Positions 1 to 32,000 of a DNA stretch of 32,000 bases are shown piece by piece; positions within the stretch are counted from its first letter, which is position 1, and the number at the start of each line of letters is the position of its first letter. Made by a program: the position numbers and the translations under genes. Below the pieces are notes generated by a model. It was not told the DNA's origin. It did not search any database and was given only the letters and a program-made list of their open reading frames with translations. The stretch covers positions 210,001-242,000 of the forward strand of contig SHMX01000003.1 in NCBI GenBank assembly GCA_008080745.1, in the 5' to 3' direction. Source of the stretch: Candidatus Thorarchaeota archaeon. Lineage in GTDB: Archaea; Asgardarchaeota; Thorarchaeia; Thorarchaeales; Thorarchaeaceae.

Positions 1-1
1 C

Positions 2-121
2 AAGAAGCCATGCTGCTGCAATTATTCCTGAGGCAATTAATACCCAACCAACAACCCATGGGTCTTGGAAGAATAGCATGATCTCATCCAATGTTAGATC
101 AAAGATTCCTAAGCCTTGCAT
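2..121 (-). CDS. 5' part of a membrane protein running off the window edge (MQGLGIFDLTLDEIMLFFQDPWVVGWVLIASGIIAAAWLL...)
   Basis: Read manually. ATG at 121, GAGGTG Shine-Dalgarno at 130-135, frame open to the window edge, hydrophobic segment. Lies just downstream of and co-oriented with the T2SSF gene. Confidence 0.7.
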   Translation of the reverse strand, partial: MQGLGIFDLTLDEIMLFFQDPWVVGWVLIASGIIAAAWLL

Positions 122-173
122 CGAATGTGCACCTCATCTAACTAGAGCTCTCAAATACTTGGTGTCATAAAAA

Positions 174-1703
174 CTATTGCCAACTGTAGTCAAGACCTAT
201 AAAACTGGATGTAAGTGCGGAAGTGACCCAGAACAAGAGAACACATATCACAGCAAAGACTCGTGGTCGATCACCAGAAACCATTAGGGTATTTTGATAT
301 CCAGAAGATAGGGAAATTATTGCCAAGGATAGGTAGAGTGGCATAATGTCGCTATAGGCAATTATTGATGGGTTCCAAGCAGGACCAGAAGAGAGTATTG
401 AACCAAGTGAGAGAAATGGAGCAAGCGAAACCAAGAGACCTAGAACTATTGAACTGGTTAGCGTAAGGAGATAGACTTTGAGTTTTTGTGCTGCAATAAT
501 GCTTTCTCGTTCTTTTGCTACTGCAGAACGTTCTACTAAACGAGCAGCAATCCTGGTGATTCGTTCTCCAGCATCAGAAGACGAAACCTCGGCCATTCGA
601 GTAATCATCATTATCATATTGGATACTCTTTCTCCAAGTGCGTTGTCAGCAGCCTCTCTCATGGCAGTATGGAGATCTTCCTCTTTCCAGTAAAGAGAAT
701 GAATTGCCTCGTCAATCAGTCTTTGTACTTCTGTGTCTACATCATCTCTGACTTCAGGTAATGCTACTTCAAGAGTATCACCTGTACTCATTCGTTCACC
801 CAATAGCATCATGAAGTTCAAAAATTCGTCATATTCCTCAAGAATTTCTTTCTGTGTAGGACCTGTGACTTCCTTATTACGCGGTCTATCAAAATAGGCT
901 GAGAATTGAGTTGAGAAACGAGAACGGAGGAATACGTTTAGTAAAACGAATAATGGAACCACAATGAAGATTGCAGGATTGGTTGCCCATCCAGCCAAAG
1001 AGGCCGCCAAAGTGAACATGATAGGTACATAAGTTATCAGAGCCGCCACGATGAGAAGTCTACTCTCAAGCTCTAGATTTTTCTGTCGTAAGGTTAAGTC
1101 TGCTTCAAAAGACTCACCTGATAGCATCTCAAGTAAATCTGTTTTCTTTTCCAAGGCAGATAGAATAGCCATGATGTATCTTCTTAGGTCATCTGATGGT
1201 TGATTCTTCGCAAATTCACTCAGACATTCTTCAGGAGGAACTCCTTGATCAATCTTCCAGAGTATCTCTTGAAATGCAGAAGACATGTACTCGTGATCTG
1301 ATTGTGCTATAATTTCGATTGCATCGAAAATTGTTCCACCTGATTCAAAGACAAGTATGAATTGTTCAAAGAGTAAATCAGATTCTTCTGACAGTGTAAG
1401 CTTGTAGTGGTTCATTAAATTAACCGGGTAACTAACAGTGACATAGTAAGCGATAATTCCAATAATCAAGGATAAGGGAACGAGAACAAGAATACTGGAA
1501 CCAAGATAGAACAATACAACAAATAACAGTATAAATGCCAATAAACCAGAAAAATATGCAGCAGAAACTACCCCAACTGCAGAAATCTTCATCAAGGGCT
1601 GGACAAAAATAACAGCCTTGTCCAAATCACGATTATCATATCGTTCCCCCAGTGTTTCTAGTAGGGGTATTCTTCTTGAGAATCGACAGAGTTTCTCATA
1701 CAT
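174..1703 (-). CDS. Type II secretion system F-domain membrane platform protein (TadC/FlaJ-like, two T2SSF-like repeats)
   Basis: 509 aa. Alternating TM pairs and two cytoplasmic helical domains (LVFESGGTIFDAIEIIA...FQEILWKIDQGVPPEECL; GERMSTGDTLEVAL...GERVSNMIMMI), the pattern of GspF/PilC/TadBC/FlaJ. Confidence 0.8.
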   Translation of the reverse strand: MYEKLCRFSRRIPLLETLGERYDNRDLDKAVIFVQPLMKISAVGVVSAAYFSGLLAFILLFVVLFYLGSSILVLVPLSLIIGIIAYYVTVSYPVNLMNHYKLTLSEESDLLFEQFILVFESGGTIFDAIEIIAQSDHEYMSSAFQEILWKIDQGVPPEECLSEFAKNQPSDDLRRYIMAILSALEKKTDLLEMLSGESFEADLTLRQKNLELESRLLIVAALITYVPIMFTLAASLAGWATNPAIFIVVPLFVLLNVFLRSRFSTQFSAYFDRPRNKEVTGPTQKEILEEYDEFLNFMMLLGERMSTGDTLEVALPEVRDDVDTEVQRLIDEAIHSLYWKEEDLHTAMREAADNALGERVSNMIMMITRMAEVSSSDAGERITRIAARLVERSAVAKERESIIAAQKLKVYLLTLTSSIVLGLLVSLAPFLSLGSILSSGPAWNPSIIAYSDIMPLYLSLAIISLSSGYQNTLMVSGDRPRVFAVICVLLFWVTSALTSSFIGLDYSWQ

Positions 1704-1761
1704 TGCTGAATTTTCCTCAGAAAATTATGAAGTAATAGCTCTCATAAATTGCGCGAATTTT

Positions 1762-1792
1762 AGAAAAAAAAGTCCGACCAGAAGCCGGACTT
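1762..1792 (-). terminator. Stem-loop plus U-tract terminator-like element after the surface protein gene
   Basis: Minus strand reads AAGTCCGGC-TTCTG-GTCGGACTT (9-bp stem with one G-U) followed by a T run, about 20 nt after the stop at 1814. Confidence 0.7.
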
Positions 1793-1813
1793 GTTAGATT
1801 AGTATATGGATGA

Positions 1814-3178
1814 TTATCTTCTTCGTAAGACTACAGCTACGGCAAGTAATGCAATAATACCGACAGCAGCAATCAATAACAGGTTTCTACCACCTAAGAC
1901 TTGTTCACTAAGGTTGGTATATGCTGTATATACAGGGTCCTGCTGCACACGATAACCGTTCCATTCCGGAAATGTGACCGCATACCACCACTGCGAATTA
2001 TGGAATGCAGTACCAGCATTATTCACAAGAGCTCCTACACTATTGTAGGTATTTCTGACACGTTCAGACAGACCGTAAGCCATGTGAGCAAATAGCCAAG
2101 CAGAGAAAGGTGCTTGCCAGGCGATTAGAATGAAATCACTCTTTCTCGCTCCTAGTAGTGAGTTAAGAGCGGTCTCAGAAGCAGATATGACATCCCAGGG
2201 ATCTGAAGTTTCATTAATCAATTGATATTCTCTGCCCATCCCAATATCAAAGGCTCGTTCACTGTTATTGCCTACAGTGATAGTGAGATTCTCATCAAGT
2301 GGGTTGGTACTTGTAGGAGGTTCAATGGTGTTTCCAGTAGATGTACTAGTCACATTATATTCCGAAGTAAACACTGACAAGTAATGAACAGCTGATATCT
2401 CCATGGTGTCAGAAATTATCTCGAAAGGATCCAATTCCCACCATAAGGCTTTGATTCTTTCAACCTGTCCAATAGTATAGAGGGTTTCCGCCTCTACCGT
2501 ACCGTCTGGGTTAATTATAATATCATATTCAATCACAAATTCGGAGAACAGTGCTGTCATGAGTGGAAGACCCAATGATGCTACAAATCCGCTCTCACTG
2601 TTAGCACTTACTACACGGGCAACAAGGTCCGTGTATCTCATTCCAAAGCGATAATGATTATCAGCCATTTTTGTTACAGGTATTGCTTCAACTGTTGGTG
2701 TAACATCATCCCACGGTAAATTACGAGTTACTGGTACAATGTACCAAGCATCTTCATTACCCACATCAGGAAGATCATTATCACCATAGGTCTCATTATG
2801 AACTAACAGAAATGCAAAGATAGCACCAATGAAGACTTCTTTGTTTTCAGGAGTCTGATAATGCATTCCGAACAACTGATAGGGTAACATCAACTGCGTG
2901 TTCTCATCAATTGTCACATTATTGAAGGCAATAAGAAATGCTTGAAAGTCATCCACACCCACATAAGATGCAGTAAAACTTGCCTCAATACCCGTATCGT
3001 CGTCAGATACTATAATCGAATCATTTGTCCAATACTCTTCCGAAAAAGTATGTCCAAAAATTGCCTCCTCATCGCCAGGAGAATATGCTGCTGCCACAGG
3101 TACCAAAAAAAGGGGCATTAGCATCAAACTGACAATAAGAAGTGGCGCGATAAGTCGTTTAAAGTACAAGTGAATCAC
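1814..3178 (-). CDS. Secreted cell-surface glycoprotein with C-terminal membrane anchor, function unknown
   Basis: N-terminal signal peptide (KRLIAPLLIVSLMLMPLFLVPVAAA), 8 N-x-S/T sequons counted, C-terminal hydrophobic helix ending VVLRRR. Confidence 0.75.
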   Translation of the reverse strand: MIHLYFKRLIAPLLIVSLMLMPLFLVPVAAAYSPGDEEAIFGHTFSEEYWTNDSIIVSDDDTGIEASFTASYVGVDDFQAFLIAFNNVTIDENTQLMLPYQLFGMHYQTPENKEVFIGAIFAFLLVHNETYGDNDLPDVGNEDAWYIVPVTRNLPWDDVTPTVEAIPVTKMADNHYRFGMRYTDLVARVVSANSESGFVASLGLPLMTALFSEFVIEYDIIINPDGTVEAETLYTIGQVERIKALWWELDPFEIISDTMEISAVHYLSVFTSEYNVTSTSTGNTIEPPTSTNPLDENLTITVGNNSERAFDIGMGREYQLINETSDPWDVISASETALNSLLGARKSDFILIAWQAPFSAWLFAHMAYGLSERVRNTYNSVGALVNNAGTAFHNSQWWYAVTFPEWNGYRVQQDPVYTAYTNLSEQVLGGRNLLLIAAVGIIALLAVAVVLRRR

Positions 3179-3227
3179 TACTATAAACAGTTAACTATAT
3201 CTAATATAAAGGGAATGAAACATTCGT

Positions 3228-4490
3228 CTATTCGAAGAAATCAGTAAGTACCGTCTGAGATCTTACTTCGTTATAGACTGATGAAACCTTCAGATAATTT
3301 TCAATCGGATTACTTAGGTAATTGCTCACTTCTGTAATTGCCTCGTCTAAAGTTGAATATTTCCGGGGCTTTCGAGTGAGAGCTCTACGAGCAATCTCTC
3401 TGAATCGCCAAACACCCAAGGGTACCCATTTTTCTGGATTTACCTCCATAAAAACAAGAACCCCGGCCTGCCGTCGTATACGTGTGAGATATTCAAGTGC
3501 TGGGAGACGAGTTGCATAATAGGCACCTACAACGTCTTTTGCGTAAGTTGTTCGGCCCTTTGAAAATTCGTGGTCGCTTATTACATTGGAGTTCTTTCCA
3601 TAGAGCCAGCATTCCAAGGCTTCGAATTGCCAAGCTCTAGGCATGAAAAGAATAACTACGGTGTTGCCCAACGCATAGTCACCAAAGACATAGAAATCAT
3701 TTATCCAGGGCATTCGTAAAACTCGTCTGTGGAGTTCTTTTCCGACTATATCATCTACTGCTGTTATACTCCATTCGGTGGGAACTAGCTTCCTAGACTT
3801 TTTCTGACCTAGCAGTCCTACAGATAACAATCGGGTAATATGTTCTTGTTGAATTCCCTCATCGAATAGATCAATAACACCTAGTACTGCTTTGTAGTCG
3901 GTATCTGAAGTCACTTTATCGACTTTCCGGGGCACACTGGGGTTGTCCTCCAACCGGAATTTATGTAGAGGTGCAGAAGGACCAATCGGAAGGGTTCTAT
4001 CTGAGAAGACACTTGTGAATTGAGGTCTCTTAAGCAGAGTTGCATCAGAATCTGTAGGTTTTTCTGAGAGGGCCAAGGTCTGAGTGTCATGAAGAAGGCG
4101 AGAGGGGTCAATAGCCTCCTGGATAGCTAACCGAGATTTTGTGCGAACTAATTTGAACCTAATAGACAGAATCTGATCTAGACTCTTCGATAGCCATAAA
4201 TCAGGACGTTCCATAAGCTCAGCCTCTTTACCTCTAATAGGGGGTACAAGAGGGCCCATGAGAACCTTCGGATACCCATAAGATCCAACAAATACAGAGG
4301 GAGGAGAGGATCCAATTAGGTCTAATCCTGTTAGTGAGGTATCAAGATTTGCTAATGATTTGGCTCGCATGAGTAGAGGGCATGGATTGACTCCACAGAG
4401 TGAACGGTGACCCATGCATTTGGCACATACTCTATCATTAAATGATGGTGTATCCTTTTTTGGAGTGTGCTCTAGTCTACTCTGGGACAT
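3228..4490 (-). CDS. nreA: Nre-family PCNA-interacting DNA repair protein
   Basis: N-terminal CAKC...C...CP cysteine cluster, GSSPPSVFVGSYGYPKV, LVPTEWSITAVDD, GAYYATRL, PLGVW motifs, and a C-terminal PIP box QTVLTDFF. Confidence 0.9.
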   Translation of the reverse strand: MSQSRLEHTPKKDTPSFNDRVCAKCMGHRSLCGVNPCPLLMRAKSLANLDTSLTGLDLIGSSPPSVFVGSYGYPKVLMGPLVPPIRGKEAELMERPDLWLSKSLDQILSIRFKLVRTKSRLAIQEAIDPSRLLHDTQTLALSEKPTDSDATLLKRPQFTSVFSDRTLPIGPSAPLHKFRLEDNPSVPRKVDKVTSDTDYKAVLGVIDLFDEGIQQEHITRLLSVGLLGQKKSRKLVPTEWSITAVDDIVGKELHRRVLRMPWINDFYVFGDYALGNTVVILFMPRAWQFEALECWLYGKNSNVISDHEFSKGRTTYAKDVVGAYYATRLPALEYLTRIRRQAGVLVFMEVNPEKWVPLGVWRFREIARRALTRKPRKYSTLDEAITEVSNYLSNPIENYLKVSSVYNEVRSQTVLTDFFE

Positions 4491-4567
4491 ACTAATTGCT
4501 CTCTTCCGTTTATGTCAATCATTGAAATCTTCTAAATATTTGGACATATCACTCAAAATTAATGAGT

Positions 4568-5023
4568 CTATATCGGTTTTAAATTCCAGATTCTACCTCC
4601 CTCATAACCAACAACGATGAAGCAGATTATACATAATGCGTAGAACATGATATCCTTTCCCTCCAAAGGCAAGGATGCAAAGAAAAAGGTATAGAGAATC
4701 AACATGCTTACAATCAAAGCAACTAGGAAAAAGAAACGTGGAAGCAGAGTCTGCCCTATTCGAACAAAGAGAGAAAGAGAACCAACTCTTACTGTTCTTG
4801 TGATGAAATACTCTCCATGAGTATCTTTGTCCACAAGATTCAGTTCCATGAGTTTTGTTAGATGATGCTGAGCTAAACTAGGACTAGAGAAGCCAAGCTC
4901 CCTTTGAATCTCACGTACACCCATTTTTTCATGAGTAAGAAGGAGGGCATAGACACTCATGGTCCTGCCCTTGACGAGTTTGTAGATGATCTCTTTGTTC
5001 TCTTCATCCACGAATAACACCAT
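4568..5023 (-). CDS. Winged-HTH (ArsR-like) transcription regulator with two C-terminal TM helices
   Basis: MGVREIQRELGFSSPSLAQHHLTKLMELNLVDKDTHGEYF wHTH signature, followed by two hydrophobic helices. Confidence 0.75.
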   Translation of the reverse strand: MVLFVDEENKEIIYKLVKGRTMSVYALLLTHEKMGVREIQRELGFSSPSLAQHHLTKLMELNLVDKDTHGEYFITRTVRVGSLSLFVRIGQTLLPRFFFLVALIVSMLILYTFFFASLPLEGKDIMFYALCIICFIVVGYEGGRIWNLKPI

Positions 5024-5047
5024 TTCTTCTCTTGTATAGAACCTTAT

Positions 5048-5767
5048 TCATGCTTCGGGATAATCCACGTTGTTTGTTACGGTTGTGTATAGAGCGGTCA
5101 TGCCTGAATTTAGATGACCATCCTCGACTAGCCAATATCCATTGCCAATGTAACCTGTAACATCTGGATGACCGTTTGATCTGAATCCACTCCATGTTCC
5201 ATTTTGTATAAAGACCATCCCATCATCAGAGGTATATCCTATAAAGAAAAAGGAGTCATCATCAAAGAAAATATACATGTAGAGATCTATCGGCCAACTT
5301 GACGGAAAGTCATTAGGATGTGTCGAAGCAGCTTCCATCTTTCCGATGCCATTATTGAGTAAATCACCGTTTAGTGATTCATATGTGGTTTGATCAATTG
5401 AACCCTCACCAATCAAATCAGAGCTATAAGGTGCGAATAACACACTGATGTCCGCTCCTGTAGATGTCTGGTTGATGTAGATTCCATCTACAAAAGCAGA
5501 AGGTTCCGTTTGCTGATAGTATGTTGTGATATCTTCGTTGACTAAGGTATTATTGCATGTCCAATAAAAGATAACATCATCCCGTCTACTCTCAATATAT
5601 TCAACAGCCATTGCCCCAAAATCACCATTGGATGGAGTAGTGGGTGTTGTGGTTATATTCCCATTAGATTGCATAAGTGCAATAACAAGAATACCTGAGG
5701 AAATGATAATTGCGATAATTACAAGTGTAGAAACGGTTCTACTAATACCTGAACTGTATTCTTTCAT
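5048..5767 (-). CDS. Membrane-anchored extracellular protein with a class III (pilin-like) signal peptide-like N-terminus
   Basis: MKEYSSG-ISRTVSTLVIIAIIISSGILVIAL, a Thr/Pro linker, then a globular domain with several sequons. The ORF is solid; the pilin call is tentative. Confidence 0.6.
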   Translation of the reverse strand: MKEYSSGISRTVSTLVIIAIIISSGILVIALMQSNGNITTTPTTPSNGDFGAMAVEYIESRRDDVIFYWTCNNTLVNEDITTYYQQTEPSAFVDGIYINQTSTGADISVLFAPYSSDLIGEGSIDQTTYESLNGDLLNNGIGKMEAASTHPNDFPSSWPIDLYMYIFFDDDSFFFIGYTSDDGMVFIQNGTWSGFRSNGHPDVTGYIGNGYWLVEDGHLNSGMTALYTTVTNNVDYPEA

Positions 5768-5816
5768 GAGTTTATCACAAGATAGTATTCACAACAATGA
5801 GATATTACACTACGTA

Positions 5817-5833
5817 TTGAACAGCCTGTTCAA
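5817..5833. promoter_or_regulatory. Perfect palindrome TTGAACAG-C-CTGTTCAA, candidate operator
   Basis: 8-bp arms with a 1-nt spacer in the divergent intergenic region 5768-5889. Confidence 0.5.
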
Positions 5834-5889
5834 AGTATTGTACACTGTAAGACCAGAGTTATAACACAATTATAGAAGAATATCATAAG

Positions 5890-6186
5890 ATGCAGACTCG
5901 ACGTCAAAGAATAACAGAGTTATTGGAGTCGGTTGAAAATCCGATAACCACATCAGAAATCTGTCAAATTCTGGATATCCGAGAGAGATCACTGGTCACT
6001 GAAGATCTCAAACATATTGCCAAATCAGTTCAGAATGAGGGAAAACAGCTCATAGCTCGGACACCCATCTGTGGGAAATGTCAATATGAATTCATTGGTA
6101 GAAGAAGTACCAAGACACCATCTAGATGCCCCAAATGCAAATCCGAATGGATTCTTCCACCTTCTTTCATTATCATACAAAAATAA
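5890..6186 (+). CDS. Archaeal HTH plus zinc-ribbon transcriptional regulator (COG3357-like)
   Basis: TRRQRITELL...EDLKHIAKS followed by CGKCQYEF...PSRCPKCKSEWI. Confidence 0.85.
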   Translation: MQTRRQRITELLESVENPITTSEICQILDIRERSLVTEDLKHIAKSVQNEGKQLIARTPICGKCQYEFIGRRSTKTPSRCPKCKSEWILPPSFIIIQK

Positions 6187-6200
6187 TAGCAATTGTCCAG

Positions 6201-6509
6201 CTAATCATCAAACTTGTGAACACCTTTGATACCTGCACCCTCACGTTTGATATAGGTGACTCGGGAAACGACATAGTCAGAGAGACCGTATTCAGCTTCT
6301 TCTACATATCCTTCAATTACAACCGGGATACCCACACGGGGTAGAAATCTACATCGATCCATTGTATTCGAAGAAATTCTGACACTATAGGTCTTCTTTG
6401 TTTCAGGATCTTGAACAACTATTTGGGTTGAAGCATGCCATCTTCTTGCTGATATGCGCATTGCACTGCTTTTACCTACTTCACGAATGATTCCCTTAAT
6501 GACTGCCAT
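6201..6509 (-). CDS. Small OB-fold-like protein
   Basis: Start moved to ATG 6509 (GGAGGT Shine-Dalgarno overlaps the end of the upstream gene; 2-nt gap). VIKGIIREV...IVVQD...YSVRI...VGIPVVIEGYV strand pattern resembles an OB fold. Confidence 0.6.
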   Translation of the reverse strand: MAVIKGIIREVGKSSAMRISARRWHASTQIVVQDPETKKTYSVRISSNTMDRCRFLPRVGIPVVIEGYVEEAEYGLSDYVVSRVTYIKREGAGIKGVHKFDD

Positions 6510-6511
6510 GA

Positions 6512-7789
6512 TTAGACCTCCCATGGAGCGATAATTTTTCCATATCTTCCACCACCACCTGGAATATAATTAACCTCTCCTTTTCTGTACGCATCAATCA
6601 TTATAGATAATCGATCATTGTGTTCTTTGATAGCATCAATCGAACCCTTTGTTAGCACATGTACCTCGGTACCAATTGACTGGATTAGTTCATTGTAGAG
6701 TCCTCTAACAGATTTTGAACTGGTAGACTTTACACCAATAGCGGTCGATATTAAATCGAGAAGAGGTGGAATATAGAGATAGGGAGGACGATGAGAGGGT
6801 TTCTTACTTTCCAGTTCACCAATCATTCTAGCGCGGTCTCGTACCCCCAGACGCATCTTCTTTCCACAATCTGGACAAGATACTTTGCGATGATGGATTG
6901 CATCGATAATCTTCTTTGCTTCCTCATCATTGTTACAGCTAATATACACATTCAGTTCGTCAAACTCAGGAGGGGTATCACCTTCCCGAATGACGAGGGT
7001 CTTACGGCATGAAGAGCAGAATGATAGAAAATATTTTCCAAGACGCGGATTAAATCCAAGATTCAGGATAGGCTTTCTCCCACCTTCACGAATGACTGCC
7101 TTCTTGAGCTCGTCAAAGCTTGGATTCTTCATTTCAAATTGTACAAATTCTCTACCCAATTTGTTGGGAGAAGGTGAATGGGCGTCACTTGATGTAATAT
7201 AGGTTAATTCACGTAACTCAGGAATATAATCTGCGGTTTCACTATCCGCAGATAATCCCAGCTCGATGAAACGAATATATTTTGTTTCTGAACCGTAGCA
7301 ACTGTCAAGGCTATCATGTCGATTTTCTCTAAAGATTGCTTTGTAAGGTGTAAATGCATGTGCGGGACCTATTAATCCACCAACATCACGAACGTGACCT
7401 GCAATCTCCTCACCATTGAGATTGACTCTTGGACGCCCACCCCATTCATCATTTAGGTTAGGCGAGTCTGGCGCAATGAGGCTGCGTATTTTCTCAACCG
7501 ACTCCAGATCAGGAAGTAAGATTACATGATGAATAGATTCTGCATCTTCAAATTCAACAGTGGGAAGAAATACTACAGACTCGTATTCAAGATAGCCATT
7601 CTTTTTTACCAGTGTCTTTTGCAGATGGGCAAGCCAGTCAGGTTGTGTTGCATCCCCGGTCCCTAAAATCTCGATTCCTTTTTGCTTTGCACCCTTAGCC
7701 AAATTTGGTATTGTCATCCGATTACTTACTCCTATCGAATGCAGACTATGGATGTGTAAATCAACAGTATATTCGTTCAAGACGATCAC
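6512..7789 (-). CDS. endoQ: Endonuclease Q-like PHP-domain nuclease (TIGR00375 family)
   Basis: DLHIHS, GTGD, HHVI, GPAHAFTP, ELGLSAD, SDAHSP, LGREF, GKYF-C, CxxC...CxxC, GVRDR and PGGGGRYG motifs match the EndoQ family as I recall it. Confidence 0.8.
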   Translation of the reverse strand: MIVLNEYTVDLHIHSLHSIGVSNRMTIPNLAKGAKQKGIEILGTGDATQPDWLAHLQKTLVKKNGYLEYESVVFLPTVEFEDAESIHHVILLPDLESVEKIRSLIAPDSPNLNDEWGGRPRVNLNGEEIAGHVRDVGGLIGPAHAFTPYKAIFRENRHDSLDSCYGSETKYIRFIELGLSADSETADYIPELRELTYITSSDAHSPSPNKLGREFVQFEMKNPSFDELKKAVIREGGRKPILNLGFNPRLGKYFLSFCSSCRKTLVIREGDTPPEFDELNVYISCNNDEEAKKIIDAIHHRKVSCPDCGKKMRLGVRDRARMIGELESKKPSHRPPYLYIPPLLDLISTAIGVKSTSSKSVRGLYNELIQSIGTEVHVLTKGSIDAIKEHNDRLSIMIDAYRKGEVNYIPGGGGRYGKIIAPWEV

Positions 7790-7792
7790 GCT

Positions 7793-8782
7793 TCAAATGC
7801 CGATAATAACCTTGTTTACATCGGGTTTTGCTGCGTACTCAAAAGCCTTCTGGGCATCATCAAGTGAAAACTTTCTTGTCACAAGACGTCTGACTTCAAG
7901 ACGACCTTTATCGAGCATTTCTATTGCAAGTTTGAAAGGGCCATCAGAAGAACCTTGTATTTGAATCTCCCTTGATGCAAGACGGCTGGTATCAATTTTT
8001 GATTCGCTACCATGTTTACTCTTGAGAGCTATTACTCCACCACTACGTACAACATCCAGAGCCATGTCAAGACCTTGCGAAGTAGCTGTAGCTTCTACCA
8101 CGACTCTGGGACCTACACCATAGGTTTCATTCAATACCTTAGCTTTCCAATCGCCATTTGCAACATTGATGGTGTGTCGAAATCCAAGTTGCTTAGCCAA
8201 ACCAAGCTTCCATTGATTCTTATCGATAATAAGAACCTCTGCACCAGCTGCATCGTAGATTTGTGCAATGAGTAGGCCCAGTTTTCCACAACCAATAATG
8301 GCGATGATTTCTCCATCTTTAACGGGAGTCTTTATTTGAGTTTGAAGTGCGGAAGCAACTGGTTCGACAAATGTGCCCGTAATTGAGTCTATGTTATTGG
8401 GAAGAGGATGCACAGACTCTATGGGAACGGTTACGTATTCTGCAAGTGCACCATCGGTAGTGATACCAATAGTCTTTCTTTTATTGCAGTGGGATCTCAT
8501 ATTGTTCTTACAGTACCAACAGGAACCACAGCTGATTGCTGTTTCTGCTGTAACTAGAGTGCCAGGTTCAAGCTCAGGAACTGTGCTCTGATGAATAACA
8601 CCTGTGAACTCATGCCCAAGTACTAGAGGAAGGTCTACCGGATATTCACCTTTCCATATCGATATATCTGTTCCACAGATACCAACATGTCGGACCTCGA
8701 TTCTAACATCTCCAGGAAGAACACTTGGAATAGGGGTGTCGCCCAATTGCAGACCATCACGAGTTAATACTAGACTCTGAAT
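7793..8782 (-). CDS. Zinc-dependent medium-chain dehydrogenase/reductase (alcohol or threonine dehydrogenase-like)
   Basis: GICGTD, LGHEF, structural Zn CGSCWYC...C and GCGKLG Rossmann motif. The start is probably ATT at 8782 rather than TTG at 8746 (see findings). Confidence 0.88.
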   Translation of the reverse strand: MQSLVLTRDGLQLGDTPIPSVLPGDVRIEVRHVGICGTDISIWKGEYPVDLPLVLGHEFTGVIHQSTVPELEPGTLVTAETAISCGSCWYCKNNMRSHCNKRKTIGITTDGALAEYVTVPIESVHPLPNNIDSITGTFVEPVASALQTQIKTPVKDGEIIAIIGCGKLGLLIAQIYDAAGAEVLIIDKNQWKLGLAKQLGFRHTINVANGDWKAKVLNETYGVGPRVVVEATATSQGLDMALDVVRSGGVIALKSKHGSESKIDTSRLASREIQIQGSSDGPFKLAIEMLDKGRLEVRRLVTRKFSLDDAQKAFEYAAKPDVNKVIIGI

Positions 8783-8919
8783 ACTCTACACCTCATACGC
8801 TCTATATTCAGGACCGGGTATCTGATAAGGATAAGGATTGTGATTTGTCCTATTCTAAACCAGAGTGTTTTATGTGAATAAGAACAAGAGAATTTAGAAT
8901 ATTATTGGAGGATTATTTC

Positions 8920-9954
8920 ATGCGTTTTGGAATAGAATTTGTTCCAGATGAACCAGTCAGTAAAATTGTCGAATGGTCAAAATTAGCAGAGAAAGTGGGT
9001 TTTGGCAATATCTGGATAACCGACCACTTCAATAATCGAAATCTATGGGTAACGTTGACTGCAATCGCTCTGAATACCTCAAGAGTGATAATTGGACCTG
9101 GAGTCACAAACCCATTTCATACAAGCCCAGCGCTTTCAGCTGCAGCTATAGTAACAATAGATGAACTTACTAATGGAAGAGCCGCCGTTGGATTGGGTGC
9201 TGGTGATAGGGTTACACTGAACACTTTAGGAATCGAGTGGAATCTGCCAGTCACAACAGTCATTGAAGGAATCCAAATTCTTCGGAAACTGATACGAGGA
9301 GAGAGGGTTCACTTCAAAGGAAAAGTATTCGATATTCGAGGAGCCAAGCTCTCTCATGTAAAGAAGGTCCAAAGAGCATCTGAAGGTGAAAGAGAAAAGA
9401 AACTTGGGCGGAACATCCCCATATATGCAGGAGCACAAGGTCCGATGATGATGAAAAGAACAGCAGAGGTAGCAGATGGTATTCTCACCAATGCAAGTCA
9501 TCCAAAGGATATAGAGATTGCAATGAAATTAATCAGGGCAGGAGTTGAAAAAGCAGGACGAGATATTGCTGATTTGGACATTGGAGCTTATACAGCCTTT
9601 AGTATCGCACATTCTCGCGAAGAGGCAATGAAAGGTGATACTAGAATGGTAGTGGCCTTTATCGTAGCTGGTTCACCTGAATCGGTTATCGAACGACACC
9701 ATCTAAATATTGAACAATGTCGGGCGGTTAAGACTGCGTTATCAAAAGGAAATTTTCAAAATCTTGATTCATTAGTGACAGATGAAATGGTTGATGCATT
9801 TGCTATTGTTGGAAATAAAGACTATTGTGTGAATCGAATCGAAGAAATGAGAGAAGCAGGTGTCACTCAATTCATTGTTGGTTCACCTATAGGACCGGAT
9901 AAGAAAGGTGCAATAGAATATATAGGAAAAGAAGTTATCCCCCTGTTTATTTGA
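8920..9954 (+). CDS. mer: F420-dependent methylenetetrahydromethanopterin reductase (luciferase-like TIM barrel)
   Basis: MRFGIEFVP, WITDHFNNR, GPGVTNP, GLGAGD, PIYAGAQGPMM, ADGILTNASHPKD, GSPIGPD. ATG 8920 with GGAGG upstream. Confidence 0.88.
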   Translation: MRFGIEFVPDEPVSKIVEWSKLAEKVGFGNIWITDHFNNRNLWVTLTAIALNTSRVIIGPGVTNPFHTSPALSAAAIVTIDELTNGRAAVGLGAGDRVTLNTLGIEWNLPVTTVIEGIQILRKLIRGERVHFKGKVFDIRGAKLSHVKKVQRASEGEREKKLGRNIPIYAGAQGPMMMKRTAEVADGILTNASHPKDIEIAMKLIRAGVEKAGRDIADLDIGAYTAFSIAHSREEAMKGDTRMVVAFIVAGSPESVIERHHLNIEQCRAVKTALSKGNFQNLDSLVTDEMVDAFAIVGNKDYCVNRIEEMREAGVTQFIVGSPIGPDKKGAIEYIGKEVIPLFI

Positions 9955-9964
9955 GGGAATCATA

Positions 9965-10849
9965 ATGACAGGTGCCTTCATGTATAATAGACGACTGAGA
10001 TCAGATGAGATAGAAACCTGGGTGAATTACTGCTGTCCTGAAGGGATTGATAGAGAACGTTTTGGTGAGTATGCAAAGGAATTCATGCAGATGGAAGATA
10101 GTATGTATTTCATATCATCAGTTGAGGATAGATTTGTTGGAGGGACAGCAGTTTATAGGGATAGAGTCCGATTAGCGATGGCACTAGTTTATCTTTCATT
10201 GGAGAAAAAGTATCGGGAGTCAGTCGTGGCACATCTGATAAAATCATCATTACCATTTTTTAAAAGCATGTCAATCAGGAATGTAGATGCAATTGTCAAT
10301 CCTTCTGATAATATAACCAGCTTACCCTTTCCATTATCTACAGAACTAGCGGATTGGACAACCAAATCATTAGAAACCTTGAAGTTTGAAAAAATAGATA
10401 CGGTCTACAAAATAAGATTTGAAAACATTAAACGACCAGAAGAAAAAGTAAGCTTGTTTTGGGATTCGGAATGCAACTATGAAGGCAGTCGTAAATTGAT
10501 GTGGGACCTGAGAAAAGAGACAGGTTTGAACTTTTCTCAGGTGTGGCTCTTAAGGGATATAATGTATCGATACAATTCATTTCACACAGTAACTCTTGAT
10601 GATGAAGTAGCAGCTTGTGCAGGATTGATTAAGCTCGGTAGGATTGGCATTATCGCGCCACTATTTGTCCATAGTCAGGTTTCACTAACGGATTCTCTCG
10701 GTATTCTAATCGATCAATTAGGGGGAGTAAAAACAATAGAAATGCCACTCGTTGGAAAAGGACAGATTAGAGTTATTAAATTTTTAGAAGACATTCTACA
10801 GACAGATGCTAAGATTCAAGAGTTACTACTCTATCGAAAGAATCTCTAG
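9965..10849 (+). CDS. Hypothetical protein, possible tandem GNAT-like fold
   Basis: Two segments resemble GNAT beta-strand cores (EDRFVGGTAVY...VYLSLEKKYRE; DDEVAACAGLI...IAPLFVH). No GxG acetyl-CoA loop is visible. Confidence 0.45.
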   Translation: MTGAFMYNRRLRSDEIETWVNYCCPEGIDRERFGEYAKEFMQMEDSMYFISSVEDRFVGGTAVYRDRVRLAMALVYLSLEKKYRESVVAHLIKSSLPFFKSMSIRNVDAIVNPSDNITSLPFPLSTELADWTTKSLETLKFEKIDTVYKIRFENIKRPEEKVSLFWDSECNYEGSRKLMWDLRKETGLNFSQVWLLRDIMYRYNSFHTVTLDDEVAACAGLIKLGRIGIIAPLFVHSQVSLTDSLGILIDQLGGVKTIEMPLVGKGQIRVIKFLEDILQTDAKIQELLLYRKNL

Positions 10850-10927
10850 ATGGTGCCACAACTAGAGAGTCATATTCATATCAGTAACGTGTAATTAGCA
10901 CTCACCCCAATAACAAGAGGTTGCTCT

Positions 10928-11932
10928 ATGCCCACATTAGAACTTGTGAAGAAAAGTACGGGATTTCTCCTAAAATATGGGCATGTTCGTCTCGGTCTTG
11001 ATACGGGGATTAAAAATGAAACCACACTTCTATCGCATTCCCATGCAGATCATATTGGTAGACTTGATATTGCTCACCGAGTAATTGCAACTCAAGGAAC
11101 ATTTGATACCTTAGAAGCTAGAAACGGGAGAGCAGATTGTAAGAGAACTGTCCTCCACTATGGAGATTCTACAGGACAACTGGGAGTAATAATCACTGCA
11201 TTTGATGCAGGTCATGTCCTGGGCTCGACCATGTTTCATATGGAATTTGATGATGACCTTTCTATTCTTTACACAGGTGACTTCAACGTTGAGGATAGCT
11301 TAGTACATAAAGCAGCTCAGGCAGTTAAGGCGGATGTTCTCATAACAGAAGCCACCTATGGCTCACCAGAATGGATATTCCCCAAAAGAGAAGAAACATA
11401 TTTCCAGATTCTAAAGACTGCACAGGATGAAATAGCCAGGGGAAAGATTCCTGTGTTTCAAGCATACTCTCTGGGAAAAGCACAGGAGGCAATAGCGCTT
11501 CTTGAGTATCGAGATATTCCAGTGGTAAGTGGAAATGGGACTATTGACACCGTAAATGATGCGTACAATAAACATGGAGCAGGATTGAATGCAGTATCAA
11601 TACGTTCCGGTGAAGCAATTGATAATCTCGACGAGGGATGTGCAATAGTCAGTTCATCACCCGCTCATACATTTACAAATATACGAAAAATACTTGGATC
11701 AGAGTTGGCAAGAGAAGTAAGAAATAGAGCAGTGACATATTCACTATCAGGTTGGACGTTAGGAGGATACCGAGGAAAAGGTTTTCCATTGAGTGCACAT
11801 ACCGATTTTCCACATCTGATCGAGTTTGCAAAAAAGGTAGATCCAAGAATCGCATATGTGTTTACGGGTAATGCTGGGGTTCTTGCATCTCATCTACATG
11901 AAGAAGGTATCACAGCCGTTCCACTGGAGTGA
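10928..11932 (+). CDS. Metallo-beta-lactamase-fold nuclease, beta-CASP family
   Basis: LLSHSHADH, DAGHVLGS, YTGDF, TEATYG, YSLGKAQE, SAHTDF. Confidence 0.85.
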   Translation: MPTLELVKKSTGFLLKYGHVRLGLDTGIKNETTLLSHSHADHIGRLDIAHRVIATQGTFDTLEARNGRADCKRTVLHYGDSTGQLGVIITAFDAGHVLGSTMFHMEFDDDLSILYTGDFNVEDSLVHKAAQAVKADVLITEATYGSPEWIFPKREETYFQILKTAQDEIARGKIPVFQAYSLGKAQEAIALLEYRDIPVVSGNGTIDTVNDAYNKHGAGLNAVSIRSGEAIDNLDEGCAIVSSSPAHTFTNIRKILGSELAREVRNRAVTYSLSGWTLGGYRGKGFPLSAHTDFPHLIEFAKKVDPRIAYVFTGNAGVLASHLHEEGITAVPLE

Positions 11933-11936
11933 GAAG

Positions 11937-12509
11937 ATGTTCGAAGATGAATTATCGGAATTAGTAGAGCCAATCCATGCAGACTCGTTCTTTTCTGTAG
12001 CTATATCTGGAGAGATTCATGAAAGACTCACTTTCGAATATCTGGATCCTGATGGATACTATAGAAGGGTGATTCGTGATGAAGACTTGCTTAGAGAAGA
12101 AATAGAAAAACTGGTAAACAACATGCAATACTATCTTGATAAAGAAAGGGTAGAGATAAACGATCAACGTGTTCGTTCTAACGTGGTATATGCTGATATT
12201 TTCACGAAAGGAGCAAGTGATGTCGTTGCTATGACCTATCTTATTGACTTTGCAGGGAGATTTCAGCAAGGTATCAATAGAATCGTAACCTGGTTGGAAG
12301 AAGAGATTGCACCCTATGATTTTGAGATAATATGGAGGTTTCCTGCTGGAACGGAAATACGGGAGATTGATACTTTATTGGATTATGAGATCTATGAAGA
12401 TATTGTGACTCTCTGGGCTCTTGAAGGGGAAGATGTAGGTGGATATGAAAGAATGGAATTCATATTGCCAATGGAAATTCTTGACACACGAACAAGGAGG
12501 GACCTCTAG
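11937..12509 (+). CDS. Acidic hypothetical protein
   Basis: Start moved to ATG 11937, 4 nt after the upstream stop, with GGAGTGA upstream. 190 aa, D/E-rich, no recognised family. Confidence 0.65.
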   Translation: MFEDELSELVEPIHADSFFSVAISGEIHERLTFEYLDPDGYYRRVIRDEDLLREEIEKLVNNMQYYLDKERVEINDQRVRSNVVYADIFTKGASDVVAMTYLIDFAGRFQQGINRIVTWLEEEIAPYDFEIIWRFPAGTEIREIDTLLDYEIYEDIVTLWALEGEDVGGYERMEFILPMEILDTRTRRDL

Positions 12510-12757
12510 TGCAGATAAACAGTATTTTACAGATGGTTGCAATATCTGTCATTATTGCAGGAATTGTTTTTGTTATCCTCGGAATTCTTCAGTCCAGAAA
12601 ATCTTCACAGGACTCGGAAATGAAAAGTGAGAGTAAAGGAATTATTCTCTTGGGGCCTATACCCATAGTATGGGGTTTTGGAGATAGGGGAAAAATCCTG
12701 ATGATGGTGCTATTTATTGTAATAGTTTCAATCTATTTTGTACTATATCTCCTTTAA
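12509..12757 (+). CDS. DUF131 / TIGR00304-family small membrane protein
   Basis: Two TM helices and the GIILLGPIPIVWG signature; 1-nt overlap with the upstream stop. Confidence 0.8.
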   Translation: MQINSILQMVAISVIIAGIVFVILGILQSRKSSQDSEMKSESKGIILLGPIPIVWGFGDRGKILMMVLFIVIVSIYFVLYLL

Positions 12758-13011
12758 CCATTCCAACCACATTCGGGGCAGATATTTGCTCCCTTTATTG
12801 TCCGGACAAGTTTTCCAGCAATAAGACACTCAGGACAAATTTCAAGCTTCTCTTCACATTGTGGACACGTTATGTGTCGTCCCAAGTCTCTGATACAGGT
12901 AATTGTTCCACAAGTTGGACATTTAATGGCGTGATCGTGGCAGAATTCATTCTTACATTTATCACACCTAATTTTTGCTTTGGCTCGGCATAGAGGACAC
13001 GATTTAGCCAT
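12754..13011 (-). CDS. Cysteine-rich multi-zinc-finger protein
   Basis: 85 aa with 14 Cys, including six CxxC pairs and a CHDH motif. Confidence 0.7.
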   Translation of the reverse strand: MAKSCPLCRAKAKIRCDKCKNEFCHDHAIKCPTCGTITCIRDLGRHITCPQCEEKLEICPECLIAGKLVRTIKGANICPECGWNG

Positions 13012-13138
13012 AACAATTGCCCCGATTATTCGCCCGTATTGATATAGATAAGTCTGTCCCCTGTGAAAGTTAGTATTACCTCAGCTGTACCAACCCTCAT
13101 AGACAAAAAAGATACAACTCAGAGTGGAGCGATTGACA

Positions 13139-13384
13139 ATGATTTTCAGATGTAGGAACTGTGGTAACACTTCTGCTGATATTGATATGGTCTTGGATGG
13201 AGCATGTACCTGTGGGTGTACAAGTTTTCAATTGGTCGAGCAAGAGCCAGCTGGATTGAATACGGGATTGCCAACAAAAGAGATGATACGACAAGATCTC
13301 CATAGTTGGATAGACTTGAACCTTGACGCATTGAAGCCTGAACAGATTTACAATATCAGAGTTAGATTCGAGGCCGAGGAGTAA
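13139..13384 (+). CDS. Small zinc-ribbon protein
   Basis: ATG 13139 with GGAG upstream. CRNC...CTCGC near the N-terminus, loosely similar to DUF2072-type ribbons. Confidence 0.6.
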   Translation: MIFRCRNCGNTSADIDMVLDGACTCGCTSFQLVEQEPAGLNTGLPTKEMIRQDLHSWIDLNLDALKPEQIYNIRVRFEAEE

Positions 13385-13395
13385 TTGGAGAATAT

Positions 13396-16029
13396 TCATT
13401 CATTCTCTGCAATTTCTTCTGATTTGGATTGCTTGGGTCTTTCGATTCTGGCAATCTGTTCTTCTATTTCTTCATTGATGTCAGTTTCACCTGCAACCTT
13501 GGCAACTCTTTGTACGGCTTTAAGATGATGAATTAACGAATCTAGCCATGAGAAGATGTCACCAGGATAAACCCAAATTTCATATTCCTTCCTTAGTTTC
13601 GATGCAATGCCAGTTGGATTGAGACCTTCTTTTCGTTTCTCCACAATCCATTTGCCAAACTCTATCTTCCCATGATCGCAATCGGGATAGTCCTGACATC
13701 CACATTTGAAGAAGGTCTGAGCCCATTTTCCAAATACACTGAAAGCCCAATTTGGTAATCTTCCTGCGCCACTCCCAGGAGTACTGACATTGCTCATATC
13801 AGCAAAAACACCAGAGAAGAGCCGAGTTGGCATATATGTTCGAAAAGCTGCATTTACTTCTTGTTGGAGTTTGTTACTCAGATAGGCATTTTCGAAGGGA
13901 TTGAGCTTGATAGCAATCTCAAGTGTATCCATTTTTCTAACATTTTTTGCTACGTCAAACCCTTCTGAAGGAGTTAGAAATGATAGAGAGGTTGCTTTTC
14001 CGAGATCTGTAGGATGAGCCCCCCCTTCCTGAACGCGAATCATATGAGTTCGAACCAAATGTTTCAGGGCATCCGAGGGGAGAACAGTTGCGGATAGCAT
14101 TTTCTTGTAAAATCTTGCAACTGATTTTAGATCGGTCATTCCTGTTGAACATATAGTAGCAAGAATTTGTTCAGCACATTTCTCTGTATCTGCAAAAGGT
14201 TCGACATCCTCTATATCTCCAACCAATAAATCAGCTGCGATTTCATCCTCATATTTGTCCTGACCACCATGGTATTTGCGTTCTGGTTGAACAACAAGAT
14301 AGACTCTTCCCCGGTCATGTTTTCCCAATCTTCCTGCGCGTCCGAGCATCTGTTCAAACTCAGCGGTTGATATCCAATTCGCACCCATAGCAAGGGACTC
14401 GAAAATAACCTGTGAAGCCGGTAAGTCAACACCAGCACCCAACGCAGCAGTGGTTACAACACATGGATATCTCTGCTTTGCATAGGAATATTCTATACTG
14501 CGCCTCTTAGTATACGACAGACCCCCATGATATACAGCACTACGTATACCATGTTCACGAAGCCAATCACTTATCGAATGAGCTCTTCTGCGTGAAAATG
14601 TGAATATAATTGACTGACCTTTATTACCTGAGCTGCTTTTGGTTCGAAATTCTGCATCGACTAACCGTCGAATGATGCGACGTTTGTCTTCATCATTACG
14701 TGCAAATACCAGATGACGTTCAAGAGGAACAGGTCTTCCATGATACTCAACTAATCTAAGATTCAACTCTTTTGCGAGCTGATCTGGAGACCCTACTGTA
14801 GCTGATAGAGCAAGAATTTGGGCTTTGGGATGATGAAACCGCATACGAGCAAGTAAACCGTCCAACTCGGGTCCTCTTTCTTCTTCTGCCAGATTTTGAA
14901 TCTCATCAACTATAATTGTTCCAATATCTCCAATTTTTTTATGATCTCCAGATCTAAACAGCAAATCAAGAGCTTCGTAGGTTGCACAAATAATTTGAGA
15001 TTTGGCGACATCCGTATCAACAATGATTTTTCCATCACTACCAACGTCAATCCGGGACATTCCAACGCGAATTCCTACACGTAGGCCTAGTTTTTTGTAA
15101 CGTTTTCGAAATGCATTGTATTTTTCATTTGTAAGAGCTACAAGAGGAGAGAGGTAAATCATCTTCTTTCCATCCATAGCTTTTGGAATGCCCGCTAGTT
15201 CACCCAGTAATGTTTTGCCAGAAGAAGTTGAAGATACTATCAACAGATTTCTTGCCTTTAACAAGCCAGCTTTTACTACCATTTCCTGAACAGGAAGTAA
15301 TTGTGCCAAACCTTCCTCTTTGAGAATCTGTTTGAATGTATCAGGAATTTCTAAATCATCTATACTCCTACCCTCTACCATCTTCCCCGCTGCCAACTCG
15401 TCGTACTTTGTAATTTCTGCATTGTAAACTGGATCAAACCCAGGTTTTAATAACTCGACTACTTCAGAGACCGATTTGACACGGGATAATTGATGGTCCA
15501 TATACTTCAGCATAGGTTTTGATAATTTAACACCCATTGATTTGAGATCGATATGCATATCAGAACGAGCACATGAAAGGCAGGCAACTTCATTAGCTGA
15601 AACTTTAACAACATTTCGTTTAGTTAGTACTGTAAGACGGTCATTTCGAATACAGTTCTCACAGATAGGAACCACTCTTGCCTTCGCAGCCTGCATACGT
15701 TTCAAGAAATCTTGTAGGTCTTTCAGAAAGGCTGGTTTATGTTTTGTTGGAACTAGAATGTGTTTAGCCTTTCTAAGAATCTCATGAAATTCCTTAGGTT
15801 GGAAATAGACTGGTTTGTTGTATTTCACAAACCACATCCTTCTGACCTCAAGCAGACCAGACCCTTTCCGCCCAAATTCTGCAATTCCAGCGAGGTAGCG
15901 ACGTTGACGGTCTCTAAGAACATCTGAAAAAAGTTCTACTGTGACACTCATTTCCTGCCTAGAATCACGTATGACAAGGGAATATGGTTTGGCAAGCCGC
16001 CTTTGAATGTCAGCATCTGCAACCTCCAC
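13396..16029 (-). CDS. Archaeal superfamily 2 DExH/Q helicase (COG1202 / DUF5814-type)
   Basis: Q motif LLPVQ, Walker A SSTSSGKT, DEIQ, LSAT, GAGVDLP, QMLGRAGR, and C-terminal CGCQDYPDCDHG. An alternative start is ATG 15951. Confidence 0.88.
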   Translation of the reverse strand: MEVADADIQRRLAKPYSLVIRDSRQEMSVTVELFSDVLRDRQRRYLAGIAEFGRKGSGLLEVRRMWFVKYNKPVYFQPKEFHEILRKAKHILVPTKHKPAFLKDLQDFLKRMQAAKARVVPICENCIRNDRLTVLTKRNVVKVSANEVACLSCARSDMHIDLKSMGVKLSKPMLKYMDHQLSRVKSVSEVVELLKPGFDPVYNAEITKYDELAAGKMVEGRSIDDLEIPDTFKQILKEEGLAQLLPVQEMVVKAGLLKARNLLIVSSTSSGKTLLGELAGIPKAMDGKKMIYLSPLVALTNEKYNAFRKRYKKLGLRVGIRVGMSRIDVGSDGKIIVDTDVAKSQIICATYEALDLLFRSGDHKKIGDIGTIIVDEIQNLAEEERGPELDGLLARMRFHHPKAQILALSATVGSPDQLAKELNLRLVEYHGRPVPLERHLVFARNDEDKRRIIRRLVDAEFRTKSSSGNKGQSIIFTFSRRRAHSISDWLREHGIRSAVYHGGLSYTKRRSIEYSYAKQRYPCVVTTAALGAGVDLPASQVIFESLAMGANWISTAEFEQMLGRAGRLGKHDRGRVYLVVQPERKYHGGQDKYEDEIAADLLVGDIEDVEPFADTEKCAEQILATICSTGMTDLKSVARFYKKMLSATVLPSDALKHLVRTHMIRVQEGGAHPTDLGKATSLSFLTPSEGFDVAKNVRKMDTLEIAIKLNPFENAYLSNKLQQEVNAAFRTYMPTRLFSGVFADMSNVSTPGSGAGRLPNWAFSVFGKWAQTFFKCGCQDYPDCDHGKIEFGKWIVEKRKEGLNPTGIASKLRKEYEIWVYPGDIFSWLDSLIHHLKAVQRVAKVAGETDINEEIEEQIARIERPKQSKSEEIAENE

Positions 16030-16083
16030 TTTATTGGCCTCTTGAAGGCGTGAAAAGGAATGAGCAAAACTCTTTTGGTCTAT

Positions 16084-16857
16084 TCAAATATCATAGATGA
16101 AAGAATCGACATTTCTCTTGATTTTATCTAGAGTTTCTTCATATTCTGATCGAATGGCATCGGCCCCCATGGAGGAATCAAAACCGGATCGCTCAACAAC
16201 CATCCATTCACTCATAATATCCTCATCGAGAAATTTGTTGAATTTGCGTTCATGAGTAGACATCACTTCCATCCGCTCAGGATTGATGTAACCACGAGTT
16301 TCAAAGGTTTCTACTAATTTACGATACATTGGACCATTCGCTCCACCAAGAATAAATCGAGCCCGCATAACACCAGAAATGTGTGACACTTTAATTTTCT
16401 GAACCATCTCACGATAATGAATGGTCCTGGGAACAGACGTATCGCCTTTGATTCTAGCTACAGGCCTTTCAGCAAGAATGTTACCCTTTTCCAGAACTAG
16501 CTGACGCAAAACTGTAACAATCTCTTCTTCTTCTCTGGAAGCTAAAGGATCAATGACTTCAGGATTGATTATATCTACTGCAGGAACAGGTTCGTCCATT
16601 CTCAGTTCGGTCGGGTCAAAAAGGAGAGCACATATAGGTTTGAGGATATCCATGCGTCGGTTACCACTCTCTGCAACACCTTTAAAGATACCCGGTCCGA
16701 TTAATCCAGATATCACTGTAGACCCACGTAACATAGACCACAATTGACGTGAAATAATTAGCACTTTTCCAGTCAGGTCAGCATCTCGGAAGATACCGAC
16801 ATCGTATTCAAATGATTCTACATCGAGTAGCCAGTAGAGTGGGGCTGTATCTATCAT
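16084..16857 (-). CDS. Hypothetical protein
   Basis: 257-aa ORF with a 4-nt ATGA overlap with the upstream gene; no recognised family. Confidence 0.7.
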   Translation of the reverse strand: MIDTAPLYWLLDVESFEYDVGIFRDADLTGKVLIISRQLWSMLRGSTVISGLIGPGIFKGVAESGNRRMDILKPICALLFDPTELRMDEPVPAVDIINPEVIDPLASREEEEIVTVLRQLVLEKGNILAERPVARIKGDTSVPRTIHYREMVQKIKVSHISGVMRARFILGGANGPMYRKLVETFETRGYINPERMEVMSTHERKFNKFLDEDIMSEWMVVERSGFDSSMGADAIRSEYEETLDKIKRNVDSFIYDI

Positions 16858-18038
16858 TCTGTTTTTGCCTCGTAAGCATATTCATCAATATATTCATAGA
16901 TTATCTGGACTACCAAGCTATTACGATTATCAGATGCAACCCCATTTAGTCTTTCTTCGGTCTTATCGGCTAATTCATCAAGAGAGGGTATATCCAGTTT
17001 CAGACGATCATTCAATTCTCGAATGCACATCATAACACAATCTTGTAGTGGTATTCCCTGATATATGAGAACTCGTACAACTCGCTCTATTCTTTCAGTC
17101 AGATAAGCGATACGTTCATCTCGGCTTCTACGTTTGGCTAAGTAAACATCACGCTCCAGAAAGTCGAAGGGAGACACCATATCTGGTTCCGTTTTCCCAC
17201 CACGTGTAGATCCAGCACCTACTTCGACAAAGGAGGATTTATCTCCACGACCAGTAGGTTTGGGAGCAATATGCAAGAGTAAATGAGAGAGAGCAGGTAT
17301 GGATAATGTGTTCAGCTCTGAGTCAAGGTCAGATATCAGAGTATCAAGTCGTTTCAATGAGGAATCAATAGTTGCAGACTCTGTAGGCCCACCCATTGCT
17401 TTACGCAGAATCCTGAAGAGTGCCTGACAACGCCTTCGTAAATGAAGCACTCTACCTTTGAGGGTTGCAGATTTCCATCTGGTTATGGCAGGTCCAAGAA
17501 ACATCAACGCATCCTCAGTATTTGATTTAGGATGATCACTTAGCCACGCCTCTACAACCGGAGCAAGGTATCCCTCAGCAAGCTTTGTTCTTGATGCAAC
17601 AACATGAATCGCCTTTTCCAATGAAATATTACTTTCATCAATTGCCCCTTCAAGGTTTGCTAACTCACGTAACTTGAAATCAAAATTACGTACGAAGCTA
17701 CCATAGACATATTCAATCCATCTGCCCTCCAGAAGGGCGAATTCCATAATATTACCGGGTATATTAGGAATCTCTTCACCAATAGAGGCTCTACGATTAA
17801 GCTCAGTCATGAAATACAGAATAGCATCTTTGAGTGACAGAATACCATCAAGGTTAATGAGATACGAAATCATAGCGATTTGAAGTGGACAGGAATATTC
17901 CTCTGCAATCTTCTTTGCTTCCACAACCGATATTCTCCTCGAGCGTTCTTGCAGGTTAGTATACTTCTCAGCGAATTCTCTGGTAAGTCTCTGGCGACTT
18001 GATACTGCAAGTTTTTCAAGGTCGGTTTCAGTCTGCAA
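16854..18038 (-). CDS. Hypothetical, predominantly helical protein
   Basis: Long ORF. Probable TTG start at 18038 with GAGGAG 6 nt upstream (track start is 18086). Confidence 0.7.
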   Translation of the reverse strand: MQTETDLEKLAVSSRQRLTREFAEKYTNLQERSRRISVVEAKKIAEEYSCPLQIAMISYLINLDGILSLKDAILYFMTELNRRASIGEEIPNIPGNIMEFALLEGRWIEYVYGSFVRNFDFKLRELANLEGAIDESNISLEKAIHVVASRTKLAEGYLAPVVEAWLSDHPKSNTEDALMFLGPAITRWKSATLKGRVLHLRRRCQALFRILRKAMGGPTESATIDSSLKRLDTLISDLDSELNTLSIPALSHLLLHIAPKPTGRGDKSSFVEVGAGSTRGGKTEPDMVSPFDFLERDVYLAKRRSRDERIAYLTERIERVVRVLIYQGIPLQDCVMMCIRELNDRLKLDIPSLDELADKTEERLNGVASDNRNSLVVQIIYEYIDEYAYEAKTE

Positions 18039-18171
18039 TGGATACTCCTCTATCCTGAATTTAACTCTCAATGGAGAGCCATGCAATTCTAACCTTGATT
18101 TGATAAAATATGTTTACTGTGTATACTCTCTTCGAAAAATCATAGGGTAATGATTGAGATTGTATCCTAAA

Positions 18172-18375
18172 CTACATAATAAATGCAAGGAGAAGGAAGT
18201 GGAGACCGAATCCCAGAAAAATAGCTCCAAACAAACCGGACATAATTACCCTAAATAAGGATAGATGACGACCGTGTTCAACATGGATGACTAGCCAGCC
18301 AAATGCCATCATACCAAAGATGATGTAAGCGGCTGCAAAGTATATGTACAGGGATTCAACGACTATCTGAAGCAT
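18172..18375 (-). CDS. Small two-TM membrane protein with a His-rich loop
   Basis: 67 aa, two hydrophobic helices flanking HVEHGRH; GAGGA upstream of the ATG. Confidence 0.65.
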   Translation of the reverse strand: MLQIVVESLYIYFAAAYIIFGMMAFGWLVIHVEHGRHLSLFRVIMSGLFGAIFLGFGLHFLLLAFIM

Positions 18376-18454
18376 TTGTTATTCCTCTTTTGTCCGGTAG
18401 GTATCTCTGCCATTAAGTAGTCAATTTAAACATCACGGTCGTCCAGCTATTGCA

Positions 18455-19216
18455 TTACACAAAGAACTCGTATTCAAATGAGTGCTCTTCTCCATCAATA
18501 TCGATGGTGCGAACGAGTTTTCCACGCTTCTTAGCTTGTTTCCGCTTCTCTTTGAAGGACATATTTGGATCGTCAGGGATCTCGATATCCTCTATATGAA
18601 GTAAATTCACTACGGAAATTGATTTGACATCTTCCGTAATTTTATCTTTTACATCAGGAATCAATTCATCGAACAGATAATCTTTGACCTCATCTGTATT
18701 ATCGAGTGCACCAGTACAGAAATTAGGGGCTTTAGCCTCCTCTTCATCAGCAACAGGTTTTTGTGGTCGAGCTTTGGTTTTTAGTTTCCAAGGCTTTTTA
18801 GCTGGTTTGGGACTTAAATCTAAGAGATAGAAAGTTTCAGGGTCCGCTAGATCCAATAATGCAGCAATATCATCTCTAGCTGCTTGCTCATTGATTTTGG
18901 CTTGGAATGTGAACGTACCACCCTTTTTCTTCTTCTTCTTAAATTCCAGAGGCATGTTTAGAGCAGCAAACTCTTCTCTTCTGTCATCATAAGTGATGAT
19001 GCTACCTTTGACTTTGTGAGACCCTTCTGGTCCAGTAGCCAGATATGTCTTAAGAATTGCCTTCTCTAAGTCCATATCAACTTTGAAAGTAATTCTTGAT
19101 GAAGTTATTCTCAATTCTGCACGTGGGCCTACATGCTCACCAATGCCAAACTTTACCAGTCTAGCATGAGCAAATTCATCAGCTTTACCATGGATTATCT
19201 TTGCTATCCAATTCAT
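18455..19216 (-). CDS. Lys-rich hypothetical protein
   Basis: 253-aa ORF, FKKKKKKGG basic patch, basic C-terminal segment FKEKRKQAKKRGKLVR. Confidence 0.7.
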   Translation of the reverse strand: MNWIAKIIHGKADEFAHARLVKFGIGEHVGPRAELRITSSRITFKVDMDLEKAILKTYLATGPEGSHKVKGSIITYDDRREEFAALNMPLEFKKKKKKGGTFTFQAKINEQAARDDIAALLDLADPETFYLLDLSPKPAKKPWKLKTKARPQKPVADEEEAKAPNFCTGALDNTDEVKDYLFDELIPDVKDKITEDVKSISVVNLLHIEDIEIPDDPNMSFKEKRKQAKKRGKLVRTIDIDGEEHSFEYEFFV

Positions 19217-19276
19217 GCCTATTCAACTCGGTTTTACTCGTTTGTCCCTTTGATTTAAAGCTGTCGTGAATCAAGC

Positions 19277-21040
19277 CTATATGACCACAAGTCCTAGTAG
19301 AGACCATAACCAGACTGCAATAATTGTGACCACAAGTACCGATATCAGATCTACTACTAAACCAGTTGAGATCATCTCACGAATCTCAAGTCTTCCTGTA
19401 CTGTAAGCAATGGTAGATGGTGGTGTTCCAGTCGGTAAAGCAAAGTCCATTGAAACTGCAATAGCAATCACCATGGTGATCAATAGAGGATCTATTCCAA
19501 GACCCGTTGCAAGAGGAATCGCAATGGGTATAAGAATAACAGCAGCACCGGTGTTGGATGCAACCATGGTCACTAACACAGCAATAATTCCGATGATGAC
19601 CACGACAAGAAGAGAGGGTAGTACGCCTAGTCCCCCCATCTGAAATGCCAAGAATGTCGAGAGTCCGGTGTCAATCATCGCACCACCAAGAGCAATACCT
19701 GACCCCAAAATAAGTAGAGAAGACCAGCTTATCTCAGATGATACATCCTTCTCATCAAGTAGTCGCAGAATCAAGAGTGAGAGACCACCCAACAGAGCAA
19801 CAATTGAACTTGAGATACCATGTCCAGACCAGCCAATTGCGTTTGCAAGGATATCTGGTAGTTGTTCAGTCAGCCATAGTATAATTACACTCGAAAAGAC
19901 GACCACAACCAGCTTTTGCTGATTAGTCATAGGCCCAAGACGAAGATATTCCTTATGGGATATCTCCTTGAGTTCACGCATCTCTTCAATATCTTTGGGT
20001 AATTTAAACCTGAATATGATATAGCGCCAGATTATTGGCAGCATGATTAAAACAACAGGCAATCCGAAAGGAATCCAACTAATGAAAGAGAATTCTACAC
20101 CCAAGAAAGATTTGATGTACGAGGCAGCTAGAGGGTTCGGAGGTGAACCAACAAGACTAGCTACACCACCCAGTGTTGCAGAATATGCAACCCCAAGTAC
20201 CAGGGCTTTTCCATACTTATCTCTTACATCTTCGCTGCGAATCTTCGATATCACAGCAAGTGCAATTGGAATCATAATAGCTGCGGATGCAGTATTACTG
20301 ATCCACATCGAAAGAAAGGCAGTAACACCCATGACTGTAATTAGTAAGGAGGACCCCGAACCAGCACTTCTAGATAATATCATTAGAGCTAACCGTTTAT
20401 CTAATTCGTATTTTGAGAGAGCTCTACCTATCAAGAATCCACCAAAAATAAGTGCAACAGCCGGATCAAAGAATGGCATAAGGGCTTCCTGAGGGGTACG
20501 AATGTCTGATAGGACAATCATAACAGGGATAAGAATGGACGTTGCAACAAGACTGATTCCCTCGGTAAACCAGAGAATAGCAACGACCCCAAGTATCATC
20601 ACCGCATAATTGGATTTCACAAGGGGTTGGTATTCGATGGTAAAGGTTTGTCCATCCTGCCTTGTGGGTCTGAGGGTTTGTTGGAACCCGTTCCCATTCT
20701 CTAGGATGACGTGAATTTGTTCTGCTTGTAAATTATCACCAGTAGCTTCTACCACAATAACTAACTCGCTAGATGGGGCAATATTCACGAGTTCTGTCAC
20801 TATGGTTGAAACATTAGTTGAAAATCCAGTGTAGAAGAATTCCATCTCTTCAGCACTAACACCTTCGGCAAATTGGATAGAATAAGTATCCTCAACTGAG
20901 ATTCCATCAGATTCGATATGTATGGTTGCTGAATAGACTCCTGGTTCGATAGAAGGAGGTGCATATGTATAGAGTATAATTCCGGCTACTAGTGAGATTA
21001 TCAGCACAATAACAGTTTTTCGAGGAATCTCATTTGCCAT
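19277..21040 (-). CDS. DASS / SLC13 family sodium-coupled anion symporter with a soluble insertion after TM1
   Basis: ILWFTEGISL, FLSMWISNTAS, LVGSPPNP, ISWSSLLILGSG, VASNTGA, LPTGTPPS. Confidence 0.88.
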   Translation of the reverse strand: MANEIPRKTVIVLIISLVAGIILYTYAPPSIEPGVYSATIHIESDGISVEDTYSIQFAEGVSAEEMEFFYTGFSTNVSTIVTELVNIAPSSELVIVVEATGDNLQAEQIHVILENGNGFQQTLRPTRQDGQTFTIEYQPLVKSNYAVMILGVVAILWFTEGISLVATSILIPVMIVLSDIRTPQEALMPFFDPAVALIFGGFLIGRALSKYELDKRLALMILSRSAGSGSSLLITVMGVTAFLSMWISNTASAAIMIPIALAVISKIRSEDVRDKYGKALVLGVAYSATLGGVASLVGSPPNPLAASYIKSFLGVEFSFISWIPFGLPVVLIMLPIIWRYIIFRFKLPKDIEEMRELKEISHKEYLRLGPMTNQQKLVVVVFSSVIILWLTEQLPDILANAIGWSGHGISSSIVALLGGLSLLILRLLDEKDVSSEISWSSLLILGSGIALGGAMIDTGLSTFLAFQMGGLGVLPSLLVVVIIGIIAVLVTMVASNTGAAVILIPIAIPLATGLGIDPLLITMVIAIAVSMDFALPTGTPPSTIAYSTGRLEIREMISTGLVVDLISVLVVTIIAVWLWSLLGLVVI

Positions 21041-21118
21041 ATATGGAACTCCCAGTTGTTTTACAATTGGTCGTGAGTATCACAGTTAAAAAACTGAGGT
21101 ACTGCGGCAATAGCATGT

Positions 21119-21460
21119 TCAGTCAATAGGTCGAGTTGATAGTATCTCCTCAATACTAGAAGTGGGTAACGTAAATCCCTTGGTCCCCATTATTGTTAGA
21201 GACCTTTCTACTATATGACTAGATTTCTCCTGAAGAATCTCCGTGAGTTCTTTGAACTTATCTAAAGGCCCCTCGTAGACAGTAAATCCAGTGAACGGAG
21301 TACCAAATGCGTTACCTGCCTCCGTCACAATCTTGATTCCCTTTGGGAGATTTTTCTTAATATCCGCCCAATCTTTGAACCATTGGTGCTTCTCCTCATC
21401 AGTCATAGTCCGCAAGCGGTATAGCTGAAGATAGACGAATTCGGTTGCGCCGGTTGACAT
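21119..21460 (-). CDS. Small alpha+beta (ferredoxin-like / GYD-like) protein
   Basis: 113 aa with a beta-alpha-beta-beta-alpha-beta pattern. The fold call is tentative. Confidence 0.55.
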   Translation of the reverse strand: MSTGATEFVYLQLYRLRTMTDEEKHQWFKDWADIKKNLPKGIKIVTEAGNAFGTPFTGFTVYEGPLDKFKELTEILQEKSSHIVERSLTIMGTKGFTLPTSSIEEILSTRPID

Positions 21461-21482
21461 ATCTTACGGTTATGGGGAGAGC

Positions 21483-21491
21483 CTTATAAAG
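21483..21491. promoter_or_regulatory. TATA box readable on both strands in a short divergent intergenic region
   Basis: CTTATAAAG on plus, CTTTATAAG on minus; about 24 nt from the minus-strand ATG at 21460. Confidence 0.55.
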
Positions 21492-21529
21492 CGTAATGTA
21501 GGGTCAGTGCTAACCTCAAGGTGAAAAAA

Positions 21530-22765
21530 ATGGGCTTGAGAGCTTCCGAAAACAAATGGACTTTGATTACGTTATACTTTGTGACTTTAATCATGCGAGC
21601 TGCTTTCTATGCAACCATAGCAGTCATTCAGAGTAATTTCTACATGGGTGGCGAGCTTGTGGGTTGGGGAGCCTCCATGGTGTTAGCAATTTATCCGTTA
21701 GCAGAATTGAGCACAGTTTCATTCTTTGGATCATATAGTGATAAAGTAGGAAGGAAACCTATTCTGGTGGCAAGTCTATTTATCACAGCAACGGCTGCAT
21801 TCTTCTTTGCAATTTCACCCTTGGCTATTCTAGCCTTTGTGTTTGCAGCTCTCTTTGGAATTGGTGCAGCTTCAAAAGTGACTACCACTCTCTCGATAAT
21901 TGCAGATTGTTCCGGAGAAGATGACAGAGCTCGACTCATGGGATATTATGACCTGTCTACATTAATGGGACTTGCTGGAGGATATGGGCTTGGTATGATC
22001 CTCATTCAGTTTGGATTAGATGTGAATCTCATTCTTCTCGCTGCTGCTGCTGCATGTGCAATTGCTGGTTTCATTGCATATCTTATAATTAAGGAAACTA
22101 AGACTGTTGATCATCAAGAGGCCAGCATGATAGAATTACTGAGCAAAGTTGCTAGAGATAAGAGGATTCAGAAGATGATTCCTGTCTACGTACCTATCAT
22201 CTCGCTTTATGGACTTGTGATATCTAAAGCGGAACATATCTTGGAGTCTCATTTCAGCCTCGAAGCAACTGACATTTTGATTCTATTTGCAATGCTTGGA
22301 GGTTCGTTAGTTCTTGGAATTATCATCATGGGACATCTCTCAGATCATCTTAGAAAAAGACGTCCATTCATTGTTACCGGACTTATTGCTTTGGGAGGAT
22401 TGGCATTCCTCTTGGTTGCCAACGCTGAACACTTTGAGCAGTTATGGACAGTTTGGCCATTACTTCCGGTACTGGGATTTGTAACAGGAGGTTTTCCACC
22501 CGCAGCTATGGCATATCTCACCGATATCTCCGAGGCAGATGCAAGAGGAAGTACTATGGGCGTATACAGTATCTTCTTTGGTTCAGGAATGATTATCGGC
22601 CCCTTAGCCGGACAATTATTCTATGATACATGGGGATTGATTCTAGGCCTAGGATTCCTCGTAGTATTATTCATTTCCATTGCGTGCATTGGGACATATT
22701 TCTTACCTGAGGCACACGGACACGCTGTTGCAGTACCACCTCTGGAGCATAGTGAAAACGAATAA
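21530..22765 (+). CDS. Major facilitator superfamily transporter
   Basis: About 12 TM helices; motif A GSYSDKVGRKP and its repeat GHLSDHLRKRRP. ATG 21530 with AGGTGA upstream. Confidence 0.9.
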   Translation: MGLRASENKWTLITLYFVTLIMRAAFYATIAVIQSNFYMGGELVGWGASMVLAIYPLAELSTVSFFGSYSDKVGRKPILVASLFITATAAFFFAISPLAILAFVFAALFGIGAASKVTTTLSIIADCSGEDDRARLMGYYDLSTLMGLAGGYGLGMILIQFGLDVNLILLAAAAACAIAGFIAYLIIKETKTVDHQEASMIELLSKVARDKRIQKMIPVYVPIISLYGLVISKAEHILESHFSLEATDILILFAMLGGSLVLGIIIMGHLSDHLRKRRPFIVTGLIALGGLAFLLVANAEHFEQLWTVWPLLPVLGFVTGGFPPAAMAYLTDISEADARGSTMGVYSIFFGSGMIIGPLAGQLFYDTWGLILGLGFLVVLFISIACIGTYFLPEAHGHAVAVPPLEHSENE

Positions 22766-22788
22766 GCAAATACTGAAAGAAAATGAAG

Positions 22789-22811
22789 AAGGCGGGTAGA
22801 AGTCCCGCCTT
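22789..22811. terminator. Bidirectional stem-loop between convergent genes
   Basis: AAGGCGGG-TAGAAGT-CCCGCCTT (perfect 8-bp arms), with T-rich sequence downstream on both strands. Confidence 0.7.
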
Positions 22812-22842
22812 TAATTCTCCTTTTTGAATGAATGCTTGAAAA

Positions 22843-23976
22843 TTAACCACTGCGTCGTGAATAAATCAGAGATAAAACAACGATACTGGCAAGAAATATT
22901 CCAGCTCCGAGAAATAGCTCTGTTCTAAGAGGGATATCCTCCCAATTTCCAGTTGTCGTTGCAACGTTTGTTGTTGTGGTGGTTGTTGTGGTAGTTGAGG
23001 AAGACTCGGTTGTAGTAGCAGTTGTTTCCTCAGTGGTGGTTGTTGTCGTCTCTGTAGTGGTAGTAGTTGTTTCGGTGGTAGTTGTTGTTGTTGTTTCGGG
23101 TGCATTCCAGCCTGCAAGACTCGCTACTAGCCACCAGAAAGCTTTACCTTTCTGTTCACAACTGGTATAAGTCGTATGGCCTGCTTCACCCCCATTGAAA
23201 TCCTCGTGTTCAACAGGAATAGTATGGACCGTTTCTCCATCGTCATATTCGTATGTATTCTGAGAACCGTTACTCCAACAATCTAGATCCGCGAAATCAA
23301 ACAGAATCTTGTTATTTGATGTACAGTAATCACGAATCAGATTATTGTTCATCCAACGATTATATCCATCTGAGCCAGTACCTTGAGCGTTACAAGTCAT
23401 GTAAACAAAGGTGACGTTAGGATTCGCAGTTTCAAGGTCATTGATTATAGATAGATAGTCTTCTACCTCTTCTGTAGAATAATAGTTCAATTGGGTACAC
23501 CAAGACCATAGAGAAACATTTAGAGTTGGATTATCGTCCAAAGTACCTTGGGTTAGATCAATACCGCTCTGAGTTTCCCAATATTCATCAGGTGTAATGT
23601 AATTGTCTCCACCATTGTTATCCTGTCCATCAAAAATACAAAGTGAATCGGTAGTTTCAGGTAACGAACATATACCCCTACTTACATCAAAAGTTGAATT
23701 TTGAGACTCAATCCGATCAAGACCAGTTGTAATCTGACTTCCATGACTTGTATGGGCATAATGTATTATTACTGAATCTTGCGCTGCTTCAATCCACTCT
23801 TCAGGAATACTGTCGATATCAATACAGGTGTGATCTATTACGAGTCCACCTGGCCAATCAGCCAAATTATGGTCAATAGTAACTTGTCTTGGTTGGATTG
23901 TATTTGACAGCCCCAAAGACAGCAGTAGGGCAATTAGAATCGATACAATAATGTATGGCGTGCGTTTCAATTGCAT
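22843..23976 (-). CDS. Secreted cell-surface protein: globular domain, Thr-rich stalk and C-terminal anchor
   Basis: Signal peptide, globular domain (HYAHTSHGSQ ... DFADLD ... GH), Thr-rich linker, TM helix ending YSRRSG. Confidence 0.75.
   Translation of the reverse strand: MQLKRTPYIIVSILIALLLSLGLSNTIQPRQVTIDHNLADWPGGLVIDHTCIDIDSIPEEWIEAAQDSVIIHYAHTSHGSQITTGLDRIESQNSTFDVSRGICSLPETTDSLCIFDGQDNNGGDNYITPDEYWETQSGIDLTQGTLDDNPTLNVSLWSWCTQLNYYSTEEVEDYLSIINDLETANPNVTFVYMTCNAQGTGSDGYNRWMNNNLIRDYCTSNNKILFDFADLDCWSNGSQNTYEYDDGETVHTIPVEHEDFNGGEAGHTTYTSCEQKGKAFWWLVASLAGWNAPETTTTTTTETTTTTTETTTTTTEETTATTTESSSTTTTTTTTTNVATTTGNWEDIPLRTELFLGAGIFLASIVVLSLIYSRRSG
22951..23097 (-). repeat. Low-complexity Thr-rich coding repeat (E-T6/7 units)
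   Basis: 49 codons, 36 of them Thr, with mixed ACN codon usage. Confidence 0.85.
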
Positions 23977-24143
23977 AGCTCCTTTACGCGATTAGGTTGT
24001 TTTCAATGATAACCGTGATAGTAATTTACTGTTTCGGCGAAAATGATAGAAAATATCCACGAGTTCTAGGTCAGCAATAACAGTTAATAGAAACAATAAA
24101 CTTCACCATAGTAGTATCCCATTATACACGGGGAGATACAACC

Positions 24144-24758
24144 ATGGTCAGACTTACTACCATTAGCAATATTCTAGCAGGAATAGGACTGGCAATCTTG
24201 GGATTCTCAGCGGTACTCAAATATCTGCTTGAGAGTCTTGGTACTGCAGATACAGCTTTTCCGTTCTATACATGGATAATAGCTGCTGTGATACTTGGCA
24301 TTGTTATTTTTATGAGCGTCATTACGACGTTCTCTGAAATGACAGGCTTCGTACATCCGGAGGATAAGCTAGTTAGCAATATGTTTGTATTCCTAATTAC
24401 AATTGGCACCTTTCTGATGTTTGGTATCCTAGACGAAGGAGAACTCTATCAGAGCTGGATGTACAACATCGCATCAATGATGATGATTGCCTTTGTATTC
24501 TTGTTCATCTTCGTATTCTTCTCAGCTACCATAACTGAGGGAGGCGATACTGGACAGGTTAAGGAGATGACAGCCAGATTCATGTTGGTTTCATTGGTTC
24601 TAGGAGGAATTCTAGCAGGACTCAAATTGGGTCTTGATCTGATATATGATACCTATTTCTACGAATCGGCAGCAGGACTTCTAGGAATAATTTCCGTAGC
24701 ACTAACTGTGCTTATTGTCATGTTCTTAGGAAGAAGATACGAGCCTGTTGGTGAATAA
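24144..24758 (+). CDS. Six-TM integral membrane protein, function unknown
   Basis: 204 aa with six hydrophobic segments; GGGAG upstream of the ATG. Confidence 0.75.
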   Translation: MVRLTTISNILAGIGLAILGFSAVLKYLLESLGTADTAFPFYTWIIAAVILGIVIFMSVITTFSEMTGFVHPEDKLVSNMFVFLITIGTFLMFGILDEGELYQSWMYNIASMMMIAFVFLFIFVFFSATITEGGDTGQVKEMTARFMLVSLVLGGILAGLKLGLDLIYDTYFYESAAGLLGIISVALTVLIVMFLGRRYEPVGE

Positions 24759-24770
24759 GACTAGATTAGT

Positions 24771-24822
24771 GATGGAATGATTCCATCTATCCCCCTTGAG
24801 GGGATATTTCTTTCTTTTTTTT
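24771..24822 (+). terminator. Two tandem stem-loops followed by a long U-tract
   Basis: GATGGAA-TGA-TTCCATC (24771-24787), TATCCCC-CTTGA-GGGGATA (24788-24806), then TTTCTTTCTTTTTTTT. Confidence 0.7.
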
Positions 24823-24912
24823 AGAATATCAGGGCAAATAACATAAACAACTCTATATTTCATTTGCCTAGATTATACATAATTTGTCGCGACGATAAAG
24901 GATGGGTTAGCA

Positions 24913-26880
24913 ATGGCTGATGATATGCTCTGGCTCGGTTTTCATTTGGATGAAAAAGGTAAACGAACTGATAAAAAATTCGAAATAAGTCAAGACCTCC
25001 TGAGGAGACACGGTGGTGTATTTGGCTCTACAGGTTCTGGAAAGACGGTATTGAGTAAGGTGATTCTTGAAGAAGCTGCTTTGAAAGGTATTCCAATTAT
25101 CGCATTCGATCCGCAGGGGGATATAGCTTCTCTTATGCTTCCTGGAGACCCTAAAGAATTGGAGAAGAAGGGTGTTCCACCAGAACGTCTCAAGAAATAT
25201 ATGGACAAGGTGGTAGTCCGAGTATACACTCCAGCAAGTAGTAAAGGACTAGCAATATCAATTAATCCACTAAAATTGCCTGATAAGAACGCGGATCCAG
25301 ATGATATTGTGAGACTGATGGATAATTCAGCTCGTACGCTCACCAAAGTTCTCATGAAGGTTGGTGGACTCTCTCGATCCTGGGAGGCGAAATCGTTTGC
25401 TGTGATTTATGAACTTCTAAGAAACATCTGGGAGAGTGAGCAGGACCTTGGCGGTCTTGGTGACTTGGCAAATATGCTTGTTGCGCCAGTGGAAGAGATT
25501 GGAGTGGATTTGGAACCATTCATGAAAGAGTCGGAGAGACAAACGTTGGCTACAAGAATACGGACTCTAACTGTTGGTTCATCACAACTGTTATTCAAAG
25601 AAGAAGGACAGATCGACTTTGATGAATTGACTCAACCAGTTCAAGGAAAGACACCAATCAATGTCATCTTTCTTAAAACACTCCGAAGTGAAGAAGAGAA
25701 GCACTTCTTCATATCGATTGTTCTGAATCAATTATACTCTTGGATGCTAAAGCAGGGGTATCAAGAAGATCCAAGAATGATACTATTCCAAGATGAAGCT
25801 GCGCCATTTATCCCCGCCGGAATGAAGGCACCAGGACCAAAGGAAACCTTCCTACTACTATTCAGACAAGCTCGAAAATATGGAGTCGAATGTCTCATTG
25901 CAACTCAGAGCCCGAAAGATATCGATTACAAGGCTTTCGAACAATTCAACACTATAGCATCTGGACGTATCAGCAGCGACCAGTCACTAAAAGTACTTGA
26001 GAGAATTCTTGAACCGATTGCAGGTGAAAAGGAGTCGGAGGAGATAATTAGCATGCTTCCAGGTCAACAGACTGCTTCGTTCATCTTTTCTTCTGCAGAC
26101 CTTAAACCTAAGGTGAACCATATAGGTGTTCGTTGGCTCTTAACCAATCATATCACTCTCACTGAGAAAGATGTTCAGCAGCATATGAAGGAACTGAGAA
26201 AACAACAAGAGAAAATCCTCAAAGAGATGGAAAAAGAGAGGCTCAAAAGAGAGAAGGAAGAAGAAGAGCGTAAAAAGAAATTAGCAGAGGAACGAAAAAA
26301 GGCTGCTGACGCTAAGAAACGTGAAGAAGAACGTCGAAAAGCAGAAGAGGAGAAACGTCGTAAAGAGGAGGAAGCACGTAAAGCCAAGGAAAAGGAGCTT
26401 GCGGCAAAGAAAGCCAAATTTGCCAAAGCAAAAGATGAAGAGCCAGTCTTTGACACCAAGGGAAAGGCTGATGCGGTATCTTACGACGACCTTGTAAACG
26501 GATTTATTGCACGTATAGAAAGGATAGCAAGTACAACCTTTGGTCTACCATTTTTGCGAGAGCTGATCAAACGAGGACAACTCCACTATGAGAAGGCACT
26601 CTCTTATTATCTCAAAGAAACCCGTGAAGCAATCAAACAGGGACTTGCTCGAAAAGAGAAAATCGAGATTGAAAAACGCGGCAAGAAAAAGAAGGTCATG
26701 TACATCATATATGACTTTGAGCACGTGCTAAATCAAGTCATCCAAAGTATGGGTATTAAAGAACCCGAATATGTGGATGAAAAACGATTGAAGAAACGAT
26801 TTGAGGAATTGGTAAGAACCGCAAAGAAGAATTCATTCCTAGAGAGAATCGCTCTTGGTCAACCATTCCTTGAGTTTTAA
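24913..26880 (+). CDS. HerA/FtsK-superfamily ATPase (DUF87/DUF853-like) with a charged helical segment and C-terminal domain
   Basis: HGGVFGSTGSGKT, FDPQGD, ILFQDEA, ARKYG, ATQSP; E/K/R-rich segment at about 26185-26440. Confidence 0.85.
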   Translation: MADDMLWLGFHLDEKGKRTDKKFEISQDLLRRHGGVFGSTGSGKTVLSKVILEEAALKGIPIIAFDPQGDIASLMLPGDPKELEKKGVPPERLKKYMDKVVVRVYTPASSKGLAISINPLKLPDKNADPDDIVRLMDNSARTLTKVLMKVGGLSRSWEAKSFAVIYELLRNIWESEQDLGGLGDLANMLVAPVEEIGVDLEPFMKESERQTLATRIRTLTVGSSQLLFKEEGQIDFDELTQPVQGKTPINVIFLKTLRSEEEKHFFISIVLNQLYSWMLKQGYQEDPRMILFQDEAAPFIPAGMKAPGPKETFLLLFRQARKYGVECLIATQSPKDIDYKAFEQFNTIASGRISSDQSLKVLERILEPIAGEKESEEIISMLPGQQTASFIFSSADLKPKVNHIGVRWLLTNHITLTEKDVQQHMKELRKQQEKILKEMEKERLKREKEEEERKKKLAEERKKAADAKKREEERRKAEEEKRRKEEEARKAKEKELAAKKAKFAKAKDEEPVFDTKGKADAVSYDDLVNGFIARIERIASTTFGLPFLRELIKRGQLHYEKALSYYLKETREAIKQGLARKEKIEIEKRGKKKKVMYIIYDFEHVLNQVIQSMGIKEPEYVDEKRLKKRFEELVRTAKKNSFLERIALGQPFLEF

Positions 26881-26915
26881 GAAACTGTGTGCTCGCATGT
26901 AGCGAGCACTGTTTC
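26881..26915. terminator. Stem-loop between convergent genes
   Basis: GTGCTCGC-ATGTA-GCGAGCAC (26889-26909), extendable through a bulge by GAAAC/GTTTC. Confidence 0.65.
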
Positions 26916-26921
26916 CAATTT

Positions 26922-27602
26922 TTATTCATTAAAATAGAATGCGAGTCTTCCAAATTCGCATTCGACCCACTGCTCAATGATCATTTTGGTTTTTTCCATT
27001 GCATCATTCATACTAGTTTCTGATACTACGGGAGCACCATATATCAGAAGAAGGATATCACGGCTATTCTCTCTTACACGAGTCTTTTGAGAATCATAGC
27101 TGGCAAATCCAAAACATACTATCTTATCCGCATCTGCGAGAACAATCTCTCTACCACGACAGATTATACTTTTTCCTCCAATACGCTCGAATACTTCTCC
27201 TCTCTCTGCTGTTCTCACGGAAAGGTTTCCTTTTAGATAAGCAGAATCAATCAAGCCAATCGGTAAACTATGATAGGCAGAAGCAAGATTTGCGGTGTCA
27301 ACTATATTTGATATTCGCCATAGGTTTTCACGCTTAAGAATTCTTCTTACCAGCGCCTCACTAGATACTCGGATTTTTGTTGGATCCATACCATGTCGCC
27401 AATAGAGGTCACGATAGGACCTAAAGGGAGAATAATTGCTAAGACTGTCTAGGTCATTGAATTTGAGTCTTATCTCATTGAATATCGATGCTTCAAATTC
27501 TTGAAAATCGGGCAAAGAACCAGAAACATTAGTTTCTACAAGTGGTAATATCCCAATACTGAGTTTTTCAGAGGTTTCAAAGGTCACCCGAGGAAGTTTC
27601 AT
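26922..27602 (-). CDS. Stand-alone B3/4-domain protein (PheT-like tRNA editing domain)
   Basis: YRDLYWRHGMDPTKIRVSSEALVRR, ISNIVDTANLAS, PIGLID, GREIVLAD. Confidence 0.85.
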   Translation of the reverse strand: MKLPRVTFETSEKLSIGILPLVETNVSGSLPDFQEFEASIFNEIRLKFNDLDSLSNYSPFRSYRDLYWRHGMDPTKIRVSSEALVRRILKRENLWRISNIVDTANLASAYHSLPIGLIDSAYLKGNLSVRTAERGEVFERIGGKSIICRGREIVLADADKIVCFGFASYDSQKTRVRENSRDILLLIYGAPVVSETSMNDAMEKTKMIIEQWVECEFGRLAFYFNE

Positions 27603-27765
27603 AACTATATTTCACCAACCCGACACTAAGGGAAATAGAGAACTCTGCTATAGATGTTATTCAAACAATCATCAGGGCAGTGGTGTGGAACATTCTAGCA
27701 ATAATAAGTTAGTACTGTTTCATTAGATATCAACTCTCTTTATCATTCACACGGAGAATTCCATA

Positions 27766-28344
27766 TTGGTAGAGACCGCTTTCATTTACAAGATATGTGT
27801 AATTGGAGATGCATCAGTTGGTAAGAGCAGCACCATTCTCCGATGGTCTCAAGACACATTTAATGAGCAGTATCAAGTAACCGTTGGAGTTCAACACTAC
27901 ACTCGAAATATTACTGTTTCATCAAAAGGAGAAGAATTTGTAATCAAGCTTATAATATGGGATATGGCAGGTCAAGAGATGTTCAAACATGTACGTCCAA
28001 TCTTTTATCGTGCATCAAGGGGAGTCATATTGATGTTTGATATTACCAAACCTGAAACTTTTGAGAATTTACCCACCTGGGTTAATGAGGCAGTTGATAA
28101 TATTGGAACAAAAGTGCCCTTCCTTCTTGTCGGAAATAAGAGTGATCTGACACCTCACAGGGTAGATAAATCCCATGCATTACAATATGCAGAAGAAATC
28201 GAAGGTAGCTTTATTCTCTCAAGTGCTAAGACAGGTGATAATGTGGGAGATATTTTTGGACAGATTACAACAATGATACTTGAATACAACTCTACAGAAA
28301 AAACCCAAAATCCAAGTCATACCAAATCTACATGGATGAGATAA
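27766..28344 (+). CDS. Rab-like small GTPase (Ras superfamily), paralog 1
   Basis: G1 GDASVGKS, G2 VTVGVQH, G3 WDMAGQE, G4 NKSD, G5 SAKTG; TTG start. Confidence 0.92.
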   Translation: MVETAFIYKICVIGDASVGKSSTILRWSQDTFNEQYQVTVGVQHYTRNITVSSKGEEFVIKLIIWDMAGQEMFKHVRPIFYRASRGVILMFDITKPETFENLPTWVNEAVDNIGTKVPFLLVGNKSDLTPHRVDKSHALQYAEEIEGSFILSSAKTGDNVGDIFGQITTMILEYNSTEKTQNPSHTKSTWMR

Positions 28345-28465
28345 TATCACAATTCAGCCCATAATCTGTTATTGAACAGTATTTGACGCTCTAATATTTA
28401 ATTTTAAAATTTAAGCAATCATTTTATCTATAAGATATGTTATAGTATGACTCGTTGGGAATTAG

Positions 28466-29026
28466 TTGAGCATTGCATATGTTTACAAAGTATGTGTCAT
28501 CGGAAATGCATCGGTAGGAAAAACTAGTACTATTATTAGATGGGCAAAAGGTTGGTTTAGGCAAGATTATCTCTTGACTGTAGGAGTACAACACTATGCA
28601 AAAATATTCGATATAGACCATCAAGGAGAGTCTGTAAGTATAAAGCTCATTTTATGGGATTTTGCGGGTCAAGATATGTTCAAAGAGGTACGTGCCAAGT
28701 TCTATGATGGAGCTAAAGGATTAGTATTGATGTGTGATATCACCAGAAAAGAAACATTTCATGCATTGCCAAAATGGCTTCAAGAGGCTTCTGAAAACAT
28801 TGGTCAGGAGGTACCATTAGTTCTGGTTTCAAATAAGGCAGACCTTCCAGATAAGGAAGTGAGTGTGACCGAGATCAAACGATATGCAAAATCATTGGAT
28901 GCTCCTTGTGTGATTAGTAGTGCAAAGACGGGGTCAAATGTACAGGACGTTTTCAGACTGATTGGAAAAAGAGTTCATGAACGGAGAATGAATCATACCA
29001 CTAGTAGACATGATACCTTCAGATGA
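28466..29026 (+). CDS. Rab-like small GTPase (Ras superfamily), paralog 2
   Basis: G1 GNASVGKT, G2 LTVGVQH, G3 WDFAGQD, G4 NKAD, G5 SAKTG; TTG start. Confidence 0.92.
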   Translation: MSIAYVYKVCVIGNASVGKTSTIIRWAKGWFRQDYLLTVGVQHYAKIFDIDHQGESVSIKLILWDFAGQDMFKEVRAKFYDGAKGLVLMCDITRKETFHALPKWLQEASENIGQEVPLVLVSNKADLPDKEVSVTEIKRYAKSLDAPCVISSAKTGSNVQDVFRLIGKRVHERRMNHTTSRHDTFR

Positions 29027-29219
29027 AAAAGGTTGATTTCTATGTTTACCCAGATCAAAATCAAAGATAGCATCCATTTCATCTGGTCATTTTCGATAAA
29101 GAGTTCTAAAGAGCGATTTTTGAATTGAATATCTATTATCTATCAAAAAAAGTGTTTAATCAGTAAACAAACTCCAAAAATCGTTAGCCATGATTTTAAT
29201 TCGCTTAAGAAAGAGGAAT

Positions 29220-29245
29220 AGACAGTAATTGAATAAATACTGTCT
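29220..29245 (-). terminator. Stem-loop downstream of the small metal-binding ORF
   Basis: AGACAGTA-N10-TACTGTCT (perfect 8-bp arms), followed on the minus strand by ATTCCTCTTTCTT. Confidence 0.55.
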
Positions 29246-29271
29246 GGAAAGACATGGACTGAATAGCGGTT

Positions 29272-29436
29272 CTAGACTTTTTCAATCATAGCTTTTCTTT
29301 TGTCAATCTCCTCTTGAGGCATTGTTTCGAAACCATGTGCTTTCGCACCATGTTTCTTGATTTCTTCTACTACATCACTCTTAGTTTCACCTTTGAGGAC
29401 AGCATCACACATCTGACATTCAAACTTGTACGACAT
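29272..29436 (-). CDS. 54-aa DUF1059-like small metal-binding protein (not in the ORF track)
   Basis: Translated manually: MSYKFECQMCDAVLKGETKSDVVEEIKKHGAKAHGFETMPQEEIDKRKAMIEKV. CxxC...HxxxxH pattern. Confidence 0.8.
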   Translation of the reverse strand: MSYKFECQMCDAVLKGETKSDVVEEIKKHGAKAHGFETMPQEEIDKRKAMIEKV

Positions 29437-29571
29437 TATACTTCACTATAGTTATCATAGAGGTTACTAATAAATGGTCATATACCACAAAATATCCAGT
29501 AAGAAAGAATCAACAAGATTATTCTTGAGAGTTAGAAATCAAAAGAGTAATATTTTGTGAACTCATCAAAA

Positions 29572-30387
29572 TTAGAACATCTCAAGCACTTCATCTAAAG
29601 ATTTTACGTGTATATGAGGTGTCTTATCAAGATCCCCTGCATCAAACGGAACAATATCCTCTTCCCGTCTATCAACTAGAATGGTTGTCATTCCTGCAGC
29701 TCTACCACCAGCAATATCAGATGCAGGATTATCGCCGACCATTACACTCTCTTCAATAGTAAAACCAAGCAGTTCAATAGTTGCTTGAAAAATCTCTGGG
29801 AGCGGTTTACCAACGATAACAGCTTCCACACCGGTTGCATCTTCGATAGCAGCAACAATAGATCTTTCACCAATGTAGACATCTTCAGTTCCAAGATAGA
29901 TGCCAGGATAATCTCGACTCCCGCTAATACAAATAAGAACCGCTCCCTCCTTGACCATCTTGGTGGCGAAATTCAACTCAGCAAAAGTCATACCCCTGTC
30001 TGCACCAACCGCAACAAAATCTATTGGAGGGTTATTTGTGACATCAAGACCTCGCGCTATGAAATCTTCTTGAGCTCCTCCTTCACCAATAACAAAGCAC
30101 CGAGCTTCTGGTTGTCTATTAGATATGTAGGCAGCAGCTGCGGCACCTGCACTGAAAGTCTTGTCGAGGTCCACTTTATAACCTGCCTTCGTAACCGCAC
30201 TGTGAATTTGCCTTGAGGAAAGTCGACCCACATTTGTAAGAATAGCTGGTGTTTTTCCTAAATCTAAAAGATGATTCCATAGATTTAAAGCATCAGAAAA
30301 TGGATTTGGATGATCAACATCCCGAATCATGGTGTTATCCACATCAAATAGCCAGAGAGATTTTTTATCCAATGAATATTCTGACAT
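29572..30387 (-). CDS. HAD-superfamily subfamily IIA hydrolase (NagD-like phosphatase)
   Basis: LFDVDNT, ILTN, IVGKP, MVGDNPASDIAGG. Confidence 0.9.
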   Translation of the reverse strand: MSEYSLDKKSLWLFDVDNTMIRDVDHPNPFSDALNLWNHLLDLGKTPAILTNVGRLSSRQIHSAVTKAGYKVDLDKTFSAGAAAAAYISNRQPEARCFVIGEGGAQEDFIARGLDVTNNPPIDFVAVGADRGMTFAELNFATKMVKEGAVLICISGSRDYPGIYLGTEDVYIGERSIVAAIEDATGVEAVIVGKPLPEIFQATIELLGFTIEESVMVGDNPASDIAGGRAAGMTTILVDRREEDIVPFDAGDLDKTPHIHVKSLDEVLEMF

Positions 30388-30422
30388 ACTATTGTGGACA
30401 ATACTAAGCTTAATGAAATTGT

Positions 30423-30776
30423 CTAGTCACCGTTATTTTCAAGCAGGGGAATAACGCAGATGAATCTGAAGTTTCCGTTCCCTTCAGTATTGTCATATCC
30501 GTGGGGAGCTTCAGAGGGGACAAATATCACATCATCTTTCTTAGCGGGTCCTTCAAAATCACCAAGTAATTTTGCTGTGCCTTCTAAAACAAATATTTCG
30601 TGTTCTTCAGGATGCGTATGGATAGGAATGATACCACCCGGACCAATATTGAACATTCGCATCGCATAATTCTTGGCCCCTGTTCGACGTCCAACTAACC
30701 ATCTAACCGTAACATTTCGAGAACCAGGAAAATTAACTTCTTGTTCTTCGCGTTCTTGATAGTTTATGCAATACAT
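30423..30776 (-). CDS. Cupin-domain protein
   Basis: IPIHTHPEEHEIFVLEG...DDVIFVPSEAPHGY, the two cupin metal-binding motifs. Confidence 0.9.
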   Translation of the reverse strand: MYCINYQEREEQEVNFPGSRNVTVRWLVGRRTGAKNYAMRMFNIGPGGIIPIHTHPEEHEIFVLEGTAKLLGDFEGPAKKDDVIFVPSEAPHGYDNTEGNGNFRFICVIPLLENNGD

Positions 30777-30959
30777 GATTCTAGAACCTCTCTCTGTAAA
30801 CTTATCTCCCGTTCAATTTCGAGTTCTCCGAATATAATAGCTTTAGGATGTGACCGTATTTCGAAAGCCCAACATAGAAAGGTTAATTTTGTAAGACCAG
30901 CAATTGTCCATGTTATATCCACAAGGCAATCTAGCCTGCGTGAAAAAAAGGGGATAATA

Positions 30960-31481
30960 ATGACAGAAGAAGATACCTATCTGCGGGCAAAGCTCACGGA
31001 AATCAAAGGTTCTATCGATAGACTAACAGATTTATTGAATCGAATGATAGAGGTGATTGCAAAAATAACTGAAGTTGAAACAGCTACCTCGGATTTGGCT
31101 TTAGCAGTTGCTGCAAATAGTGAGAAGATTGATGAAGTTTTGAAGAAGATTTCAAGTATATCGATTGCTGCTCCAGCTGGAACTACAGCAGGTGGAACCC
31201 TATCAGACAAACAAGCGGTCTCATCATTACAAGCAGTTCTTGAGAATTTGGAATCACAAATTCGAGAAGGAGTTATTGCCAGCGATCTTGCTGTCAAGAT
31301 TGGTGAAGCAGCCGATGCTATGGAGCAGCGAGGTGGTACAGGTCCACTAATTTTGAAAATGAACAGATGGGGCAGAATCCTCAAGACATATGGTCGAGTT
31401 GATACAATTAGTCCCACTGACCTGAAAAAACTCAGAGACGACCTCAAAGAATGGCAAAAAGAAGTTGCTCAACTTCGATAG
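30960..31481 (+). CDS. Coiled-coil protein with a C-terminal four-helix domain resembling ESCRT-I Vps28-CTD
   Basis: Start moved to ATG 30960 (GGGG upstream), 173 aa. Heptads over residues 8-64, Ala/Gly/Thr linker, four predicted helices with KMNRW...DTIS..DL..L.DDL. The ORF is solid; the Vps28 call rests on a recalled alignment. Confidence 0.6.
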   Translation: MTEEDTYLRAKLTEIKGSIDRLTDLLNRMIEVIAKITEVETATSDLALAVAANSEKIDEVLKKISSISIAAPAGTTAGGTLSDKQAVSSLQAVLENLESQIREGVIASDLAVKIGEAADAMEQRGGTGPLILKMNRWGRILKTYGRVDTISPTDLKKLRDDLKEWQKEVAQLR

Positions 31482-31497
31482 ATCTATCATGGATATG

Positions 31498-31525
31498 ATC
31501 TCTTGTGATTATTCTCACAAGAGAT
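31498..31525. promoter_or_regulatory. Perfect 11-bp inverted repeat (terminator hairpin or operator)
   Basis: ATCTCTTGTGA-TTATTC-TCACAAGAGAT, 16 nt after a stop codon and about 12 nt before a TATA-like TTTAAGTA. Confidence 0.6.
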
Positions 31526-31577
31526 TATTTCCACACCTTTAAGTAGCTTTGAGAGATACGAAACATGGCATAGGGAG

Positions 31578-31931
31578 TTGCCTATTGTGACGGCTGAAAC
31601 TAGAGATGAATTTTCTCAAGTTCTTTCTAAGATTGAAAAAATACCTTCCCCACATAAGGAAAATGTCTTGGATATTTGGGAACGTTGGCTAGAGAGTAAA
31701 CCACAACAACCATACTTTGAAGATTGGTTTATCTTTGCACAACAATATGATAATCAACAGGAACTTTTTACAGAAACGCGAGTATACATTAGAATGGTTC
31801 GTAATGCTTTGAAAGATCTAGAAACACCCAAGACGATATATCGAAAGGTGAGAAAAGCGATTGTTTCTATAGCAAGTTTCTTCTTCGTCATTTTTCTTGC
31901 AATCTCACGATTTGCTCGAGCAGGGGATTAA
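31578..31931 (+). CDS. Small helical protein with a single C-terminal TM helix (tail-anchored topology)
   Basis: Soluble helical N-terminus, then AIVSIASFFFVIFLAIS. Start uncertain (TTG 31578 or GTG 31587). Confidence 0.65.
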   Translation: MPIVTAETRDEFSQVLSKIEKIPSPHKENVLDIWERWLESKPQQPYFEDWFIFAQQYDNQQELFTETRVYIRMVRNALKDLETPKTIYRKVRKAIVSIASFFFVIFLAISRFARAGD

Positions 31932-32000
31932 AATTACTCGTATTGAACGAGGAGTCATTTTATATTATCCATAACCCTGAATCATCTTGTGCTTGAAAAT

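Follow-up and report, generated by a model that had tools for sequence, protein, structure and literature searches.

The window analysed here is a stretch of 32,000 nucleotides from a Candidatus Thorarchaeota genome. Close to its end lies a gene, P0001, whose product joins a long heptad helix to a Vps28_C-like bundle and is called CC-Vps28_C in the following. The features of the window that are needed for the discussion are these:

30960..31481, + strand: gene of the CC-Vps28_C protein (P0001), 173 amino acids, an uninterrupted open frame with the stop codon included
30966..31169, + strand: amphipathic helix at the N-terminus (residues 3-70) with a heptad repeat of the coiled-coil type, from the AlphaFold2 (AF2) model and a periodicity test
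31170..31199, + strand: flexible Ala/Pro/Gly/Thr linker, residues 71-80, of low pLDDT and variable among homologues
31200..31478, + strand: C-terminal four-helix bundle, residues 81-173, assigned as homologous to the Vps28 C-terminal domain (CTD) from profiles and structure matches
31578..31931, + strand: gene of a tail-anchored membrane protein of ca 112-117 amino acids (helical domain 1-84, transmembrane segment ca 94-111), co-directional with and directly downstream of the CC-Vps28_C gene
27766-29026, + strand: tandem pair of Ras/Rab-family GTPase genes with a mutual identity of 50%, flanked by the B3_4 and HAD genes

Across Thorarchaeota, the locus is ordered as MFS transporter, membrane protein, HerA/DUF87 ATPase, B3_4 (-), usually HAD (-), cupin (-), CC-Vps28_C (+), a small gene (+) and a DHH protein. 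Farther upstream in the window, the segments 4568-7789 (-), 16084-19216 (-), 21119-21460 (-) and 22843-23976 (-) hold several consecutive open reading frames of 100-425 amino acids for which Pfam gives no match at E <= 1e-4.

The frame at 30960-31481 (+) translates into 173 codons without an internal stop, and 224 homologues (E <= 0.001) were found among 5.8 billion proteins by a word-indexed search. The gene is thus real and conserved, and the observation of an earlier note on this DNA holds. The homologues are mostly 170-178 amino acids long and have a common start, M-[ST]-E-E-D-T-Y, at the same methionine. A longer, TTG-started frame from 30741, which is not conserved and overlaps the divergent cupin gene, was therefore rejected. 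Among the matches listed, 119 other homologues have identities of 59-87%, every one with E <= 1.3e-57, and every named homologue is a protein from an Asgard metagenome-assembled genome, mostly labelled Candidatus Thorarchaeota; the listed ones are annotated as hypothetical proteins or with generic coiled-coil names only. At the sequence level the family is narrow, since in an exhaustive HMMER search no more than 12 clusters of it were detected among 1.84 billion cluster representatives.

A scan of 151 Asgard genomes with the family profile yielded 53 hits. The family is present in all 26 sampled genomes of the GTDB family to which the window belongs and also in several other Asgard families; more remote members occur in Odin-like genomes, at E-values of 1e-10 to 1e-14, as well as in four other families. 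In each Thorarchaeota genome, the same scan brought up two additional paralogues. An ESM Atlas feature search with the protein returned unnamed Asgard clusters only, and the AFDB neighbours of the family include unnamed archaeal proteins. The stretch itself occurs in two DNA runs of a marine sediment metagenome, while no RNA runs containing it were listed. As judged from the sequences, CC-Vps28_C represents an Asgard-wide family of proteins with a coiled coil and a Vps28_C domain.

We now consider the N-terminal half of the protein. The AF2 model, calculated with a 58-sequence alignment, has a mean pLDDT of 83 and contains a single helix at residues 3-70, with pLDDT values of 81-95 at residues 1-60 and ca 68 at 61-70. 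Strong hydrophobic residues are found in nearly all orthologues at L8, L12, I15, I19, L22, L26, M29, I33 and I36, and further hydrophobic positions at V39, L46, V50, I57, L61 and I64; in essentially all orthologues the a/d positions are Val, Ile, Leu, Met or Phe. As the criterion for a coiled coil we used hydrophobic a/d periodicity over at least four heptads, and the helix has eight of them, across residues 8-64. The Fourier power at a period of 3.5 residues is 2.8, as compared to a maximum of 1.57 in 5000 shuffled sequences. The conserved a/d hydrophobics, together with a power above that of every shuffle, confirm thus the heptad reading of the earlier note. Three helix positions (I15, I19 and M29) are among those that are invariant throughout the family.

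The helix is followed by the sequence APAGTTAGG, which had been read as a flexible linker. This agrees with the AF2 model, in which residues 70-78 have pLDDT values below 50. The linker differs in length and sequence among homologues, and large insertions are found there in the paralogues. As a long heptad-repeat helix, the N-terminal part is similar to the stalk helices of Vps23/Tsg101 and Vps37 in ESCRT-I, and it could form a stalk-like coiled coil. However, CC-Vps28_C has neither a UEV domain nor a steadiness box (SB), and no sequence relationship to these stalks was found.

In eukaryotes, the C-terminal bundle of Vps28 links ESCRT-I to ESCRT-II. We take Vps28, an ESCRT-I subunit, to be represented by the Pfam family PF03997 and by the CTD structures 2G3K, 2J9U, 2J9V and 2J9W, and in eukaryotes this bundle binds ESCRT-II, namely the Vps36 NZF in 2J9U. 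In the AF2 model of CC-Vps28_C, the C-terminal helices are located at residues 81-100, 107-123, 128-142 and 152-172. The helical C-terminal domain that had been noticed in the sequence is accordingly present in the model as four helices with the topology of the Vps28 CTD. Conserved in the bundle are the turn G104-x-x-A107, W137-x3-L, D154-x-K-K-L and W165, and the positions G104, A107, W137, Y144 and D154 are invariant in the whole family.

The direct searches with the single protein gave negative or weak results. The Pfam scan of the protein gave only sub-threshold coiled-coil noise, with PF03997 silent even at E <= 10, and a scan of the whole genome with PF03997 did not report the locus. A second weak match of that genome scan, at C3:454818, was discarded, being a coiled-coil protein of 465 amino acids that does not clearly resemble Vps28. 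When the full-length protein was compared to the PDB by sequence and by profile, the matches were generic coiled coils only (such as sigma-1, haemagglutinin and designed proteins). Structures of the Vps28 CTD rank first in two structural searches, and 92 of 94 residues superpose on the Vps28 CTD at 2.4-2.5 Å with the same topology and length. The top Foldseek match in the PDB is the Xenopus Vps28 CTD (2j9w), at an E-value of 0.12 that is not significant on its own, so that the structural check suggested in the earlier note identifies the expected fold first but does not settle the matter by its statistics.

The deciding evidence comes from profile-profile comparison, which links the two domains through their sequences. 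As the reference (A3), we aligned 18 canonical Asgard Vps28 proteins that had been gathered with PF03997 (50-67 bits, full length), and as the query (A5) a family-wide alignment of the C-terminal domain to which the distant Asgard members and the extra paralogues had been added. With a Thorarchaeota-only family profile, the alignment to A3 is CTD to CTD and weak (11.7%, P 0.0025). With A5, hhalign gives a probability of 88.7% and an E-value of 2.5e-6, again CTD to CTD, over 82 collinear columns that correspond to the whole bundle; a second run gave 87.6% and 3.5e-6, and the reversed-sequence controls gave P-values of 0.32 and 0.11. The HMM of canonical Asgard Vps28 matches an Odin-like family member across the CTD (conditional E 3.5e-7), and 2j9w_A is retrieved from the PDB at E 0.036, over positions 14-86, when A5 is used as an HMM query. 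In addition, the family profile and PF03997, the latter above its cut-off, match the same C-terminal segment of a 788-amino-acid DDRGK/UFL1-like/PCI protein discussed at the end.

The positions that CC-Vps28_C has in common with canonical Asgard Vps28 are the G-x-x-A turn that joins helices 1 and 2, the W-x3-L of helix 3, the D-x-K-K-L in the N-terminal part of helix 4, and the final tryptophan. The register proposed earlier from yeast Vps28, with W137 on the helix-3 tryptophan and with D-x-K-K-L and W165 aligned, is the same as the one obtained by hhalign. From the profile matches, the clean reversed controls and the shared motif positions we conclude that the C-terminal domain is, on the evidence of its sequence, a divergent homologue of Vps28_C. 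The architecture put forward in the earlier note, a coiled coil followed by a Vps28-CTD-like bundle, is thereby borne out, with profile and structural matches both found and with no deviation in helix topology. The profile comparison holds against the CTD of canonical Asgard Vps28, while the Pfam VPS28 model misses the protein.

One has to consider also that up-down four-helix bundles are a fold on which unrelated proteins can converge, in which case CC-Vps28_C would be a generic helical protein with some unrelated structural role. The non-significant Foldseek E-values and the silence of Pfam would fit this scenario. However, it is sequence profiles, and not the fold alone, that join the two domains, in collinear alignments over the full domain and with clean reversed controls, and the G-x-x-A turn, W-x3-L, D-x-K-K-L and final tryptophan are common to Vps28_C. 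We therefore regard convergence as highly improbable. The four-helix bundles of the HPt/CheA-P1 type were also considered. No histidine is conserved in the family, hence there is no conserved phospho-accepting histidine on helix 2, and a sequence-profile link to these bundles is lacking as well.

Although the C-terminal bundles are homologous, with the helix-3 tryptophan and the helix-4 D-x-K-K-L...W as in canonical Asgard Vps28, the two proteins differ in the remaining part. Vps28 has an N-terminal steadiness-box hairpin/core that joins ESCRT-I, whereas CC-Vps28_C has a single heptad helix of 68 residues instead. No steadiness-box hairpin is present in the AF2 model, whose N-terminal half is one continuous helix (3-70), the profile alignments to canonical Asgard Vps28 cover the CTD only and never the N-terminal domain, and the Vps28 N-terminal motif ELYA-C-IATLD is absent from the protein. 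CC-Vps28_C differs from Vps28 also in lying below Pfam detection and in not being encoded together with ESCRT genes. A Vps28-type N-terminal motif, ELYASIATLD, is found in this genome at the start of an EAP30/Vps22 protein (L001:970-1728, -), in which PF03997 is matched at positions 2-71; such an SB-Vps22 fusion is already described in Table S3 of PMC10936438.

The ESCRT cluster of the genome is located on contig C1 at ca 432-438 kb and contains Znr_PH_CC_SB, Snf7, Vps4, Vps25 and SB-Vps22, whereas the CC-Vps28_C gene is on contig C3. A 518-amino-acid protein of the cluster has a weak Vps23_core match and fits the Znr_PH_CC_SB type. In the usual Asgard arrangement, as given in PMC10936438, Vps28 is encoded with vps22/vps23-like genes, and a linkage of this kind is not seen for the CC-Vps28_C gene. 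Pfam scans of the window's open reading frames of at least 100 amino acids (all but 21521-22765) and of the genes around CC-Vps28_C found no ESCRT family, in agreement with the earlier statement that ESCRT-II/III and Vps4 genes are missing from the window; several of the scanned frames have no Pfam hit at all.

These data bear on the most far-reaching suggestion of the earlier note, namely that a single gene could supply both stalk and CTD as a homo-oligomer, in a minimal and possibly ancestral ESCRT-I. Taken further, such homo-oligomers would replace ESCRT-I in Thorarchaeota. The protein does combine a stalk-like coiled coil with a Vps28_C bundle, and Vps28 as detected by PF03997 at E <= 1e-5 occurs in 96 of the 151 sampled Asgard genomes, as compared to none of the 26 in the window's family. 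The Vps22 of this family, moreover, itself bears the Vps28-type N-terminal hairpin (PMC10936438, Table S3), and there is no Thorarchaeota Vps28 among the constructs of Hatano et al. 2022. On the other hand, CC-Vps28_C contains no steadiness box, UEV or other cargo-binding module, its gene is not linked to the ESCRT cluster, and Thorarchaeota already own the SB-containing, ESCRT-I-like proteins Znr_PH_CC_SB and BAR-SB (PMC10936438). The CC-Vps28_C family and full-length Vps28 furthermore co-occur in Odin-like genomes and several other lineages outside Thorarchaeota, where the family is thus no substitute. A phyletic complementarity, with the family replacing Vps28, was rejected for this reason, and the co-occurrence indicates a separate paralogous family and not an ancestral or replacement Vps28.

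The one-gene ESCRT-I is accordingly quite unlikely: there is no SB hairpin for a headpiece, the gene is on C3 and the cluster on C1, and the family occurs alongside Vps28. The finding of CC-Vps28_C does not demonstrate a primordial one-gene ESCRT-I, and in the adaptor reading given below the protein can be equated neither with Vps28 nor with an ESCRT-I that works alone.

A better comparison is provided by the Asgard Vps28_C proteins reported by Makarova et al. 2024 in mBio (PMC10936438). These comprise a Vps28_C that stands alone (cog.004115) as well as multidomain proteins in which it is combined with adaptin-appendage, longin, TPR or PCI domains, and they are described in addition to SB-Vps22, BAR-SB and Znr_PH_CC_SB. 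For the Vps28_C accessory proteins, a role in ESCRT-II docking is presumed there. CC-Vps28_C likewise has a Vps28_C domain, no steadiness box and another module joined to it, as in this accessory class, and by analogy it may reach ESCRT-II without core ESCRT-I. It differs from the proteins described in that work in consisting of a coiled coil and Vps28_C only, in being far more divergent in sequence, and in having three copies in Thorarchaeota, each of them in a conserved neighbourhood of its own. The family is not named in the readable text and tables of PMC10936438. As far as these go, CC-Vps28_C is thus a further, highly divergent member of the published class, and one that is recognised neither by Pfam nor in public annotation.

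We now turn to the genomic neighbourhood. The tail-anchored gene directly adjoins the CC-Vps28_C orthologue in 22 of the 25 genomes that have both. It is a single-copy gene that, except for weak partial matches in other groups, occurs only in the Thorarchaeota order, and its product has no Pfam match and no informative fold or structural relative in our searches. The AF2 model (pLDDT 87) consists of a four-helix cytosolic domain and a C-terminal transmembrane helix, with a helix at 85-116. A complex prediction for CC-Vps28_C with residues 1-93 of the tail-anchored protein gave a score of 0.01, which speaks neither for nor against binding. The tail-anchored protein is a putative partner of CC-Vps28_C.

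The HerA/DUF87-type ATPase gene at 24913-26880 (+) is syntenic with CC-Vps28_C throughout Thorarchaeota; its product has a Lys/Glu-rich coiled-coil stretch at ca 430-520 and a C-terminal domain without family. A general link between the two genes was rejected, as the arrangement is limited to Thorarchaeota and the upstream genes of similar size elsewhere encode UvrC (two lineages) or a protein with no Pfam match (L075), none of them HerA-homologous. In the two outside lineages with uvrC, this gene immediately precedes the family member and is read in the same direction (L086:4075-5916 and L078:4016-5815). The family members of the Odin-like, f15, f21, f7 and f19 groups have unrelated neighbours.

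The two extra copies in Thorarchaeota are located on other contigs of this genome:

C4:84672-85331: paralogue ii, within the cassette G000:C4:83511-86822 (L004)
C1:207857-208294: paralogue iii, in the region C1:203000-216000 (L025: 3894-8210, -)

Thorarchaeota-type genomes have three CC-Vps28_C paralogues, each with its own conserved and different neighbourhood. Paralogue ii, of ca 230-270 amino acids, consists of a coiled coil, a long insert and a Vps28_C-like bundle. In 22 of 24 loci, which represent many genera of Thorarchaeota (including L004, L012, L014, L087 and L089-L108) it is bracketed by two Ras-family GTPases, usually together with a CBS protein; one GTPase gene is divergent upstream, and the CBS-domain gene and the second GTPase gene are convergent downstream. 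Paralogue iii, of 369 amino acids, has a repetitive coiled coil of ca 240 residues and a Vps28_C-like end. In this genome it is part of a same-strand run of BAR-SB, D-aminoacyl-tRNA deacylase, paralogue iii and a 279-amino-acid protein without family, and in six further genomes it lies within ca 3 kb of BAR-SB, a protein of 411-441 amino acids with weak BAR and VPS28 matches.

The surroundings of paralogue ii raise the alternative that the family works with Ras/Rab-like GTPases in trafficking, as an adaptor or effector whose Vps28_C binds a GTPase or its regulator, with no ESCRT connection. The published Asgard Vps28_C proteins often have a longin domain as well, and domains of this type are connected with the regulation of GTPases (PMC10936438). 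The Rab pair of the window, near which the earlier note had placed the protein, is 1.9 kb from the CC-Vps28_C gene. However, this pair is absent at the same position in all five other Thorarchaeota loci with enough flank, and it looks therefore like a lineage-specific insertion. It was also rejected as a duplicate of the paralogue-ii cassette, the identity to the GTPases there being only 28-31%. With ca 15 Ras-family GTPases in the genome, chance proximity is plausible, and on these three grounds the closeness of the Rab pair to CC-Vps28_C is probably incidental; a link between the two is not supported. Family members outside Thorarchaeota, moreover, have no GTPase neighbours. Although the bracketing of paralogue ii is well conserved, we consider a purely GTPase-related function unlikely.

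The best explanation, and the one that we think probably applies, is that CC-Vps28_C is a soluble two-module adaptor, composed of heptad helix, linker and divergent Vps28_C, which acts as an ESCRT accessory protein of the published Asgard class. The N-terminal coiled coil of ca 68 residues would self-associate or pair with another helical protein, and the linker would provide reach between it and the bundle. By analogy with eukaryotic Vps28, the bundle may dock an ESCRT-II-type or zinc-ribbon partner, for which SB-Vps22, Vps25 and Znr_PH_CC_SB are the candidates in this genome. The co-encoded tail-anchored protein, as the obvious candidate anchor, could place the adaptor on a membrane.

Published surveys describe Thorarchaeota as having ESCRT-II, ESCRT-III and Vps4 and no recognisable Vps28. 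The present analysis shows that these genomes do contain a Vps28_C domain, hidden in a family of hypothetical proteins that Pfam misses, and the three paralogues are concrete candidates for the cargo or membrane connection to ESCRT-II. One can speculate further that Vps28 has in effect been taken apart in Thorarchaeota, with the SB hairpin on Vps22 and BAR-SB and the docking bundle distributed over the three coiled-coil proteins, which would be connected to different membrane systems (CC-Vps28_C to the tail-anchored protein, paralogue ii to the Ras/Rab-like GTPase pair, paralogue iii to BAR-SB). If the bundles still dock ESCRT-II, this would be an archaeal circuit where GTPases and anchors direct ESCRT recruitment, and it would prefigure the coupling of Rab GTPases and ESCRT in eukaryotes. 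We hold this to be rather unlikely as a whole. The family also offers a possible connection, at the level of the genome, of an ESCRT-derived module with Ras/Rab-like GTPases in the prokaryotes most closely related to eukaryotes. Further study is most worthwhile for the tripling of the family in Thorarchaeota and for the paralogue that is bracketed by GTPases.

Finally, the 788-amino-acid protein mentioned above, encoded in another Asgard family (L080:6902-9268, -), contains DDRGK, E3_UFM1_ligase-like and PCI domains and a C-terminal Vps28_C, the PF03997 score of 24.7 bits being just above the cut-off. It is an example of the published Asgard class of Vps28_C accessory proteins, and several genomes of that family encode proteins of ca 790-800 amino acids in which the same Vps28_C match is found. 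This domain combination suggests that ESCRT is connected to a UFM1-like system.
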